Positions 1 through 64,000 of a stretch of DNA of 64,000 nucleotides are shown here, in pieces (within the stretch, counting starts at the first letter, position 1; the number at the start of each line of letters is the position of its first letter). Source of the DNA: Archaeoglobi archaeon. Its GTDB lineage: Archaea > Halobacteriota > Archaeoglobi > Archaeoglobales > Archaeoglobaceae. Below the pieces are notes generated by a model. It did no database searches. It was not told the origin of the DNA and saw nothing but the letters and a program-made list of their open reading frames with translations. The stretch lies in contig JAPDIW010000005.1 of NCBI GenBank assembly GCA_029259415.1, positions 13,805 to 77,804 of the forward strand. Direction: 5' to 3'. The translations under genes and the position numbers were made by a program.

Positions 1-589
1 ACCAGAACCTGTCAAAGGGCTCCTTGAACTTCGGCTCATTCACAATCGTGTACTTTCCAGCAAGAATCACGGGGTTGTGCATCTTGTAGATCATGTATCC
101 AGGATGCTTCTCGTTGAAGGGCTCTCTAACAACCTCGGGGTTCTTTTCAGGCGTTCCAAATGTGCGGGTCGCCACATCCTCGGGGTCAATCTTGTAAACC
201 TCTTCAATGTCGAGTGTCGCAAAGGGCTGGCCTTTCAGCATGAGAACTAGCCTGTCTCCCTCCTTGACATCAAGAGCTTTGTAGTCCTCTTCACTGATGT
301 CAAAAAGAATCGGATACGGGAAAATCCACTCACTCAGCAATCTTCTCTCATTGAGGACTCTCTCCAGCTCATTCTGCACCATTGAACCCTCAACGGGGCT
401 GAAAAAGCCGTAACAGACGGACATTATTTCTCTGTAAACGTGGCGAATTGGTGTTCCATCCGGCAGCGTTGTGGGCTTCAGTTCATAAGTTGGGCATCCA
501 GCAATCATTTTTTCGGCAATGTCTCTCTTTTTAACAACTCTCTCCACAAGTTTTCCGCCGTGCGGTGGCGGCATCTTAATTAAAGGCAT
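1..589 (-). CDS. sat: Sulfate adenylyltransferase, N-terminal part (runs off window start)
   Basis: Manual translation from ATG at 589: MPLIKMPPPHGGKLVERVV..., the typical Sat N-terminus (PHGGKLV); RBS GGAGGTGG upstream. Confidence 0.9.
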   Translation of the reverse strand, partial: MPLIKMPPPHGGKLVERVVKKRDIAEKMIAGCPTYELKPTTLPDGTPIRHVYREIMSVCYGFFSPVEGSMVQNELERVLNERRLLSEWIFPYPILFDISEEDYKALDVKEGDRLVLMLKGQPFATLDIEEVYKIDPEDVATRTFGTPEKNPEVVREPFNEKHPGYMIYKMHNPVILAGKYTIVNEPKFKEPFDRFW

Positions 590-756
590 TTATTCCACCT
601 CCTAACCTATGATGTATTTTTTTTCACAGCCTTATATAAAGGTTTCGAAAAATATTTTAATGATTAAAGGTTTTCGAATTTTCAAACTTGGTCAAAACCG
701 CGAAGATTTCAAACCTCTCGAAAACAAATGCCGTAAGAGTTCTAAAATTTTCTCGT

Positions 757-1425
757 TCAGAATTTCGAAATTTTCGAATATCTTTCAATTAAACAGTAAC
801 CCCTCACACCATCCCAAAATTTTTTCATGCCGTCAGTTCTTATTTTGAACTTGTAAAGAGGGGCGTCAAGTACAAGAGTCTCATACTCTCCCCCTTCACC
901 TGCCAGATGCACTCCGTATTTCCTATTTAGCTTTTTCAGGTCTTCAATGCAGTTTTCATCGATTTTTCTACCGAGAAAACTTTCGTCAAGCCCCATTGCC
1001 GAAACGCTGACAATTACCGCTTCAAACTTCTCAGCAATCTCGCGCATTAGCTGTTCAGGATTCATCTTCCACAGTGGTGCAATCAGCTCCTTCCCCGCTT
1101 CTCTGCAAACCCTTTTGAACCTCCTCTTTTGATAATTCGACTCTATCCCTCCAATGCAAAGAGCCTCTGCATCAATTTCTCCGATCTGCTCCGCAAGCTC
1201 ATCCACCTCTTTTTCCTCCTTACCGGAAACGTAGAGCTTTTTCAAGGGCAAGCCAATTGACTCTGCAATAACATCAAGCATGTGGAGGTTCACGGAATGG
1301 AACATGTAAGAATCGGCATTTTTGGGAAATACACCAACCAGTGAAACAATTTCATGCTTCTCTGCCACTTTGTGCAGTGCGAGGATGGAGTCTTTCCCAC
1401 CTGAAATGAGTGCTGCAACTTTCAT
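757..1425 (-). CDS. Diphthine-ammonia ligase (Dph6-type PP-loop ATPase)
   Basis: SGGKDS PP-loop, YMFH, GEGGEYET motifs. Confidence 0.88.
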   Translation of the reverse strand: MKVAALISGGKDSILALHKVAEKHEIVSLVGVFPKNADSYMFHSVNLHMLDVIAESIGLPLKKLYVSGKEEKEVDELAEQIGEIDAEALCIGGIESNYQKRRFKRVCREAGKELIAPLWKMNPEQLMREIAEKFEAVIVSVSAMGLDESFLGRKIDENCIEDLKKLNRKYGVHLAGEGGEYETLVLDAPLYKFKIRTDGMKKFWDGVRGYCLIERYSKISKF

Positions 1426-2390
1426 ACTCTGAAGAACTCTATTTTAGTCCCCAGATTACTCTTAATCGCATTCTCGTAAACGACTTTCGCCACGGCCACA
1501 TCCTGAATCGCCAATCCAGTGGAATCGAAAATCGTTATCTCCTCTTCACTCTCCCTTCCAGCCTTAAGACCTACTATAACCTCTCCTATGGTTGCATGGA
1601 TGTCTTCAACCCCTATAACACCCTCTGATATCGCAACGTTAATCTCTCCACCATGTTTTGCCTGCTCCAAATCGTCAACAACAATTTTAGCCTTCTTCAG
1701 AATTTCAAGGTCGAGTTCCTGCTTTCCTGCAGCATCCGCTCCGATTGCGTTTATATGTGTCCCCTTCTCAACCCACTCGGCCTTAACAACAGGTTTTCTT
1801 GATGGGGTGGTTGTGACAAGGACATCGCATTTACACACCTCTTCGATTGATTTTGCAGAGGCAGCAATTCCTTTTTCTATACAGTGTTCAACAAATCTCC
1901 TGGCGGCCTCTTCTCTTACGTCATACGCTTTAACTTCTTCGATGTTAAAAACTCTCCTCAGAGCTTCAAGCTGGAAATATGCCTGGGTCCCGCAGCCAAC
2001 GAACCCAAAAACTCTGCTATCCTTCCTCGCCAAGTACTTAGCAGCTATTCCACCTGCCGCGCCCGTTCTCAAAGAGGTCGTGTAAGTTGCGTCCATCACC
2101 GCAAGAGGGAATCCTGTCTCGGGACTGTTGAGAATCATGAGCGCCATAACCGTCGGCAAACCTTTCTCGGGGTTGTTAGGATGAGAATTTACCCACTTCA
2201 CCCCCGCATAACCCATTAAATGTGCTGGCATCGCCCTCAAATCTCCACTCTCAAACTCAAGATAAACCTTCGGAGGCATATCAGCCTTGCCGAGAGCGTA
2301 AAGTCTGAAAGCTTCCTCAACTGCATTCATAGCCTCATCCATCGATATCAGAGATTCAACCTCTTCCTGAGTTAAAATCAGGGTCTCCAT
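1422..2390 (-). CDS. ala: Alanine dehydrogenase, ornithine cyclodeaminase/mu-crystallin family
   Basis: MPPKVYL, KWVNSHP, RTGAAG, GCGTQA, FDSTGLAIQD; closely matches the Archaeoglobus enzyme as I recall it. Confidence 0.92.
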   Translation of the reverse strand: METLILTQEEVESLISMDEAMNAVEEAFRLYALGKADMPPKVYLEFESGDLRAMPAHLMGYAGVKWVNSHPNNPEKGLPTVMALMILNSPETGFPLAVMDATYTTSLRTGAAGGIAAKYLARKDSRVFGFVGCGTQAYFQLEALRRVFNIEEVKAYDVREEAARRFVEHCIEKGIAASAKSIEEVCKCDVLVTTTPSRKPVVKAEWVEKGTHINAIGADAAGKQELDLEILKKAKIVVDDLEQAKHGGEINVAISEGVIGVEDIHATIGEVIVGLKAGRESEEEITIFDSTGLAIQDVAVAKVVYENAIKSNLGTKIEFFRV

Positions 2391-2540
2391 GCTATCAGTC
2401 TTAACTAAAATGTATTAAAGTTAGTGTCAAATTTTTCTTACAACGTATCAAGAAAACTTTCTTAATGCAGAAATATTCTTTCAGTAGATGCTTTGGAAGG
2501 GCAGGCAAAACTGTTTTATCCTTCCTATCTACCATAACTG

Positions 2541-4802
2541 ATGAAGCTCAATCGCACTGCCGAAACTGTGCTTAGGAAGAGGTACCTTCTCAAAGATGAT
2601 AAGGGTAACGTAATTGAGACACCTGAAGAAATGTGCTGGAGAGTTGCAAGGGCAATTGCCAAAGCTGAAGAGAATTACGGAAATGATGCTGAAAAGTGGG
2701 CTGAGGAGTTCTTCAAACTTTTGTGGGAGCAGAAGTTCATGCCCAACTCACCAACGTTGATGAATGCCGGAACGGAGCTGAATCAGCTTTCTGCCTGCTT
2801 TGTCATTCCCGTTGAGGACTCCATTGACGGCATATTTAAGGCTTTATGGGACATGGCAAAGGTTCAGAAGAGTGGCGGTGGTACGGGTTTCAGCTTCTCA
2901 AGGCTGAGACCGAAAGGAGACATAGTGAAATCAACGATGGGTGTGGCAAGTGGGCCAGTGAGTTTCATGAAGATATTCGACGCTGCCACGGAGCAAATAA
3001 AGCAGGGAGGACGGAGGAGAGGAGCAAACATGGGAGTTCTGAATGTCCATCACCCCGACATCGAGGAGTTCATAAAGGCAAAGTGGGAAGAGGGTGTATT
3101 AAGAAACTTCAACATCAGCGTTGCAGCTACCGACGCCTTTATGGAGGCTCTGAAGAAGGATGAGGATTACGAACTCATCAACCCCAGAACGGGGGAAGTC
3201 GTGAGGAAGGTTCCTGCAAGGAAGATATTCAACCTCATCGTTGAGGGTGCGTGGAGAAACGGAGAGCCGGGGATGATTTTCATCGACACAATCAACCGCT
3301 ACAACCCCACACCCCACGTGGGGATGATTGAAGGTACTAATCCATGCGGTGAACAACCCCTTCTGCCGTACGAATCCTGTAACCTCGGCAGCATCAACCT
3401 CGCAAAATTCGTTAAAGATGGTGAAATTGACTGGAATGGGCTTAAAGAAGTTGTCTGGACCGCTGTAAGATTTCTTGATGACGTTATTGACGTTAACAGC
3501 TATCCTATCTCTGAAATTGAGCAGATGACGAAAGCGAATCGCAAAATTGGTCTGGGCGTGATGGGCTGGGCAGACACTCTTTTCCTGCTCAGCATTCCTT
3601 ACGACAGCGAGGAGGCGATTCAGCTTGCTGAGAAGGTGATGAAGTTCATTCAGGGGGAGAGCCACAAAGCTTCGCAGCAACTGGCTGAAGAGAGAGGAGT
3701 TTTTCCGAACTGGAAGGGGAGTGTGTGGGAGAAGAAAGGGATGAAGATGAGAAACGCGACAACCACAACTATTGCCCCCACAGGCACGATAAGCATCATA
3801 GCAGGATGTTCGAGCGGGATTGAGCCAATTTTTGCTCTCGCATACAAGAGAACAAACATCCTCGATGGAGAGGAGTTTTTCGAGATAAATGAGATATTTG
3901 AGGAAGTTTTAAGGAAGAGAGGCCTCTACAGCGACGAGCTCATTGAGAAGGTCGCTGAGAGGGGTAGTATTCAGGAGATAGAGGAGATTCCGGAGGATAT
4001 AAGGAGAGTTTTCAAATGTGCTCTCGACATCCCGCCAGAGTGGCACGTCAAAATGCAGGCAGCCTTCCAGAAGTACACGGACAATGCAGTTAGCAAGACA
4101 ATTAACATGCCGAACTCTGCGTCAAGAAAAGACGTAGAGAAGGCATTTTTGCTGGCTTACGAGCTTGGATGCAAGGGAATTACCGTTTACAGGGACGGGA
4201 GCAGGGAGGAGCAGGTTTTGAGGATAAAGAAGGCTGAAGAGGAGAAGAAAGAGAAAGAAGCGAAGCCGAGACCACCGGCAAAGTACATCGAGCCAAGGCC
4301 AAGGCCCAGAATAACAACGGGCAGAACGATTGAAACGAGGACGGGTTGCGGTTCCCTTTATGTTACCATCAATGAGGATGAATATGGAATTGCAGAAGTT
4401 TTCGTCCAGCTCGGAAAGAGTGGAGGTTGTGCCGCTTCCCAGACAGAAGCCATGGGAAGACTTCTGTCTGTCGCACTGAGAAGCTGGATTGATCCGGAGG
4501 TGCTCATAAGGCAGCTGAAGAATATCCGCTGCCCCTCGCCAGGTTTTGATAACGGAGAGGTTATCACGTCCTGTGCGGATGGTGTGGCAAAGGTTCTCGA
4601 AAAGTACCTCAAGGGAGAGTACAAGAAGATAAAGTTCGAGGTTGAAGGAATTAAACCGCTGACAGCATTCACCGGAGAAGAGGAAGAGAAGGAACCAAGG
4701 ACGAAGCAGATTGGCGGTGTTTGCCCTGAATGCGGTAACGTGTTAGAGTACGGGGAGGGCTGCGCAACCTGCAGGTTCTGCGGGTTTACGAGATGTGGTT
4801 GA
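2541..4802 (+). CDS. nrdJ: Class II (B12-dependent) ribonucleotide reductase with C-terminal TSCPD/Zn-ribbon region
   Basis: PNSPTLMNAG, LSACFV, TNPCGEQPL, TTIAPTGTIS, terminal CxxC-CxxC. Confidence 0.95.
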   Translation: MKLNRTAETVLRKRYLLKDDKGNVIETPEEMCWRVARAIAKAEENYGNDAEKWAEEFFKLLWEQKFMPNSPTLMNAGTELNQLSACFVIPVEDSIDGIFKALWDMAKVQKSGGGTGFSFSRLRPKGDIVKSTMGVASGPVSFMKIFDAATEQIKQGGRRRGANMGVLNVHHPDIEEFIKAKWEEGVLRNFNISVAATDAFMEALKKDEDYELINPRTGEVVRKVPARKIFNLIVEGAWRNGEPGMIFIDTINRYNPTPHVGMIEGTNPCGEQPLLPYESCNLGSINLAKFVKDGEIDWNGLKEVVWTAVRFLDDVIDVNSYPISEIEQMTKANRKIGLGVMGWADTLFLLSIPYDSEEAIQLAEKVMKFIQGESHKASQQLAEERGVFPNWKGSVWEKKGMKMRNATTTTIAPTGTISIIAGCSSGIEPIFALAYKRTNILDGEEFFEINEIFEEVLRKRGLYSDELIEKVAERGSIQEIEEIPEDIRRVFKCALDIPPEWHVKMQAAFQKYTDNAVSKTINMPNSASRKDVEKAFLLAYELGCKGITVYRDGSREEQVLRIKKAEEEKKEKEAKPRPPAKYIEPRPRPRITTGRTIETRTGCGSLYVTINEDEYGIAEVFVQLGKSGGCAASQTEAMGRLLSVALRSWIDPEVLIRQLKNIRCPSPGFDNGEVITSCADGVAKVLEKYLKGEYKKIKFEVEGIKPLTAFTGEEEEKEPRTKQIGGVCPECGNVLEYGEGCATCRFCGFTRCG

Positions 4803-4856
4803 ATTATTTTTTAACTTATTTTCAACTTGCCTATCGTCTGGTTACAATCCCACATC

Positions 4857-5921
4857 TCATCCCAGAATCTGAATCAGCACTCCTGCAGCAACCGCTGATC
4901 CGATAACTCCAGCCACGTTCGGCCCCATCGCATGCATGAGAATGTGGTTTGAAGGGTCCTCCTCTACTGCTAGTCTTTGCACAACTCTTGCCGACATTGG
5001 AACAGCAGAGACTCCCGCGGCACCAATCATGGGGTTTATCTTCTCCTTAAGAAACAGGTTCATGAGCTTGGCAAGCAGCACTCCTCCTGCTGTCGCTGCG
5101 GCAAAGGCAACAACTCCAAGAGCTAAGACGAGAAGCGTTTTCTGAGTAAGAAAGCTCTCCGCCCTCATCGTGCTTCCAACGGAGAGGCCAAGAATTATCG
5201 TCATTATATTCATCAGTTCCTCACTCGCTCCCTTCGCCAGTCTGTCGGTGACACCGCTCTCCCTGAACAGGTTGCCCGTCATGAGCATTCCCACAAGGGG
5301 GAGAGCTTTAGGGGCGAGGAAACCGGAAATGATTATGGTTGCAATTGGAAAGATTATTTTCTCCCTTTTTGACACCACTCTGAGCTGCTTCATCTTGATC
5401 TTCCTCTCCCTTCTCGTCGTGAGTGCTTTGATGATTGGCGGCTGGATAATCGGGACGAGGGACATGTAGCTGTAAGCAGCTACAGCTGTAGCTGCGAGCA
5501 GGTGTGGGGCAAGAATTGTTGTTGTGTAAATCGTCGTCGGGCCGTCAGCACCGCCGATTATACCTATTGATGCAGCCTCCTGCGGAGTGAAGCCGAGAAA
5601 AAGTGCAGCAATAAGGGCTGCAAAAATGCCAATCTGGGCTGCAGCGCCCAGCAAGAACGTTTTCGGATTTGCGAGTAAAGGCGAGAAGTCAGTCAATGCC
5701 CCCAATCCGAGAAATATTAATAGGGGAACTATTTCGGTGTGGATGAGGTATTTCAGGAAGAGGTCGAAAATGCTCCCCTCCTCAGCCAGCCCCGCACCGG
5801 GAATGTTGACGAGGATTGCCCCTATCCCGATTGGCACGAGGAGGAGGGGCTCCATTCTCTTGACTATCCCTAAATAAATCAAAACCAATCCAACACCTAT
5901 CATCACAAAGCTTCCGAGCAT
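4857..5921 (-). CDS. Na+-translocating carboxylic acid decarboxylase beta subunit (OadB/MmdB)
   Basis: [38 protein letters not shown]; start placed at MLGSF after RBS GGTGA. Confidence 0.93.
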
Positions 5922-5925
5922 CAGC

Positions 5926-6360
5926 TCACCGCTGAATGATTGCCACAACATCTCCCGCTTCTATCCTCTGCCCCTCCTTCACCGTGATTTCAGCAACAAC
6001 ACCATCAACGGGGCTTACGATTTCATTTTCCATCTTCATCGACTCGATTATCACAACCGGATCTCCGGCTTTTACCCTGTCTCCCGGACTGACAAGAATT
6101 TTAAGCACAACTCCCGGAAGCATCGACGTTACAGCTTCTCCTGTTCCCTTCAGCTCATTCCTGACTTCAGATATCAGAGCAGAAGAGGCAACCGGCTCAA
6201 ATTGTGTTTTTTCCACTGTTCTTTCCACCCTCTCGTAGATGTCCTCAACAACAACCTCAGCCTCCTTTTCGCCAACCTTTACCCTGTAAACTCCCTCTCT
6301 GAGCTTCTCCACACCGACTTTGAAGTCCACTCCGTCCACCCTGATTCTGTAAAACCTCAT
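5926..6360 (-). CDS. Biotin carboxyl carrier subunit of the decarboxylase
   Basis: ESMKMENEI biotinyl-lysine motif; operon context. Confidence 0.9.
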
Positions 6361-6644
6361 TCCACCCACCTCATTGCATACAGTCTGGCAACCTTTTTCC
6401 AGTTCTTTGGAGGTTCAACATCCACAACCTGCATTCCTTCGTGCCTCATCAAAGCTGCAACGATTGCAAAGATTTCCTTATCGCTAAATCCTGCTTCCTT
6501 CAACTTGGAGACTGGTTTTACTTCCTTAACCTCTCCCCTTCCAGCCAGCTTTCCCATAGTCCACATAAATAGCGCCAAAACAGATAAAACGAGAAATACA
6601 ACGCTCATTCCCTCCACTGTGAGCATTAAGGCCAGATCTATCAT
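6357..6644 (-). CDS. Decarboxylase OadG/delta-type subunit
   Basis: GMSVVFLVL TM segment and W-K-x-x-A-R tail; operon context. Confidence 0.8.
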   Translation of the reverse strand: MIDLALMLTVEGMSVVFLVLSVLALFMWTMGKLAGRGEVKEVKPVSKLKEAGFSDKEIFAIVAALMRHEGMQVVDVEPPKNWKKVARLYAMRWVE

Positions 6645-6681
6645 CCATCCTCCCTAAACCTTATGATTAAAAAGTTTTGGT

Positions 6682-7317
6682 TTACTCAGATTTGTAAGCG
6701 TGAACGAATATGTGGTCTTTATGATAGGGCATTAAGCTTCCATGGTTGACGATTTTAAACTTCTCGCCCATTTTTCTCAGAACGGACTCAAAAACCTCTT
6801 CAGGCTCAGCAGTGGAGTCTATGCTCCTCGCCTTGACCATTATGATTACCTCTCCACCCCTTTTGAGGAAGAACTCAGCATTGCTCTCCAGTATTTCAAT
6901 CTGGTTTTTCTGGGCTATGTCCTGATAGATTAGATCGACCTTCTCAACTATTCCGCTGTACTTCCAGGGCTTTGAGGCGTCGAATAGAAGGGGGATTATG
7001 TTGTTCCTTTCTCTGGCAAGCTCTAAAAGCTTTTCAAATGGCTTTGCCGCATACTCAACAGCATAAATTAACCCTTCATCCACGATGTCTGCCAGGTGAC
7101 TTACAGTCGTCCCGCTTGCCGCACCAAGGTAGAAGACTTTCTCATCCCCCCTCAGCTTTAGCCTGTGTCCCTTTAAAATCATCGCTGCAAGCTTGCTTCT
7201 CCACGGAATCCACTCTCTAAAGCCATCAAAGACCTTCTCTCCGTAGTGGGAGCCGTACTTGCTCTTTGTCACCAGCGTTCCATCCTTCAGGTAAACGTTT
7301 CTCATCAGCTCTTTCAT
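6682..7317 (-). CDS. flpA: Fibrillarin, box C/D rRNA 2'-O-methyltransferase
   Basis: WIPWRSKLAA, YLGAASGTTVSH, YQDIAQKNQ. Confidence 0.96.
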   Translation of the reverse strand: MKELMRNVYLKDGTLVTKSKYGSHYGEKVFDGFREWIPWRSKLAAMILKGHRLKLRGDEKVFYLGAASGTTVSHLADIVDEGLIYAVEYAAKPFEKLLELARERNNIIPLLFDASKPWKYSGIVEKVDLIYQDIAQKNQIEILESNAEFFLKRGGEVIIMVKARSIDSTAEPEEVFESVLRKMGEKFKIVNHGSLMPYHKDHIFVHAYKSE

Positions 7318-8099
7318 TTCCTCCTCAACTCCTCGTATCTCTTCCTGATGCTCTCATAAAGGCTTTCGTCAACCTCTCCCCTGAAGTAGTCGATTTTAGC
7401 TGCGATAGCCAGCTTTGCAGCCAAGAACCTCGCCATCTTTCCCCTTTTGGATTTCGGAAGTGTCCTTATGAATGGATGCAGAAATATAATTCCGTGCTTT
7501 GGTATTTTTGCCTTCTTGCCCTTCCTCATTCTCGCAAATGCCTTGTAAAGGCTCTTTTCAGCTCCGATAACCTGAATCTTGCTTGCCGGCAACCTTACCA
7601 GCCTTTCCATACTCCCAGCCCTTTCGAGGAGCTTTGCTGCAATCTTTGCCCCAACAAGCTCCGTCATGTTCGGTGCTATCTTCTCCATAACGTCTTCAAT
7701 TTCCCTCTCAACCTCTCTCCTCAGCTCCCTCAACTCCTTGATTTTACCTTCAAACTTCTCCGTTATATCGGACTCCTTGACGGCCTTTATGTCTTCAAGC
7801 TTCTCGTTGAGCATGTTTATCGCTTCATCGATTTCCTCAAGAGCTTTTACGAGGGCAACAACGTATCTGTCCTCTCTCCTGAGTTCTTTCTCAACCTGCT
7901 TTTCAGACACCTGCAGAGCGGTTTTGCGTAAAATTCGGTAATAATCCTCTCCCAAAACCTGCATTCCCAGCTCAGAAACGTTAAAAGGAAGTGGAGAAGG
8001 GTTTTCGGCCTTTAGAAAAGATTCCTCGAAATTATCACTTAGCATAACCTCCTTTCCGTCGTAAACTCCAAACCAGAGGTTATACTTCAATTTCGACAC
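7314..8099 (-). CDS. nop5: Nop5/Nop56 box C/D RNP protein
   Basis: APNMTELVG, PASKIQVIGAEK, PKHGIIF, GKMARFLAAK. Confidence 0.95.
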   Translation of the reverse strand: MSKLKYNLWFGVYDGKEVMLSDNFEESFLKAENPSPLPFNVSELGMQVLGEDYYRILRKTALQVSEKQVEKELRREDRYVVALVKALEEIDEAINMLNEKLEDIKAVKESDITEKFEGKIKELRELRREVEREIEDVMEKIAPNMTELVGAKIAAKLLERAGSMERLVRLPASKIQVIGAEKSLYKAFARMRKGKKAKIPKHGIIFLHPFIRTLPKSKRGKMARFLAAKLAIAAKIDYFRGEVDESLYESIRKRYEELRRK

Positions 8100-9021
8100 C
8101 TCTGTTTCTCGCCTTGGTTATCAAAGTCCTGCACTCGTATCCATTTTCTGCGAAATAGTCTTTAAAGCTCCTCTCAATCTCCCTAGCATTCGTGTCTGTG
8201 ATGGCGTAAACCGTAGGGCCTGTAGAACTCATTCCCGCGCAGTCTGCAAGGTCGAAGCAACCTTTAATCAGATCACCGTACTGCTCGACTTCCGCCTTCT
8301 TGAAGCCAAGCTCCTGAATTCGTCTTATTGTCGCTGCGAAACTGTCGAGGTCGGCTTCAACAACTGCGGGGAGCATTTTCATGAGTATGAGGTGGCAAAT
8401 CTCCCTGACATCATCAAGCGGGACGGGACAGCTTTTCTGAAACAGGTTGACTTCAGCATCGCCAAAAAAGCCCTTAAGTTCAGGAATTGCAAGAACAACA
8501 TCCCAGTCAGGAAAGTCGAGCCTCGCAATCATAGGGGCAGGTTTCGCCTTGCTCGCTGATGAAGGCAGAAAGCTTTTCTTCTCCTTCGTTGAATGCCCGC
8601 CATCTACAACCAGCCCTCCGTGGTCGAAAACAGCCACTCCAATGCCAGAAGTCCCCCCTCTGCCCATTATTTCTGCAATCTGCCTCGTTGTCAGATTCAG
8701 ACCGTAAAGCTCACTGAACGATTTTCCAACGGCAAGGCTGATCTGCGTACCACTTCCAAGTCCGACATGAGCTTCATAATCGGAGAGAACCTCAATTTCA
8801 GCGCCCTTTCCACAGTATTTGATCATCTTTTCTGCTGAAAGATTAAATCTCTCGCGGTTGATTGGATCTCCTTTGAGAATAAAACCATCGTGTTCTTTAA
8901 CTCTGATTTCGATGTGGGGCTCCTCCAGAGCCAGCCCCACACCGCCATCCACTCTCCCTATCGCACCGTTGAGGTCGATGAGCGTGATGTGTATTCTCGA
9001 AGGTGTCCTCAATTTTAGCAT
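8080..9021 (-). CDS. beta-Ribofuranosylaminobenzene 5'-phosphate synthase (GHMP family)
   Basis: TPSRIHITLIDL, HVGLGSGTQ, GRGGTSGIG, GGLVVDGGH. Confidence 0.9.
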   Translation of the reverse strand: MLKLRTPSRIHITLIDLNGAIGRVDGGVGLALEEPHIEIRVKEHDGFILKGDPINRERFNLSAEKMIKYCGKGAEIEVLSDYEAHVGLGSGTQISLAVGKSFSELYGLNLTTRQIAEIMGRGGTSGIGVAVFDHGGLVVDGGHSTKEKKSFLPSSASKAKPAPMIARLDFPDWDVVLAIPELKGFFGDAEVNLFQKSCPVPLDDVREICHLILMKMLPAVVEADLDSFAATIRRIQELGFKKAEVEQYGDLIKGCFDLADCAGMSSTGPTVYAITDTNAREIERSFKDYFAENGYECRTLITKARNRGVEIEV

Positions 9022-9122
9022 AGCAGGTTATTGATTTAAGGTTTAAAAACGCTTTTCGAATTGAAGTGATGTGCCAGAAGGAAGGTAAATACCGAGGTCT
9101 ACTTACCGAGCATTCGACTAAC

Positions 9123-9559
9123 TTAACACAAACATTGGTTGTAGTACAGCATAAACAGCTTGCAGAAAATATTCCAGTTTCTAAAGGCAGCTAATAGAGC
9201 AAAAGAATCTGCTTCAGCGAGCTAAACACCAGATTCGACCAAACTACCTTCACGAGGCCTATGCTCGTATTCCAAACAAAGATTCTCTAGAATGCCAATC
9301 AGCCAGCTTTATCCACAACAAATTTTCGGCTTGTTCTCAGTATTCGGGCAATTCCCTGAATTTTTCAATAATTCTCCTCGCGCGTAGTAACGTTTTTCAT
9401 TGGCTTTAACAACCGTTTCGTCTTCTTTATCCAGACAGAGGTTTTTGAGACAGGAAGCATCTCGGAAAGAATATGCTAAATACTAATTTTAATTTCGAAG
9501 GGTACTTTGTTTCTTGTGAATACCTTAAGCTCCTTAACGATTTCCCTTACTAATTGCAT
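9123..9559 (-). pseudogene. Degenerate IS6-family transposase
   Basis: Fragments in shifting frames: FTRNKVP, PVSKTSVW, KFVVDKAG, EYEH, VES/VFSSLKQ, FFCSI, CKLFMLYYN; many stops. Confidence 0.65.
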
Positions 9560-9714
9560 AAACTATGTTTCAGAATTATAGGTTTTTAGTAATGTGGACA
9601 TATCCAAAGAAGTCAGAAATGCCAAACTTATCATCCAATTTTTGAAATCTCCTAATAGATAATTGAGGCACTTTTGTTCAATCATTAAGCAATATAATTT
9701 AAAAATAAAAATAT

Positions 9715-10365
9715 TTATTCTCTTCTACCAGCAAATCCTGCAGCAACAGCTACTCCCACGATCCCAACTAGAAACTCGAATCCTGGTATCGATGGCACTT
9801 CGCTCTTAGCGTAAATTCTTGCGTTAAATGCATCTGCTCCCGTCAAATGCCACTCTGCCTAATAACATTCGCGTTTGAGTCAACTATTTTCCCGGGCATC
9901 TCCAAGTAATAATGTAGTGCAAAGGAACTTAGAACGGCTTTCGTAAACTCATCTGTCGGTTGTTGCTCATTTTCAGATGCCCATGTTAGATCTTCGAACA
10001 CTATGTGATTACCCTCTTTCCACACCCCTATTTTCGAATTATCCTTGGGTATGAAGTCTCGCACCTCGATTATTATAGACACTTTGTCACCTTCATCGTA
10101 TGTGATTTTATCCCGTACTTCCTCACCGAGGTCCATCTCCTTAGTGAAGTTGCTTAGGAAAGCTTCACGCAGTGAAGAGTATCCTTTCTTCTTCGCACCC
10201 TCGGTTAAAAGCGCGTACACGTACGAACTTGTGTTTATAATCAGCTTATAGTTCTCAATTGCACCGTCCTTATTCACTTTGGTGTTCACGCTTAACGTTG
10301 CGCAACCGCTGAGTTAGAGCAGCAATCAGTACAAGCAAAGTTAAAACAAGCAATTTCCAATTCAT
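9715..10365 (-). pseudogene. Lipoprotein with PGF-CTERM sorting signal, broken by two frameshifts
   Basis: MNWKLLVLTLLVLIAAL / SGC lipobox; 148-aa middle ORF 9843-10289; tail AEWHLTG...IPGFEFLVGIVGVAVAAGFAGRRE in another frame. Confidence 0.7.
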
Positions 10366-10425
10366 GATATCCTCCTTGATTTACTACCAATATAACTTTT
10401 ACCAAAAAATTTTCTTCGGATCAAA

Positions 10426-11802
10426 CTAATCATCGCTTCTCCCCCTCATAGCCCTCTTTAAAATTTCAAACACAACTTTCAGACGTCCCTTTCTGATTTC
10501 TTTCCATATAAAACTTGGTCTAAGGTAGAAGCGGAGATAGCAATGTTTTAGAAGCTTTGAAATCTCTTCAGGAGTCATGTATATGTTTTTCAAAACAGGC
10601 TTACCGGCGGTGTACTCGTCAAAGTTTTCAGTAAGAATAAGACCTTTTTCTTTCGCCTCTTCATAAATTTCTGTTCCCGGATACGGCGTAAGGATTGAGA
10701 ACTGCGCATAATCTGGGTTGAGCTTAATAGCAAACTTTAGAGTCTCTTTCATATCTTTTTTCGTTTCATGTGGAGCGCCGATGATGAAGGAGCAAACTGT
10801 CTCAATTCCCACCTTTTTCGTGATCTCAATCGCCCTTTTAACAGCATCGAGCTTTATCCTTTTCCTGTAGTATTTGTTCAGAATCTCCTCATTTGCAGAT
10901 TCAACACCGTAGTATATTACCGAGCATCCGGCTTCTCTCATTTTACGGAGCATTTCTTCGTTTATTGTGTCAACTCTTGACGAGCAGCTCCACTCAACAT
11001 CAAGTCCCCTTTTCTTTATCTCGTCACAGATCTCAAAAACCCTTTTTCTGTTGAATGTGAAGGTGTCATCACCAAATCCGATGTGCTTCGCCCCGAAGTC
11101 CTCGGCGAGCCACTCCATTTCATCCACGACGTTTTTTGCACTCCTTGCCCTGAATCTTCTCCCGAGAAAGAGCGAGGAGCTACAGTATCTGCAGGCGAAA
11201 GGGCATCCCCGGGAGGTTATCATGGGAAACTGCTCAAGTTTCTGGCCAAGGAGAGAGTACTTTTCGAGTGGCATCAAGTCAAAAGCGGGAAAAGGGAGGG
11301 AATCGAGGTCTTCAATGAATCCTCTAGGCCCGTTATCTACAATCTTACCTTTATCTCTGTAAATCACCCCTTCAACGCCATCCAGGCTTTTTCCAGCCTC
11401 AACTCTCCCTGCAACTTCGACAATTGTTTCCTCTCCCTCCCCCATGCAGACGGCATCGACAAAGTCATGTCTGAGTGCATCAAAAGGGCGGAAGGTTACG
11501 TGGACTCCCCCCATTATAACGAGAGCACCGAGCTTTTCCTTTATCATTTTGGCATACCTTAAAGCAGAGTTGAACGTGGCTGTTGTTGAAGTTATCCCTA
11601 CAATCTCGGAGTTCTTCAACCTCTCCACAAGCTTCTCGAAACTCAGCTTCTCCACGAGGTCGTCAATGATCTGAACCCCGAACCCCTTCTCCCTCAAAGC
11701 TGCCGCTAGGTAGCCAAGGCCGAGAGGAGGTGTGGAGATCCCCAGCCTCTTCACAACTTCAACGGCAGCGTTCGGGTTTACCAGAGATATAGTGTAGCCC
11801 AT
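10426..11802 (-). CDS. B12-binding radical SAM protein
   Basis: PPLGLGYLAA, GGVHVT, TSRGCPFACRYC. Confidence 0.9.
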   Translation of the reverse strand: MGYTISLVNPNAAVEVVKRLGISTPPLGLGYLAAALREKGFGVQIIDDLVEKLSFEKLVERLKNSEIVGITSTTATFNSALRYAKMIKEKLGALVIMGGVHVTFRPFDALRHDFVDAVCMGEGEETIVEVAGRVEAGKSLDGVEGVIYRDKGKIVDNGPRGFIEDLDSLPFPAFDLMPLEKYSLLGQKLEQFPMITSRGCPFACRYCSSSLFLGRRFRARSAKNVVDEMEWLAEDFGAKHIGFGDDTFTFNRKRVFEICDEIKKRGLDVEWSCSSRVDTINEEMLRKMREAGCSVIYYGVESANEEILNKYYRKRIKLDAVKRAIEITKKVGIETVCSFIIGAPHETKKDMKETLKFAIKLNPDYAQFSILTPYPGTEIYEEAKEKGLILTENFDEYTAGKPVLKNIYMTPEEISKLLKHCYLRFYLRPSFIWKEIRKGRLKVVFEILKRAMRGRSDD

Positions 11803-13192
11803 ACTCCTTCACCTTCTCCCACCACTTCCTGTTGTTGGTACATCCAGGATCAGGCTTCAGGTAGTCGCCGAAGTAGTTGTAGGCTCTCGCTCTACAACCG
11901 CCGCAAACATACCTGTAGCTACAGCTTCCACAGCCTTCAAGCAAGTCTTTATCCCTCAAATCCTCAAAGACGTGGTTGTGCAACCATAACTCCTCCAGAT
12001 CATCCTCTCTCACATTCCCCACTTTAAGCGGGAAAAACACACACGGCTGAATGTCCCCATTCGCCTTTATGGCGAAGTAAAACCTTCCCGCCCCACAACC
12101 GCCAATAAACTCCGCCAACTCCCTCAGCCTCTCTCCGGCATTGACGTTGTAGAAGTGCGTCGGCACAATCTCTCCCTGACACTGGAGCGCAACTCTGGCA
12201 AACTGAGGAGCAGTTGAGAGGAGTGAGATGTTTGAGGAATAATTTTTCTCGTACAGCCACTTCAGCAACTCTTCCCTCTGCTCAGGTGTTATGTCCGACT
12301 CAACTATCTCCCTGCCCCTCCCTGTAGGAATGAAGTTGTAGTGCATGAACCAGTTAACGCCAAGTTTCTCGCATAACTCAACAACTGCCGGGACATCCTG
12401 GTAGTTGAACTTCGTAACCGTCATCGATACGTTGACAAACAGCCCCGCCTTTACCGCATTCTTTATCCCCTCAACGGTTTTGTCAAAACACCCTTTTATC
12501 CCTCTGAAGGCCTCATGCGTTTCCTTTACTCCGTCAAGGCTGATCTGCACGTATCCCACACCACTCTCCTTCAGTTCTCTGGCCTTTTCCTCGGTAATTA
12601 GAGTTCCGTTGGTCGCTATTGCAACGTAGATTCCTTTTTCGGCAGCATAACTCGTAAGCTCGAATATGTCCTTTCTGACCAGAGGCTCACCGCCTGAGAA
12701 TGCAATTATCGTCACGCCCAGTCTGTCGAGCCTATCTATGAGGTCGAGAGCTTCGTCGGTGGTGAGTTCATCATGCAAAGGTTTCCCTGCTGTTGCATAG
12801 CAGTGCTTGCAGCGGAGGTTGCATGCATAGGTCACATCCCACACAACCTGGAATGGTGCACCTGGGACGAAAGGCTTTCTCACGCCAAAATGTGCAATCC
12901 CTTTTATAACACTCGCTAAGCCTTTTCTCCAGTAAGCATCCTTGAACTTCTCTCTTAGCTCGTCCATCGTAACATTGAATGCCTCTGCCCCCCTGTTAAG
13001 AACAGTTCCGACGATCTTGGCTGCAGCTCTGCACTTCCAGCAGGCATCACTCCGATAACCAAGAGCCAATTCCAGAGCAACCTCGAGTCTCGACTTCTTG
13101 CAGGTTGAACAGTATGCAGTTAAGCCCTGAAGGGTTTTTCTCGTTATGGGATTACTCGCAAAATTTATGAAAATGGAAATTTTGTCCAACAT
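11759..13192 (-). CDS. Radical SAM/SPASM protein
   Basis: CNLRCKHC, SGGEPL, GCGAGR, CxxCxxxxxCGGCRARA. Confidence 0.92.
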   Translation of the reverse strand: MLDKISIFINFASNPITRKTLQGLTAYCSTCKKSRLEVALELALGYRSDACWKCRAAAKIVGTVLNRGAEAFNVTMDELREKFKDAYWRKGLASVIKGIAHFGVRKPFVPGAPFQVVWDVTYACNLRCKHCYATAGKPLHDELTTDEALDLIDRLDRLGVTIIAFSGGEPLVRKDIFELTSYAAEKGIYVAIATNGTLITEEKARELKESGVGYVQISLDGVKETHEAFRGIKGCFDKTVEGIKNAVKAGLFVNVSMTVTKFNYQDVPAVVELCEKLGVNWFMHYNFIPTGRGREIVESDITPEQREELLKWLYEKNYSSNISLLSTAPQFARVALQCQGEIVPTHFYNVNAGERLRELAEFIGGCGAGRFYFAIKANGDIQPCVFFPLKVGNVREDDLEELWLHNHVFEDLRDKDLLEGCGSCSYRYVCGGCRARAYNYFGDYLKPDPGCTNNRKWWEKVKEYGLHYISGKPERCR

Positions 13193-13470
13193 AGCAAATC
13201 ACCTTCAAAGATTTTTCCATTTAATGATAGTTTGAATCATACTTAACTTTTTTTGTTTAAAAACTAAACCAAATGTCCAGGAGCATGTTGACGGATATGC
13301 TAATTAATTCGAATTGTAGAGTATTTACTAAAAATTTTCATTTTCGAAGATTATAAATTAAAGTTTTCACAAAAACGTAAAATATAAAACGTTATAAAAG
13401 TTTTTCATGCGAAATATAGTAGAAAAACTTATAAAATATGTTGTTTACTGCCGATGAGGAGTGATGCCTC

Positions 13471-13752
13471 ATGCATAAAGAAGAGATAATTTTGCTGCAC
13501 CTGACCCTCTACAACATTAAAAAGCTTTTCGAAAATGCAGGCATTGCCAACGGGCATTTTAGAGCCTATGATGAACTGGGTGTCCAGCCCGTGCACATCC
13601 ACAAAAGTAAAACCGAACACAAGAAAGCAATTGCACTTCTTTGCAAAGGCATTTCCGAAATTTTCAGGGAGCGCAGCCCGGAAGATTTAATGGAAAGCGA
13701 AAATCTCAAGTTCGTAATCCAGTCTATTGTACCTGAGATGTGCGAGCCATGA
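13471..13752 (+). CDS. UPF0058 family protein
   Basis: MHKEEIILLH...PVHIHKSKTEHKKAI signature. Confidence 0.85.
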   Translation: MHKEEIILLHLTLYNIKKLFENAGIANGHFRAYDELGVQPVHIHKSKTEHKKAIALLCKGISEIFRERSPEDLMESENLKFVIQSIVPEMCEP

Positions 13753-14173
13753 GGTAAGCATCTTCCCCATCGCTGTAGTAACCATGAATTACATCGATGA
13801 TTTCAAATCCAAATTTTTTATACAATCTTTGAGCCGGGATGTTTGAAACCCTCACTTCAAGCAGAATCTTCCTCTTTCCCCTTCCTTCGAGCCTTTTAAT
13901 CGCTTCTGAAAGAAGCATCTTCCCTATCCCCATCCCCCTGAATTCCTTTCTCACAGCGAAGGCCATTATCTTTCCAGTGAACTCATCAACATCCATCGTC
14001 ACTATATATCCAGCTATTTTTGAGCCGGTATCTGCAACAAGCAAATCGGAGCCGTAGGTTATGTAAACATAAACGTCGTAAGCAGGATTGCGCGGAGAGA
14101 AAGCTTCCTTGTCTATCTCAAGAATTTCTCTGAAGTCTTTGTGAGTGTAGTCCCTTATTATCACAGTCTGCAC
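13724..14173 (-). CDS. rimI: RimI-like GNAT N-acetyltransferase
   Basis: RGMGIGKML, LEVRVSN, YYSDGEDA. Confidence 0.9.
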   Translation of the reverse strand: MQTVIIRDYTHKDFREILEIDKEAFSPRNPAYDVYVYITYGSDLLVADTGSKIAGYIVTMDVDEFTGKIMAFAVRKEFRGMGIGKMLLSEAIKRLEGRGKRKILLEVRVSNIPAQRLYKKFGFEIIDVIHGYYSDGEDAYLMARTSQVQ

Positions 14174-14205
14174 AAAACTTAATTGTCCGTCTGAGATAAT
14201 AAAAA

Positions 14206-14598
14206 TTGTTCATGCTGCAGATTGCTGAATACATTGCAAAAAACTACAGCGGTAAAGTGGTGGAAGTAGGGATAGGAAGGTTTACAGCAGTGGCAGAACT
14301 TCTTGCAAAAAGGGGTTTTGAGGTCGTTGTGACCGATATAACCAGAAGGGACGTTCCTGAAGGATGCAAATTTTATCTGGACGATATTACAGACCCCAAA
14401 CTTGAAATTTATGAGGAGGCGTCTCTCATCTACTCGCTTCGACCGCCACCTGAGCTTTTTTCTGCAATACTGAAAGTCTCGCAAAAAGTTGGGGCGGATT
14501 GCATCATAAAACCCCTCTACGGGGACTACATGGAGTGGAAAGTGGTAAACTACAAGGGTGTGCAGTTCTACTTAGTAAGGAGGGAAGAGTATGATTAA
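14206..14598 (+). CDS. UPF0146 family protein
   Basis: KVVEVGIG, DDITDP, IYSLRPPPEL. Confidence 0.88.
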   Translation: MFMLQIAEYIAKNYSGKVVEVGIGRFTAVAELLAKRGFEVVVTDITRRDVPEGCKFYLDDITDPKLEIYEEASLIYSLRPPPELFSAILKVSQKVGADCIIKPLYGDYMEWKVVNYKGVQFYLVRREEYD

Positions 14599-15004
14599 GG
14601 AAATTGAGGTTGAACTGGACGGTTTCGGAGACATGGCTGACATAACAAATGAGGTGGAGAACTTTGTTAAAGAGAGTGGTGTTGAGAGCGGAGCAGTTCT
14701 CGTATTCAGCATCGGGAGTACCGGGGCTGTAACGACCATTGAGTATGAGCCGGGTTTGAAAAAAGACCTTCCCAGAATCATGGAGAAAATCGCACCATAT
14801 GGAGAGCACTACGAGCACCACAAAACATGGGGTGATGACAATGGCTCAGGCCACGTTAAGGCGAGCATAATTGGGCCGTCTGTTGTCATCCCATTCCACA
14901 ACCGCAGGCTGATTCTTGGGACATGGCAGCAGGTTGTTATCATCAACTTCGACACCAGAAGGAGAAAGAGGAGGGTATTGCTTCAGATTTTAAGGTCATG
15001 CTGA
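14591..15004 (+). CDS. YjbQ/UPF0047 family protein
   Basis: GSTGAVTTIEYEPG, HVKASIIG, LGTWQQV. Confidence 0.9.
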   Translation: MIKEIEVELDGFGDMADITNEVENFVKESGVESGAVLVFSIGSTGAVTTIEYEPGLKKDLPRIMEKIAPYGEHYEHHKTWGDDNGSGHVKASIIGPSVVIPFHNRRLILGTWQQVVIINFDTRRRKRRVLLQILRSC

Positions 15005-16005
15005 CCAAGCTTTACCTGAAAAAGAAATTCGAGGAGTATTACTCGAAAAATAATATCAAGCTACCGAGGGAATTCAGGAAGCGGGAATTTGCCTTCGTTC
15101 CGCTTGAGTCCCTTCCAGATTTCGTAATGCACAGGCACATATCCTTCAGCTCTGAAACTGACTTCAGAGCTTACGTTCTTTCCAACATTCCGGCTCATAT
15201 CTACTTTTCCTCAGCATACTATGAGAGGCCTGCGGAAAACAGGATGGAAGATAAGGGCTGGCTGGGAGCGGACTTGATTTTCGACATTGATGCGGATCAC
15301 CTTCCCGTGAAAACTAAATCTTTTGAAAAATCGCTTGAAATGGCTAAGAGAGAGATAAAGAAGCTTACAGCCATCCTCCGGGCCGATTTTGGGATAAGAG
15401 ATATGAAAATCTACTTTTCCGGTGGGAGGGGTTACCATGTTCACGTCCACGATGAGGATTTTCTCTTATTGGGGAGTGCAGAAAGAAGGGAGGTTGTTGA
15501 CTATCTCCGCCTAAATTCGCCGAGGATAGTTGTTGATGGAAGGATTGTGGATTCAAACGCAGCAAGAAGGATTCTGAACTACCTCAGGAGAAAAATTGAG
15601 AGCGATGAAACGCTGGCCAAGAAGCTCAAAATTTCAGCTGCAGACTTGAAAAAAGAAAAACTCCCCAAGAAGGCAATTCGAGCTATAGAGAAATTTGATT
15701 ATTCAGCTCTCAGCGTTTACATCGATGCTCCGGTCACTGCAGACATTAAAAGGCTTATAAGACTTCCGGGGAGTATTCACGGAAAGACGGGGTTGAGGGT
15801 GACGGAAGTTGAGGACATCGACAGCTTCGACCCACTAAAAGATGCTGTTGCCTTTGGTGAGGATGAAGTGAGTGTAAAAGTAGCAAAGAAAGTCAGTCTG
15901 AAGATTGGAAATTTCGAGGGGAGAGTATATCCAGGTAGAGTTAAGCTCCCTGAGTATGCTGCGGTTTTTTTGATATGTAGAGGGGTTGCAAGCTATGAGT
16001 CTTAG
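14998..16005 (+). CDS. priS: DNA primase small (catalytic) subunit
   Basis: [43 protein letters not shown]. Confidence 0.95.
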
Positions 16006-16418
16006 ACTTTTTTGACTGCTGAGATTAACTTTACGTTCATAACGCCTCTAGCAGCCGAGATTTTATCAACAAGTACTTTTATCCTCTCCATTTTTCCCTT
16101 AACGAGTATCATTTCAAGACACTGATCCTCATTGAGATGGATATGTGTGCTTGAAGTGATAATTTCGTGAAAGTCGTGCTGCAGATCGATGAGCAAGTCG
16201 CTGACACCTTTTACGTGGTGGTCATAAAGCACAACCAAAACTCCCACAATCTCCCCTTTTTCGCTCTCAAGCCACCTGTACTCGGTTATATAAGTTCGAA
16301 TTGCATCTCTGATAGCCTCACTTCTTGATGAATAGCCTCTGGTGGAGATTATTCTGTCAAACTCATCCAGAAGGTTTTTCGGCAGGCTAACACCTATTCT
16401 TGTAATTCCTTCTTCCAT
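16002..16418 (-). CDS. nikR: Nickel-responsive regulator
   Basis: [33 protein letters not shown]. Confidence 0.95.
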
Positions 16419-16548
16419 GCATAACTTCTTTCAAGAAATTATAAAAAAGTATTTCTTTCCGAAGATGTTTATTCAGAATAGAAATACACATTATCACACG
16501 GTAAATGCAGAACCTAAACTATATCTAACTTTTTGGAGTAATAATTAC

Positions 16549-17403
16549 ATGACAATCCTCGTAGGTGGAACGAATGGATTGATGGCACTCAAGGTTGCAA
16601 AAATTACCGGCATTCCTCTTTGCTACTCTCATGTAGACAGCTATCCGGATGGAGAGAAGTACTTCCGTTTTGCCTCCAACATTGAAGGGGAAGATGTAGT
16701 AATTTTCAACTCAATGCACCCGAATCCAGACGAAATTCTGTTTGAAACGCTCCTTATTGCCGAAACCGCCTACAGCAACGGAGCAAAATCAGTAACATGC
16801 GTCTTTCCATACTTTGCCTATGCAAGAACTCTAGATAGTATAAAGGGGGAAGCTTTACCAATCAAGACGGTCGTAAAAATGCTGAAAATCGCTGATATCA
16901 AAAAAATCATAACCGTCGACTTTCACCTTCAGGAGAACGTCTTCGGTGTTGAGCATCTTGACCTGACGGGAATGGAGAAGCTTGCAGAGTACTGTCTTGA
17001 AGAGTTCTCTGACAACTTTACAGTTCTCGCTCCTGATGAGAAAGCTGCCTACTGGGCCAAGAAATTCGCTGATAAGGCTGAATGCGAGGTGCTGGCTTTG
17101 AAAAAGATAAGAATTGATGCCGAAAACGTGATAGTTGATGATCTCAGAAAGGAGCTTGAAGGAGACGTTGTAATAGTTGACGACATAGTCTCAACAGGTG
17201 GTACCGTCTGTCAGGCTGCCAGGATAGCGAAAAGGGCTGGAGCTAAGAGAGTCTTTGTCGCATGCACTCATGCAATCCTTGCAAAGGATGCGATCATGAG
17301 AATTCTAGAGTCGGGGATAGAGGATATTGTTTCAACTGACACAATTCTAAGCCCCGTCAGCCATGTAAGCGTTGCAGATGTTGTTGCTTCTGCGATAGAC
17401 TAA
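16549..17403 (+). CDS. prs: Ribose-phosphate pyrophosphokinase
   Basis: YPDGEKY, PYFAYAR, VDDIVSTGGT; start placed at MTILV. Confidence 0.88.
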   Translation: MTILVGGTNGLMALKVAKITGIPLCYSHVDSYPDGEKYFRFASNIEGEDVVIFNSMHPNPDEILFETLLIAETAYSNGAKSVTCVFPYFAYARTLDSIKGEALPIKTVVKMLKIADIKKIITVDFHLQENVFGVEHLDLTGMEKLAEYCLEEFSDNFTVLAPDEKAAYWAKKFADKAECEVLALKKIRIDAENVIVDDLRKELEGDVVIVDDIVSTGGTVCQAARIAKRAGAKRVFVACTHAILAKDAIMRILESGIEDIVSTDTILSPVSHVSVADVVASAID

Positions 17404-17437
17404 GCTTTTAAAAACCCATCACTTTAACAGTAAAGTC

Positions 17438-18358
17438 ATGATGGAGAACGAAAAAGTCAAGGTTTATTTCCCTGACGGTCATCTTGAAAAACCCATCTGG
17501 GATGCACTCGTTACTGCTGGATATCGGCTCGGAAAGACGGAAAGAGGTTATCTGATCGACGTTGATCACCCAAAGCTCGTTTTCAAGCAGGTCAGACCCC
17601 AGATAATGCCCTTCTACATAGAAATGGGGAAGGGAGATGGGGGGATAACTGGAGAGGACATACTCCAGAACTGGATGCTGAAGTCCAACCTTAAAAACGT
17701 TGAAGTGCTGGAAGAGCTACCATTGAGGCCAACAAAGCTCGTCGTGGCAATTTCGGAAGAGATCTATCCTGATGTTTACACAATAGATGACTTCAAAGAG
17801 AAGGTCGGGGATAGGCAGGTATTCATAGCTTCGGAATTTCCAGAAATAGCCAAAATGTATGCTGAGAAACACGGCCTGAATGCGGTAGTCTTTGACCCCA
17901 TAGGAAAGACTGAAGCTTCTCTCCTGCCCCCAATGCCCGAAGCAGATCTTATTATTGAGATCACTGAATTCGGAACGACGCTGAAGGAGAACATGTGCAG
18001 GATTATTGATGTTGTGATGGACAAAGTTCACTCCGTCTTTATAGTTAACAAGGAGTCACTCAAGGACGAGGAGAAAAAGCAAATAATGGAGAACCTCGTA
18101 ACCGACCTCAAAGAAGTCATAGAGTCGAGAAATCTTGTCAGCTTTTACTTCAACGTTCCAGATGAAAATGACCTAAAGAAGATAATCAACTATCTGACTG
18201 AAAACGGCTTCGACCCCACAATTTCCCCACTGGCAAAGGGAGGAGCAGCAGTGCACATAATCGTTGACAAGAGTCGTGTTAAGTTTCTGAAGCCGATAGT
18301 GAGAAGCATGGGAGCGAAAAGGATTGCCACCTCACCTGTAATAACATTCGGGGATTAA
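17438..18358 (+). CDS. hisG: ATP phosphoribosyltransferase, long form
   Basis: RPQIMPFY, GITGED, GKTEA, ADLIIEITEFGTTLKEN, C-terminal ACT-like domain. Confidence 0.85.
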   Translation: MMENEKVKVYFPDGHLEKPIWDALVTAGYRLGKTERGYLIDVDHPKLVFKQVRPQIMPFYIEMGKGDGGITGEDILQNWMLKSNLKNVEVLEELPLRPTKLVVAISEEIYPDVYTIDDFKEKVGDRQVFIASEFPEIAKMYAEKHGLNAVVFDPIGKTEASLLPPMPEADLIIEITEFGTTLKENMCRIIDVVMDKVHSVFIVNKESLKDEEKKQIMENLVTDLKEVIESRNLVSFYFNVPDENDLKKIINYLTENGFDPTISPLAKGGAAVHIIVDKSRVKFLKPIVRSMGAKRIATSPVITFGD

Positions 18359-18362
18359 CTAT

Positions 18363-18770
18363 TTAATCAGCCAGTTCAACAAAAACTCTTTTATCTTCTT
18401 TTAAATATCCTACCGGAACTCCAATTTGCTTTGCTCTCTTTTTCAGCTCCTTATCATTCGTGATTAAAATACAACCATACTTTTGAGCAGCTTCAAGAAG
18501 CGATGGATCCCCTTCACTCTCAGTCTCCACGATTTCAAAATGGTCAAGAAGTTTCAGTGCAAACCTTGCTGCAACTTTTTCCTTTCCCCTCAAGCTCGAC
18601 TCAAGCTTTTCAAGCTCTCTCTTTACGGAAGCTGTAACAAAAAATTTGTTGAAACCGAACTCTCTCAACTGTCCGATGACGTCGGCTTTGTTGAGGTAGA
18701 TGTACATCAAAACATTGGTGTCTACTACAGCACACCTTACTTTATTATTCCTGCTCCTATCAGTCTCCAT
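18363..18770 (-). CDS. PIN-domain protein (Fcf1/Utp24-like)
   Basis: [22 protein letters not shown]; conserved position after aIF2-gamma. Confidence 0.88.
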
Positions 18771-19960
18771 CTGCTTCCTACTCTCCTGCTGATAGCAACT
18801 CTGGAGCCCTTCTCCGCACAAACTGGCCTTCTTAGAGTTACTTCTACAACGTCATCTCTTGCAGAAGTCACCACACCGAGGGTTATTGCAGTGCCTATTG
18901 CGAGCATCAGCGGTTCATTCATCTTTATCTTCTCAACCTCTACCTCCTCATCGAGTCCGACAACCCTCTCAAGAAGGTTAACTTCCATGGTGAAACTCGT
19001 AAGCACATCCGGTAGCTCATTTGGGTGGCCAACAACATTACCTACAAGAGCATCACTTTTAGTTAATGCAGGATCAAGCTTCGTTGCAATTCCAACGAGA
19101 CCTCCGGGAGTGGCTTCGTCAACAAACCTTCCTGAAGCCACAATACTCTGGACTTCCGTAAAAAGCGGATTCCAGTTCCCCCTGTCGTCCTTAACTCCAG
19201 GCCTTATCTCGATCTCGTCCCCGACTTTAATCCTACCTCTTGAGAGGCTTCCTCCTACCACACCCCCAAGGAGCTTTTCTGGCGGAGTACCGGGCTTGTT
19301 GACGTCGAAGCTTCTTGCAACATGCATAAGCGGAGGCGAATCGAGGTCTCTTTCAGGTGTTGGGATCGTTTCTTCGATAGCCTCTATGAGAGCATCCATA
19401 TTCACCTTTTGCTGTGCAGAAATGGGAATTATTGGAGCATTTTCGGCAATTGTCCCCTTAACGAACTCCTTTATTTCCTGGTAGTTCTCCAATACTCTCT
19501 CAGGGGTAACGATGTCTATCTTGTTCTGAGCGATAACTATTCTATTTATGCCAATTATCTGTAAAGCCATCAGGTGTTCTTTCGTCTGAGGGCGAGGACA
19601 CTTTTCATTTGCTGCAATAACGAGTACTGCCCCATCCATTATCGCAGCACCGCTCAGCATGGTTGCCATCAGCATTTCGTGGCCGGGACTGTCAACAAAG
19701 CTAACCGTTCTCAAAATTTCCGTTTCAACACCATGAATCGGGCATTTTTCCTCAACAGTATATGCCTCAGGAGGCTCGCATTCAGGACACTTCCTGAAAG
19801 TTGCATCAGCATATCCGAGCTTAATTGAAATACCTCTTTTCAACTCCTCACTATGTCTATCTGTCCAAACTCCACTCAACGCAGCCACAAGAGTGGTTTT
19901 ACCGTGATCAACATGACCGACAAGTCCAATATTGACTTCAGGAAGCGGAACTTCACTCAT
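18737..19960 (-). CDS. eif2g: Translation initiation factor 2 gamma subunit
   Basis: [28 protein letters not shown]; real start MSEVP at 19960. Confidence 0.97.
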
Positions 19961-20306
19961 GAAATCAATCCCGAGGGGAATGTATTTAAATGTTGAGGGA
20001 TTTGCAGGCAGGTTAGTAGAGGAGCTCATCACGAAGCTGGCTGAAATTTGGGGGATAAACAAGGACAGTAACCCCGGCCGGATTGATGACGCATGACATC
20101 CGTAGCCCTCCAAACCTCAACATGCATCCGGTTTATTAATTCCTTATACATTCCACATAACCCGTTCTCTGCAACTTCTCCAATCTATTCATCTCTTTAG
20201 CCTCAAAATTCACAAACTCCTTGTCATCCGGTCTGATCTGCCATATACACCCCCAACCGTTCCTTGCCTTTCAACTCCTCATGCAGCGTTGCGCAATGGG
20301 GGGGCG

Positions 20307-20903
20307 TTATTCAACGTTCAACCCATGACCCTCAAGGGGGTCAAGGGAGGGGGGTTGTTCACCTATACTTGATTTCAAGATGTGATCCTCCCACATCACC
20401 TCTGAGAGCCACATCACCTTAACTTTATCCCTACCAAATATGTACTTCTGCCTCTTCATGTTGAGCAGTCCGAGGTCGAAGTGAGCAATGTTGTGACCGA
20501 TAAGGTGCTTGGGATTCTCCCTCAGGAACTCAAAAAACTGAACTATCAGATCCTCCTCGGTTGAGTAAAGATGAAATGCAACCTCAATCCCGTAATTCTT
20601 CAGCTCCTCCTTAATCCTCTCCCTTACCTCTTCATCAACAATGCCGTGAACGAAGAAATGAACCTTTTTGGCCGAGATATCATAAAGCTGGATGCTCCTG
20701 ACCTTCGAGTTCAACCTGTAGCTCTCAATATCGAGAACGTAAGCATCCTGAATCGGAAACCATCTTGAAGCATCCAAAAAACGCTTTGTCTCTATTCTTC
20801 TGTTAAAAGGTAAATCATCCAAACTGATGCCCTGACTCTGACTAAGATCAACCTCAACATCAATATCTCCCTGCCTCGCATTTAAATCAGCCAGGGTCAG
20901 CAT
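20307..20903 (-). pseudogene. N-terminal 3'-5' exonuclease region of a family B-like DNA polymerase, truncated
   Basis: ExoI VLDIES and ExoII LIGHNIAHFDLGLL present; no ExoIII or polymerase motifs downstream in any frame I translated. Confidence 0.7.
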
Positions 20904-20998
20904 ACTTCATACTCTGGATCAACACCGTTCAGCCGGTAAACCGACTTCCAGGAACAGCCCTCGTCATCCGGATCCTCAGAAACATTTTTATAAAATAA

Positions 20999-21022
20999 AA
21001 GCCCCTCAATATTGAGGGGCTT
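20999..21022. repeat. Perfect 24-bp palindrome AAGCCCCTCAATATTGAGGGGCTT (terminator- or cruciform-like)
   Basis: Read directly; followed on the minus strand by TTATTTTAT. Confidence 0.9.
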
Positions 21023-21060
21023 GCAGCTTAACGCTGTGAGTTCCTCCAATGCCTTCCACC

Positions 21061-21339
21061 TCAGTACTCCGCATTGATCCACTGAACCCTCTTTTCTCCC
21101 TTTGTGATGTACTTTGCCGGCACCTTCAGAATCACCTTGCCGTTCCTCTTCTCTCCGTGCTTCAGAGCTGACTGAATTGCCTTCTCGCCGAAGAAACCAA
21201 TCGCATCGATTTCCTCTCCATTGTGCCTCCCGTAGACGACCAATATTTTCTGGCCGTCCTTCTCGGTTGTCTGGGCATCCACCACCTCAATTTCTTCCAA
21301 ACCAAACAGATCTCCGAGTTCCAACCCCATTTCTACCAC
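21061..21339 (-). CDS. 92-aa beta-rich protein, possible ssDNA-binding protein
   Basis: Strong RBS GGAGGTGG; located just upstream of the polymerase fragment; function is inference. Confidence 0.6.
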   Translation of the reverse strand: MVEMGLELGDLFGLEEIEVVDAQTTEKDGQKILVVYGRHNGEEIDAIGFFGEKAIQSALKHGEKRNGKVILKVPAKYITKGEKRVQWINAEY

Positions 21340-21342
21340 CTC

Positions 21343-21492
21343 CTAACTTTCGCTTTTGCTCCCCGCCGGACTTGCACCGGCTGAACCGCTATCTCGGTGG
21401 GGAGCATCCAAATTCCTGGCCCTATTCTTGAGCCACCACTCCCTGAATGCCTCAACAGCCTCACAAAACCGGTCAAGAACGTCGTAATCCAT
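21343..21492 (-). CDS. 49-aa hypothetical protein MDYDVLDRFCEAVEAFREWWLK...
   Basis: Manual translation; RBS GGAGGG; coupled to neighbours. Confidence 0.55.
   Translation of the reverse strand: MDYDVLDRFCEAVEAFREWWLKNRARNLDAPHRDSGSAGASPAGSKSES
21357..21405 (-). ncRNA. Minimal tRNA-like structure (acceptor stem, T-arm, one short hairpin)
   Basis: GCTCCCC-ACCG/AGATAG/CGGT-TCA-GCCGG/TGCAAGT/CCGGC-GGGGAGC-A. Confidence 0.5.
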
Positions 21493-21494
21493 CC

Positions 21495-21659
21495 TCAACC
21501 CTCCTCAAAAATAGAAACAAGCTCTTCAGGCGGGATGTTCTCGACCAAATGCTTCACGTTCTTCAGTATCGTCTTCCTAAGGATCACCGGATCCTTGTTA
21601 AGTTCACGCCCAAGAATCCTCGCCATTCTGCCCAGCTCTGGATACACTACTCTCGGCAT
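21495..21659 (-). CDS. 54-aa small helical protein
   Basis: MPRVVYPELGRMAR...; RBS GGAGG. Confidence 0.55.
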   Translation of the reverse strand: MPRVVYPELGRMARILGRELNKDPVILRKTILKNVKHLVENIPPEELVSIFEEG

Positions 21660-21760
21660 GTCAGCCTCCACCCGCACCTGCTGCATCTCCAGCCCTCTTC
21701 AGTTTCCTCGAGTAAACCACCGCAGGGGCAAAGGCCAGAATCAACGAACTGCTGGAGCAT
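21647..21760 (-). CDS. 37-aa zinc-finger protein
   Basis: MLQQFVDSGLCPCGGLLEETEEGWRCSRCGWRLTCRE; RBS GGAGGG. Confidence 0.65.
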   Translation of the reverse strand: MLQQFVDSGLCPCGGLLEETEEGWRCSRCGWRLTCRE

Positions 21761-21762
21761 GC

Positions 21763-21930
21763 TCAACCCTCCAATTTTTTGACCTCTATTTTATTTTCAC
21801 ATATTTTAATAAGAACCTGCTCTCCACTTTTGAATTCAAGAACTTTCACGAGTGATTTTGGCACATAGATTCTCCCTGAACCTTTTTGATCTATGTGATA
21901 CCTACCTACGCCCACACATAAATCGCTCAT
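21763..21930 (-). CDS. AbrB/SpoVT-like regulator, 55 aa (missing from ORF track)
   Basis: MSDLCVGVGRYHIDQKGSGRIYVPKSLVKVLEFKSGEQVLIKICENKIEVKKLEG; RBS AGGTGA; paralogous to 22044-22226. Confidence 0.8.
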   Translation of the reverse strand: MSDLCVGVGRYHIDQKGSGRIYVPKSLVKVLEFKSGEQVLIKICENKIEVKKLEG

Positions 21931-22040
21931 TCTATCACCTCTGATAGAATTCTACAACCAATCCTATTTAACACTTTCGATAACCTTCGATAACTCTCGA
22001 CAAACAAAACTAGGTTTAAGAACCTTACAACAAATGATAA
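21929..22040. promoter_or_regulatory. Divergent promoter/operator region
   Basis: Inverted repeat ATTCTATCA-cctc-TGATAGAAT at 21929-21950; tandem TTCGATAAC x2 plus TCTCGACAAA at 10-bp period (about 21965-21995). Confidence 0.65.
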
Positions 22041-22043
22041 GTT

Positions 22044-22226
22044 ATGGCCGAAGAAGACAAAAGCATTCTTGTATCGGTTGGGAAGATTCACATCGACTCC
22101 AAAGGAGCTGGACGCATTTATCTCAAAAAGAAAGTAATTGATGCTCTTGAAAAGATTGGAATTCAGCACGGTGATGAACTCAGAATTGAAGTTAAAGACG
22201 GAAAACTCATTATCACTAAACTCTAA
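22044..22226 (+). CDS. AbrB/SpoVT-like regulator, 60 aa
   Basis: VGKIHIDSKGAGRIYLKKKV...GDELRIEVKDGKLIITKL. Confidence 0.8.
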   Translation: MAEEDKSILVSVGKIHIDSKGAGRIYLKKKVIDALEKIGIQHGDELRIEVKDGKLIITKL

Positions 22227-22265
22227 ACCGCAATTTATTTCAAGAACAAAATATACACAGAAACT

Positions 22266-22715
22266 ATGATCTATGCATATTCCTTTGCAATCTTCGCAAT
22301 CTTGGTCATTTTCTCGGGAGTGATCGTTATAGTTACTACCCTCATTCTTAAATTTTCCAAAAATGAGCAGCTCAAAGATCGTATTAAGCCTATTGACTTC
22401 TGGCTTACCAAGACTATGAACTTCTCTTTGTTTATGATGCTTGCTTCCCTCACACTTGCTGCTATCTTCAAAGATCCCCCTGAGATGTTCATCCCTCAAA
22501 ACGTCTGGAACCTCGTTCAGCAACATGAAAGCCTTGGAGTTCTCGCTTTTGTTGTATACCTCTGGCTTACCCTCGACAGAAGACTCACAAAAGTCGAGAC
22601 GCAGATTGCACATATTGACGGAGATGTTGAATCCCTTCGAATTGACTTTAAAGAAGAATTCAAGCAACTTCGTGACGATATTAGACATATGTGGAACAAC
22701 ATCTCTAAGAAATAA
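22266..22715 (+). CDS. Membrane protein, about 3 TM segments plus C-terminal coiled coil
   Basis: Hydrophobic segments; LDRRLTKVETQIAHIDGDVESLR heptads. Confidence 0.7.
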   Translation: MIYAYSFAIFAILVIFSGVIVIVTTLILKFSKNEQLKDRIKPIDFWLTKTMNFSLFMMLASLTLAAIFKDPPEMFIPQNVWNLVQQHESLGVLAFVVYLWLTLDRRLTKVETQIAHIDGDVESLRIDFKEEFKQLRDDIRHMWNNISKK

Positions 22716-22850
22716 CATGCCTAACCTCCTCCGTGCACGTAGCCAGGGACGTGAGCACTCCACCTTTACAGGATCAAAATAGCGGCATCTCCTCGGGTTG
22801 TGTAGCCGGCAACGATAAGGGCTGTAAGGATCAAAGTTACTGCACCTCAT
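22716..22850 (-). CDS. Cys-rich small protein (N-terminus of the 307-aa track ORF); true 3' end uncertain
   Basis: MRCSNFDPYSPYRC...CRYFDPVKVEC internal repeat; coupled TGAATG start. Confidence 0.45.
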
Positions 22851-23183
22851 TCAACCCCTCCGAAAATCGCCGGCCAGCTTTCTCTTAAACTGCACATCCT
22901 CAGCCCTGACGAGCTTGGACATCACTCCTCCATCTTCCGTGAAAACCACGAAGAGGTAAGCCCGTTATTTTCCACAAGATGGTCGTGCTGCTCCCTATCC
23001 AGAGTGAACCTGCCCCTGCACCTCCCGACTCCGTTCCTGTGGCACTCCTGACAGGCTTTGATCTCCACCGGCTTACCGTCAATCTGCCCGTCAACGAGCC
23101 CGTTACTGAGAACTTGCAAGCTCCTCAGCCCTCTGACCGTTCAGGTATGCCCTCTCGTTTCTGACGGTTATCAGATCGCTCAT
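22851..23183 (-). pseudogene. Small PD-(D/E)XK nuclease (Holliday-junction-resolvase-like) with two frameshifts
   Basis: MSDLITVRNERAYLNGQRAEELA / DGQIDGKPVEIKAC...GRFTLDREQHDHL / YLFVVFTEDGGVMSKLVRAE in three successive frames. Confidence 0.7.
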
Positions 23184-23329
23184 TTCATCAGCCCCCTGTA
23201 ACAATCACGGCAGAGAGGGCAGCAACCGAGCCAGACCACCTGATCCTCTGACAACCGCTTACCGCAATAGGCACATTCTACAACTGTGATCCGCCTCTCA
23301 ACGTATTCCTTAAGAGTGATGAAAGGCAT
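23180..23329 (-). CDS. 49-aa zinc-finger protein
   Basis: MPFITLKEYVERRITVVECAYCGKRLSEDQVVWLGCCPLCRDCYRGLMK. Confidence 0.7.
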   Translation of the reverse strand: MPFITLKEYVERRITVVECAYCGKRLSEDQVVWLGCCPLCRDCYRGLMK

Positions 23330-23553
23330 CAGGCATCAGCCTCCTCAAAAACAAGATTTATGCAATCGTATGCGTTTGTCAAATGTTTAATCTTCAATCC
23401 GTGCTTTCTCGCCGTTTTCACGATTTTTCCAAAAGTTTCCTTCGCCAGAACTCCGTGAACTTTGAGATGGTAACTGAACTTTTCGCCATTGACAACTTCA
23501 ATCGAAGACGCCTGCGGCAACTCGTCAAGCAACCTCTTAACATCCTCAAACAT
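23329..23553 (-). CDS. 74-aa hypothetical protein
   Basis: MFEDVKRLL...VFEEADA; TGATG coupling at both ends. Confidence 0.7.
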   Translation of the reverse strand: MFEDVKRLLDELPQASSIEVVNGEKFSYHLKVHGVLAKETFGKIVKTARKHGLKIKHLTNAYDCINLVFEEADA

Positions 23554-23672
23554 CAGGCAACCCTCCACTCCCTGCTGACGAGCTCCCTGAGCTCCCTCAA
23601 CCTCTGCTCCCTCGGCATGCCCCTGAGCTTCGCCTTGAGCTCCTCAACCGTCATCTCCCTGTAGCCGGTCAT
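23553..23672 (-). CDS. 39-aa hypothetical protein
   Basis: MTGYREMTVEELKAKLRGMPREQRLRELRELVSREWRVA; coupled. Confidence 0.6.
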   Translation of the reverse strand: MTGYREMTVEELKAKLRGMPREQRLRELRELVSREWRVA

Positions 23673-24019
23673 TAGGCCTCAGCCTCCTTCAGAATAGCAT
23701 CCTCAACCTTACTCTCAAGCCTCTCAAAATTCATCTCAAGTTCCTCAATTCTATCATCGAGCTCTCTAATTTTCTTTTTCAATTCAGCGATTTTGTTGTG
23801 CAATATTCCGATATCTGAATATAGCATTCCGATTGTATCGTTTGCATCAGCCTCCTCATCAAAACTCAAAAAACCCTGCTCCACCATGTTTTTGACACTC
23901 AACACAAGTTCACGCATGCATCTTGGACAAATCGGATATGCACCATCTATATGCCAGAATGTCTTGGCACCGCAGCCTCTGCAGTTTCCTGGAACTCCGA
24001 ATTTATCGTATAGTGGCAT
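23672..24019 (-). CDS. Zn-finger plus coiled-coil protein
   Basis: CRGC...CPRC followed by heptad repeats. Confidence 0.75.
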   Translation of the reverse strand: MPLYDKFGVPGNCRGCGAKTFWHIDGAYPICPRCMRELVLSVKNMVEQGFLSFDEEADANDTIGMLYSDIGILHNKIAELKKKIRELDDRIEELEMNFERLESKVEDAILKEAEA

Positions 24020-24525
24020 CAGGCATCAGCCTCCTCAAAGAAATCGCTTGAAAGAACTTTCTCGAACTCTCCAGCCCTTATCATCTCGGCCATGCGCTCT
24101 TTGTAGGTCTTCAGCGCCTTGAGCCTTGAAAGAGCTGAATCTCTGTTCTTCTTGAATTCCTCAATTCTCTCTTTTGTCTGGGCGATCATCTCATCGATGT
24201 CGAGAAGCTGGCACATCTTGGCCTTGGAGTCCTCTTCTTCGAGAAGCCTCTTCTTGCGATTTTCGAGATCGGCGAGATATCCTGTATCTTCTTCTATCTC
24301 CCTTTCGTATCTTTCGATTTTTTGTTCTGTATCTGCTATGAGCCTCAGATAATCCCTATACAGATTAAGAGCCTCCTCGATCTGCAGGACCTTGAAGAAG
24401 AGCTGGCCGATTACGGCGTCTGCATCCTCATTCTCGTCGATCGCAACTCTTAGACTGATGCGCTCGTTGTTGTAGTTCTTGAGGTTGAAAAGTCTCGAGT
24501 ACTCTACCTCTCTCACCTTCATCAC
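24019..24525 (-). CDS. Coiled-coil protein, 168 aa
   Basis: E/K/R-rich heptads; coupled start and stop. Confidence 0.75.
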   Translation of the reverse strand: MMKVREVEYSRLFNLKNYNNERISLRVAIDENEDADAVIGQLFFKVLQIEEALNLYRDYLRLIADTEQKIERYEREIEEDTGYLADLENRKKRLLEEEDSKAKMCQLLDIDEMIAQTKERIEEFKKNRDSALSRLKALKTYKERMAEMIRAGEFEKVLSSDFFEEADA

Positions 24526-24698
24526 GCATCACCATCCAAAATCTCCACGTCGGCCCTCCTCAGCTTACTCGGCTCGCCCGTGTAGGGGCAGAACCGCCAG
24601 TAAGCCTCGCAGTCGCACCTGTACGCACAGTGCTGGCAGTTTTGCGGGTCTCTAAAATCCACACTCTCGAATTCCGACGCCCGGACAAAACCGAACAT
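24522..24698 (-). CDS. 58-aa Cys-rich protein
   Basis: MFGFVRASEF...CQHCAYRCDC...CPYTG; RBS GGAGGTGG. Confidence 0.65.
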   Translation of the reverse strand: MFGFVRASEFESVDFRDPQNCQHCAYRCDCEAYWRFCPYTGEPSKLRRADVEILDGDA

Positions 24699-24973
24699 CA
24701 CACACCACCTCCAAAAAATCCCCTCAACCTCTCCTCGTCCGCCTCGTCCAGCACCAGGCCGGCGTGATGCCTGAGGTTCTCCAAGACCTCCTCGGCTGTC
24801 AGGCAGTGCCAGGTCCAGATGGTTCTCCAGCCGCCGTTCCAGCGGCGTTCCAAGAAGTCCACCCTGCATCCCTGCTTGCGTTTGTAGCGGCGGATGCGAA
24901 GCAGTTCGAGGCCGTTCCAGGTGCGGCCGAGGTTCAGGGTCAGTTCCTCATTCCGTTTCGGTTTTGGGGTCAT
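24698..24973 (-). CDS. 91-aa hypothetical protein, first gene of the leftward micro-ORF operon
   Basis: TATA about 40 bp upstream; W/R-rich beta segment weakly recalls PC4-like ssDNA binders (inference). Confidence 0.65.
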   Translation of the reverse strand: MTPKPKRNEELTLNLGRTWNGLELLRIRRYKRKQGCRVDFLERRWNGGWRTIWTWHCLTAEEVLENLRHHAGLVLDEADEERLRGFFGGGV

Positions 24974-25062
24974 GGTTTCAGACCTCTCTTATAGTCCCAT
25001 CTATGAAACTAATGGTATATAAAAGTTCCGAATTAGGGTTCTGGTTTCAAAATTGAAACTAA
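24973..25062. promoter_or_regulatory. Divergent promoter with paired half-sites TGGTTTCA / TGAAACTAA
   Basis: TGGTTTCA at 24973 and 25042; TGAAACTAA at 25004 and 25054; GTTTCAA-aa-TTGAAAC at 25044-25059. Confidence 0.6.
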
Positions 25063-26005
25063 AATTAAAATCAAAAAATTTAAAAGAGATACAGTATAAC
25101 TCTTGCCGAGCTGGTGTCATTATGCCCGAGTGGCTGGATAAATTCGTTAAGGCTACCAAAAAAGCGACCGAGCAGGTGATCGATTCTTCAAAGAAAAAAT
25201 TGAATGAGATGAAATTACTTAGGGAGCTGTCGTTGCTGGAGAAATCCCTTAAAAAGCAAGTTCTGGATAGAATGAGTGATAAAAATCTGGAGAGTATTGT
25301 TAAAAACGAGAAAATTAAGAGTAAAAGTTTACTTATCAAGAAATATAAGAAGGGTAAAATCGACCTCTGGGAATACTTTGACAAGGACGAGTTGACTGAT
25401 TTGCTTGCCGACGAGCTCGACCTCGAAACCGTCCTCTTCTACGCAAAAGAGTTCAGGGTAAAGACCACAGACCTGATCCGCCAGTACAAGGAGAGGAGGA
25501 AGATCGTGATAGCCAGGCTGGCGAAGCTTCGAGATGGTGTCAAGGACTACGGGTCGCAGGATTATGAGGAATACTCCTTCACACCCGATTTGCTCGATGA
25601 GGTGTTGAGTGTCATAAAATCAGAATTTGAGCCGGAGCCGCCCATTATCAACGAGATGGACCTCGAAAAGCAGTTGTCCCTGTTCTTAAAGATGAAGGGG
25701 TACCAGTTCAAGAGGCAGTACAGTCCGGACGGTAAATACAAGGTTGACATCGTTTTTAACGGTGAGATGGGTGTCGAACTGAAGATAGCCGATGATCCGA
25801 GAAGATTGCTGAGCTGCCAAGCCAGGTGAAGCTGTACAAAAAGTGGCTGAGGGATTGTGCTGCCGTAATAGCCGTCCCTTACGGTGTCGATGAGAGCAGG
25901 TTGAGAGATTACTTCGAGCTGCTTGATGAGGAGGGGATCAGGTACATCGTAATCCGCATACCTTACCGGGCTTAAAACTTAAAAAAATTAAAATCAAAAA
26001 ATTTA
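25061..26005 (+). repeat. 22-bp direct repeat AAAATTAAAATCAAAAAATTTA flanking the nuclease gene
   Basis: Copies at 25061-25082 and 25984-26005. Confidence 0.85.
25122..25975 (+). pseudogene. Helical N-terminus plus PD-(D/E)XK nuclease, one frameshift near 25802
   Basis: KVDIVFNGEMGVELK, then in a shifted frame IAELPSQVKLYKKW...IRYIVIRIPYRA (QxxxY motif). Confidence 0.75.
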
Positions 26006-26072
26006 TTATTGGCTGCATTTGAGATAACAAGGTAAACCCTAAAAATGGCTTGAGATTAAAAAGTAGGCGTAG

Positions 26073-26795
26073 GTGATAAAGTTGCCAAGGTCGGCTACAC
26101 TGCTACGGATAGATCCTGAGGTAGTTGAGAGCGTTTTAAGTGTGTTTAAGAGCGTTGGAGAAGAAATCCCATATCAAGACGATTTAGCCATATTTATCAA
26201 GTCGTTTGAGGAATTTGATCAGTACTACATGGGACATATTCTGATCGACCTAGTGGACGAAGTAATGGTCAAAAAAAGAGTGGGTGGTGAGATCAGAGCT
26301 GAGCCTCAGAGTGTTCCTAGATGTGAGGAAGTCAAGTTTGCGTACTTTCCGAGGATCTCGGGGAGTGCTGAAATATCACACGTGACCGTCGTACTCGGTC
26401 GTGAAACCGTTGCCAGACTATTGGCGACGGTCATTGAAAGAATAGTTGGGCGTAGAGCTTTTTTGAAAGTGCGCTTCTCCTTCACACCCTCCAACGAGGC
26501 TGCTATCAGGAACAGCTTTGATGACATCGTGAGAATTCGCGGTGAAGATGTGGTTGACGCTGTAATTTCAGGAATATCGATCAAAGGAAGCAGAATCTAT
26601 CAGGCCTCTCCGGAATACCAGAAGGCCCTAAGCGGCGAGATTAAGCAAATCGGAGTGGCGTTGGGAGATGAGTGGTTTATCGTAGCTAGTTCGGGAAGGA
26701 TAACAACCTACAAAAGACTGTCGGATGAAGAGTTTATTGAGAGGGTTCGCCAAATCATTACGCGCTTTTTAAGGGCTGGGGCCGTAATCTTGTAA
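26073..26795 (+). CDS. 240-aa hypothetical protein
   Basis: Intact ORF with its own promoter; family not recognised with certainty. Confidence 0.75.
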   Translation: MIKLPRSATLLRIDPEVVESVLSVFKSVGEEIPYQDDLAIFIKSFEEFDQYYMGHILIDLVDEVMVKKRVGGEIRAEPQSVPRCEEVKFAYFPRISGSAEISHVTVVLGRETVARLLATVIERIVGRRAFLKVRFSFTPSNEAAIRNSFDDIVRIRGEDVVDAVISGISIKGSRIYQASPEYQKALSGEIKQIGVALGDEWFIVASSGRITTYKRLSDEEFIERVRQIITRFLRAGAVIL

Positions 26796-26799
26796 TTTT

Positions 26800-27501
26800 T
26801 TATATTATTCTTTTAATCTTAGACAGGTACCCGCCAAATAGCTCGTTCTCTATAATTTCAAAAGCTGCCGTAGCCTTTGCAATACTTAATATCATCACGT
26901 CAACCATATTGTCCGATTGATACGTCACCTGTCTGACGCCAAACTTATTAAGCCGTTCTTGGGCTTCCTCTTTGAATTTGCTTGCTTTAGATACATCTTC
27001 GAAAACTATTCGCATACCAAAAAAGGTTTTACTAGGATTAATGTACTGTATAAATCCCTCCGCAATGTCTGCAAGTTTCGAAACCGCTTCACTTAGGCAT
27101 TTTTTATCAATCTTTTCTGGAACCGCATAGATTTTCATTCTTTTCACGTATAAAACACCATCATCGAAGTCGGAAACGTTATCTCTCTCTTCCTCATAAT
27201 CTTCTTCCGACTCTGTAGGCAGGTACAGGTAGTCTGGAGCAACATCTTTTATTCTAACGTTCTCGGCAATGTATTCGTTTCCGTCCCTCTTAAAACCGAT
27301 ACTCGTTAGAATATCATCCAATCTAATTTTCCAGTCATCCAATCTAAGCGGTTCTACGAAGTCAACTACAAGAAATAGGCTCAAGCGGACTTTTCCATAG
27401 GAGCTTTTTTCGACTAATTTGAACGTCTTGTCTGCAAGCTTTGCTCCAATATGTGCCAAAAATCCTTTAGCAATGCCGTAACCAACAGTCTCGAGACTCA
27501 T
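26800..27501 (-). CDS. 233-aa hypothetical protein (AT-rich)
   Basis: Intact ORF convergent on the previous gene. Confidence 0.75.
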   Translation of the reverse strand: MSLETVGYGIAKGFLAHIGAKLADKTFKLVEKSSYGKVRLSLFLVVDFVEPLRLDDWKIRLDDILTSIGFKRDGNEYIAENVRIKDVAPDYLYLPTESEEDYEEERDNVSDFDDGVLYVKRMKIYAVPEKIDKKCLSEAVSKLADIAEGFIQYINPSKTFFGMRIVFEDVSKASKFKEEAQERLNKFGVRQVTYQSDNMVDVMILSIAKATAAFEIIENELFGGYLSKIKRII

Positions 27502-27856
27502 ATTACATTAGAGTTTTAGTGGTAGAAGTAAAAGTAATTTTTGGTGTTGGATTATATCCACTTCTCATCTCGCCCAGTATACCTCCTCAGGTTCGGTCAG
27601 CAGAGTAGTGGAACCCCCGGAATACGGTCAACAAGGTGTCGGAGGTAATAGCCCGAAAGGCTGTAAAATCTCGAAAGAAAGGCTGTAATGGGATTTTCTC
27701 TCCTTTAATAGAATATCTTCTTAAAAGAGATCTACTAAGAATAGGGTTCACATAAAATATAGAATAGCCAAAATTTATTTTTTGCCTTGGATCGTAATGG
27801 TTTGTGATAGGTCGATAATATTATCTCAAACTTATGAAAATAGACGATAGAACAGG

Positions 27857-28714
27857 CTAGTTCAGCCCACCCTCTTTATAAAGAACACGGTCAAGAACGG
27901 AGAGGTGGGACCTGAGCATCCTCATCCTCTCGGCAACAATTCCAAAAGCCTCCCTATCACCCAGACTCATCTCCTGCCTGTTCAGACGCTTCGAAAACAG
28001 GTTCCTCAAAAACCTCAAAAGCAGAATGAACCAGTACCTCTTCCTGTCGTCGAAAACCAAGGCAGCCCTCTTGCTCCTGCTGTAGCCCTTCCGCCTGAAA
28101 GCTCCCCTCACGCCGCTCGTGTAGCGGCCTATAAGCACATAGGTCTCGTTAGCGGCCCTCTTCTTGTGCTGCCCCGCCCTGCCCCTCACACCCTTAACCT
28201 GCCTCACGAGCTGGTTGAGGTTCTCCTGGGCCTTCGAGGGCGGGATGTACCACCTCCTCCTTCTCACCGTCAATGCAACCATGTGGACCTCGTGCCTGGT
28301 GATGGGGATGAAGAGCACCAGAGTGTCTGTGCGGCCGTCCCCCTTCTTGCCAGGCGAGAGGTGGATGTAATCTCCTGGTTGCTTGACCCCAGCGGCAGAC
28401 AGCATCTGCAAAAACAGCACCTGCATCTTTGAGGAAACATCTTCAAAATCAAAAGAAAAGGGAGGTAAGAACCTTCCAGAACGCCAGACGGGCTCGAAGA
28501 TCTCCCTGTTCAGGTCGAGAAACTCCGCCGCCTCTTTTGCCGTTCCTTTAAATCCATAATAAGTCAATGCATCAAGGAGAGCCTTTGGGAACCTCACACC
28601 TTGAGACCTGATAAGCCCCACTACCTCGTCGAGCTTACAGGCTAACTCTGAGAGGGATGAGATTAGGTTGTCGAAAGATGGTCCTTGAGTTGTTGAGGCG
28701 TCAGCTGCTGTCAT
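27857..28714 (-). CDS. 285-aa basic hypothetical protein
   Basis: Coupled behind an RHH gene; R/K-rich C-terminal half. Confidence 0.7.
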   Translation of the reverse strand: MTAADASTTQGPSFDNLISSLSELACKLDEVVGLIRSQGVRFPKALLDALTYYGFKGTAKEAAEFLDLNREIFEPVWRSGRFLPPFSFDFEDVSSKMQVLFLQMLSAAGVKQPGDYIHLSPGKKGDGRTDTLVLFIPITRHEVHMVALTVRRRRWYIPPSKAQENLNQLVRQVKGVRGRAGQHKKRAANETYVLIGRYTSGVRGAFRRKGYSRSKRAALVFDDRKRYWFILLLRFLRNLFSKRLNRQEMSLGDREAFGIVAERMRMLRSHLSVLDRVLYKEGGLN

Positions 28715-28886
28715 GTGCTTTCAAAAGTCCCCTATTGGTAAGATCTTCACGAATCAAGGCCCTAATGTACTCACTGATCGACTTTGCCCCCAGTATTGGC
28801 GATTCATTCTCTATTAACTGTTCTATGAGATCCTTCCATTCTGCAGGTACGTCAGACCAAACTCGATCGAAACCTTTACGCACCAT
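28701..28886 (-). CDS. Ribbon-helix-helix (CopG-like) regulator
   Basis: SISEYIRALIREDL signature. Confidence 0.8.
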   Translation of the reverse strand: MVRKGFDRVWSDVPAEWKDLIEQLIENESPILGAKSISEYIRALIREDLTNRGLLKAHDSS

Positions 28887-28989
28887 TGCAACCTTTATTC
28901 AGTAATTACACCTATTTAAGGGTTGTGATTCTGCAACTTTTATTCAATTTTGACAATCAAATCTTTATTATTGGTTTCAGAGATGAAGT

Positions 28990-29310
28990 ATGGTTGAAGA
29001 ATTGGTAAAAGGTTTAGCAAAATCAGGTGCAATTAAAATCCTCAGAGCACTAAAAGATGATGGCAAACGATTGACGGATCTTGTTAGAGAAGTTGATCTT
29101 GATAAATCGACGGTATGGCGTCGTTTAGAGGAGTTTGAGAAAAAGTTATTCTTGGTTTATGTAGAATACAATAGAGAACTAAAAGCTCCAATTTATAAAT
29201 TAACACCATTCGGCCTCAAAATCCTCCAAAAGCTCGAAGAAATAGAGCAGATCTACGAGGAGGAGATGCAGAAGGCTCCTCCGAAGGGGAGGGCTTTTGT
29301 TGAGGAATGA
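28990..29310 (+). CDS. Winged-helix transcriptional regulator
   Basis: IKILRAL, LDKSTVWRRLEE, YKLTPFG. Confidence 0.85.
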   Translation: MVEELVKGLAKSGAIKILRALKDDGKRLTDLVREVDLDKSTVWRRLEEFEKKLFLVYVEYNRELKAPIYKLTPFGLKILQKLEEIEQIYEEEMQKAPPKGRAFVEE

Positions 29311-29324
29311 AGGGGGTGTGAATT

Positions 29325-30409
29325 TTGTCTGAAATAAAAACGCCTACTTGGACCCCTGATCCTCATACCCTAGCAAAACATGAAATTTTAAAGAGATACC
29401 TGAAGGCATGGTTTCCAATATTGGGTAGTAGAAACCGTAGAGTAGTTTATCTTGATGGATTTGCGGGACCAGGGATATATGAGGATGGGAGTAAAGGATC
29501 TCCAGTTATTGCACTGGAGTGTTTAATTGAGCACCAATTAAGGACTAAACTTACCAAGACAGAATTCGTTTTTATTTTTATTGAAAGAGATAGAAAAAGA
29601 AAAGAGATTCTGGAGAGTGTGTTAGAGAAACAATTTCCAGAGTTACCTGACAACATAAAAATCCATGTAATTAATGCAGAGTTTGCACCTACCATGAATG
29701 AGATCTTGGATGATTTGGAGAAATATGGTGCAAAGTTGGCCCCAACTTTTGCATTTTTAGACCCATTTGGGTATGCTGGCCTTCCTTTAGAAACAATAAA
29801 AAGAATGATGAGCTATAGATCTTGCGAAGTTCTAATAAACTTCAACTACAAATCAATCAATCGATTTGTTCAGGTTTCTGATACTCGTGAAAAAGTATTT
29901 GATGAGTTGTTTGGAACAAAAGAATGGAGAAAAGTCCCAAAGAAAGAAGACTGTTCTTAATTGAGTTGTACAAATCTCAGTTAAAACAGTTTTGCGAATA
30001 CATCAGCTCGTTTGAGATGGTCGACAAGTTCAATCAAGTTCTCTATGACCTCGTTTTTGCAACCAAGCACATTAAAGGATTAGAGGTTATGAAAAATGCA
30101 ATGTGGATGGTGGGACCCCCAGGATCATACAGATTCTCTGACACAACTGACGTCCGACAAGTGCGTCTTATTGATTATTTTGGAAATGACTTCTGGGTTT
30201 CGGATGCAGCAGAGATGGTTTTTAAAGAATTTAAGGGGAAAACAGCTACAGTTGATGAGATTTATGAGTTTGTGATAGCCAAAACACCATTTATATTTAA
30301 AAAAGAAATATTAAAGAGACTTGAAATTCAGGGTAAAATCACAGATGTGAAGAACAGAAAGAGAAGACTGACGTACCCTGATGGCTGTGAAATTATTTTT
30401 TCAAAGTAG
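29325..30409 (+). pseudogene. tcmP: Three-Cys-motif partner protein TcmP-like (SAM-binding domain plus wHTH), split by one frameshift near 29937
   Basis: WTPDPHTLAKHEILKRYL, YLDGFAGPG, GSPVIAL, FLDPFG, EVLINF; second ORF with LYDLVFATKHIKGLEVMKNAMW. Confidence 0.8.
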
Positions 30410-31348
30410 GCAATTACACCTGATCCTCCTGTAATCCAGCCCCAAAGCCTCCCACATTCCGACTGTCTCCTTGCACAGCCCATAATCTCTGAACCCCTTC
30501 TCCTCCAACAGGTCGATGACAAACCTGTACATCTCCAGTCTGACATCAAACCTCGGCTTCAGCCCCCAGTTACTTTTCTCATCCAAATACTTAACCCAGC
30601 TCGTATCCCTGGCACACCTTATGGTGGTGCTCAACCCCCTCAGCGTGCCGAGCGTAAATCTGTCGGGCTCAAATCTCCTGAAGATCTCCTCCACCAGCTC
30701 TCTGTAGTGCTCCCTCCAGCCCTCAACAGGGACCATCGGGTCAATCCTGACCCTCACAGGATATCCATGTTCATGGAGCTTGCGAGCTGCCTCAATTCTT
30801 CTCAGAGGATTGGGGGCTCCCTTCTCCCACCGCTCTGCAACCGGGAAGGCGTTGATGCTGAAACTCACTATAACGTTCTCGGGTTCAATCTTCAGAAGGT
30901 TGTCCACCCTGTCAGACTTGGTGACGAGAAGCAGTTTGTAGTTGTCCTGTTCCTGGAACATCCTGGCGAGTTTCACCGAAGCTGGTGGATTCTGGTACTC
31001 CCCAATAAGGGAGTCCGAGAGCTCACCAGCATTTAGCAACTCCTCCCTCGAATTGTGCTGGAAAAGAGCCGTAAGGTGCAGCTCGATCTTCTTCCAGTCC
31101 TTGACAAAAGGCCTCTTACCCCTGTCAAGGAGCCTAAAGGTCCCCTGCAGGTAGCACCAAGCGCAGTTGAAGGGACAGCCGTTAGCCCACTTCAGCTCCA
31201 GAAAATGGGGGCAGACAACGTCAGTGGTCTTCTTGGGCACAGGAGTGCGGTCAAACAGCTTGATGATGGACCCATCTCCGACACGTACCACCCTCTTTTC
31301 CATTTCTCCAGTCAGCGATGTTACATAGTCAACAACGACTTTTGGCAT
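30401..31348 (-). CDS. Spore-photoproduct-lyase-like radical SAM protein
   Basis: GCPFNCAWCYLQ, GELSDSL, LVTKS, SFSINA, RIEAARKL, RVRIDPMV; start placed at MPKVV. Confidence 0.85.
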   Translation of the reverse strand: MPKVVVDYVTSLTGEMEKRVVRVGDGSIIKLFDRTPVPKKTTDVVCPHFLELKWANGCPFNCAWCYLQGTFRLLDRGKRPFVKDWKKIELHLTALFQHNSREELLNAGELSDSLIGEYQNPPASVKLARMFQEQDNYKLLLVTKSDRVDNLLKIEPENVIVSFSINAFPVAERWEKGAPNPLRRIEAARKLHEHGYPVRVRIDPMVPVEGWREHYRELVEEIFRRFEPDRFTLGTLRGLSTTIRCARDTSWVKYLDEKSNWGLKPRFDVRLEMYRFVIDLLEEKGFRDYGLCKETVGMWEALGLDYRRIRCNCLL

Positions 31349-31507
31349 CTCCTCTACTATAAACCCATCCCACAAATTTAACTTTTTTTTGAATTGAACG
31401 CCTGGGAGATATCATCTTCATCATACCTTAATTTTCATCCTATATTAATTTTTCTCAACCCGCTTACAATGTTGATGGCTGTCATGCACGCAAAATAAAT
31501 TTGAGAC

Positions 31508-31777
31508 TCAGAACGACTTCTCATACCACTCCGCCACCGCCTTCTTGACCCTCTCAGGTGTGGCGAACCAGAGCATCCTCTCAAACAGGTCATCCAGCAG
31601 ATCCTGCCCCATCTCTATCCTGCAGCTCTTGAAGTCCACGTAGAACAAGCCGTATAATCGCCCAACGGCCTCCCTCATGGGAATGAGCTTCGCATCAACG
31701 TCCACCTTCTCGTCCTGGCCCTTGACCCTCAAAATGACCCTGAACCTGTAGTCATCCCTCTCGAGCTCCTCAACCAT
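31508..31777 (-). CDS. 89-aa hypothetical protein
   Basis: Coupled to the upstream 65-aa gene. Confidence 0.65.
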   Translation of the reverse strand: MVEELERDDYRFRVILRVKGQDEKVDVDAKLIPMREAVGRLYGLFYVDFKSCRIEMGQDLLDDLFERMLWFATPERVKKAVAEWYEKSF

Positions 31778-31967
31778 CCCTCTCACCCCTCAACCAATCG
31801 TAGAACCTCTCCGCCACCTCAACAACCTTTCCAGCATTTCTGTCCGGGCTGCTGAGCCTCGACTGTTCCGAGACCGTGACCACCTCCACAGCCAGTTTCA
31901 GTGCTGTGTGCCGGGCTATGCGCTCCTTCTCCCTATACATCTTCTCAATCCGCTCCTCCCGGCTCAT
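31770..31967 (-). CDS. 65-aa helical protein
   Basis: MSREER...IARHTALKLAV...VAERFYDWL; TATA CTTTATA 21 bp upstream (leaderless). Confidence 0.7.
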   Translation of the reverse strand: MSREERIEKMYREKERIARHTALKLAVEVVTVSEQSRLSSPDRNAGKVVEVAERFYDWLRGERDG

Positions 31968-32154
31968 GAATATCTCTACCCACGCGGGTATAAAGCTTTG
32001 AACCCCCAGATGCAAGTGAAAACTTATCTACACATAGAGATTTGTTTTAAGCTTGCACTTGTATCAAAAGGTGTTACCCGTCTAAGTTACAGTAAGATTA
32101 ACCATGAAAATAAAAATTCTGAGCGGTTTTCGATTCCAGGAGCTCTGCAGGATC

Positions 32155-32508
32155 TCACTCGAGGCAGTAACACCCAAGAGAGGGTATGTGGACATCACCC
32201 CTCAAATGCCTGACAGCAGCGGTGATCCTCTGCACGGTAGCCACGTCAAGCTCCCTCATCACGTTGTGGAGCGTGGACTTCTTTGGAGGATTTCTGTAGG
32301 TCCACCCGTGCTGTCTCAGCATGTCAAGGTTCTCTTGGCACCACCTCTCCGCCTGCCTCAGGCTCCACCCCTCCTTGAGGGTGAGGTAGATTACCGCCGT
32401 CAGCAGGGTGCGTGGGTAGGGATGTCTTCCCCTCTTCACCTGGTGGTGATCCGACCCACCGAGGACCATCCTGCACGCCTCGAGGATAACCTCGAACTCA
32501 TCCCCGAC
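32155..32508 (-). CDS. Stand-alone transposase-type N-terminal HTH domain (IS4/IS5-like), no DDE domain; start approximate
   Basis: RGRHPYP...LTAVIYLTLKEGWSLRQAE...PPKKSTLHNVMREL. Confidence 0.6.
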   Translation of the reverse strand, partial: VGDEFEVILEACRMVLGGSDHHQVKRGRHPYPRTLLTAVIYLTLKEGWSLRQAERWCQENLDMLRQHGWTYRNPPKKSTLHNVMRELDVATVQRITAAVRHLRGDVHIPSLGCYCLE

Positions 32509-32575
32509 CAAACTACCAGCACCCCTCAGACGCAATCTGACCTGTCCAAAAAATAGAATTTTGATGAACCCTATG

Positions 32576-33166
32576 TCAAACATCCAGCGTCACGGTAGCC
32601 TCCAGGATCTTGTCTCCGTTCCACCTCCAGACCTCGCTGTGTATGGTGTAGGTCCCGTGGCTCCAGCCCCAGATCTCGACGGTGTAGGTCTTAGTCTCGT
32701 TGGGCTCAAGGTTCAGCGGCACGGGGAACGGGGCGTTGAACTCGCTGATCCTGCCATCGGGGCCTATCACCTTCACGAAGCCCGTTACGTAGTCGATAGA
32801 TCTATTGTCTACGTTCTTCAGGGTGACCAACGCCGTTCCCGCATCCAGATCGACCGAGTAGTCCACGATCTCCAGGTCGTTGTCGGTCTCTTCAGCATAC
32901 ATCTCCGCAAACCTTTCGTAGCGCTTTTGAATCTCCATGTACTCCGCCGTCTCGCTCCTCCCCTTCTGCTCCAGCTCCCTCAGCCTGTTCTCGTACTTCT
33001 CCATGATCTTCTTCACGGCCCCATCGTATGCGTCGTCGCTCACTATGCGGAGCATTCTGCCTATCTCCATGACGTGCAGGTAGAGCTGATCTGTAACGTC
33101 CTCCAGGAACATTCCTAGGGGGGCCGCAACGACCAGCGAGAGCATGACCAACGCTGCACTATTCAC
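32576..33166 (-). CDS. Signal-anchored protein with coiled coil and C-terminal Ig/CARDB-like domain
   Basis: GTG start after GGAGGTGG; VTLKN...LEPNETKTYTV. Confidence 0.75.
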   Translation of the reverse strand: MNSAALVMLSLVVAAPLGMFLEDVTDQLYLHVMEIGRMLRIVSDDAYDGAVKKIMEKYENRLRELEQKGRSETAEYMEIQKRYERFAEMYAEETDNDLEIVDYSVDLDAGTALVTLKNVDNRSIDYVTGFVKVIGPDGRISEFNAPFPVPLNLEPNETKTYTVEIWGWSHGTYTIHSEVWRWNGDKILEATVTLDV

Positions 33167-33456
33167 GACTCCACCTCCCACACAAGGCAGGGAACCACAG
33201 CCCCGTTCTCCTGCTTCCTCGCTGACTTCACAGCCACATACCAGCGTCCCTTCCACCACACGGGAAACTCGTCACCGAAATCGGCGGTGGCGAACTTAGG
33301 ATGCCTCTGTGGCTTGGGAAAAATGGTCCTTATGCCGGTCCCCTTCCTCCCGTACACAACGTAGTCCTCATCCTCGAAGCGGGCCTGCTGCTTGAACCTA
33401 ATCGTGGTCCTCTCCCGCTTGGGGCGGGTCGCAACTCGTCTCCGCCTGGGCAACAC
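33163..33456 (-). CDS. 97-aa basic protein
   Basis: RBS AGGAGGTGA; coupled to the next gene. Confidence 0.7.
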   Translation of the reverse strand: MLPRRRRVATRPKRERTTIRFKQQARFEDEDYVVYGRKGTGIRTIFPKPQRHPKFATADFGDEFPVWWKGRWYVAVKSARKQENGAVVPCLVWEVES

Positions 33457-33473
33457 ATCTCACCTCCTCCAAC

Positions 33474-34697
33474 TTATCCGACAGGGCTCAGCTGGATCCT
33501 CACCACGTAGGGATTCATCGGATCCACAGCCGAGCCGTACACACCCATCCCTTTAGGAATGTTGTCCACAACCTTATAAAAAATATCGATAAAACCTTCG
33601 AACTTCACACTTGCCGTCCTTACCAACCTCGTCAGCTTGCTACGCTGGACATAGCCGAGTACGTATATCTCGTCTGCATTCTCCACAACTATCCTCTCAA
33701 GGGCATCTGGTGACTGGGTTTCCAAGAACACCGTCCACCCATACGATCTCGCCAGCACAGTGACCAGCCTTATTATCTCCCTTTTCGCCTCGAACTCGCC
33801 GGTTTCAGGAGCGTAGATGTGGCTCTCGGTTATGCCTATAAAGCACTCTTGCCTCTTGTAGGCCCTCTCGACCATCTTGAGCATCTGCGCAACAACGAAG
33901 CGCTTGATGTCTATATCTCCGAGATCGGACAGATCCACGATGTTAATCTGCTCTGGATGGATGTAGCCGTGCACGGTTTTGGCTTTGTTCACTTCAAGAA
34001 GCTGGTCCATCCTCAGCAGCTCGATGAAGCGCTTAACATGCAGCACCATGGTGTTGAAGTATGGGTCGTCCTGAAACCTGTAAAGCTCGTTCTCCACCGC
34101 ATCAACTAAGTCCTGGATAGTAATGTGGTTATCCCTACTCTGCCAGACCCTCTCCAGCACAAGTCCTGCTACCGTAGAGGACATCCGCTTGCCGAAGTAC
34201 TCTGCAATCGTTGAGTAGTCCAACTCGGCAAGCGGGATTTTGAGTTCAATTTCTTCCCTGCTCTCACTCTCTTTTAGTGGAACGAGATACCTCTGCGGTG
34301 AAGCACAGCCATCGGGTGGAGCGAGCCTGATTCTCTCTATGCCAGCCTCCCTTATCTGGTTTAGCGACGGTGAGCGGTTGAAGTCCAGGTCCCCCCTCTT
34401 CTCCTGGAATGCCACGATGGGGTTCTTGGTGGTCCTGTAATAGGCTTGGATGATGTTGCGCATGAGGTTCGTTTTGCCTATTCCCTTTCCCGCCACCACA
34501 AGGATCACCTTGCCCTTCTCGACTGAGTAGGCTGAGGGGTTAAAGTAGTGGGGCTGCATCCAGGGCGTGCGGTGACCTATTTTGTAGCCTATCTTCACCG
34601 CATTCTCGCACCCTCTGTATACCAGCCTGAGCGGGATGTACCTGTCGTCCCTCCTCTTCGGCAGCTGAAGCCTTGCCGTATTATATTTTAATAGCAT
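33474..34697 (-). CDS. HerA/FtsK/VirB4-like P-loop ATPase (putative packaging/extrusion motor)
   Basis: Walker A AGKGIGKT; Walker B region FIGITESH; LARSYG; FLETQSP. Confidence 0.85.
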   Translation of the reverse strand: MLLKYNTARLQLPKRRDDRYIPLRLVYRGCENAVKIGYKIGHRTPWMQPHYFNPSAYSVEKGKVILVVAGKGIGKTNLMRNIIQAYYRTTKNPIVAFQEKRGDLDFNRSPSLNQIREAGIERIRLAPPDGCASPQRYLVPLKESESREEIELKIPLAELDYSTIAEYFGKRMSSTVAGLVLERVWQSRDNHITIQDLVDAVENELYRFQDDPYFNTMVLHVKRFIELLRMDQLLEVNKAKTVHGYIHPEQINIVDLSDLGDIDIKRFVVAQMLKMVERAYKRQECFIGITESHIYAPETGEFEAKREIIRLVTVLARSYGWTVFLETQSPDALERIVVENADEIYVLGYVQRSKLTRLVRTASVKFEGFIDIFYKVVDNIPKGMGVYGSAVDPMNPYVVRIQLSPVG

Positions 34698-34727
34698 GTC
34701 CGTCGGACCTCCCACCGGACTCAACCA

Positions 34728-35267
34728 TCATCTTTTGAGCACCTGTCCGAGCTCACCCATAGTCATTCCACTATACTTGGAATGGTTGAAGTAGACGACC
34801 TTCCTGTCTGCTATTAGAATTGAACCGATCAGACCCTTTGATTCGAGCTCTTTCTCTATATCCGAGACCGTCTGCTTCTTCAACCCCAACATTCTGACTA
34901 TTTTTGTGGTCGGGGCTACGCCTCCGAGTTCCTTCAGCGTCAACAGGTAATTCTTCAGGTTGTCGCTGCCGTTGAGCGAGTTTAGGGCGCTTGCCAGCCA
35001 GTCCTCGAAATCCTCTTCGACCTCTGCTTCCTCGACCTCCGTTTCCTCTTCGGCCTCCATGCGCTTTACGGCGGAACTCTTCTCCTTCAGCTTGGCTATC
35101 GTGTGGATCGTCTCGTTATCCAGATCATCTATTGCCTCAAGCAGCCTCTCGAACTCCTCCAGCACGATCTCCATGTTGGGAAAGTCCTTGCTGATCTCCC
35201 TCAGCAGCTTCTCCAGGATCCTGTTCCGGTAGAGCATCAGCCTTCCTATGGTTTCGAGTTCGCTCAT
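34728..35267 (-). CDS. Coiled-coil plus C-terminal winged-helix protein
   Basis: Acidic linker; TTKIVRMLGLKKQTVSDIEKELESKGLI. Confidence 0.8.
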   Translation of the reverse strand: MSELETIGRLMLYRNRILEKLLREISKDFPNMEIVLEEFERLLEAIDDLDNETIHTIAKLKEKSSAVKRMEAEEETEVEEAEVEEDFEDWLASALNSLNGSDNLKNYLLTLKELGGVAPTTKIVRMLGLKKQTVSDIEKELESKGLIGSILIADRKVVYFNHSKYSGMTMGELGQVLKR

Positions 35268-36163
35268 ACGTACCTCTCTCCGCCCTCGACCCTTGCGTTG
35301 AGGTTCTGCAGCTTCTCCGTAGCCCTCCTTATCCTCTCCTCCCTGAGCTTCTTCCCCTCCAGGGCGTAGAACTCGTCTATCTCCTCGTCGCTCAGGATGC
35401 CCTGCAGGAGCCTCTGCTGGTAGTAGTACTGCCTGAAGAACGGGTTGGTGAAGACGGAAAGCTTAACTGCTCTGTTCATGTCCTTCAGCAGCTCGGTGTT
35501 TAGCTCGGAAACCCGCTTGTAGGCCCTCCTGAGGAAGCGGTTCTCCTCAATTGCCGGCTCAACCCTCTCCGGAGGCACGACCCTGAAGGTGTTGCCATCT
35601 ATCGTCTGCAGCGTTTTTGCATGAATGATGATCTCCTTGGGCGAAATGCTGAGGATGAGCTCCTCCGGGACCTCGAGCCTCTTCCTTCCCCTGCCGAAGA
35701 TCCTTGTTATCGCTTGGATGCCGTTGAGGAAAATGCTGTTGTGGACGGGGAAGTAGTAGAAGACGTAGTAGCCGTGCAGGCCGTCGAGGCTCAGCCTGTC
35801 GTAGCTGTGCAGCTTTCCTATGACGACGTTACCCTCCCCGAAGGCCGTCTGCTCGTCGTACCATATGGTGATCCTCTGTCCCCTGGCCTTGTGCAGCCCC
35901 CTGGTGGCCTTCTTCAGCCTCTTCTCCGCCTCCTTCTCGGCCTCCTCCCTGATCTGCTGTTCTATCTCCTTCTTTGACTCCTCTTCGATGATCCTCTTTA
36001 TCTCCTCCCTCGGGATCGTTATCCCGACCTGCTCCAGCGTGCTCTCCGCCTCCTCCACCTTCCTCTTCTTTCTTCCTGCCTTAGCGACGAGGTAGAGGAT
36101 GATGGACGAGGCCAGCGCGATTGAGAGCGTGAAGATCAGAACCATCGGATCGCTAGGAAGCAT
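35264..36163 (-). CDS. N-terminal TM plus coiled-coil protein, 299 aa
   Basis: One TM followed by a basic patch and heptads. Confidence 0.8.
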   Translation of the reverse strand: MLPSDPMVLIFTLSIALASSIILYLVAKAGRKKRKVEEAESTLEQVGITIPREEIKRIIEEESKKEIEQQIREEAEKEAEKRLKKATRGLHKARGQRITIWYDEQTAFGEGNVVIGKLHSYDRLSLDGLHGYYVFYYFPVHNSIFLNGIQAITRIFGRGRKRLEVPEELILSISPKEIIIHAKTLQTIDGNTFRVVPPERVEPAIEENRFLRRAYKRVSELNTELLKDMNRAVKLSVFTNPFFRQYYYQQRLLQGILSDEEIDEFYALEGKKLREERIRRATEKLQNLNARVEGGERYV

Positions 36164-36590
36164 CCTCGGCCACCTCCGATTTTACCAGCACTTCCACCCT
36201 CCTCCTCTCCTTGGCGTCGTGCAACTTCAACGCGGAGAGGAGCATCTGCATGACCGAGTATGCAACGAGGGCGTAGCCCACAACGTAGCCGTAGCCGACG
36301 TACTGGGCGTAGTCTGGAGCCACCACGAGGATCCTCTCGATGTACACGTTGGCGACGTCGCTGAGCCTCAGGATGGTCGTTCCCAGACCCAGAAAAACGA
36401 CCGAGTTGAGGAAGAACACCAGAGCTTCAAGAATCTCGGATGGGATCTCCCTTCTCTTCCCGTTTTTCTTCTCTCCGGTCTCGACGTCTTCTTCGTCGAT
36501 ATCTTCTACCTCAAAGTCATCCCAATTCTCTTCAACATCGACGTCCTCCTCATCAACCCGTCTTCGCCTGAACAACCTAATTCCTGTCAT
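36153..36590 (-). CDS. Membrane protein with acidic N-terminus and 2 TM
   Basis: D/E-rich tract followed by two hydrophobic segments. Confidence 0.75.
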   Translation of the reverse strand: MTGIRLFRRRRVDEEDVDVEENWDDFEVEDIDEEDVETGEKKNGKRREIPSEILEALVFFLNSVVFLGLGTTILRLSDVANVYIERILVVAPDYAQYVGYGYVVGYALVAYSVMQMLLSALKLHDAKERRRVEVLVKSEVAEDAS

Positions 36591-37203
36591 ACCACCACCC
36601 CGCTAAAGCCAGGAAGCCCAGGGTTCCGAGAACGGCGTAGACGACCCACATGGGCGGGAAGTAGAGCAGGAACCCCATCAGCTGCTCCCCGACGGTCGGT
36701 TTATCGGCAACTGCCTCGATATCTGTCCTCATCGACTTCAGCTCCTCCTCAAACCGGGACAGCTTGTCGTTGAGCTCGATTAGCTTGAGCCTCATCTCGT
36801 CCGGAGTGACGGGCCTGTAGAGCTCTTCTGGGTACACCTTGGCTTTGAAGGTCTTGGTTGAGTAGCTGAAATCGTTATCTGACAGCTTCACGTACTGAAC
36901 GTTCACAACCTGCTGGGTTACCCTGAGCTTCCAGCCCGTCTGATCCTCCTTCTCAATAACACCACCAGTAACCTTGATCCTGTCCGCTATGGCCCTCGGA
37001 AAGTGACTGTACCCTCCGATGTAGAGCTCCCTCGTGACGTCCCCCTCGTATGTGTAGTAAATGGAGGACTTCAGGCAAGCGGGCTCGCCATCTCCGACCT
37101 CGGATGCCTGCACGATCGCTATCGTAACTATCCCGTACAGGCACAGGGTGAGTAGGACCAGCAGGATCACCACAATCGCTCTTCTAGCGTCCACTCTCTC
37201 CAC
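36577..37203 (-). CDS. Protein with N- and C-terminal TM and an extracellular domain
   Basis: Hydrophobic termini and a short coiled coil. Confidence 0.75.
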   Translation of the reverse strand: MERVDARRAIVVILLVLLTLCLYGIVTIAIVQASEVGDGEPACLKSSIYYTYEGDVTRELYIGGYSHFPRAIADRIKVTGGVIEKEDQTGWKLRVTQQVVNVQYVKLSDNDFSYSTKTFKAKVYPEELYRPVTPDEMRLKLIELNDKLSRFEEELKSMRTDIEAVADKPTVGEQLMGFLLYFPPMWVVYAVLGTLGFLALAGWWYDRN

Positions 37204-37441
37204 CCCCCGTCAGCCTGAGAACCGTATCAAGGGCGTTCAGCTGAGCTTTTAGCTCCTCTAATCTCTCTTGGGCAAACTTGCGTGTTTCTGGGTCGTTAAT
37301 GTTTCTGAGGTCAATTTCCAGCCGTTTTATGTCAAATTCCAGAATTCCTTTCTGTCTTTCGATTTCTTTTCGATCCTGTTCGGAGTATGGCACTTGGACA
37401 TTGAGCTTCTTCGCTCCATTCTTGAATCTGATGTTTATCAT
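37184..37441 (-). CDS. 85-aa coiled-coil protein
   Basis: Overlaps both neighbours. Confidence 0.65.
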   Translation of the reverse strand: MINIRFKNGAKKLNVQVPYSEQDRKEIERQKGILEFDIKRLEIDLRNINDPETRKFAQERLEELKAQLNALDTVLRLTGGGESGR

Positions 37442-37833
37442 ACCCTCACGACCTCCTTAACGAATCTGATACTGTCTAAGACTCTCTCCGCAACATACAC
37501 AACCGCCCAGATTAGCAGAAATGCCCATATCAGCGTAAACCCTGCAAGATGTCTGTGCACATCCTTTGAGACGAGTATAGAGAGCGTTGCCACTGCTGTA
37601 AATGCTATCATGCCTTCAAGAGCATAGTCAATGATTCCTGCAAGCCACCCATAATCTGCAAGCCACTCCAGACCTCTCCACGCTTCCCCTCCAAACAGGT
37701 CTGCGAAAGCCCATACCCTGAAAACGTATCCGTCCGGTAGGCCGAATCCCCTAAAAACAACCCACTCCATAAGGAACAGGGTAATCCAGTAGCCAAGCAT
37801 GCCCAAAATTCCGGTTTTGAGATGTTGGTTCAA
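37438..37833 (-). CDS. 131-aa multi-TM membrane protein
   Basis: Three hydrophobic segments; TTG start. Confidence 0.7.
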   Translation of the reverse strand: MNQHLKTGILGMLGYWITLFLMEWVVFRGFGLPDGYVFRVWAFADLFGGEAWRGLEWLADYGWLAGIIDYALEGMIAFTAVATLSILVSKDVHRHLAGFTLIWAFLLIWAVVYVAERVLDSIRFVKEVVRV

Positions 37834-39228
37834 CTACTCACCTCCCTCCTGCCTCCAGACGACAAACTTCAAAACTCCAGCAAGAACCGCCAAACCCACC
37901 AAAATCTGAGCCCAAGGCTCGTTCAGGTACTCGTACCAGCTTCTCTCCTCCGACAGGTTGAGGTTAAGGGCGTTGTTGATTGCCTTGACAGCGTTGATCT
38001 GCCCGTACTCGACCTTATCATCCGGATCGCTTATCTCGTCCGTGCTCAGCTTGATCAGCGTCTCTGCTTGGCTAGGCGTGATGCCCTTCTCAGCTTCAAC
38101 CAACAAGAGGACACCAGCAATGTGAGGAGCTGCAAAGCTCGTTCCGTCTCCGGAGTACAGGTTTCCGTCCGACGACAGCACCGGAACTTGAACGCCGGGA
38201 GCTGCTACCAAAGCCCCGCCGTTGCTGAATGAAGCGACGCTTCCGTAAATGTCCGTCGCAGCGACAGAGATGACGGTATCGTAGGCCGCAGGGTAGAGCG
38301 ATGTAGCTCCTCCCGAGTTTCCGGAGGCTGCCACAAGGATGACGCTCTTGCCGTACAGCAGATCACAGAGGGTTTCAAGCTCTGGTGGGGCTAAGTCAGC
38401 TCCCAGGCTCATCGACACGACATCTATCCTCTCACCAGCGTTCACTTTATCGAGAACCCACTCCAGGCCTGCTATTACGTCGCTCCAGTTCCCCTCGCCG
38501 TTATCGTTCAGAACCTTGAGGGCATAATAGCCGGCAGAGGGAGCCACGCCCGTATACTTGTCCTCTCCCTCCGCCAGGATTATCGAAGTGCACTCGGTGC
38601 CGTGGCCGTAAACGTCGTCCGGCTCCGCGTCGCCGTAGGCGAAGTCGTAGCCTCCGAGGTAGCCGTCGTCGAGGTCTGGCAGGTTGTGATTGACGCCTGT
38701 ATCCAGAACTGCCACAACTGCACCTTTGCCGGTGAAGTTCGATCTGTGGGCGATATCTGCCTTTATCGCTTCGAGATTCCAGCCCAGATCCTGAACTACG
38801 GGCTTAATCGGGATCTGGGAGAGGGTATCAGCGAAGCCTACCGCCCTGACCCTCTGGTCGTAAAGAACCTTCTGAACCCTCGGGTTTTCGAGCAACTTTT
38901 GGAGTTCCTTATAGTCCCCCTCCACGACGGCCCAGTTCGCATACTTGCCAGCCTTGATGACCTTGAATCCCTGCCTTTCCAGCTCAGTAGCATTAACGCC
39001 GCTCACGAACATTCTAACCGGCTTCTTGGGATTCGTGGCGAACTTCTGCTGCAGAACTGGGTCGAGCTTCTGGTTCTTGACTTCCTCCTGTTCTATCTTT
39101 TCCTCAAGCCACTTCCCGAAATCCGGTACGTGGATGAGCGGCGGGTCTGCGATGTAGGCCGCGTAAACGAATGCCGCAAGTCCGAGGGCTGCGATTGCAA
39201 TTCCGAGGAGCTTGAGATCGTCGCCCAT
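37834..39228 (-). CDS. Subtilisin-like S8 serine protease with N-terminal anchor, prodomain and C-terminal TM
   Basis: Triad motifs VAVLDTG, YGHGTEC, GTSFAAPH; oxyanion AASGN. Confidence 0.95.
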   Translation of the reverse strand: MGDDLKLLGIAIAALGLAAFVYAAYIADPPLIHVPDFGKWLEEKIEQEEVKNQKLDPVLQQKFATNPKKPVRMFVSGVNATELERQGFKVIKAGKYANWAVVEGDYKELQKLLENPRVQKVLYDQRVRAVGFADTLSQIPIKPVVQDLGWNLEAIKADIAHRSNFTGKGAVVAVLDTGVNHNLPDLDDGYLGGYDFAYGDAEPDDVYGHGTECTSIILAEGEDKYTGVAPSAGYYALKVLNDNGEGNWSDVIAGLEWVLDKVNAGERIDVVSMSLGADLAPPELETLCDLLYGKSVILVAASGNSGGATSLYPAAYDTVISVAATDIYGSVASFSNGGALVAAPGVQVPVLSSDGNLYSGDGTSFAAPHIAGVLLLVEAEKGITPSQAETLIKLSTDEISDPDDKVEYGQINAVKAINNALNLNLSEERSWYEYLNEPWAQILVGLAVLAGVLKFVVWRQEGGE

Positions 39229-39229
39229 C

Positions 39230-39478
39230 TCACAACCTCCCGAGAATCAGATTCCAGATCGGGTTGAAGATCAGGTAGCCGGTTAGCCACCAGATGAGCA
39301 TGTAGAAGCAGATATGGGCAGCCACACCCACTATGGTCTCGCTCTCGGACCAAGCGTGCTTGGCTGACTTCCACATGGCCAGCAAGAAGAAGATGAGCGA
39401 GAGTGGGCTCAGGCCGGTGATTATCTGAAGCTGCGTGAAGAGGTTGACGATGCTGCTGAAGAGGTCGGCAACGGTCAC
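39230..39478 (-). CDS. 82-aa membrane protein
   Basis: GTG start overlapping the upstream stop; 2 TM. Confidence 0.65.
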   Translation of the reverse strand: MTVADLFSSIVNLFTQLQIITGLSPLSLIFFLLAMWKSAKHAWSESETIVGVAAHICFYMLIWWLTGYLIFNPIWNLILGRL

Positions 39479-39654
39479 TCTCTCATCCCCCTGATCACAT
39501 CGATGAAGACTCCAGCCCCGGCGGCGAGGGCCGCGTAGTTCAGCGCCTGGTTCATGAACCACTTAGTGAACTCCTCGTAGCCGAACTCCTTGATGTAAAC
39601 GAGGCAGAGGCAGACGAAAAGGCAGAGACCGAGGAACGTGAACGTGGGCTTCAT
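39475..39654 (-). CDS. 59-aa membrane protein
   Basis: MKPTFTFLGLCLF...; RBS GGAGG. Confidence 0.65.
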   Translation of the reverse strand: MKPTFTFLGLCLFVCLCLVYIKEFGYEEFTKWFMNQALNYAALAAGAGVFIDVIRGMRE

Positions 39655-39974
39655 CGCATCGCCCCCAGGCTTACGGTTATGTTCGCGAAGTTCCATGCGA
39701 CGACTGCTGCGAGTATCGCCGTGCAGAGCAGCAGTCCCTTCTTGGCGAGGATTGGGTTCCTGCTCCTTAGCTCGTAGGCGATCATGACGACCAGACTCAG
39801 GCTCACACCCTTCGCGAAGAAGAATGCCTCCGGCGAGTGCTCGTAGATCGGGTTCAGCTCGAAGCCCAAGCCGGCTTCGATGGCGTATATCGTCACCGCC
39901 GCGTCGATGGCAGAGAGTACTATCACGCACGTAAGCAGCAGGCTGAAGCCGACCCAGGTCTTCAAAGCGTACAC
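39651..39974 (-). CDS. DUF5658-like membrane protein
   Basis: AIDAAVTIYAIEAGLGFELNP motif; 3 TM. Confidence 0.7.
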   Translation of the reverse strand: MYALKTWVGFSLLLTCVIVLSAIDAAVTIYAIEAGLGFELNPIYEHSPEAFFFAKGVSLSLVVMIAYELRSRNPILAKKGLLLCTAILAAVVAWNFANITVSLGAMR

Positions 39975-39986
39975 CTCCGAGAAAAA

Positions 39987-40508
39987 TTAGAGGATGACTC
40001 TGATGATCCCCATGCCCACCTTTATTCCGACCGCCACCCCCACAGGGATTATCAGAATCCCCCAGAGGAGCGTATCGACGAGCAGGTTGTTGAACAGCGG
40101 CGGGCAGCTCTGCTTCACGAAGAGGAAGTATCCTGCCACATAGCTCATGTAGCCCTCGTAGCCCGTGACGTTGAGTGTTATGGTGTCCGTTGCGGGGGAG
40201 GTTTCTATCGTGATTGTGCCCGAAGACTTGTCCACGTGGAAATATGCGTTATCCTCTCCCTTGTTGACTCCGTCAACGAGGATTGAGTAGCCTGTGCCAT
40301 CGGCAACCCTCACGAAGATTGTATCGCCGTAGTGGACTTCAACATCTGTGAAGTTGGTCGTGTAGCTCCCTTCCAAGCCAAAAAGCCCTCCGTTGCACAC
40401 TTCGAGGGTTGCGGCTGTGGCGTTGACAATGGCTGCCGTGCTGACTGGAATCCATGCGAGCATTAGAAAAATAAGGAGTTTTAAAGCTCTCATTCCAGCC
40501 CTGTTCAT
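39987..40508 (-). CDS. Secreted protein with C-terminal TM
   Basis: Signal peptide ending STA-A; beta-rich domain; TM. Confidence 0.75.
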   Translation of the reverse strand: MNRAGMRALKLLIFLMLAWIPVSTAAIVNATAATLEVCNGGLFGLEGSYTTNFTDVEVHYGDTIFVRVADGTGYSILVDGVNKGEDNAYFHVDKSSGTITIETSPATDTITLNVTGYEGYMSYVAGYFLFVKQSCPPLFNNLLVDTLLWGILIIPVGVAVGIKVGMGIIRVIL

Positions 40509-43333
40509 AGTACCACCCTTATCAGCGTCAGCACCAGGCTCACTACGATGAGTCCGCCTATGAGCAGTATGAACGCCCACAGAATGCTGTCTATCGCTTG
40601 GTTACCGAGAATCGGATAAGCAGTTGCGAGCTGTCCGAGAAATCCGCCGAACCCCGTGGTGGTGCCGACCTTCACGGTAATCTCGTTCTCAACAGTCTCC
40701 CCGGTGGCCGAGACTGCTGTAACGTTGTACACCCCCGCCTCGTCGAACGTGTAGCGTGCGGGATCCTTGACGAAGGTTGCAGTCTTGTTTCCGTTGATGT
40801 ACAGCTCTCCTCCCTCTGCGACGACTTTCCCGTTCTGCAGGATGGCGAACTCCACCTCGGAGCCAACTGGTAAGGCGACATCGCCGAACTGCCAGCTCTT
40901 GAACCACTCGTCTATGCTGTCCCAAGCCCAGTAGAGCCCGTAGCCCATTCCTGCTCCTATCGCGGCTCCGGGGATTGCTCCGATTCCTCCGCCGAGAATT
41001 GCTCCGATTACTGCTCCTATTCCAGCTCCAAGTCCGGTTGAACCCATCGTGTTCTCGCTGCTCTGCTCTGGCACTTTAACGAGCTTCCAGCTGAGGAGGT
41101 AGCTGTTCGGGTCGACGACCTCTATGTAGGCTATGTCCGTCAAGCCGTTGTACTCCGCCCTGAGCGTGTAGTTGCCCGGGTCAACGAAGTCGTAGTCCAG
41201 CCAGGCCCCGAAGAACCAGCCCCTCGTCTCGCCAATCATCTCCCCGTTAAGATATATCGGCACGTCAGCCAGCTCGGCTCCGTGCTCGTTCACGACGCTG
41301 ATTTTGCGTTTTCCAACCCACACAACCTGCCCGTCTGCATCGCTTCCGTCTATCCTCAGCTCTATCCTTGTTGTTGTGAGGTCTTCACCCCCATCGTCGT
41401 CCAGGTCTCCTGATGGCTTGAGGTAGACCGTAAGCTCGGTGTCAGCAGAGAACTGCCTGTCCTCAATCAGCTTGTTGCTGTAGTCTCCTGATGGGTCGGA
41501 CACATGGATGGTGTAGCTAACTCCCGAATCCACCGTCAGAACTGCTGTACCATCCTCCCTGGTCACCTTCTGCTCCACGACAGAGCCGCCCTTCAGCAGC
41601 GAGACCACCACACCCGGGATGGATTTCTCCGAGTGCTCGTCGAGAACCCTGACCGTGAGGGTGAGGCTCCCGCCGTCCTTGTCAAACTCGTCTACATCGC
41701 TGTAGACGTAAACAGTCCCAGTTCCGGTGCGGAGCACTCCTGAAGAGGTGGTTATCTCCGCATAGACCTCGTGCAACCCCACATTGTTGAAGGGATAAGT
41801 AAGTTCGGGGTCGGCATCCCCTATCCTTTCTCCATCGACAAGTATGACACTCCTCACAGCCTCCTTCTGCACCCCGTTGCAGACCTTGACTGTCTTGAAT
41901 GTGACCTTGCCCCCTACCTTGACGGACTGAGGGGAATAGATGAGCGTGTACTGGCATCCGTCCTCATCCGGCTCGGTTCTCGGGTAGTCACCGTCATCCG
42001 CTCCCCCGTTGACGTCGTAGGTCTCGTTCAGAATCGTAACGTTTGTTGCCCTGGAGAGCTCGTCACCGATTTTGGCGTAGACGTAGTGCTCACCTGCAGA
42101 GTCGACTCTGATTACCGCCTGCGGAACGTCTGGGTTAACGAGGTCGTCAAAGAAGTCGAAGAAACCCCAGTCGTCTGGGTCTTTGGTTTTAACTCCTGTT
42201 GATTGCCCGTCAACGTATATCTCAGCCCCCTCAATCCACTCTGGGTCGAGAGGATTCCACCATGCCTTCTGTGTGTTCTTGACCTTGACGATTATCGGCT
42301 CGTTGACCTTGGCTGTGTACTTGTCCAGAATGCAGATGTACTTGCTGTCGGGGTTGCCGTAATCTCCAGGCTGTTCTGGCTGCTCCTCAGGGATTTCCTC
42401 AACCGTTATCACTCCCACCTGGGTGTCGTTGTAGTAAATCTCCACGTACCTGGGAAACTCTGCTACCTCGGCAGCGAGGGAGTGCTCTGGTTCTGGTGTG
42501 CTGTACAAAACATCTCCGCTCTCGCTCTTAACCACAAACTTGAACTTCTTCCCAGACTCCTGAGACAGATAGACCCAATATGTACCCCCTAAATCTCTGA
42601 CCGAACCGTTGAAGGTCACAGAGTTCATTGAGGTGTAAACCTTGACGCTTGCGTGGTCTGGGATTGCTGGGGAGCTTCCGCTGCTTTGCGAAAGTGATAT
42701 TGATACTAAGCTGAGAGTATCCTTGACTATCGTTTTGTCGTTGTAAATATCGCCTATAAACTCACTGTACCACTGCACGATAGGTGTCCCCCAACTCGTG
42801 TACCCGACAATCCTGTACTCCTTAGCCCTTACAGTTATCGAGTCATCTGCAACTTTACTCCAGTCCACGTCAAAATAAATGTCCATCGTGCACGGTTCAA
42901 ATCCAACGTAAATCGTCGCTGTGCCGATTTGCGTTTTATCCGAACCCGTAACCACCCTTCCGTCCAACACCCAGGGCCCAGTAACATATTCTAAACTCGA
43001 TGTGCCGGCACCCAGTTCTGCCCTATAAACTTTATGTTTGCATGAGCTGGCTGGATAGATTATTTCCAGCTTGCTGATTTTTCTGCCAGCCAATCCACTT
43101 ATCGTAATCGCATTCTTCTCTACTATCCCATAATTCCAGCCTGTAAACTCTATATGCCTCTCAGTCGTTGACGAACTCGTGTTGGCCTCGAAGATTCTCT
43201 CGTAAACGTCCCCAGGGAGGTAAACCGTCTTGCTTATCTCTACAGTCGTTAGAGCGTCAACTTCTTGTGCCGACGCTGGAACTGCCGTCAGTGCAATAGC
43301 CACTATGCAAAAAAAGAGAAGAAAACGCTTCAC
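40505..43333 (-). CDS. 942-aa surface/spike-like protein with signal peptide, repeated Ig/PEGA-like domains, glycine zipper and C-terminal TM
   Basis: PASA signal cleavage; IYVDG, ILVDG, IYLNG, LYING repeats; many NxT/S sequons. Confidence 0.85.
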   Translation of the reverse strand: MKRFLLFFCIVAIALTAVPASAQEVDALTTVEISKTVYLPGDVYERIFEANTSSSTTERHIEFTGWNYGIVEKNAITISGLAGRKISKLEIIYPASSCKHKVYRAELGAGTSSLEYVTGPWVLDGRVVTGSDKTQIGTATIYVGFEPCTMDIYFDVDWSKVADDSITVRAKEYRIVGYTSWGTPIVQWYSEFIGDIYNDKTIVKDTLSLVSISLSQSSGSSPAIPDHASVKVYTSMNSVTFNGSVRDLGGTYWVYLSQESGKKFKFVVKSESGDVLYSTPEPEHSLAAEVAEFPRYVEIYYNDTQVGVITVEEIPEEQPEQPGDYGNPDSKYICILDKYTAKVNEPIIVKVKNTQKAWWNPLDPEWIEGAEIYVDGQSTGVKTKDPDDWGFFDFFDDLVNPDVPQAVIRVDSAGEHYVYAKIGDELSRATNVTILNETYDVNGGADDGDYPRTEPDEDGCQYTLIYSPQSVKVGGKVTFKTVKVCNGVQKEAVRSVILVDGERIGDADPELTYPFNNVGLHEVYAEITTSSGVLRTGTGTVYVYSDVDEFDKDGGSLTLTVRVLDEHSEKSIPGVVVSLLKGGSVVEQKVTREDGTAVLTVDSGVSYTIHVSDPSGDYSNKLIEDRQFSADTELTVYLKPSGDLDDDGGEDLTTTRIELRIDGSDADGQVVWVGKRKISVVNEHGAELADVPIYLNGEMIGETRGWFFGAWLDYDFVDPGNYTLRAEYNGLTDIAYIEVVDPNSYLLSWKLVKVPEQSSENTMGSTGLGAGIGAVIGAILGGGIGAIPGAAIGAGMGYGLYWAWDSIDEWFKSWQFGDVALPVGSEVEFAILQNGKVVAEGGELYINGNKTATFVKDPARYTFDEAGVYNVTAVSATGETVENEITVKVGTTTGFGGFLGQLATAYPILGNQAIDSILWAFILLIGGLIVVSLVLTLIRVVL

Positions 43334-43352
43334 AGCTCCTCGCCTCCCGCTG

Positions 43353-43748
43353 TTAGCTGGCGGACTCGTTGAACAGGAAGGTCAGGGTTGCTATCGTGTC
43401 CTTCGTGATGGTTACGTTCTTTGCGAGGGTGACTGAGTTCCACTCAGCCTGCACCTGATAGTCACCCACATCTACATCGCTGAAGTAGGCCGTGCCGTTT
43501 TCATCAGTTTGCTTGAGCAGCTCGGTCGACAGGATGCTGACGGTCACGTTGGCGAGCGGGACATCGTCGGTCGTATCGGCCGTCTGCATGGCATCGTAGC
43601 ATAGGACTTTGAGGTCGCCCTTGTCGGCGAACCAAGGGATGCGGTCGGCTGTCTGCTCCCACCAGCCGAGGTAATAGCCGACGCCAGCTATGATCAGCAG
43701 AACGCCGAAACCGGCAATCGCAACCTGCTTGAGCTCCATCCCCATCAC
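43353..43748 (-). CDS. TM-anchored carboxypeptidase-regulatory-like beta-sandwich protein
   Basis: PLANVTV...TDENGTAYFSDVDVGDYQV. Confidence 0.8.
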   Translation of the reverse strand: MMGMELKQVAIAGFGVLLIIAGVGYYLGWWEQTADRIPWFADKGDLKVLCYDAMQTADTTDDVPLANVTVSILSTELLKQTDENGTAYFSDVDVGDYQVQAEWNSVTLAKNVTITKDTIATLTFLFNESAS

Positions 43749-43749
43749 C

Positions 43750-44328
43750 TCACCTCAGTCCCTTTGCCCCCAGAACCGCTATACCGACGCCGAGCAGGAA
43801 CAGCAGCACCGGGAAGAACGCCTCCAACTCGTTGTCGTAGCTAATGGTAGCCAGCGGTGCCGCAACGCTCAGAGCAGCGAGGTTCTTGGCTTCGACGCCG
43901 TAAGCCGTTGCGCTGGCAGAAGTGAACGGGTAGACTTCGACACCGCCGATCAGCTCGATCTCCTTCCCCTTGAAGTCCTCGACCACGTAGCCGGGAATTA
44001 CCTCTTTTATCGTCTTGTCGTCGGTTATGTCGTAGATCGTGCACGTCACGCCACTGCCCGTCTTCATCGCATCGCAACCCTTAACCCAGTCCGGACTGAT
44101 CGAGAAGTAGCTCGGCTTGATAACTATCCTCGCCGAGATCGGATAGGACGTCTTCGGGTCCAGCTTGATCGTCACGTAGTTGAGGTCGTTGACCTCTACC
44201 GGGTCGCTCTGCGTTACGGTTACCGAAAGGGCCGTGTTGCTCTGCGTCACCACTCCAGCACTCGCCGGAACCGCAGCCGCAACGACCAGCACAACCAGCA
44301 CTCCCAAAATCCAACCGGTCTTCACCAA
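43750..44328 (-). CDS. Signal peptide plus C-terminal TM protein, candidate major envelope protein
   Basis: VPASA cleavage site; second gene of the operon; strong RBS GAGGTGA. Confidence 0.8.
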   Translation of the reverse strand: MVKTGWILGVLVVLVVAAAVPASAGVVTQSNTALSVTVTQSDPVEVNDLNYVTIKLDPKTSYPISARIVIKPSYFSISPDWVKGCDAMKTGSGVTCTIYDITDDKTIKEVIPGYVVEDFKGKEIELIGGVEVYPFTSASATAYGVEAKNLAALSVAAPLATISYDNELEAFFPVLLFLLGVGIAVLGAKGLR

Positions 44329-44334
44329 ACAACA

Positions 44335-44523
44335 TCACCTCGCCTTCTTTTTCTTCCTACCTCCACTATTCCCCTTCCTACCTCCTCCACTCTTCCCTTT
44401 CCTCTTCCTCCGCTTCCTGAGTTCGCTCATCGGCACCTCAACTACCTGCATGGTGCCTCCGGGCCCCTTCTTGAAGTGGTAGCCCATCCCCTTCTTCTTC
44501 CTAAACTGCGCGACCACTCCCAA
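44335..44523 (-). CDS. 62-aa highly basic protein, candidate nucleoprotein
   Basis: K/R/G-rich; TTG start after GAGGTGA. Confidence 0.7.
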   Translation of the reverse strand: MGVVAQFRKKKGMGYHFKKGPGGTMQVVEVPMSELRKRRKRKGKSGGGRKGNSGGRKKKKAR

Positions 44524-44547
44524 CCGGTCTCACCTCTGCAACTTTTC

Positions 44548-44652
44548 CGGGCCGGGGGATGGTGGCGGCGGGGTAGCTAACCGAAAAAACAAAAAAGTCC
44601 AACCCGTCTCCGCAAGGCAACCAGTCTCGCATGCTATCCCCGGCCCGTTTCA
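44548..44652 (-). ncRNA. Structured 5' leader of the structural operon with an internal U-tract
   Basis: CGGGCCGGGGAT...ATCCCCCGGCCCG closing stem; TTTTTTGTTTTTT inside; TATA at 44675-44682. Confidence 0.55.
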
Positions 44653-44674
44653 GTAAATAATGTGATAAAAGGAG

Positions 44675-44906
44675 TATATAAAATATGTAACTTTGTCCCC
44701 TATTTTTTGATGATGATTAATCCTGCCCTTGTGTCCACATCTATCTCCAAATAGTCTCCTTCACTCCATCCTAAGAGCTTCAAAACCGCGCTCGGTATAG
44801 TTACGCTTAGACTGTTTCCGGTCCGTTTCAACTTTACTTTTAATTTGTTAGCACTCATGTTTTACTTTTGTTCTAACGAGTATAAGAACAGTAAAGCTTT
44901 GTCCCC
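44675..44906 (-). promoter_or_regulatory. Two promoters sharing GGGGACAAAG-N8-TATA
   Basis: Motif at 44691-44700 and 44897-44906, each 8 nt from TTTATATA or TTCTTATA. Confidence 0.7.
44700..44858 (-). CDS. AbrB/MazE/SpoVT-like regulator, 52 aa (missing from ORF track)
   Basis: MSANKLKVKLKRTGNSLSVTIPSAVLKLLGWSEGDYLEIDVDTRAGLIIIKK. Confidence 0.88.
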   Translation of the reverse strand: MSANKLKVKLKRTGNSLSVTIPSAVLKLLGWSEGDYLEIDVDTRAGLIIIKK

Positions 44907-45262
44907 GAAAAATTTAAGCCGTGCACCTAACTCATGACTTTATGCACGGTCCGGGCCCTCTTATTTCGAGTTCTAATCCCTCTCGTAACTTTCAGCACGG
45001 CATCGAATTTTATAAACCCTTCGTTTAGTTTTTTCTGACTGATGTTTGGTTATAGCAAAGCGAGATTGTTTGTGATGTAGAGGCCGTCAGAAGGGAGATT
45101 GAGAGCACTGAAGAGCTACAAAACTTCACCAATTACCAGAAATTGCAGTGGAGAAGGGACCAGTATGAAAAACGAAGATTTTAGAATGAATAAACATGCT
45201 AATTAACTTTTCGATAATTCTTTTTCAGTAAATAATTTAAAATAGAAGCTGCATTATCAAAC

Positions 45263-46414
45263 ATGGAAAATCTCTTAGAGTTCATCCACAGAGTATGCAG
45301 AGAGTGTGGCCCGAGACTGGCTGGTAGCGAGGGAGAGAGGAAGTGTGGGGAGATAATCTACAGCGAGGTGCAGAAATTCTGCGATAAAGTTGAAAAAGAG
45401 CACTTCAGAAGCCATCCGCATGGATTTCTCGACTACATATGGTTTACTGCCGGATTCTACATTGCTGGAGTTGCCCTTTATTTTCTTGGTCATCCAGTTC
45501 TTGCAGGGATTTTAATGCTCTCTGCTTTCCTCCTTTTCCTCTTCCAGCAGTGCCTCCACTATGAAATCATTGACTTTGTCTTTCCAGAAATTGAGGAGTA
45601 CCATGTGATTGGAAAAATTAATCCGAGAGGCAAAGCTGAGAAACTGGCGATAATCTCTGCTCACTACGACTCTCCCTACGAGTTTCCATTGCTTGGAAGG
45701 TTGAAGAAGAAATCGGTTTACATTATCGGCCCGGCAATCGCCATAACTCTTCTCACGATGTTTCTTTCATTCATAGAGGGTGTGACAGATTTTCAAGTTG
45801 CCACCCTTGTGAAACCCCTAATGCTAATCGGGAGCATTTTACTGCTCTTGATAGCCTTCACTCTCCGTTCCAATCATGTAACTCTCGGTGCAAACGATGA
45901 CTTGGCTGGTATCGCAGCGGTACTTGAAGCTGGAAGGCATCTGAGCAGAGAAAGGCCAGAAAAAACGGAGGTTTGGGTTGTTGCCTTTGCCGGAGAGGAG
46001 CATATGAGGGGTTCAAAGAGGTTTGTCCAGAAGCACTACGATGAGCTGAAAAGAAGAGATGCGATAATGCTCGCCCTCGAATGCCCATCAGCCGACTACT
46101 TCCTGATAGCAACTGAAGAGAAGATGTACTTCGCCAAACACTCCCCCCTTGCCGTGGAATATGCCAGAAAAGCTGCGGAAAACCTGGACTTTGAGGTTAG
46201 AGTTGCACCGCTCCTGTTTGCAGGAAGTGATGCAGCAAACTTTTCGAGGAAGGGGTTGCATGCCGTCTCCGTCTTCGGACACTCGGCCAAAGATGATGCT
46301 CCCTACAACTGGCACACGATGAATGATGTTCCAGAAAATCTCATGGAAAAGCCAATAGTGAAGGCCGCAGAGTTACTGAGGAACTTTGTTTATGTTATAG
46401 ACTCTGCAGAATGA
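45263..46414 (+). CDS. M28 family metallopeptidase, membrane-associated
   Basis: SAHYDS, GANDDLAG, AGEE, NWHT. Confidence 0.88.
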   Translation: MENLLEFIHRVCRECGPRLAGSEGERKCGEIIYSEVQKFCDKVEKEHFRSHPHGFLDYIWFTAGFYIAGVALYFLGHPVLAGILMLSAFLLFLFQQCLHYEIIDFVFPEIEEYHVIGKINPRGKAEKLAIISAHYDSPYEFPLLGRLKKKSVYIIGPAIAITLLTMFLSFIEGVTDFQVATLVKPLMLIGSILLLLIAFTLRSNHVTLGANDDLAGIAAVLEAGRHLSRERPEKTEVWVVAFAGEEHMRGSKRFVQKHYDELKRRDAIMLALECPSADYFLIATEEKMYFAKHSPLAVEYARKAAENLDFEVRVAPLLFAGSDAANFSRKGLHAVSVFGHSAKDDAPYNWHTMNDVPENLMEKPIVKAAELLRNFVYVIDSAE

Positions 46415-46454
46415 TTTCATTTAACATTGTTTTAGAGAAACAAAACTACAACCT

Positions 46455-46713
46455 TTAACCCCCCATTCGAGAGATTCTTACCCCTCAATTATTCTTTTGT
46501 AAATCTCCTCTTTACACTCAAACACCGCCTCAGTTTGTGGAATCCCAAAGGATTTTGGCCAACACCTCTTAACTCGCACCCTGACCTCATCTGAACCTTT
46601 CACACCAATCAACCCTCTTCAACCTCTTTAACCTCAAAACCGAGCTTTTCCAAAATCCTGACTATCTCAAACCTAAGTTCTTCAGGCTTCAAACCAAAAA
46701 TATGTTGCTTCAC
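46455..46713 (-). pseudogene. Small hypothetical gene broken by frameshifts
   Basis: MKQHIFGLKPEEL...VEE / LIGVKGSDEVRV... / RISRMGG in successive frames; coupled to the upstream stop. Confidence 0.5.
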
Positions 46714-47339
46714 AGGAACATTTTGGCAATTCTAAGGGATTTGGCAATGTGACTTGCCGCATTTCCCTCAACGATATCTTCGTGTCCAGGATAGAGGTTC
46801 TCGACGTCAAGTCTCGATAGCTTTTCGAGTGATTTTATCAACTCTCTCGCACTCCCGCCAGGCAAATCAACCCTTCCAAAGCTTCCATAGGCGAATACAG
46901 TATCTCCGCTGAACAACCACTTCTTTTCAGGTTCGTAGAGGCATATACTCCCGGGAGAGTGGCCGGGTGTGTGTATTACCTCAAGGGAAAGCTCTCCAAG
47001 CTCGAATACCTCTCCGCCTTCGAGCAGTATGTCCGGCTCAAACTCTTTGAAGGTAACACCAAACATGAAGGATGTGAAACCCTGAGCCTTCAGCAGAGAA
47101 TACTCATCTTTGTGAATCGCAATCTTGGCTATTCCCTTGAAATGGCCTGCAGCGGCAGCGTGGTCGTAGTGAGAGTGTGTAAGAATTATGTAATCGAGTT
47201 CCCTTGGGTCAATATACTTTCTAAGTGCGTTGAGGATGAACTGAATGTCTCCCCCTACATCTATCAGAACTGTCTTCTCATCCAGAAGGAGATAGCAATT
47301 AGCTGCAAGAGGAGGAGCGACGATTCTGATAGGCTTCAT
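46710..47339 (-). CDS. MBL-fold metallo-hydrolase
   Basis: THSHYDH, HTPGHSPGS, SGDTVF, PGH. Confidence 0.92.
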   Translation of the reverse strand: MKPIRIVAPPLAANCYLLLDEKTVLIDVGGDIQFILNALRKYIDPRELDYIILTHSHYDHAAAAGHFKGIAKIAIHKDEYSLLKAQGFTSFMFGVTFKEFEPDILLEGGEVFELGELSLEVIHTPGHSPGSICLYEPEKKWLFSGDTVFAYGSFGRVDLPGGSARELIKSLEKLSRLDVENLYPGHEDIVEGNAASHIAKSLRIAKMFL

Positions 47340-47602
47340 AGAAGCTCCATGTCCTCTATTTCTACACTCTCCACTCCCTCAATCTTCCCGATTTCTTCCA
47401 CGTATCTGTCTCCGATGCCCTCAGCATCCGGCATGACCACCATCAGCACTATCGCCTTCAGACCGAACGCTATAGGCTGAATTGCCGTATCTCTAATCTC
47501 TACACCCTCAAACTGAATGTTCTTAATATTCTCCAGCACCTCTTCGAGGTTCACATTCACGTCACTCGGCATCACTCTTATTTTCATCATTACGTTGCCC
47601 AT
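47336..47602 (-). CDS. ef1b: Elongation factor 1-beta
   Basis: IRVMP, PIAFGLKA, VESVE. Confidence 0.95.
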   Translation of the reverse strand: MGNVMMKIRVMPSDVNVNLEEVLENIKNIQFEGVEIRDTAIQPIAFGLKAIVLMVVMPDAEGIGDRYVEEIGKIEGVESVEIEDMELL

Positions 47603-47613
47603 CTTATCACCTC

Positions 47614-47775
47614 TTAAGGCCCCTCAAACCCGCAGTTTTCGCAAACGTAGGGATTGCTCAGCCTTCTGCATTTCTTACAGCGGTAAATCATCTCTCCGCA
47701 TTCCGGACAGGGGAAAGCCACGTAATTAGCACCCACAAGTACTGCTCCGCAACTCACGCATCTTGTTATATCCAT
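47614..47775 (-). CDS. Zn-ribbon protein (DUF1610 / HVO_2753-like)
   Basis: [10 protein letters not shown]...FPCPECGE...CKKCR...[11 protein letters not shown]; conserved upstream of aEF-1beta. Confidence 0.9.
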
Positions 47776-47781
47776 CATCGC

Positions 47782-48402
47782 TCACCTCCCAATTATTAGC
47801 GTGCCTCTGGCTCTTCCTCTCAATATATAATTTTTTAGCCCTTCTGGGGAGCAAACGAACATATTAATTCCGTATTTTACCAGCAGCTTTGGGGTGTAGC
47901 TATCAACCACATCGGTTTTTAGTTCAGATGCTCTTACAACCTCCTTTAACCCCCCTTTTTCTCCGACTATCCCACCAGCAGCCGTTACCTTCACGACCTC
48001 GCTAAAACCAGCCTTTGCCGCTACCCATACCGCAATGCTATCCGAGGTAACATCCCACGAGTGTGGAAGCTCATCAAACCTTCTCAGCAAATTGTAGGGG
48101 AGTAAAACGGCTTTTTTGTCTGGTAAGTCGAAGTTTTCAGGTTCAACGAGCTCAAATCCAAATTTTCTTGCAGTTTCAGCCATATAGAAACCGTAGGTGT
48201 TCATCGCAGTGATAGCCATCCAGTGGGAGGTTGATGGACTTAGGCTTTTCTCTGAATCGATTTTTCTCACCAAATCGGCAAAAATCCAACCTCCCGGAAT
48301 AATATAGGCTCTCTGCAAGCTTTCAAGGGGCTCAAAGACCATTTCAAGCTTCTCTGCAACGCTCCCTCCGACCTTGAGCAGCACTTTAGTCTGTCGGCTC
48401 AA
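47782..48402 (-). CDS. Amino-acid-kinase-fold protein (MfnE/uridylate-kinase-like)
   Basis: LKVGGS, PGGWIFAD, HSWDVTSDSIA. Confidence 0.85.
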   Translation of the reverse strand: MSRQTKVLLKVGGSVAEKLEMVFEPLESLQRAYIIPGGWIFADLVRKIDSEKSLSPSTSHWMAITAMNTYGFYMAETARKFGFELVEPENFDLPDKKAVLLPYNLLRRFDELPHSWDVTSDSIAVWVAAKAGFSEVVKVTAAGGIVGEKGGLKEVVRASELKTDVVDSYTPKLLVKYGINMFVCSPEGLKNYILRGRARGTLIIGR

Positions 48403-48411
48403 AGGATTAAA

Positions 48412-48711
48412 TTACTTATCCTTCAGCTTCTCTTCAACCGACCTTATCTTCTCAGTCATCCTGCCACCCTTTGCCCTGTTGTCTATTTTGATTACATAGT
48501 AATTTCTCGGAGAACCGACTTCGAAAAGTACTTTGTCGATTTTTTCCAAGATTTTTGCAAGCTCCTCGAAACTCTCAACCTCAAATGAAGTCCCCATTGG
48601 GCTCAGGAAGTACTCGACATTCTCCTTCTTCAGAACCTCAATAACCTTTGCAACAAAACTGCTCAGAGACTCCCCCACACCAATGGGTACTGCGGAGAGT
48701 TCAACAATCAT
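48412..48711 (-). CDS. MTH1187/YkoF thiamine-binding family protein
   Basis: VPIGVGESLSSFVA, PMGTSFE. Confidence 0.88.
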   Translation of the reverse strand: MIVELSAVPIGVGESLSSFVAKVIEVLKKENVEYFLSPMGTSFEVESFEELAKILEKIDKVLFEVGSPRNYYVIKIDNRAKGGRMTEKIRSVEEKLKDK

Positions 48712-48735
48712 ATAAAAAATAGAGGGGATTGTTCT

Positions 48736-49914
48736 TTAAAGCCTGTCGATTATGGGAATAGAGACTTTCTGTTTTTCTTTTTTATACCTAACAGGTTCCG
48801 AAAAATTCGGCTGCTTTCTTACCTTCTCACCATTTTTTCTGCTATCAACTCTGATATCTCTCAGTTTTTGCTTCTGCGGAATGTCCTCATAGCTTAAGGA
48901 TCCAACAAACTCTTTGTCCTTTATCCCTGTCATTATGGACACAACTCTAACAAAGCCCTCAAACTCCTTGTCGATTCTTGCACCCCATATGACGTTTGCG
49001 TAGTCATCAATCTCGAAAGTGAGGTTTCTGATAATCTCCTCAGCCTCCTTAAGCGTCAGATCATGCCCACCTGATATGTGCACAAGTGACCCGGTCGCCC
49101 CTCTGTAATCAACATCAAGGAGCGGATGGGATAGGCAGTCTCTGACAACTGCATTCGCCTTGTCCTGAGCTTTTGCTTCACCCACAAGCATCACAGCAAC
49201 ACCACCATGTCCCATTATAGCCTTAACGTCCGCAAAGTCGATATTTACCAGAGAAGGAATTGTTATCGTGTCAGAAATGCCTTTTATTGTTTCTGCAATT
49301 AGCTGATCCATTACGCTGAAAGCAGCATCTATCGGCAGGTTCGGATAGTAGTCGAGCAGCTTGTTGTTGTCGAGAACAACAACCGTGTCGCAGACTTCTT
49401 TCAATTCCTCCAAACCGTTTAAGGCCTTCTGAATTCTCGCCCTCTCAACCCTGAATGGCATCTGGGCAAAGCCAATTACGATTGCTCCCTGCTTCTTTGC
49501 CACATCTGCCACAACAGGGGCCGAACCTGTTCCCGTACCGCCTCCCATTCCAGCACAGACGAAAACCATGTCGGAATCGGAAAGCAGGTCTTCAAGGACA
49601 TTTCTCGCAAGCTCAGCAGCCTTTCTACCAATTTCGGGATATCCTCCAGCCCCAAGACCCCTCGTAATGCTTCTGCCAATCAAAACCCTCTTGTCGGCTT
49701 TCGTCCTCAAAAGCTGCTGCTTGTCGGTGTTGATTGCAACAGTCATGGCACTCTCCACATTCATATTGGACAGTCTGTGTACTGTATTGTTGCCGCTCCC
49801 TCCACAACCAACCACAACGATTTTCGGCGTCTCGAAGTCCTTTACATCCTCACTAAACCTGCTATTCCTCTCCTGCTCCAAATACTGTTGGGCCTTACTC
49901 ACAATACTTCTCAT
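48736..49914 (-). CDS. ftsZ: Cell division protein FtsZ (FtsZ2 type by context)
   Basis: [28 protein letters not shown]. Confidence 0.97.
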
Positions 49915-49927
49915 ACCAAACAACCTC

Positions 49928-50110
49928 CTAACGATAAGTATCCATTTGGGCGATACTCTCGAGCTGTTCCTTGTATTTTTCCAGAAGAAGCTTTACAGCT
50001 TCTCTGACAGCTTCGCTAACCGAAGTGAACTCCCCGCTCTCAACGAGGAGTTCGAGCTTATTGTAATACTTCTCCGTGAGCCTTATGCTTATTTTTCTCG
50101 TTGGCGGCAT
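49928..50110 (-). CDS. cdrS: RHH regulator upstream of ftsZ (CdrS-like)
   Basis: ISIRL...[14 protein letters not shown]; conserved euryarchaeal cdrS-ftsZ2 arrangement. Confidence 0.75.
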
Positions 50111-50308
50111 ACTTCCACCGGAAACGATGCCCTATATCGGAGGACAGGTGGAGGACTGGTGTCTCCACCTGTCCGACTTTGTCCTTAATCTGGTATCAAT
50201 TGTCCGACATTATAATATTTAAGTTTTTCGGAGTCTATTATGATAAAGTGTTTAAGAAAATATTCAGAGAATGATAACTTGAAAGGGTTGATGTAACTTA
50301 AAATAGAA

Positions 50309-50391
50309 TGCGGGGGGAGGGATTCGAACCCTCGAACCCCTACGGGACAGGACCCTCAATCCTGCGCCTTTGTCCGCTCGGCAACCCCCGC
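50309..50391 (-). tRNA. tRNA-Leu (anticodon GAG)
   Basis: GCGGGGG acceptor, long variable arm, GGTTCGAATCC T-arm, anticodon loop TTGAGGG. Confidence 0.95.
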
Positions 50392-50475
50392 TTGTATGAA
50401 AGATTCTGCAAAGGATTTATGAATATTGTGGTTTATGTGCGATGGTTTCATATAGTTCCGAAATACACAACCTAT

Positions 50476-51195
50476 ATGAAAGCGGTGATGCTCCTGAGTG
50501 GTGGTGTTGATTCCTCCACTTTGCTCTATTATCTGCTGGATGAAGGTTATGAAGTTCATGCTTTAACTTTTTTCTACGGTCAGAAGCATTCCAAGGAGAT
50601 AGAGAGCGCAGAAAAAATTGCAGAAGCGGCTAAGGTTACACACCTCAAGGTTGACATCTCCACAATTCATGAGCTCATTTCTTACGGAGCCTTAACTGGA
50701 GATGAAGAGGTGCCAAAGGCGTTCTACAGTGAGGAAGTACAGAGAAGGACGATAGTCCCGAACAGAAATATGATTCTTCTTTCCATCGCCGCAGGCTACG
50801 CAGTAAAAGTTGGAGCGAAAGAAGTTCACTACGCTGCACACCTAAGCGACTACAGCATTTACCCCGACTGCAGAAAGGAGTTCGTTAAAGCTCTTGACAC
50901 AGCTGTGTATCTCGCAAACATCTGGACTCCCGTTGAAGTTAAAGCACCGTTCGTGGACATGAGTAAGGTGGACATCGTTAAACTGGGATTGAAGCTCGGA
51001 GTTCCGTATGAGCTTACATGGAGCTGCTATGAAGGTAGAGAGAGGCCCTGCCTCAGGTGCGGGACATGTCTTGAGCGGACGGAGGCCTTCCTGATTAACG
51101 GAGCAAAAGACCCTCTTTTGAGCGATGATGAGTGGGATGAAGCTGTAAGGATCTACGAGGAGATGAGGGCGGAGAATGAAGGCAAATCTAATTGA
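50476..51195 (+). CDS. queC: 7-cyano-7-deazaguanine synthase
   Basis: LSGGVDS, YGQKH, VPNRN, YPDCR, TWSCY, CGTCLER. Confidence 0.95.
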   Translation: MKAVMLLSGGVDSSTLLYYLLDEGYEVHALTFFYGQKHSKEIESAEKIAEAAKVTHLKVDISTIHELISYGALTGDEEVPKAFYSEEVQRRTIVPNRNMILLSIAAGYAVKVGAKEVHYAAHLSDYSIYPDCRKEFVKALDTAVYLANIWTPVEVKAPFVDMSKVDIVKLGLKLGVPYELTWSCYEGRERPCLRCGTCLERTEAFLINGAKDPLLSDDEWDEAVRIYEEMRAENEGKSN

Positions 51196-51853
51196 AATCT
51201 TTGAGTCGATTCAGGGAGAGGGCTTTTATGTGGGAGTTAGACAGCTCTTCATAAGGTTCGCAGGCTGCAACCTGAACTGCTACTATTGCGACACACCAAA
51301 AACGGCAAAGAGTTGCTTAGACCAGATTTCAGGCAAAACTCTGGATAATCCAGTTTCAGCCGAATATGTACAGGAGCGAATAGACTCCAGCAAAGTTCAC
51401 TCCATCTGCTTTACTGGCGGGGAGCCAATGCTGCAGGCTGAATTCATCGCTTCTCTTAACAAAACTCGACCATTCTACCTCGAATCTAACATGACCTTGC
51501 CGGAAAAGGCGAAATTGTTGAAGTTCTGCGACTTTGTTGCTGGCGACCTGAAAGTTAGAGAATCAGGAGTTGTAAACTACGACGAGGTGCTTCAAAAAAT
51601 TGTAAAATGCTTTAAAATTTTAAGGAACACCAGAAAGAGAAAGACGTTCTGTAAAATAGTCCTGCCTGAAAGTTTTGATGCAGAGGAAGTTATAAATTCA
51701 GCCTACGAAATTAAAGACTTCGTTCTCGGCTTCGTGCTTCAGCCAGTTTTCGGTAGCAGGGTGGATAAAATTCTTAAGCTGCAAAAGCAAATGATAGATT
51801 TCGCCGACACAAGAGTAATACCGCAGGTTCATAAGTGTCTGGGGGTGAGATGA
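51176..51853 (+). CDS. queE: 7-carboxy-7-deazaguanine synthase
   Basis: SIQGEG, RFAGCNLNCYYCDT, TGGEP, PQVHK. Confidence 0.92.
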   Translation: MKANLIEIFESIQGEGFYVGVRQLFIRFAGCNLNCYYCDTPKTAKSCLDQISGKTLDNPVSAEYVQERIDSSKVHSICFTGGEPMLQAEFIASLNKTRPFYLESNMTLPEKAKLLKFCDFVAGDLKVRESGVVNYDEVLQKIVKCFKILRNTRKRKTFCKIVLPESFDAEEVINSAYEIKDFVLGFVLQPVFGSRVDKILKLQKQMIDFADTRVIPQVHKCLGVR

Positions 51854-52200
51854 TGGAGCACGAGATGATTATAGGGATATCAACCTCGTTTAGCGCTGCT
51901 CACAGCATTCCTGGCCATGCAAAGTGTGGGAAGGTTCACGGCCACAACTTCAAGGTTGAGGTGGAGATATCAGGCAGAGTTGGTCAGAACGGGATGGTAA
52001 TGGATTTCTTCGACCTCAAAAGGATCGTGAACGAGGTGGTGTCAAAGTTTGACCACACCTTGCTGAATGAGCAGATTGAAATTCCCACTTCGGAGAACAT
52101 CTGCCTGAAAATTTTCGAAGAACTTATGGAGAAAGGGCTGAATGTTCGCAGAGTGAGGGTTGCTGAAAACGAAGACAAGTGGGCGGAGATTCGCAGGTGA
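51850..52200 (+). CDS. queD: 6-carboxy-5,6,7,8-tetrahydropterin synthase
   Basis: FSAAH, CGKVHGHN, MVMDF, PTSEN. Confidence 0.93.
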   Translation: MMEHEMIIGISTSFSAAHSIPGHAKCGKVHGHNFKVEVEISGRVGQNGMVMDFFDLKRIVNEVVSKFDHTLLNEQIEIPTSENICLKIFEELMEKGLNVRRVRVAENEDKWAEIRR

Positions 52201-52238
52201 GCACATAATATTTATATATTTTTTGCGTACTTCACATT

Positions 52239-52736
52239 ATGCGAAAAGGTCAGCTAGACGATATAGATATTGCTATCATCGAGAACATTTTGAGAGGAAA
52301 AACTCAGAGTGAGATTGCCGAGATGCTTGGAATAACTCTCAGAACTGTTCAGAACAGAGTTAGAGCTCTTGAAGATAACGGATATCTTATAAAAATCAAG
52401 GAGGGTTACTGGAAGGCAAACTACCAGAAACTTGGACTGAACATGCTCACAGTGACCTTTGTTGACCTCGACATTGAGTCGAAGGCAAGAATAGACGAGG
52501 TAATTGAGCACTTCAACAAGCTCGACTATGTGGAGAATGTCCTTGAACTTGTTGGTTCAGCCTACGACCTCTGCTTCATTGTCAGATACAGAGATATAGA
52601 GGAGTTCAACAGAGAACGCAGAAAGTTTATGGACTGGTTTGTAAAGAAGGGGATAAGAATAAACCATCTTGCGACCTATATCTCATCCAAAACGCACAAA
52701 GACCATCGTAGAACAATGATAAAGAACACAGGCTAA
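52239..52736 (+). CDS. Lrp/AsnC family regulator
   Basis: LDDID N-terminus, HTH, GSAYDL. Confidence 0.85.
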   Translation: MRKGQLDDIDIAIIENILRGKTQSEIAEMLGITLRTVQNRVRALEDNGYLIKIKEGYWKANYQKLGLNMLTVTFVDLDIESKARIDEVIEHFNKLDYVENVLELVGSAYDLCFIVRYRDIEEFNRERRKFMDWFVKKGIRINHLATYISSKTHKDHRRTMIKNTG

Positions 52737-52815
52737 TTCAAACTTTACGCATGAGCAAATCTTAAACATTCATATTTCACGAAAAGATTAAATATTTCAC
52801 AACTACTTATTTTTA

Positions 52816-53979
52816 ATGAGAGTCGGAGTTATCGGAGTTGGCTGTTCAAAGTTTGGCAGAAGAGATGATGTCACCATTCAGGAACTGTCATACGAAGCGG
52901 TCAAAGAGGCGCTGGATGATGCCGGGATAAGCAGGGATGATGTAGATGTCAGCGTTGTTGGAAGCGTTAACTCAAGGGGATACGAGCTGATGCCAGCAGT
53001 GCTGGTAAACGAGTACTGCGGTTTTACAGGAAAGGGGCCGATCAGAGTTGAGGCTGCTTGTGCATCGGGAGCAGCTGCTGTTTACACAGCTTTCACCTCC
53101 ATAGCTTCGGGTGTTGCCGATGTTGCCATAGCCATAGGCGTTGAGAAGATGACTGAAGTCGACACTGCAACTTCACTTGCCATTGGCGGAAGAGCGGGGA
53201 ATTACTTGTGGGAGTTCCACCAGTATGGCACTACTTTTCCTGCTTACTATGCCATCCACGCGTCAGCACACATGGCGAAGTACGGAACAACAGAAGAGCA
53301 GCTCGCGAAGGTTGCAGTTAAGGCTCACAGGAATGCTGCTAAGAACCCGAAGGCACACTTCCAAAAGGAGATTTCAGTCGAGGATGTGCTGAATTCGAGG
53401 TACATAACCTACCCCCTAAAGCTTTACGATTGCTCGCCCATAAGCGATGGCTCTTCTGCGGCAATTCTGGCGAGCGAGGAGAAGATTAAGGAGATGGGGA
53501 TTGATGATGTAGTTTGGATCGAATCCGTTGGCTACGCTTCCGACACATCAAACATGACGAGGAGGGAGAGCTTTGTCGGCCTTAAGGCTACCGTGCTGGC
53601 CAAGGAAATGGCGTACAGGAGGGCTGGTATAGAGGATCCGGTGAAGGAGTTTGACATCGCCACCGTCCACGACTGCTTCACCATTGCCGAAATCATGGCC
53701 TACGAAGACCTCGGATTCTGCAGGAAGGGTGAAGGTGGCAGATTGATTGAGAGCGGCGAGACGGACCTGGGCGGAAAGATTCCGGTTAACACGTTTGGCG
53801 GTTTGAAGGCAAAGGGTCATCCGCTTGCCGCAACCGGAGTTGCGATGGTCTATGAGATCGTGAAGCAGCTTCGCGGTGAGGCGGGAGAACTGCAGGTTGA
53901 TCTGAAGAACTATAAAGGTTTGCTGCACAATGTTGGAGGAACGGGCCATTTCGCCTACGTGATGGTCCTTAGGAGGTGA
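52816..53979 (+). CDS. Thiolase (SCP-x/archaeal type)
   Basis: EAACASG, CSPISDG, HDCFT, KGHPLAATG. Confidence 0.93.
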   Translation: MRVGVIGVGCSKFGRRDDVTIQELSYEAVKEALDDAGISRDDVDVSVVGSVNSRGYELMPAVLVNEYCGFTGKGPIRVEAACASGAAAVYTAFTSIASGVADVAIAIGVEKMTEVDTATSLAIGGRAGNYLWEFHQYGTTFPAYYAIHASAHMAKYGTTEEQLAKVAVKAHRNAAKNPKAHFQKEISVEDVLNSRYITYPLKLYDCSPISDGSSAAILASEEKIKEMGIDDVVWIESVGYASDTSNMTRRESFVGLKATVLAKEMAYRRAGIEDPVKEFDIATVHDCFTIAEIMAYEDLGFCRKGEGGRLIESGETDLGGKIPVNTFGGLKAKGHPLAATGVAMVYEIVKQLRGEAGELQVDLKNYKGLLHNVGGTGHFAYVMVLRR

Positions 53980-53984
53980 TAAGG

Positions 53985-54380
53985 ATGTTTATCGAGAGTC
54001 GCGAGTTGCTGATGAAGCATAAAATTCCTGTCGCTAAAACCGAGAAGTACTGGAAGGGGCTTGAGGAGGGAAAGGTGTACAAAACCGTCTGCAAGAACTG
54101 CGGAGAGGAGTATTACCCGCCGAGAGCGGAGTGTTTATGCGGTGGAGAGGTTGAGTGGGCCGAAATTGATGGCGAGGGAGTTGTTGAAGCTTTCACAACC
54201 GTCCACAGAATCCCTGCAGGTTTTGAATGGCATGAAAATCCGTACACGATAACCATTGCGCGGTTTGGAAATGTCAGAGTCATGGGATGGGCTGAAAACG
54301 TAAAGGTTGGGGACAAAGTAAGGCTGAAAACGGGTAAGGACGAGACGGGTGTCTGGAAGGTCTATTTTGAGGTGGTTTAA
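53985..54380 (+). CDS. DUF35 Zn-ribbon/OB-fold thiolase partner
   Basis: CKNCG..YYPPRAEC; position after the thiolase. Confidence 0.9.
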   Translation: MFIESRELLMKHKIPVAKTEKYWKGLEEGKVYKTVCKNCGEEYYPPRAECLCGGEVEWAEIDGEGVVEAFTTVHRIPAGFEWHENPYTITIARFGNVRVMGWAENVKVGDKVRLKTGKDETGVWKVYFEVV

Positions 54381-55531
54381 TGGTGGATTTCAAGCTGACT
54401 CCGGAGCAGGAGGACATAAGGAGGGCTGCAAGAGAATTTGCCGAGAAGGAGTTCACGCCTGAAATCATGGAGGAGTGCGACAGAGAGGAGAAGTATCCGG
54501 TGGATATAGTGAGGAGAGCGAGAGAGCTTGGCTTTTCCACGGTGAAGATTCCTGAAGAGTATGGCGGAATGGGGCTCAGCCTTTTTGAGGAAGCTTTGGT
54601 TACAGAGGAGTTCTACAGAGTCAGTCCAGGCATCGGCAACGCATGTCTCAGCTCGACCTTCGGCACTGAGTTATTGATTCTCTTCGGCAGTGAGGAGCAA
54701 AAGGAGAAGTATCTCAGGTGGGTGACCGAGAGAAACGGGATTTCGGCAATGGCGACAACTGAACCTGAAGCTGGCAGTGATGTTGCGAACGTCAAAACAA
54801 AGATCGTCAAAGAGGGGGACGAGTGGGTAATTAACGGAACAAAGATGTTCATAACGAATGGCAGCGTTTGTGATTTCGCTCTCGTTCTGGGGAGAACTTA
54901 CGAAGGTGAGAAGAGACATCACGGCCTAACGTTCGCCATAGTTGAGAGCAAGAGCAAGGGGTTCAAGGCAACAAAGATAAAGAACAAGATGGGCCTGAGG
55001 GCGAGCGATACGGCAGAGATCGTGCTGAAAGACGTGAGAGTTGGGGATGAAAACATCCTCGGAGAGCCGGGTAAAGGTTTCTACTACTTAATGGAGTTCT
55101 TCAACCACACGAGGCCGAGGGTAGCTTCTCAGGCAGTGGGAATTGCCCAGGGTGCCTTTGAACTCGCGCTCAACTATGTCAAGCAGAGGAGGCAGTTCGG
55201 TCAGCCTATTGCTGCTTTCCAGAACACCCAGTTCAAGATTGCTGAAATGGCAACCCGCATCCAGGCTGCAAGGCTGCTGGCTTGGCAGGCTGCGTGGCAC
55301 TGCAGCATTGGAGATCCAAGGCCAGAGCTTTCCTCGATGGCCAAGTTGTTTGCAGGCAAGACGGCAGTTTACGTCGCGGACTGGTGTGTGCAGCTTCACG
55401 GAGGTTACGGATACATTGGGGAGTATCCGGCAGAGCGCTACTACAGGGATGCGAAGCTCATGGAGATTTACGAGGGGACAAAGGAGGTTCAGAAGCTCGT
55501 TATAGCGAGAAGACTCGTAGGGAGGGTCTGA
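54380..55531 (+). CDS. Acyl-CoA dehydrogenase
   Basis: TEPEAGSD, NGTKMFITNG, KMGLRAS, GGYGY, IYEGT. Confidence 0.95.
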   Translation: MVDFKLTPEQEDIRRAAREFAEKEFTPEIMEECDREEKYPVDIVRRARELGFSTVKIPEEYGGMGLSLFEEALVTEEFYRVSPGIGNACLSSTFGTELLILFGSEEQKEKYLRWVTERNGISAMATTEPEAGSDVANVKTKIVKEGDEWVINGTKMFITNGSVCDFALVLGRTYEGEKRHHGLTFAIVESKSKGFKATKIKNKMGLRASDTAEIVLKDVRVGDENILGEPGKGFYYLMEFFNHTRPRVASQAVGIAQGAFELALNYVKQRRQFGQPIAAFQNTQFKIAEMATRIQAARLLAWQAAWHCSIGDPRPELSSMAKLFAGKTAVYVADWCVQLHGGYGYIGEYPAERYYRDAKLMEIYEGTKEVQKLVIARRLVGRV

Positions 55532-55532
55532 A

Positions 55533-56303
55533 ATGGGAGAGAGAGTGAAGTTCGAGGTTGATGGTCAGATTGGAATTGCCACACTGAGCAGGCCTGAAAA
55601 GCTGAATGCTCTGGACACGAAAACGAGGATGGAGCTGGCAGAGGTTGTCGAGGAGGCTGAGAAAAGCGTAAGGGTTCTGATTATAACGGGAAGTGGAAAG
55701 GCCTTTGCTGCAGGGGCAGACATCAACGAACTTTTGCAGAGGGATCCTGTAAAGGCTCTCGAAGCAACGAAGCTCGGAACCGAGCTATTTTCAAGGATAG
55801 AGGAGCTCGAAATTCCCGTAATAGCTGCAATCAACGGATTTGCGTTGGGAGGAGGATGTGAGCTTGCAATGGCCTGCGACATGAGAATAGCGAGCGAGAA
55901 GGCAAAGTTCGGTCAGCCAGAAATCAACCTCGCAATCATACCCGGAGCGGGTGGAACGCAGAGATTGCCGAGACTTGTTGGACTTGGGATGGCCAAAAGA
56001 CTTGTCCTCACCGGAGAGATAATTGACGCTCAGACAGCTTTGAGAATCGGGCTTGTTGATGAGGTGGTTGAGCACGATAAGCTGATGGAGAAAAGCAGGG
56101 AAGTTGCCATGAAGATTGTGGAGAAGTCACCTCTCGCAGTTAAAATTGCCAAGAAGGCCTTGAACGCGTCACTCAACATGCCGCTGAGAGAAGGTCTCAA
56201 ATACGAGGCGAGCCTCTTTTCGCTGCTCTTCTCAAGCGAGGATGCGAAAGAGGGTATGAGGGCGTTTTTGGAGAAGAGGAAACCCGAATTTAAAGGTCGT
56301 TGA
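55533..56303 (+). CDS. Enoyl-CoA hydratase/isomerase
   Basis: AFAAGADI, ALGGGCELA, PEINL, PGAGGTQRL. Confidence 0.95.
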   Translation: MGERVKFEVDGQIGIATLSRPEKLNALDTKTRMELAEVVEEAEKSVRVLIITGSGKAFAAGADINELLQRDPVKALEATKLGTELFSRIEELEIPVIAAINGFALGGGCELAMACDMRIASEKAKFGQPEINLAIIPGAGGTQRLPRLVGLGMAKRLVLTGEIIDAQTALRIGLVDEVVEHDKLMEKSREVAMKIVEKSPLAVKIAKKALNASLNMPLREGLKYEASLFSLLFSSEDAKEGMRAFLEKRKPEFKGR

Positions 56304-56312
56304 GGTGGTAGC

Positions 56313-57230
56313 ATGTTCAAGAAGATAGGTGTTGTCGGTTTTGGGTTGATGGGCACGCAGATTACCCAGTTCTTCGCTCAGCAAGGTCTGGAGGTTGTGG
56401 CCATTGATGTCAGCGAAGAATCGCTGAAGAAGGGTATGGAGGCTATCAAGGCCGGCAGATTCGGTCTGCAGAGGCTTGTGGAGAAAGGGAAGATTACGGA
56501 AGATGAAATGAACGCTGTGCTTGACAGAATCACGACTTCTACAGAATATTCTGCTCTGAAGGACTGCGATTTGGTTATCGAGGCTGTGTTTGAGGATGTA
56601 AACCTGAAGCTAAAGGTTCTGAAGGAAATCGACGCTGTGGTGGAGAATGCGGTTATCGGATCCAACACGTCGTCAATCAGCATAACCAAACTCTCTTCGG
56701 CAGTAAGCAACCCTGAGAAATTCCTCGGTATTCACTTCTTCAACCCCGCCCAGATTCAGAAGCTGGTTGAACTCGTAAAGGGTTTGCTGAGCGATGAAAA
56801 ACTAGTGAGCGACATTAAGGAGTGGTTTATCCAGCTTGGGAAGGTGCCGATAGTCGTGAACGACTCTCCGGGCTTTGCAACGTCCCGTCTTGGCCTCGTT
56901 CTGGGCAAGGAAGCCATGCTCATGGTTCAGGAGGGCGTGGCAACCCCGCAAGACATCGACATCGGAATGATGCTCGGCTACGGCTACTCGATGGGGCCTA
57001 TCGAGACAGGAGACTTGGTTGGCCTCGATACGAGGCTGAGAATATACGAGGCGATGTACGAAGCTACGAAAGACCCGAAGTGGGCTCCACCAAAACTGCT
57101 GGTTCAGTTGGTTGATGCTGGCTATCTTGGCGATCCATCTTTGAAGCCGGGAAGCAAGGGAGGAGTTTACGAGTATTTCGGGCAGGAGAGAGCAACGCAG
57201 GTTCTGAAGAGGTTGGGGATTCGTAAGTAA
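56313..57230 (+). CDS. 3-hydroxyacyl-CoA dehydrogenase
   Basis: GFGLMG, EAVFE, SNTSS, HFFNP. Confidence 0.95.
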   Translation: MFKKIGVVGFGLMGTQITQFFAQQGLEVVAIDVSEESLKKGMEAIKAGRFGLQRLVEKGKITEDEMNAVLDRITTSTEYSALKDCDLVIEAVFEDVNLKLKVLKEIDAVVENAVIGSNTSSISITKLSSAVSNPEKFLGIHFFNPAQIQKLVELVKGLLSDEKLVSDIKEWFIQLGKVPIVVNDSPGFATSRLGLVLGKEAMLMVQEGVATPQDIDIGMMLGYGYSMGPIETGDLVGLDTRLRIYEAMYEATKDPKWAPPKLLVQLVDAGYLGDPSLKPGSKGGVYEYFGQERATQVLKRLGIRK

Positions 57231-57384
57231 AGTTTTTATTTTTCACTATAATCCAATTTCTAGTAACACTTAAGCATGATTGACATAACTCTATTGTTAT
57301 TCTCTTTAAACTAGGTAACACTAAATAGTATCATAGTATCAGATACCACAATCTTAATATGTCCTAAAACCCTAAAATGTTAAC

Positions 57385-57720
57385 ATGGGAGCGAATGAAC
57401 TACTAAAAAGGAAGCAGGAGTGGCTCGAAAAGTTAAAGAGAGAGGGAAAGCTCAGGGATCCGACTGAAGACCATAAAATAGGTCTGATCGCTTTACAAAA
57501 TAGAATCAGGAGAGAGATCATTAAATTCCTCGGTATCGGCGGAAAGAAGAGTTTTGATGAAATAAAGGAGAAATTCAATCTCACAGATTCTCAGACGAAG
57601 ATGCATCTGGACTTACTTGAACAGGCTCTGTTCGTTGAAGCTGTTGAAGATGACGGAAGAAAGTACTACGTGCTCACGCCAAGGGGCGAGGCGTACCTTG
57701 AGAACGTTGAGTGGAGGTGA
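57385..57720 (+). CDS. Winged-helix (ArsR-like) protein
   Basis: RREIIKFL, HLDLLE, YVLTPRG. Confidence 0.8.
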   Translation: MGANELLKRKQEWLEKLKREGKLRDPTEDHKIGLIALQNRIRREIIKFLGIGGKKSFDEIKEKFNLTDSQTKMHLDLLEQALFVEAVEDDGRKYYVLTPRGEAYLENVEWR

Positions 57721-57723
57721 ATT

Positions 57724-57855
57724 ATGGATCATGTAAAGCTCGCTTATGAGGAAGGTATAAGCAGAGAAGAGGTTATTGAAGCCATACTCGTAGCATCTCT
57801 TGTCAGATTCGGCTCAGGAGTTCGGCATATTGAGAATTTAGGTGATGGTAGATGA
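57724..57855 (+). pseudogene. 43-aa fragment resembling the C-terminus of a carboxymuconolactone-decarboxylase/AhpD protein
   Basis: HVKLAYEEGISREEVIEAILVA. Confidence 0.5.
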
Positions 57856-58583
57856 AGATACTCGTGTGCGGCAAAGGAGGTTGTGGGAAAAGTGTCGTTT
57901 CCGCTTTAATCGCTAAGGAGCTTGCAAAAAGAGGTAAAAGGGTTCTCGTAGTTGACACGGACGAATCAAACTTCGGCATATACAAAAACTTTGGAGTTGA
58001 GCAGCCAAAGGATTTCATGGAATATCTGGGCGGCAAAGATGCTATAAGAGAAGCGCTCATAAAATCTATCCAGGGTGGAAGTGGCGAGAGAACAAAAATG
58101 TTCAAAGAAATTACGATTGATGGAATTCCAGATGATTACGCTGTAAGCAAGGGCAACATAAAGATTATGGCAATAGGAAAGATCCACGATTTCGGAGAGG
58201 GTTGTGCGTGTCCGATGGGTGCTGTTGCAAGAGAATTTCTCGAAGCTCTGAAACTCGATGAAAATGAATACGTGGTTGTTGACACAGACGCTGGCATAGA
58301 GCATTTTGGTAGAGGTGTTGAGGCGGGATGCGACGTTATCGTAGCTGTTGTAGAACCAAGTTACGAATCCATACAGCTCACGAGCAAAATAGTCGAACTC
58401 GCCAGCAAACTCGGTAAGAAAGCTATCATAGTGGCGAACAAGGTTAACGAGAAAACGTCGGAATTTATCAAGGCTGATGCTTATCTCCCGTTTAAAGAAG
58501 AGATATTTGGTGCCTGCTTGAAAGGAACCGAGATTCCCCATGTTCCCGAGGCCGGGGCGATAGTTGATGCAATTCTCAGTTAA
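57852..58583 (+). CDS. cooC: CooC/AcsF-type nickel-insertion ATPase
   Basis: CGKGGCGKS, GCACP, DTDAGIEHFGRG. Confidence 0.88.
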   Translation: MKILVCGKGGCGKSVVSALIAKELAKRGKRVLVVDTDESNFGIYKNFGVEQPKDFMEYLGGKDAIREALIKSIQGGSGERTKMFKEITIDGIPDDYAVSKGNIKIMAIGKIHDFGEGCACPMGAVAREFLEALKLDENEYVVVDTDAGIEHFGRGVEAGCDVIVAVVEPSYESIQLTSKIVELASKLGKKAIIVANKVNEKTSEFIKADAYLPFKEEIFGACLKGTEIPHVPEAGAIVDAILS

Positions 58584-59664
58584 GCCGATCGGCCTTATTA
58601 GATCCACTTATAGGGAAAAAGATCAAGCGCCACATCAGGGGAGATTTTCAAAGGAAATCGCGGAAATAGAGGTTTTTCCCGAATTTGAAGATGGCCTTAA
58701 AGATATCGAAACCTGCACACACCTCATAGTTCTTTACTGGCTTGACAGGGCAAAGAGAGATGTGCTAATAGCAACTCCCCCTCACGATGCCAGAGTGCAT
58801 GGAGTTTTCGCAACCCGCTCCCCTCACAGACCGAATCCGATCGGATTTGCGGTGGTGGAACTTTTAGAGAGAAAGGGAAGAATCCTTAAGGTCAAGGGGC
58901 TTGATGCCCTAAACGGAACGCCCGTTGTGGATATAAAGCCTTACTCCTCGGCGATAGACTCTGTCAGCGATGCGAGAATCGGATGGTTTGAAGAAGCAAA
59001 TCCGGAATCCAAGCTAAGAAGGTTGCTGCTGAAAGCGAAAGAATTTCACGGGCATATCTGTCCTTTTGTGGCAATTGGAGTCAGAATGTCCGTTCTGGCA
59101 ATGGAAAAGCTCGGGATTGATGGAGATAAGATGGCAAGTATTGGTGAAGACGTACTCGCGATAGTGGAGTGCAACAATTGCCTCACTGACGGGGTTCAGG
59201 TTGCCACGGGATGCACGCTCGGAAACAACTCTCTAATCTACCTCGACGTTGGAAAGAACGCTCTCACGCTCGTAAGAAGGGAAGACTGGAAGGGCGTGAG
59301 GGTTTACGTTGATGCGGAGAGTATGAGAAAACATTTCGGCAAGGAAGCTCTTGAACTTTTTGAGAAAGTAATAGTTAGAAGAGAAGGCAGTGTAAAGGAT
59401 GCGAGAAGATTAAGCGAGATTTGGGAAGAAATAGGATGGAAAATACTTGAAATACCGGAAGAAGAATTTAAGGTTGAGTTTATGCAGGTTGAACCCATTG
59501 AGAGGGCACCGATTTTCAAGAATGTTAGATGTGCGAAGTGTGGAGAGCTTGTGATGGCCACCCGCGTTAAGGATAATCTCTGTTTAAAGTGCGCGGGGAG
59601 CTATTACGCTGTCGTTGGAAGGGGAATTGTTAAGTTTGAGAACGGAATGAAGGAGGTGGTTTGA
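58567..59664 (+). CDS. TsaA/TrmO (YaeB-like) domain fused to an FmdE domain and Zn finger
   Basis: GVFATRSPHRPNPIG, LNGTPVVDIKPY; then EFHGHICP, CLTDGVQ..TGCTLG, CAKCGE. Confidence 0.88.
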   Translation: MQFSVKPIGLIRSTYREKDQAPHQGRFSKEIAEIEVFPEFEDGLKDIETCTHLIVLYWLDRAKRDVLIATPPHDARVHGVFATRSPHRPNPIGFAVVELLERKGRILKVKGLDALNGTPVVDIKPYSSAIDSVSDARIGWFEEANPESKLRRLLLKAKEFHGHICPFVAIGVRMSVLAMEKLGIDGDKMASIGEDVLAIVECNNCLTDGVQVATGCTLGNNSLIYLDVGKNALTLVRREDWKGVRVYVDAESMRKHFGKEALELFEKVIVRREGSVKDARRLSEIWEEIGWKILEIPEEEFKVEFMQVEPIERAPIFKNVRCAKCGELVMATRVKDNLCLKCAGSYYAVVGRGIVKFENGMKEVV

Positions 59665-60761
59665 TGAAGAAGCTTTTTGCTCTCATTCTGGTAGTTTTAG
59701 CCCTCATACTTTCCGGATGTGCCCAAGAAGAGAAGCAGCAAGTGGAGAAGACCGTCGTTACGGACATGCTTGGCAGAACGGTAGAAGTTCCCGAAAAAGT
59801 CGAGAGAGTCGTTGCGGTTGGCCCCGGAGCTTTGAGGTTGATTGTTTACCTGAACACAACAGACATGGTTGTGGGTGTTGAAGATGCCGAAACAGCATGG
59901 AGCCCGATGGGGAGGCCATACAGAATGGCACATCCGGAGCTTGCTGAGAAGCCCATTATAGGCAAGGGCGGTCCAAATCCCTCTCCAAATGCCGAGGCGA
60001 TTGTTGCCGTCAAACCTGACGTGATTTTCGCATGCTACATGGATGCCAGCAAAGCCAACGCTCTCCAGCAGCAGACCGACGTGCCTGTTGTGGTTTTGAG
60101 CTATGGCGAACTCGGAAACTTCAAGGCTCAGGAGATTTACGACTCGCTTAGACTGGCTGGCAAGATTCTCGGTAAGGAGAAGAGGGCTGAGGACATAATC
60201 AACTTCATAGAGTCCGCTTACAATGATGTATCATCAAGAGTTGAAGGGATTCCGGAGGATGCAAAACCAGCTGTTTATGTCGGTGCGTTAGGGTTCAAAG
60301 GTGGACACGGTATAGAGTCGACTCAGTGCAACTTCCCACCATTCATGGCTGTAAAAGCCAAGAACGTTGCATGTGAGGCAAACAAGAGTGGTTCCTTCTT
60401 CATTGACAAGGAGAAGCTTCTGGAGTGGGATCCAGACATAATCTTCCTCGACGAGAACAACCTGCACCTCGTTCTGATTGACTACGAGAAAAATCCGGAG
60501 ATATACAAGTCCCTTAAGGCCTTCAAAAACGGTGAAATTTACGGAATACTTCCATTCAACTACTACACGACCAACATAGAGACAGCAATAGTAGATGCCT
60601 ACTTCGTAGGCAAAGTTCTCTATCCAGACAGATTTTCAGATATCGATCCTGCAGAGAAGGCAGATGAGATATTCAAATTCTTCGTCGGCAAGGAACTCTA
60701 CGGAGAGATGGCCGAACATTATGGTGGGTTCAGGAATATAGCAGACGTCTTCGAGTCATGA
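59664..60761 (+). CDS. ABC transporter substrate-binding lipoprotein (iron/cobalamin type III)
   Basis: LSGC lipobox, VTDMLGRTV, PERVVA, EAIVAVKPDVI. Confidence 0.92.
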   Translation: MKKLFALILVVLALILSGCAQEEKQQVEKTVVTDMLGRTVEVPEKVERVVAVGPGALRLIVYLNTTDMVVGVEDAETAWSPMGRPYRMAHPELAEKPIIGKGGPNPSPNAEAIVAVKPDVIFACYMDASKANALQQQTDVPVVVLSYGELGNFKAQEIYDSLRLAGKILGKEKRAEDIINFIESAYNDVSSRVEGIPEDAKPAVYVGALGFKGGHGIESTQCNFPPFMAVKAKNVACEANKSGSFFIDKEKLLEWDPDIIFLDENNLHLVLIDYEKNPEIYKSLKAFKNGEIYGILPFNYYTTNIETAIVDAYFVGKVLYPDRFSDIDPAEKADEIFKFFVGKELYGEMAEHYGGFRNIADVFES

Positions 60762-61774
60762 TGGAGTACAGCAGAAGAATAAGAACAGCAGAAATTGTGC
60801 TTGTAACCACCCTAATTTTTTCGTTCATAGCGTCCCTTTGCGTAGGATCGTACAGCCTTACTCCTCAGGAGGTTTTAAGTTCTCTTCTCAATGATTCTCC
60901 GATACTATGGAACATCAGGCTGCCGAGAATAGTGACCAGCATACTTGTTGGGGCGAGCCTTGCTGTGAGCGGGGCTGTAATGCAGTGTATCCTGAGAAAC
61001 CCACTCGCATCCCCTTTCACCCTTGGCATTTCACAGGGTGCAGCCTTCGGAGCCGCTTTTGCAATCATTTTCCTCGGGGCAGGCTTGTTGCACAGAACAG
61101 GGGAGAGCATAACGATCCTGAACCCTTACCTTGTCCCGTTTTTTGCATTCTTAGGTTCTCTCATCAGCGTTTCTGTAATTCTCACGCTCTCAAAAATAAG
61201 AGACCTCAGTCCTGAAGCGATGATTCTTGCTGGAGTTGCGATGGCATCCGTCTTTCAGGCCGCAACGATGCTGATGCAGTACTTTGCCGAAGACGTTATG
61301 GTGGCATCGGTTGTTTTCTGGACTTTTGGAGATATGGGGAGAACGAACTGGAGCGAGATTTATATCATCTTCCTGGCATTTGCAGTCTGCATAGCCTACT
61401 TCATCTTCAGGCGCATGGACTACAACGCTCTAACGCTGAGCGACGAGACTGCCATGTCGCTCGGTGTTAATCCTCAGAGAGTCAGACTCGAAGGCTTGCT
61501 GCTTTCGTCATTTCTCACAGCAATCTGCGTTTCCTTTACCGGAATCGTGGGTTTTGTGGGGCTTGTCGCTCCGCACTCCATCAGAATTTCAGTCAGCGGA
61601 GATTACAGGTATCTGATTCCTTTTAGCACTGTTTTTGGAGCAACACTCTTACTTGTTGCCGACACTTTCGGCAGAACTGTCCTCTCACCGGTCTTAATCC
61701 CTGTCGGAATAATAACAGCATTTGTGGGTGCTCCAGTTTTCATATATCTGCTTTTGAGGGGTAGCTGGAGGTGA
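60758..61774 (+). CDS. FecCD-type ABC permease
   Basis: RLPRI, RNPLASP, GFVGLVAPH. Confidence 0.93.
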   Translation: MMEYSRRIRTAEIVLVTTLIFSFIASLCVGSYSLTPQEVLSSLLNDSPILWNIRLPRIVTSILVGASLAVSGAVMQCILRNPLASPFTLGISQGAAFGAAFAIIFLGAGLLHRTGESITILNPYLVPFFAFLGSLISVSVILTLSKIRDLSPEAMILAGVAMASVFQAATMLMQYFAEDVMVASVVFWTFGDMGRTNWSEIYIIFLAFAVCIAYFIFRRMDYNALTLSDETAMSLGVNPQRVRLEGLLLSSFLTAICVSFTGIVGFVGLVAPHSIRISVSGDYRYLIPFSTVFGATLLLVADTFGRTVLSPVLIPVGIITAFVGAPVFIYLLLRGSWR

Positions 61775-61779
61775 TTTGG

Positions 61780-62526
61780 ATGATTGCGGTCGAAAACTTG
61801 AGCTTCTCATACAAAGAACCTGTTTTAAGTGGCGTAAATTTTGAGGCAAAAGAGGGAGAAGTCATCTTTATTCTTGGCCCCAACGGTAGTGGAAAAACGA
61901 CTCTGCTCAGGTGCATTGCGGGAATCCTGAAACCAAAAGGAGCAGTTTTGATTGAAAACCAGACTTTGAACGACCTTTCAAAGAAGGATCTGGCTAAAAA
62001 GCTTGCTTACGTTCCACAAAGAAGTGATACGGGTTTTCTCACAGTTTTTGACGTTATTTTGCTTGGCAGGAAGCCATACATGGGTTTTGGCCCGACGAAT
62101 GAGGACTACCGGATTGTCGAAGAGGTTATATCCCTCCTGAATCTCGAAAAGCTTGCTTTCAGGAGGCTAAATGAGCTGAGCGGTGGAGAATTGCAGAAGG
62201 TTATGATAGCACGAGCCTTAGCTCAGAAGCCAAGAATTCTGCTTTTGGACGAACCTACCAACAACCTCGACGTTAAAAATCAGGTTGAGATACTGAGGCT
62301 AATCAGAAAGATTGCCAAGGAAAGCAACGTTTCTGTAATCTCAACCATGCACGACTTGAACCTCGCCTCTCTTTACGCTGACAGAATTTTGATGATAAAA
62401 AACGGCAAAATTTTCGCTTCTGGCGGGATTGAAGTTCTCAGCAGGGAGAACATAAAGGCAGTCTACGGAGTCGACGTAGAGGTTGTGCGGATGAATGGGA
62501 AAGTCGTTATTTTGCCCGGTGATTGA
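61780..62526 (+). CDS. ABC transporter ATP-binding protein
   Basis: GPNGSGKT, LSGGE, LLDEPT. Confidence 0.95.
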   Translation: MIAVENLSFSYKEPVLSGVNFEAKEGEVIFILGPNGSGKTTLLRCIAGILKPKGAVLIENQTLNDLSKKDLAKKLAYVPQRSDTGFLTVFDVILLGRKPYMGFGPTNEDYRIVEEVISLLNLEKLAFRRLNELSGGELQKVMIARALAQKPRILLLDEPTNNLDVKNQVEILRLIRKIAKESNVSVISTMHDLNLASLYADRILMIKNGKIFASGGIEVLSRENIKAVYGVDVEVVRMNGKVVILPGD

Positions 62527-62527
62527 C

Positions 62528-63541
62528 ATGCTGGAGATTCCAGAGCAGGCATCTGAATTTGAAGGTTTAATTCAGCAATGGAGTGATGGCTACAGAAAAA
62601 TCCTGCTGCTTAAAGCTGCAATCGAGCTCAATTTGTTTGAAACATTGAGAAATCCCAAAACTGCTGGTGAGGTGGCTGCAGAGCTTAATGGAGATAACAG
62701 GATTGTCAAACTAATGCTGGAATGCCTCGTAAATACCGGACTGCTCGTGAAAAAGAACGACAAGTATGCGCTCTCCGAAATTTCAAAAACGTTTCTGTGC
62801 TCGGACTCGCAGTACTCTCAGATTAACTTTTTGAAAAAGCATTTTTCCGACCTTGAATTGTGGCAAAATCTCGAAAAAATAGTAAAGAATGGGCCAGTCA
62901 GGGTAGACAGGGCAAAGTTTTTTTCAGAAACTGTAATCCACTCGATGGCTCAACACTCCTTGCTCGGTGAGCTGCAAAAAACGGTAGAAGTGGTTGCTAA
63001 ATACGAAGAGTTCTGGAGGGCAAGGAGGCTACTTGACCTCGGTGGTGGTCATGGCCTGTATTCGGTAGCGTTCACGAAGTTAAATCCCAAGTTAAAGGCG
63101 GTGGTGTTTGACCTGCCAGAAGTTGTCAGAAGGAGTAAAGAGTATGCGGAGAGTTACGGTGCAGAGAGGGTTGAATTCGTCTCTGGAGATTTCTTCAAAG
63201 ACGATATCGGAAGCGGATACGACGTCATCTTCTCTTCCTACAATCCGGGCGGGAAAAATGTTGGAATGATAGACAAAATAAAAAATGCTCTTAAAACTGG
63301 TGGGATTTACGTGAACAAGCAGTATTTCTGGGACGAAAATAAGGAAATAGATCTGTGCGATTTGGAGTGGAACCTGTGGTGTTTTGGTGAGATTGAAAAA
63401 AGCGAGAAAAGGTATATGTTCAAAAACGACCTCAGTCTTGAGAGATACATTGATGAGCTGGTTAAGAGAGGTTTTGAGATTGTGGATGTGATTGGTTTTG
63501 GAGAAGCAAAGATGATAGTTGCGAAGAAAAAGTCTCAGTAA
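62528..63541 (+). CDS. Class I SAM methyltransferase with dimerisation domain (O-methyltransferase-like)
   Basis: LLDLGGGHG, FDLPEV, GDFF. Confidence 0.88.
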   Translation: MLEIPEQASEFEGLIQQWSDGYRKILLLKAAIELNLFETLRNPKTAGEVAAELNGDNRIVKLMLECLVNTGLLVKKNDKYALSEISKTFLCSDSQYSQINFLKKHFSDLELWQNLEKIVKNGPVRVDRAKFFSETVIHSMAQHSLLGELQKTVEVVAKYEEFWRARRLLDLGGGHGLYSVAFTKLNPKLKAVVFDLPEVVRRSKEYAESYGAERVEFVSGDFFKDDIGSGYDVIFSSYNPGGKNVGMIDKIKNALKTGGIYVNKQYFWDENKEIDLCDLEWNLWCFGEIEKSEKRYMFKNDLSLERYIDELVKRGFEIVDVIGFGEAKMIVAKKKSQ

Positions 63542-63544
63542 ATA

Positions 63545-63901
63545 TAATACCTTCAGATTCATCTCCTCAGCAAATTCATTCAATGCCTTCTCTACCTCTT
63601 TATTCTGCCTCCAAATCAGGCTTGTCAAGGGAGTTCTTTAACCTCAGGAGGATTCCCTTTACTTCCGTTCACGTACTTTTTTCTCGTTTTGAGATTCACG
63701 TTATGCTGCCATAGCTTGTAGTTAACTTTCCTCCAGACGTGAATTAAGTCGATCTACCTCTCTTTGAAGTTCAGTCTTCTGTCAGCATCTCCCAACGCTA
63801 TCAATTCTCTGAGTTCTTCTTCCGTTCTCATCCTTTCTATACCAGCCCTGACAACCACATTCTCCCCCCTCGAAAATCGTTAATTCTATCTTCCATTCCA
63901 T
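63545..63901 (-). pseudogene. Degraded gene, possibly Schlafen/AlbA_2-like N-terminus
   Basis: EELRELIALGDADRRLNFKER followed by stops. Confidence 0.3.
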
Positions 63902-64000
63902 GAGTGGAGCTTTGTTTAAATCTTCAGCGAAGTAAATGCTGGCTTTAAGATCTCTGTCTATCTTCTATCCCAACTCCTGCGTATCGTTTGGTGAGAAGGA

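Follow-up and report, generated by a model that had tools for sequence, protein, structure and literature searches.

A large membrane-anchored surface protein with a glycine-zipper motif in a mobile module of Archaeoglobi

To our knowledge, no virus of the Archaeoglobi had been described before AvPV1 in 2024, and we know of no account of how capsid-less archaeal elements, such as those of the pT26-2 family, move between cells. The pT26-2 elements encode two large proteins, the first of which has hydrophobic ends and a CarboxypepD_reg/PEGA domain, followed by small transmembrane proteins and a HerA-like ATPase, and their function has only been hypothesised, as transfer of DNA or protein by conjugation or by a virus-like route (PMC2926602, PMC6972569). 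In the pleolipovirus spike VP5, the putative fusion peptide consists of the hydrophobic N-terminal 20 residues (PMC6381117). The glycine-zipper hairpins of SlyB and YfgH are membrane-embedded and oligomerising (bioRxiv 10.64898/2025.12.22.696046). The T6SS effector Tde1 cannot permeabilise membranes or be translocated without its glycine zipper, a motif also conserved among tape-measure proteins (PMC10240207).

The locus described here represents a second, little known Archaeoglobi family of membrane-centred elements, unrelated to AvPV1. It lies in the genome of a heat-loving archaeon, Archaeoglobus, within a window of 64,000 nucleotides (the whole stretch of DNA that was analysed) and encodes a surface protein that we call the spike.

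The spike gene and its mobile module

The reading frame pointed out in an earlier note is indeed open for 942 aa on the minus strand, and its start (MKRF...) is backed by homologues with the same start. The gene is real and intact, occurs once in the host genome and encodes a large membrane-anchored surface protein. The protein has six parts in the order signal peptide, N-terminal domain, stalk, zipper hairpin, last β-sandwich and anchor (Table 1). The adjacent paralogue is coupled to it by an ATG overlapping the last codon and stop of the spike (CTATGA), and is larger in relatives, at 619 aa including a DUF2341 domain. Within the host genome the anchor motif occurs only in these two proteins, both of them in the element.

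Table 1. Features of the spike gene and its neighbouring paralogue (positions are those of the window).
Feature	Position	Strand	Residues	Basis or remark
Whole ORF, spike, 942-aa type I membrane protein	40505..43333	-		includes TGA stop 40505-40507
Signal peptide, Sec-type, MKRFLLFFCIVAIALTAVPASA	43268..43333	-	1-22	read from sequence; same start in homologues
Hypervariable N-terminal (distal) domain, proposed specificity determinant	42359..43267	-	23-325	unalignable among relatives
Conserved stalk, string of PEGA/CarboxypepD_reg/TcaA-like β-sandwiches	41099..42358	-	326-745	AlphaFold2 pLDDT 70-86
Aromatic loop 1, KAWWNPLD	42245..42268	-	356-363	pLDDT < 50 for 357-362
Aromatic loop 2, DWGFFDFFDDL, after motif YVDGxxTGxKT	42140..42172	-	388-398	pLDDT < 50 for 387-401
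Aromatic loop 3, GWFFGAWL, after YLNGEMIGET	41198..41221	-	705-712	predicted β-hairpin, pLDDT 74-80
Glycine-zipper hairpin, GLGAGIGAVIGAILGGGIGAIPGAAIGAGMGYGLYWAW	40922..41035	-	767-804	PF13441 E = 7e-6; AlphaFold2 helix-turn-helix
Amphipathic Trp-rich motif, DSIDEWFKSWQFG	40883..40921	-	805-817	directly after zipper
Membrane-proximal β-sandwich	40664..40882	-	818-890	AlphaFold2 pLDDT 66-78
Stem (GFGGFLGQLATAYPILG) and C-terminal transmembrane anchor ...DSILWAFILLIGGLIVVSLVLTLIRVVL	40508..40663	-	891-942	anchor motif conserved family-wide
Adjacent small paralogue, 173 aa from ATG at 40508	39987..40508	-		one PEGA-like domain and the spike's anchor motif

The spike gene sits within a high-GC island (0.53–0.57 vs ~0.45 GC), where the genes run AbrB, 190 aa, 128 aa CarboxypepD_reg, spike, paralogue, small transmembrane proteins, S8, ..., DUF87 ATPase. 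The S8 protease is membrane-tethered and the DUF87 ATPase is HerA-like. This order is present in every relative, and the spike is always embedded in the same conserved mobile module with translationally coupled neighbours. Integrases or a serine recombinase adjoin the module in relatives. No tyrosine integrase was found on the contig of this copy, which may therefore be immobilised, and no capsid gene could be recognised in the element. Spike homologues are rare and patchy: of 96 Archaeoglobi species genomes, five have one, and a phylum sample of 401 genomes gave only four with a homologue, all from the host's own order. A host S-layer or archaeosortase-sorted protein should be a chromosomal gene product common to related species, with a sorting signal at the C-terminus that is used throughout the host; the spike does not fit this, given its distribution (5/96), the high-GC island and the restriction of the anchor motif to two element proteins.

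We compared the element with the pT26-2 family using pMEFER01 (NC_013157) and the gene table in PMC2926602, where t26-5p is a "PEGA domain-containing protein". The conserved membrane module of our element resembles the core module of that family: in either layout a small transmembrane protein precedes two large proteins, further small transmembrane proteins follow, and a HerA/VirB4-like ATPase (~45–50 kDa) comes last. The spike and t26-5p are both large, begin and end in hydrophobic segments and contain a CarboxypepD_reg/PEGA domain, and both elements have an AbrB regulator, integrases in relatives and no capsid gene. A counterpart could be detected for one of seven pT26-2 core genes (t26-5p, 6p, 7p, 11p, 13p, 14p and 15p), namely the ATPase (t26-14p-like), which is remotely related to ours (hhalign probability 77%, E = 2e-5, 189 columns; hmmsearch 27 bits), and one small membrane protein gave a weak 9-bit match. 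The spike itself has no detectable sequence similarity to the pT26-2 PEGA protein, a point against the recognition role considered below: hhalign against the pMEFER01 protein aligned only 21 anchor residues (probability 0.7%), and hmmsearch gave E = 0.65. The two families also differ in host, pT26-2 being reported as restricted to two orders (Thermococcales and Methanococcales) and our element belonging to another, and in content, as the spike module has an additional S8 protease tethered to the membrane, and one of its lineages also the glycine zipper.

Domains of the spike and their variation

The spike is acidic (D+E = 135 vs K+R = 72). Its signal peptide is probably cleaved after ASA, which gives a polar mature N-terminus (QEVDALTTVEISK), and residues 767–804 are the sole internal hydrophobic segment. 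By a rough Hessa estimate, which takes no account of residue position or hairpin cooperativity, only two segments scored as membrane-integrating, the signal peptide (-0.4 kcal/mol) among them; the anchor, with its transmembrane helix at about residues 917–940, summed to -4.2 kcal/mol and the best zipper window to +2.5 kcal/mol.

The Ig-like repeats proposed earlier agree with the AlphaFold2 model, in which residues 325–742 form β-sandwiches (pLDDT 70–86), and with PF13620 at residues 558–615 and PF22820 at residues 368–392, the CarboxypepD_reg and TcaA_3rd_4th matches lying under the curated cut-off or barely reaching it. Residues 1–324 were modelled with a pLDDT of ~22, the few elements predicted there being strands. 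The same note had suggested a possible novel fusogen or membrane-inserting adhesin and proposed structure prediction followed by Foldseek. Run with monomer models of moderate to low confidence against PDB and BFVD, this search returned only generic Ig/macroglobulin/Big arrays with TM-scores of ~0.1, and for the membrane-proximal β-sandwich generic PKD/FN3/CARDB matches with E = 1.5e-3 or weaker. Neither Foldseek nor hhalign gave a fusogen fold, and the folds characteristic of class I, II or III viral fusion proteins were not found by Foldseek (PDB and BFVD) with these monomers. The AlphaFold2 model has no long coiled coils or heptad-repeat helices, its sole long helices being the zipper and the anchor. 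Judged from sequence and models, membrane engagement by the spike is plausible, and no result of the analysis points to a membrane-fusion protein.

The spike shares several features with the VP4/VP5 spike-fusogens of Pleolipoviridae and Thalassapleoviridae (HRPV-6 VP5, PDB 6QGL; AvPV1 gp06). Each carries a signal peptide and is anchored by a C-terminal transmembrane segment, the distal part is variable in both, and their genes adjoin those of small membrane proteins and an NTPase in elements that lack a capsid; Thalassapleoviruses moreover infect the class to which the spike host belongs. In contrast, the NTPase is nSTAND-like in AvPV1 and DUF87/HerA-like here. The VP4-like proteins have a V shape with an N-terminal four-helix bundle; residues 325–742 of the spike are modelled as a string of β-sandwiches with no helical bundle. 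The contrast with pleolipovirus spikes drawn in the earlier note was well founded, since the putative fusion peptide of VP5 is hydrophobic and N-terminal (PMC6381117), where the mature spike is polar, and the spike is not similar to the VP4-like AvPV1 fusogen. The spike family alignment gave hhalign probabilities of 0.5% for gp06 and 0.2% for gp05, tblastn against a phage collection including AvPV1 gave no match, and profiles of all 17 module proteins had no match in AvPV1. A VP4-like spike-fusogen was rejected on these grounds (hhalign probability <1%, no tblastn match, polar mature N-terminus and neither a VP3-like protein nor the pleolipovirus-type NTPase in the module).

The three aromatic clusters had been seen as interruptions of acidic Ig-like repeats. 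They are present and the protein is acidic, but they correspond to equivalent loops of a repeated PEGA-like domain throughout the family. Their number is not significant (1312/5000 shuffles), and the densest of them (5 W/F in 11 residues) was matched in 94 of 5000 shuffles and is modestly unusual. In 11 relatives the equivalent loops mostly have ~15–30% W/F against 5–6% overall, despite changes in sequence and length. Loop 1 is W/F-rich in 10/11 relatives, which also show a WWNP(F/L) motif in further repeats; loop 2 is W/F-rich in all 11, again with varying length and sequence; and the equivalent of loop 3 is hydrophobic across the spike family. On sequence, the clusters are conserved W/F-rich loops at equivalent positions of a repeated stalk domain.

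The genes that flank the spike are 65–92% identical between elements (S8 79–92%, ATPase 85–88%, p299 87–92%). The corresponding values for the spike are 8–22% for the tip, which is noise level, 23–74% for the stalk and 34–88% for the C-terminal module. These discordant patterns indicate recombination, and the three parts have different histories. The tip cannot be aligned among relatives, its N-terminal 300 residues being replaced wholesale between otherwise near-identical elements. An unalignable tip beside neighbours 65–92% identical is the pattern of a host-recognition protein, and the tip most likely recognises target cells.

The glycine-zipper hairpin

The zipper consists of eight units of four residues, most of them G-A-x-I, and has its Pro-Gly turn at residues 788–789. 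A Gly occupies every fourth residue from 769 to 797, giving seven consecutive GxxxG (G769 to G797). Searching for runs of at least five GxxxG without polar or charged residues, we found this as the sole run among 15,622 stop-to-stop frames (at least 50 aa) of the host genome. The Gly register is invariant across homologues that are just 41–44% identical, and so are the D, W, F, W, Q and D of the Trp-rich motif. Both AlphaFold2 runs gave a helix-turn-helix with low confidence (pLDDT 25–43), in which the second helix runs on through the Trp-rich motif. The score for PF13441 is just under the gathering cut-off (26.0 bits vs 28.9, E = 7e-6), that for PF13488 is 16.5 vs 25, and PF05433 matched weakly in only two homologues.

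The hairpin lies outside any soluble β fold, as a ~60-residue insertion between two β-sandwich domains. It ends ~113 residues upstream of the C-terminal transmembrane helix, in line with the 90–130 residues given earlier for this hydrophobic segment. No cleavage motif upstream of it is conserved. The claim that the spike carries membrane-engaging elements is supported for the zipper, which by its Pfam match, predicted hairpin and Trp-rich motif is a distinct and probably membrane-active module; the aromatic clusters are not special interruptions.

The zipper was found in ~7 of 20 relatives examined and is absent in the other 13, and the zipperless C-terminal domains form one clade (support 98/99). 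Since only about a third of relatives with near-identical modules have a zipper, it is not the essential entry element of the family. Elements with and without it have modules that are otherwise 80–90% identical and therefore provide a good natural test of the role of such hairpins outside bacteria.

Possible roles and comparison with known glycine zippers

We favour, at about even confidence, the reading that the spike is the main surface-exposed recognition protein (spike/adhesin) of an Archaeoglobi-specific integrated mobile element, with a zipper foot in its own membrane. After Sec export, the stalk would hold the variable tip off the membrane, be it that of the producing cell or of one of its vesicles or virions, and the tip would bind some structure on the target cell's surface. 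The zipper seems not hydrophobic enough for the translocon to retain it and would therefore be exported with the ectodomain. It would then most likely fold as a helical hairpin beside the anchor, the Trp-rich amphipathic helix lying at the membrane interface and forming the foot together with the hairpin. By analogy and geometry, the spike's own membrane rather than the target membrane is the most likely site. The Gly/Ala face of the foot could pack on other zippers or anchors, so that spikes would be clustered and stiffened, as by SlyB-type hairpins. The W/F-rich loops may be conserved contact surfaces of the stalk repeats, with glycan, S-layer, membrane or a neighbouring subunit as candidate partners.

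The spike could instead be a fusogen or penetration protein, in which the exported zipper, perhaps with the aromatic loops, would insert into the target membrane after tip binding and give fusion or a DNA channel. We consider this unlikely. A hydrophobic segment that is predicted to escape the translocon is a property common to viral fusion peptides, and here it is directly followed by a Trp-rich interfacial helix; the best zipper matches include tape-measure-like proteins (P0068; PDB 9ki1_g, E = 0.12), the Tde1 zipper is needed for permeabilisation and translocation (PMC10240207), and the lack of a recognisable capsid gene makes a membrane-based transfer route plausible. However, about two-thirds of the family do without the zipper in an otherwise 80–90% identical module, Foldseek and hhalign gave no class I, II, III or VP4-like fold, and there are neither heptad-repeat helices able to project the segment nor a conserved cleavage motif upstream of it. 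It also sits one domain from the spike's own membrane and ~750 residues from the tip. In a bolder form, which we regard as quite improbable, the C-terminal module (translocon-evading hairpin, Trp-rich interfacial helix and small β-sandwich) would constitute a new archaeal device for membrane penetration or fusion, convergent with the tape-measure and Tde1 zippers. Its hairpin would insert into the recipient membrane after tip binding and either bring about fusion or form a channel, and zipperless relatives would use a Gly/Phe/Trp loop of the last domain. If true, it would be the long-sought transfer mechanism for capsid-less elements of the pT26-2 type.

It is likewise rather improbable that the spike is an ordinary surface adhesin or S-layer-associated protein, present as cargo or domesticated by the host (e.g. 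for mineral or biofilm attachment), with no role in element movement, its zipper being a hydrophobic linker or second anchor. A signal peptide, Ig-like repeats and a C-terminal anchor are generic archaeal surface-protein architecture, the Foldseek matches include S-layer PKD domains and glycan-binding proteins, this copy is without an integrase, and pT26-2 core modules persist in decayed elements, which has been read as host benefit (PMC6972569). Against this stand the constant association of the gene with one mobile module and its translationally coupled neighbours, its rare and patchy occurrence, an anchor motif used by no host protein, and wholesale tip replacement between near-identical elements, a pattern that an arms race should produce in recognition proteins. 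As a recognition protein, the spike would offer a concrete handle on how such elements spread, be it through particles, vesicles or contact between cells, and as the family's fastest-evolving, modular surface protein it is the likely determinant of target specificity.

Judged by its sequence, the spike zipper is a motif of known type, like those of SlyB-type lipoproteins and phage tape-measure proteins. We compared it with the Pfam glycine-zipper families PF13441, PF13488, PF13436 and PF05433, using consecutive (G/A/S)xxxG repeats as the criterion, and the spike zipper has such repeats. With the outer-membrane lipoproteins SlyB, YfgH, OsmB and YMGG (PF13441, PF13488, PF05433) it shares consecutive GxxxG, a helix-turn-helix (predicted for the spike) and a central Pro/Gly turn, and the bacterial lipoprotein hairpins cross the Sec translocon without being retained, as is predicted for the spike. 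It differs from the SlyB type in scoring under the Pfam cut-off, in its archaeal single-membrane host and in its place, inserted mid-ectodomain in a 942-aa protein, whereas the SlyB-type hairpin follows the lipobox.

Insertion into target membranes is a proposed activity of tape-measure proteins. By sequence, the zipper is closest to the tape-measure-like protein P0068 (53% identity over ~36 residues, E = 8.5e-4), an observation that runs against a zipper in the spike's own membrane. The zipper and the aromatic-acidic motif are very similar in the two proteins (GAGIGAIIGGILGG...GWFWDD in P0068 and GAGIGAVIGAILGG...YWAWDS in the spike), the similarity being short and composition-driven. The tape-measure and Tde1 zippers occur in proteins that are ejected or secreted and carry tandem copies, whereas the spike is anchored and has one hairpin; all of them belong to proteins that mobile elements use outside the target cell.

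Architecture of the spike and its repeats

The spike gene starts with GTG and its product begins with MKRFLLFF, a start shared with its homologues. The four motifs singled out by an earlier note on this DNA were found in the frame where they had been placed, and the glycine segment ends ≈113 residues ahead of the C-terminal transmembrane helix, in agreement with the spacing described there. AlphaFold2 run on the family alignment gave no model for residues 1–324 and a string of β-sandwiches for residues 325–742 (pLDDT 70–86), followed by the zipper as a helix-turn-helix of low confidence, one further β-sandwich and a terminal helix. Another run, restricted to residues 738–942, agrees with the first. 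The mean pLDDT was 49 for the full-length model and 56 for the C-terminal module, the zipper and the N-terminal domain being of low confidence. The monomer models bear out the Ig-like repeats that the note had described, but its suggestion of a novel fusogen gained nothing from Foldseek, which matched just generic Ig/macroglobulin/Big/PKD arrays. Pfam signals are seen for CarboxypepD_reg and TcaA_3rd_4th.

The stalk repeats share the signature xIY(V/I)(D/N)Gxx(V/I)GxT, a loop, and xxYxFxxxGxYxVxA. Every aromatic cluster, taken by the note for an interruption of the repeats, is such a loop or adjoins one. Within the spike sequence alone these clusters are only modestly unusual, as the densest was equalled in 94 of 5000 shuffles and their number was not significant against the same shuffles. 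The equivalent loops in 11 relatives are mostly ≈15–30% W/F (5–6% overall) and vary in length and sequence, and a WWNP(F/L) motif is found again in different stalk repeats. Aromatic loops therefore belong to the repeat throughout the family, and the three in the spike are not special insertions.

Features of the spike and of the module around it
Feature	Location	Remarks	Identity between elements (%)
AbrB/SpoVT protein	raised-GC block
192-aa protein	raised-GC block	signal peptide and anchor
131-aa membrane protein	raised-GC block	CarboxypepD_reg domain
942-aa spike	raised-GC block, 40505–43333 (−)	open frame, 942 codons
Spike residues 1–325			8–22 (noise)
Spike stalk			23–74
Spike C-terminal module			34–88
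KAWWNPLD	spike residues 356–363
DWGFFDFFDDL	spike residues 388–398
GWFFGAWL	spike residues 705–712
Glycine segment	spike residues 767–804
Small paralogue	raised-GC block, 39987–40508 (−)	ATG overlaps spike stop (CTATGA)
DUF5658 and other small polytopic proteins	raised-GC block
S8 subtilase	raised-GC block, 37834–39228 (−)	hydrophobic segments at both ends	79–92
Several unknown proteins and wHTH protein	raised-GC block
416-aa DUF87/HerA-like ATPase	raised-GC block, 33474–34724 (−)		85–88
299-aa protein			87–92

The glycine zipper and the membrane it may occupy

The zipper is made up of eight units of four residues each, most of them G-A-x-I; Gly occupies each fourth position from 769 to 797, and a Pro-Gly turn falls midway. 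A scan of 15,622 frames from the host genome revealed no second run of this kind. The zipper represents an insertion of ≈60 residues with a β-sandwich on each side. The Gly register and the subsequent D-x-W-F-x-x-W-Q-x-x-D motif are invariant in homologues with 41–44% sequence identity, while the bulky residues vary. Zippers are carried by the clades of related proteins P0001/3/4/5 and P0066/17/19, and 13 other relatives are without one. As the C-terminal domains without a zipper form a well-supported clade in the tree, a single gain or loss suffices. Zipper-bearing proteins lack a G/F/W loop that zipperless proteins have in the last domain, a reciprocity that carries little weight because the tree allows a single event. 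The idea that zipper and downstream paralogue go together was rejected, since the paralogue is also present (frameshifted) in one zipperless element. Furin-like activation, in which the co-encoded S8 protease would cut shortly before the zipper, was not supported, as no cleavage motif is conserved across the zipper-bearing homologues and the protease is retained in zipperless elements.

Pfam glycine-zipper models matched the segment slightly under the cut-off (E = 7e-6). Sequence matches in the PDB were a tape-measure protein (E = 0.12) and an OmpA-family chain of 6x65/7muc (E = 0.006). P0068, a tape-measure-like metagenome protein from ENA (1012 aa), has 53% identity across the zipper. It carries four glycine-zipper hairpins in tandem, all with G-W-x-x-D behind them, and the spike shows this zipper-plus-aromatic-acidic arrangement too. 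The glycine-zipper hairpins of SlyB and YfgH are membrane-seated and oligomerise (bioRxiv 10.64898/2025.12.22.696046). The Tde1 zipper permeabilises the target membrane, is required for translocation across it and is conserved in tape-measure proteins (PMC10240207). By the Hessa sum, which is rough and position-independent, the best zipper window scores +2.5 kcal/mol versus −4.2 kcal/mol for the anchor; on these values the zipper should be exported, escaping a stop in the translocon.

We judge the protein to be the recognition spike or an adhesin of the element, in which target binding would fall to the variable tip, kept at a distance from the membrane by the stalk. For the zipper we favor a hairpin in the spike's own membrane, because it lies one domain from the anchor, most family members can do without it and nothing is present by which it might be projected towards a target. 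Insertion into the target membrane, with fusion or channel formation as the outcome, would fit both the resemblance to tape-measure proteins and a hydrophobicity that evades the translocon, but we consider it less likely in view of the same position and dispensability. As a hairpin in its own membrane, the zipper would join the interfacial Trp helix, the last β-sandwich and the stem in a foot that clusters or stiffens the spikes.

A conserved module with two surface proteins

The window belongs to an Archaeoglobus genome (its FtsZ and that of Archaeoglobus sp. UBA230 share 85% identity), which also has aIF2-gamma, PriS and beta-oxidation genes. The spike gene sits in a block of raised GC content (0.53–0.57 vs. 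≈0.45) in which all genes have one orientation. The same module was found around every placeable spike homologue, on Guaymas Basin and Juan de Fuca fluid metagenome contigs, in an NCBI assembly and in other Archaeoglobi genomes. A tyrosine integrase or serine recombinase often adjoins the module in relatives, beside the AbrB gene. No tyrosine integrase (PF00589) was found in the stretch 20300–45000 or elsewhere on the window's contig, and this copy of the element may be immobilised. The operon ends at 32155–32583 with an N-terminal fragment of a transposase. The S8 subtilase is apparently tethered outside the membrane and is among the most conserved module genes; it might cut a proteinaceous S-layer or process surface proteins.

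The paralogue downstream of the spike has one PEGA-like domain and, at its C-terminus, the anchor motif of the spike. In elements of the type seen in genome G003 and locus L092 it is 619 aa long and combines a DUF2341 domain with the same 150 C-terminal residues (L102:9016–10875). The element therefore has two modular surface proteins with one type of anchor. The last codon and stop of the spike overlap the ATG of the paralogue at 40505–40510, with GGTG ≈8 nt upstream, and an equal 4-nt overlap is seen in the related locus L090 (spike 3730–5460, next gene 5457–5978). This suggests that the two genes are translationally coupled, and the GTG at 40580 listed for the paralogue is probably not the real start. 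The spike of L090 is split in two ORFs (510 + 576 aa; L090:2259–5460) and the small paralogue of L086, another related locus, is likewise split (80 + 93 aa; L086:4861–5381); frameshifts, errors of assembly or decay of the copies account for these splits.

A P-(L/I)-(T/L)-G motif, conserved across the family, lies ≈8 residues ahead of the anchor helix (ALPLTG and AIPLTG in the related proteins P0007 and P0006, AYPILG in the window at ≈40580–40600). The tail P(L/I)(T/L)G...LW...R(V/I)(V/I)L superficially recalls LPXTG/archaeosortase signals, but a host-wide sorting signal was rejected as the genome encodes no further protein with it. Since the anchor motif is confined to the spike and paralogue in the host genome, it is taken as an element-specific assembly signal.

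Five relatives of the spike were found in 5.8 billion proteins, and 1.84 billion cluster representatives yielded 23 proteins at E ≤ 1e-10, including partial proteins and two repeat-only matches. Homologues are present in 5 of 96 Archaeoglobi species genomes, and a phylum sample of 401 genomes gave just four matches, all in the host's own order. No relatives were found in a peptide-pattern scan of GTDB species genomes, in an IMG/VR scan or among PLSDB plasmids (tblastn), and the structural proteins had no match in PHROGs. The identities of the spike parts are discordant; same-genus G003, for example, matches the C-terminal module (43%) and not the stalk (23%). Such fast, mosaic evolution within a frozen module is the behavior of viral or mobile-element recognition proteins.

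Comparison with AvPV1 and the pT26-2 family

The Thalassapleoviridae are the only described viruses of Archaeoglobi (PMC10919331, PMC12451623). Membership among the pleolipoviruses or thalassapleoviruses was rejected, as neither sequence nor profile comparison linked the element to the spike, fusogen or NTPase of Archaeoglobus pleomorphic virus (AvPV1); no protein of the module, spike and ATPase included, was similar to AvPV1. The NTPase of AvPV1 is STAND-like, whereas that of the element is HerA-like. The earlier note rightly set the spike apart from those of pleolipoviruses, since the putative fusion peptide of VP5 is N-terminal (PMC6381117).

The module is most closely paralleled by the core module of pT26-2-family plasmids. 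There, a large protein that is hydrophobic at both ends and contains a CarboxypepD_reg/PEGA domain is followed by a second large one, by small membrane proteins and by a HerA/VirB4-like ATPase; no capsid gene is present, and the function is hypothesised to be DNA or protein transfer, by conjugation or a virus-like route (PMC2926602, PMC6972569). The spike and other core genes have no detectable similarity to their pT26-2 counterparts. The element's ATPase (also L103:7–1350) aligned with the core ATPase of pMEFER01 (t26-14p type) with an hhalign probability of 77% (E = 2e-5, 189 columns) and 27 bits in hmmsearch, and both contain an I-x-P-x-x-I-N-I-(I/V)-D motif, so the two are remotely related. 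With similarity confined to the ATPase, the locus is analogous to pT26-2 and no demonstrated member of the family. It is perhaps distantly related, which hints at Archaeoglobi elements as distant kin of a family reported to be restricted to Thermococcales and Methanococcales.

What the first reader, a model, noticed from the sequence alone, without database searches (positions are those of the whole stretch)
44548..44652. Structured leader with an internal U-tract ahead of the whole structural operon (attenuator or sRNA)
Seen: a TATA box at 44675-44682 puts the start near 44652, immediately before a GC-rich 10+2-bp closing stem that encloses UUUUUUGUUUUUU and ends about 10 nt before the first RBS. 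Known: oligo-U tracts terminate archaeal transcription. Inference: default termination yields an approximately 70-nt RNA and read-through needs a factor, or the fold is a packaging or translation signal. The first gene downstream is the basic nucleic-acid-binding candidate, which could provide feedback.
Basis: partly seen in the sequence, partly recalled or inferred. Interest (0 to 1): 0.65.

Follow-up and report, generated by a model that had tools for sequence, protein, structure and literature searches.

The report
Structured leader RNA of archaeal element operon
This is a real, conserved leader of about 115 bases in front of the structural genes of a virus-like element integrated in an Archaeoglobus genome: a G+C-rich helix clamps its two ends, and most relatives carry a uridine run of the kind that stops archaeal transcription, so it probably throttles and stabilises the operon's messenger RNA, though no RNA data could be obtained.

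Summary
On the minus strand a TATA box (44683-44675) is followed about 28 nt later by CGGGCCGGGG(AU) (44647-44636). This pairs with (AU)cCCCCGGCCCG (44560-48), encloses U6GU6 (44596-84) and ends 11 nt before the SD GAGGUGA and the TTG start of the 62-aa gene.

It is not chance. I collected 22 distinct related operon starts from Archaeoglobi genomes and vent metagenomes. In close relatives the leader is the best-conserved segment (89-94% identity against 71-84% for the flanking genes). The closing helix holds in 10 sequences: 94.6% of cells pair, all other changes are G.U-compatible, and three pairs changed on both sides.

A run of at least six U occurs in 15 of 19 structured leaders. In two leader types it follows a G+C hairpin. 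Two type I leaders (L072, L024) and both type V leaders lack the run, although type I keeps the helix. In one further type the U-tract block lies upstream of the TATA box, as an ordinary terminator.

Best reading (about 0.42): a cis-acting 5' UTR combining a partial premature terminator with a 5'-end clamp. No Rfam family matches. Feedback by the 62-aa protein has no support.

The parts
44691..44700 (-). Upstream promoter element GGGGACAAAG, 8 nt before the TATA box. It is repeated before the AbrB gene at 44897-44906.
   Evidence: repeat D13. The same GGGGACAAA / GGACACAAA element precedes the operon TATA in L024, L023, G009/L065 and L072.
44675..44683 (-). TATA box TTTTATATA of the operon promoter. 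The predicted start is near 44652-44650.
   Evidence: A TTTAWATA box sits at the same distance (about 26-31 nt) from the first paired base in all 16 full leaders. The start site is inferred, not measured.
44636..44647 (-). Helix A, 5' arm: CGGGCCGGGG + AU
   Evidence: Covariation count.
44548..44560 (-). Helix A, 3' arm: AU-c-CCCCGGCCCG. Together with CACC (44564-44561) it forms a C-rich stretch, CACCAUCC, that resembles the anti-SD.
   Evidence: The SD becomes less accessible in most homologs when the 5' arm is blocked in silico, but not in the window itself.
44612..44634 (-). Hairpin 1 (GCA-u-GCGA [GACUGG] UUGC-cu-UGC). It holds motif copy 1 in its loop and the ATG at 44632-44630.
   Evidence: 100% of cells pair in the five type I sequences, with two G.U changes.
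44599..44626 (-). Two copies of GAGACNGGUUG (44626-44617 and 44608-44599), 18 nt apart.
   Evidence: They are paralogous to the start region of the 97-aa gene at 33466-33420.
44584..44596 (-). Double oligo-U tract U6-G-U6, the candidate premature terminator.
   Evidence: It is the first T5+ run after the AbrB stop codon. The double-U-tract signature is described in PMC8716108.
44570..44577 (-). Helix B 3' strand GCUACCCC, an alternative proximal partner for GGGGAUAGC (44641-44633).
   Evidence: It is a perfect 9 bp in L020, L023 and L060. In G009/L065, which lack helix A, the equivalent GGGGUAU/AUACCC closes the leader.
44521..44548 (-). Open translation start region: GGAAAAG, SD GAGGUGA (44536-44530), spacer GACCGG and TTG start (44523-44521). 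It includes motif copy 3.
   Evidence: GAAAAG-SD is conserved in every leader type.
44335..44523 (-). First gene of the operon: a 62-aa K/R/G-rich protein.
   Evidence: The reading frame from the TTG is kept by an in-frame 3-nt indel in G003 and in G015.
44700..44858 (-). Upstream AbrB/SpoVT (MazE-type) 52-aa gene on the same strand. Its transcripts would run into the leader.
   Evidence: PF04014, E = 7e-12.

Best explanation
The stretch is the 5' untranslated leader of the messenger RNA for the structural operon of a virus-like mobile element integrated in an Archaeoglobus genome. The operon runs from the 62-aa basic protein through the 192-aa and 131-aa proteins and the 942-aa spike-like protein to the subtilase and the HerA-type ATPase.

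Transcription starts about 25 nt after the TATA box, roughly 4-5 nt before the 5' arm. About 55-68 nt later the polymerase meets U6GU6, the archaeal termination signal. A share of polymerases stops there. This includes any that read in from the AbrB gene just upstream. The result would be a short RNA of about 60-70 nt, lower operon expression and insulation of the operon. That is a constitutive or factor-tunable attenuator, like an internal operon terminator.

Polymerases that pass then transcribe the 3' arm. The 10+2-bp G+C helix closes, tying the 5' end of the mRNA to the stretch just before the ribosome-binding site. This buries the 5' end, giving protection at about 80 C. It also occupies the C-rich strand that resembles the anti-SD, so that GAAAAG-SD-UUG stays open for ribosomes.

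Shown: the sequence features, their conservation, covariation in the helix, and recurrence of the U run. Inferred: the start site, termination, stabilisation and the effect on translation.
For: 1. Constraint. The leader is 89-94% identical to L020, L023, L026 and L060, against 75-81% (98% in L060) for the promoter and 71-84% for the two following genes.

2. Restricted distribution. A covariance model finds it in only 4 of 96 Archaeoglobi genomes, always at this operon.

3. Helix A is an RNA helix on the sense strand. In 10 sequences 94.6% of cells pair, against 32-53% for slid controls. Three pairs changed on both sides (18 of 500 shuffles reach this). By hand, L072 has C-G to U-A and A-U to G-C. 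L060 has a paired one-base deletion in both arms. L020, L023, L024 and L068 have only C-to-U changes that give G.U pairs. In G004 the 3' arm is absent, and there the 5' arm carries a helix-breaking C-to-G change.

4. In all types the 5' arm begins within about 0-5 nt of the start predicted from the TATA box.

5. A U6+ run is present in 15 of 19 distinct structured leaders (types I, II and III). In type II it follows a G+C hairpin whose stem shows a double change and paired insertions. In type III it follows an 11-bp hairpin.

6. In the short-leader type IV (L061, L064) the homologous U-tract and C-rich block lies between the preceding gene's stop codon and the TATA box, which is the position of a plain terminator.

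7. In this genome T6+ runs are three-fold depleted on the sense strand of ORFs. Double T-tracts sit mostly just 3' of ORFs (33 of 96, against 7 inside sense ORFs). Two or more U4 tracts give the highest termination efficacy in M. maripaludis (PMC8716108). Partial internal terminators tune archaeal operons (PMC10450193).

8. There is no T5+ run between the AbrB stop codon and this tract.
Against: - The start site, the 3' end and the read-through fraction are all unmeasured.
- The U-tract is dispensable in L072 and L024, which keep helix A, and it has decayed in type V.
- A T7 run is tolerated inside the 942-aa gene (43315-43309), so oligo-T does not always stop expression here.
- Helix A forms only after the polymerase has passed the tract, so it cannot decide termination.
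- Overall folding energies are ordinary (z between -1.6 and -0.07).
- The predicted effect of the clamp on SD accessibility is absent in the window's own sequence.
- A full-length aCPSF1/FttA was not found above the cut-off in this draft assembly.
- The U-rich stretch may be a remnant of hydrophobic codons of an earlier small ORF.
Confidence: 0.42

Rival explanations
1. Clamp only. The leader is an mRNA stabiliser and translation-competence element. The 5'-terminal G+C helix protects the 5' end from 5'-3' decay at high temperature and keeps the C-rich, anti-SD-like strand away from the SD. The U-tract is an incidental relic with little effect.
For: Helix A is the feature with covariation, and it is kept where the U-tract is lost (L072, L024). 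The 5' arm starts at the predicted 5' end in all types. Blocking the 5' arm in silico lowers SD accessibility in L060, L072, L021, L062, L024 and L023. The U-rich stretch aligns with a hydrophobic-coding start of the form MRRRVGLF....
Against: The U run is kept in 15 of 19 leaders and across three leader types with different surroundings. In types II and III it has a classic hairpin-plus-U shape. The lineage G009/L065 lacks helix A but keeps U7GU7. The accessibility effect is absent in the window, G009, L029 and L022.
Confidence: 0.24
2. Binding platform. The repeated GAGACNGGTTG motif occurs twice in the leader, once at the SD-start of gene 1 and once in the 5' end of gene 2. It would be the site of a sequence-specific factor (an AbrB-type regulator on DNA, or an RNA-binding protein), or the copies would pair with each other as RNA. 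Either way initiation at the UUG would be gated, giving feedback or late timing.
For: Three exact and one near-exact copies lie within 316 nt. Only 6 matches to GA[GA]ACNGGTTGG exist in the 1.94-Mb genome. The motif is kept in every leader type, including two perfect tandem copies in type V. In gene 2 it is kept in two different reading frames. Copy 1 is displayed as the loop of hairpin 1. As RNA, GACYGGUU is self-complementary when G.U pairs are allowed (read directly from the sequence).
Against: The copies can be explained as duplicated gene starts that code (K/R)RRVG. No partner protein was identified. Spacings of 18, 79 and 209 nt fit no simple operator geometry. The G/U-rich pairing is permissive and shows no covariation. 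Type III operons lack the basic protein gene.
Confidence: 0.12
3. Leader-peptide control. The ATG at 44632 opens a short ORF (43 codons here) that runs across the U-tract. A ribosome translating it would shield the tract from termination and deliver ribosomes to the gene 1 start.
For: In G004 the same ATG, behind the same promoter and GGGGAUAGC, is the start of a real 136-aa gene. An ORF from this ATG crosses the central region in all type I leaders, including the U-tract wherever one is present.
Against: The frame is not conserved after the tract between the window, L020, G009 and L024. Among the first 12 codons there are 7 non-synonymous and 3 synonymous changes, which is about neutral. The ATG and its SD-like GGGG are buried in hairpin 1 and in helix A or B. 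Type II and type III uORFs stop before the U-tract.
Confidence: 0.08
4. Stand-alone small RNA. The functional product would be either the terminated RNA of about 60-70 nt or the excised domain of about 100 nt. It could be bound by the host's Sm-like proteins through the U-tract and act in trans.
For: Types II and III would give RNAs ending in a hairpin plus U-tail. Two Sm-like proteins are encoded in the genome. Archaeoglobus SmAPs bind U-rich RNA (PMC3710371). Several tracts read like Sm sites, for example AUUUUUUGG in L022.
Against: No target complementarity was found. The element always sits directly in front of the operon, one copy per element. The short type I RNA has no stable fold at 78 C.
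Confidence: 0.07
5. Non-functional relic. The leader would be a pseudogenised gene start caught between a mobile promoter module and the operon, kept similar only by recent recombination.
For: The 5' half is paralogous to the start region of the 97-aa gene. Mosaic breakpoints fall inside or next to the leader in G004 and L060.
Against: The leader is a local conservation peak even where both flanks have diverged: in L023 it is 89%, against 62-79% around it. Helix A has compensatory changes. The architecture is kept across deeply diverged types.
Confidence: 0.05

Closest known systems
Archaeal oligo-U terminators, including internal operon terminators (ioTTS) and aCPSF1/FttA-assisted termination (Methanococcus maripaludis; PMC8716108, PMC10450193)
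   Same: There are two U tracts of at least 4 residues within 13 nt on the sense strand. Partial termination would set the level of downstream genes. In this genome such tracts cluster just 3' of ORFs.
   Different: The tract lies inside a 5' UTR about 60 nt from the promoter and is enclosed by a conserved long-range helix. No 3'-end data exist. A full-length aCPSF1 was not detected above the cut-off in this draft.
Bacterial 5'-leader attenuators and riboswitch expression platforms (intrinsic terminator in the leader, alternative pairings)
   Same: Types II and III carry a G+C hairpin directly followed by U6 in the leader. The 5' arm has two mutually exclusive partners: the proximal helix B or A' and the distal helix A.
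   Different: No ligand domain or Rfam family matches. Type I has no hairpin before the tract. The alternative helices do not overlap the terminator, so no antiterminator logic is evident. Archaeal polymerase does not need a hairpin (PMC8716108).
Phage lambda late operon: PR' promoter, tR' terminator, short 6S RNA and Q antitermination (own knowledge)
   Same: A terminator-like signal lies a short distance downstream of the promoter that drives the structural genes of a mobile element. By default this would give a short RNA.
   Different: No antiterminator candidate or loading site was identified. Relatives without the tract exist. This is an analogy only.
5'-terminal stabiliser stem-loops of bacterial mRNAs, such as the ompA 5' UTR (own knowledge)
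   Same: The helix starts within a few nucleotides of the predicted 5' end, and the SD is left open downstream.
   Different: Here the helix is long-range, closing a domain of about 90 nt rather than a local hairpin. The archaeal decay machinery differs. The 5' end is inferred, not mapped.

Membership tests
Any Rfam family (riboswitch, leader, sRNA, tRNA-like) | Match to a curated covariance model | tested here: not met
   At gathering thresholds the scan of the window finds only tRNA-Leu at 50309-50391. A permissive scan of 44300-44950 gives one chance hit with E = 8.6.
Archaeal oligo-U (aCPSF1-assisted) terminator | Two or more U4+ tracts within about 30 nt on the transcribed strand | tested here: met
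   U6GU6 at 44596-44584. The criterion is taken from PMC8716108.
Archaeal oligo-U (aCPSF1-assisted) terminator | Transcript 3' ends at or just after the tract | not testable with these tools
Archaeal oligo-U (aCPSF1-assisted) terminator | Host encodes aCPSF1/FttA with KH domains | tested here: inconclusive
   The best TIGR03675 match covers only model positions 168-628, scores 284 bits against a cut-off of 580, and contains one TAG. The assembly is a draft of 104 contigs.
Bacterial-type attenuator (intrinsic terminator plus competing antiterminator) | G+C hairpin immediately followed by a U run in the leader | tested here: not met
   There is no stable hairpin before the tract in the window or other type I leaders. 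The feature is met only in relatives of types II and III.
Bacterial-type attenuator (intrinsic terminator plus competing antiterminator) | Alternative pairing that overlaps and disrupts the terminator | tested here: not met
   The alternative partners of the 5' arm (helix B or A' against helix A) do not involve the tract or its hairpin.
Leader-peptide attenuation | Conserved translated uORF spanning the control region | tested here: not met
   The frame is not conserved beyond the tract, the ratio of non-synonymous to synonymous changes is 7:3, and type II and III uORFs end before the tract.
5'-terminal stabiliser helix | Helix begins within a few nt of the mRNA 5' end and is evolutionarily maintained | tested here: inconclusive
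   Maintenance is shown. The 5' end is inferred only from TATA spacing.
tRNA-derived attachment site (att) of an integrated element | Lies at the element-host junction and matches a tRNA gene end | tested here: not met
   ARAGORN finds no tRNA here. In L023 the tRNA end lies upstream of the AbrB gene, about 350 nt from the leader. The leader is internal to the element.
C/D-box sRNA, K-turn or BHB processing stem | C/D boxes (RUGAUGA, CUGA), or 3-nt bulges 4 bp apart in the closing helix | tested here: not met
   Read directly from the sequence: there are no boxes, and the helix has only a single bulged C.

The most novel reading that the evidence does not exclude
The leader is a conditional terminator switch for the late (structural) genes of an archaeal virus-like element. 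By default transcripts end at the U-tract as a short RNA. An element-encoded factor, or the competition between the two partners of the 5' arm, allows read-through. That would be an archaeal counterpart of phage late-gene antitermination and the first transcription attenuator described in an archaeal mobile element.
Probability: 0.12. Interest if true: 0.8.

Novelty: new variant of a known kind. Interest (0 to 1): 0.5.

Why it matters
Cis-acting RNA control of transcription or mRNA fate is barely documented in Archaea beyond a few riboswitches. To my knowledge it has not been described for archaeal viruses or plasmids. This leader comes with several natural variants: with and without the U-tract, with and without the outer helix, and with the terminator block on either side of the promoter. 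Together they form a ready-made mutational series for testing oligo-U termination, read-through and 5'-end protection at about 80 C. It would also show how a hyperthermophilic mobile element times or doses its structural genes.

Tried and rejected
- tRNA, att site or a known RNA family: rejected.
- Phage database similarity: none.
- IMG/VR by protein and by DNA pattern: no relatives. The 28 pattern hits are chance matches by the covariance model.
- The G044 BLAST hit to the U-tract region lies in a coding region and is chance.
- The 12-mer pattern for the 5' arm across 96 genomes was no better than its reversed control and hit mostly coding sequence.
- The 43-aa ORF as a protein: rejected because frame is not conserved.
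- Thermodynamic significance: weak, so not used as evidence.
- U-tract purely as the terminator of a co-directional upstream gene: not sufficient. L021 and L022 have divergent upstream genes and still carry the tract.
- Pairing of the U-tract with the conserved GAAAAG and SD, predicted by RNAalifold for type II: only invariant or U-permissive pairs, so it remains a possibility.

Full report
**Observation**

On the minus strand the sequence reads: TTTTATATA (44683-44675), 27 nt, CGGGCCGGGGAU (44647-36), AGCAUGCGAGACUGGUUGCCUUGCGGAGACGGGUUGGAC, U6GU6 (44596-84), CGGUUAGCUACCCCGCCGCCACC, AUcCCCCGGCCCG (44560-48), GAAAAGUUGCA, GAGGUGA (44536-30), GACCGG, UUG (44523).

RNAfold recovers the 10-bp closing helix at 37 C, and the helix is the main survivor at 78 C. 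It is the only local inverted repeat of at least 9 bp in the 64-kb window with at least 8 of 9 G+C; 0.23 are expected. The overall folding energy is ordinary (z about -2 to -1.6). Whether it means anything had to come from comparison with relatives.

**Context**

- The region 31-45 kb is richer in G+C than its flanks.
- It carries one co-directional gene set: a 62-aa K/R/G-rich protein, 192-aa and 131-aa secreted or membrane proteins, a 942-aa spike-like protein, an S8 subtilase and a HerA-type ATPase.
- Directly upstream on the same strand is a 52-aa AbrB/MazE-type gene with its own promoter.
- Relatives are labelled Archaeoglobus sp. MAGs. G003 is in the same genus as the window's genome.
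- In L023 a tRNA gene end lies just upstream of the AbrB gene. The leader is therefore internal to an integrated element and is not an att site. ARAGORN and Rfam find nothing here.

**Relatives**

I recovered 22 distinct homologous operon starts by several routes:
- DNA and pattern searches of 96 Archaeoglobi genomes;
- protein-guided scans of genome and metagenome contigs;
- look-ups of 12 homologs of the 192-aa protein.

They fall into these types:

| Type | Members | Features |
|---|---|---|
| Ia | window, L060, L026, L020, L023 | Helix A, helix B, U6-7GU6-7 |
| Ib | G009, L065 | No helix A; closed by GGGGUAU/AUACCC; U6-7GU7 |
| Ic | L024 | Helix A; large insert; no U6 |
| Id | L072 | Helix A; no U6 |
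| II | L021, L029, L062, L068, L070, partial L028 | Helix A; G+C hairpin directly followed by U6 |
| III | L022, L079 | Different 5' stem; 11-bp hairpin followed by U6-7 |
| V | L074, L076 | Hairpin; U run decayed |
| IV | L027, L061, L064 | Short leader |

A covariance model built from type I finds type II at E of about 1e-4. It hits only 4 of 96 Archaeoglobi genomes, always at this operon. Nothing similar is in IMG/VR.

**Constraint**

Against L020, L023 and L026 the leader is 89-94% identical. The promoter is 75-81% identical and the next two genes 71-82%. In L023 the leader is a clear local peak: AbrB 62%, promoter 75%, leader 89%, basic gene 79%, gene 2 72%.

L060 and G004 share the window's AbrB-promoter module at 98-99% and then diverge. 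G004 switches at GCATGC, 23 nt into the leader, to a different 136-aa membrane-protein gene that uses the leader's ATG as its start. The leader is thus also a mosaic junction.

**Helix A**

On a model-guided alignment of 10 full leaders, 94.6% of cells pair, against 32-53% when the partner strand is slid. Three pairs show changes on both sides (18 of 500 shuffles reach this). By eye:
- L072 has C-G to U-A, with the U.G intermediate present in L060, and A-U to G-C.
- L060 lost one G from the 5' arm and the matching C's from the 3' arm.
- L062 extends the helix by three pairs through changes in both arms.
- The other changes (L020, L023, L024, L068/L070) are C-to-U, giving G.U.
- L029 loses one terminal pair.

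G.U pairs would be A.C on the other strand. The helix is therefore an RNA helix of the sense transcript, not a DNA palindrome or an antisense RNA. In G004 the 3' arm is gone, and there the 5' arm carries a C-to-G change that would break the helix.

In every type a G+C stem begins 0-5 nt after the start predicted from the TATA box.

Type I also has a proximal alternative partner for GGGGAUAGC (helix B, GCUA(U)CCCC). Type II has an analogous proximal partner, CCCUGGU. Two mutually exclusive closures are therefore possible.

**The U-tract**

- A run of at least six U is present in 15 of 19 distinct structured leaders. It is always on the sense strand, 36-47 nt before the SD.
- In type II it follows a hairpin whose stem varies with compensation. 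GGCCC/GGGCC becomes GCCCCUC/GAGGGGC, and one pair changes G-C to C-G.
- In type III it follows an 11-bp perfect stem.
- In type IV a block with the same words (CTTTTTTGTTAG, TATCCCTGCC, CCATCCC...CCGGCC) lies between the stop codon of the preceding gene and the TATA box, where a terminator is expected.
- In this genome T6+ runs are three times rarer on the sense than on the antisense strand of long ORFs.
- Of 96 double T-tracts, 33 lie within 150 nt after a co-directional ORF, many of them within 10 nt. Only 7 lie inside ORFs in sense.
- Published Term-seq and binding work shows that two or more U4 tracts give the highest termination efficacy and are the minimal aCPSF1 site (PMC8716108). Partial internal terminators tune archaeal operons (PMC10450193).
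- There is no T5+ run between the AbrB stop codon (44700) and this tract. It is therefore also the first stop signal for AbrB transcripts.

Against this:
- L072 and L024 keep the helix but have no U6.
- A T7 run is tolerated in the 942-aa gene.
- A full-length aCPSF1 was not detected above the cut-off in this draft.

**Other content**

GA(G/A)ACNGGTTG occurs four times within 44311-44626. Only six matches to GA[GA]ACNGGTTGG exist in the whole genome. It occurs in all leader types, and in gene 2 in two reading frames.

The leader's 5' half (UUGCCuuGCGGAGACGGGUUGGAC) is paralogous to the SD-start and first codons (MLPRRRRV) of the 97-aa gene at 33466-33420. Read in another frame it gives MRRRVGLFCFFG*. 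L024 still has a 36-codon ORF here. The leader probably arose from a duplicated gene start, and the U run may descend from hydrophobic codons.

The ORF from ATG 44632 is not frame-conserved and shows about neutral substitution (7 non-synonymous, 3 synonymous), so a conserved peptide is unlikely.

The strand around the 3' arm (CACCAUCC, CCUC, CUCC) resembles the anti-SD. Blocking the 5' arm in silico lowers SD accessibility in six relatives but not in the window.

Two Sm-like proteins are encoded. Archaeoglobus SmAPs bind U-rich RNA.

**Verdict**

This is a real, conserved, element-specific 5' leader RNA. The best-supported mechanism is a composite. The internal oligo-U signal prematurely ends a share of transcripts, both the operon's own and those reading in from upstream. 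The terminal clamp helix forms on read-through transcripts, protects the 5' end and keeps the ribosome site open.

I give this 0.42. The main rival is a clamp-only stabiliser with an incidental U run (0.24). Lesser rivals are a factor or RNA-pairing platform built on the repeated motif (0.12), leader-peptide coupling (0.08), a stand-alone small RNA (0.07) and a relic (0.05).

Feedback by the 62-aa protein and a packaging role have no support.

Noticed in passing
L003 (G004:C12) minus strand, about 1530-1100: A congeneric genome carries the same AbrB gene, promoter and first 23 nt of the leader at 98% identity. At GCATGC it switches to an unrelated 136-aa membrane-protein gene that starts at the leader's ATG. 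This is a mosaic breakpoint inside the leader.
   Followed up: partly
window 44691-44700 and 44897-44906 (-); L024 838-847; L023 about 370-380: The element GGGGACAAAG / GGACACAAA, about 8 nt upstream of the TATA box, is kept in front of both the AbrB promoter and the operon promoter in several diverged relatives. It is absent where an integrase gene replaces AbrB (L020). It is a likely operator of the AbrB-type regulator.
   Followed up: partly
window 44311-44626 (-), 33420-33466 (-), 36553-36562 (-): The motif GAGACNGGTTG recurs at or just after the starts of several genes of the element. It often codes RRRV or KRRVG, but in gene 2 it is kept in two reading frames. As RNA, GACYGGUU is self-complementary when G.U pairs are allowed.
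   Followed up: partly
L061 about 1385-1445; L064 about 1375-1445: In short-leader relatives the block homologous to the leader's U-tract and C-rich 3' half lies upstream of the TATA box, directly after the stop codon of a preceding 54-aa gene. The promoter and the terminator block have swapped order between lineages.
   Followed up: partly
L055, L057, L058, L059 (genomes G053, G058, G059, G061), around position 1500: In other genera of the family, a promoter-proximal perfect hairpin (GGTGACGGCGGGGGTAGC...GCTATCTCCGCCGTCAC) sits between two TATA boxes ahead of a gene. It shares the arm sequence of helix B.
   Followed up: no
window 43309-43315 (-): A T7 run on the sense strand lies inside the signal-peptide codons of the 942-aa spike-like gene. 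It may be an internal partial terminator within the operon.
   Followed up: no
G000:C19:7317-8549 (-): The best aCPSF1 (TIGR03675) match in the window's genome lacks the N-terminal KH part, contains one TAG and scores well below the cut-off. Either the true ortholog is missing from this 104-contig draft or only an aCPSF2-like paralog was seen.
   Followed up: no
L024 1038-1277: One relative has an extra 79-aa basic zinc-ribbon-like gene (CxxC...CxxC) inserted between the leader and the basic-protein gene. It uses the conserved SD-GACCGG-TTG start.
   Followed up: no
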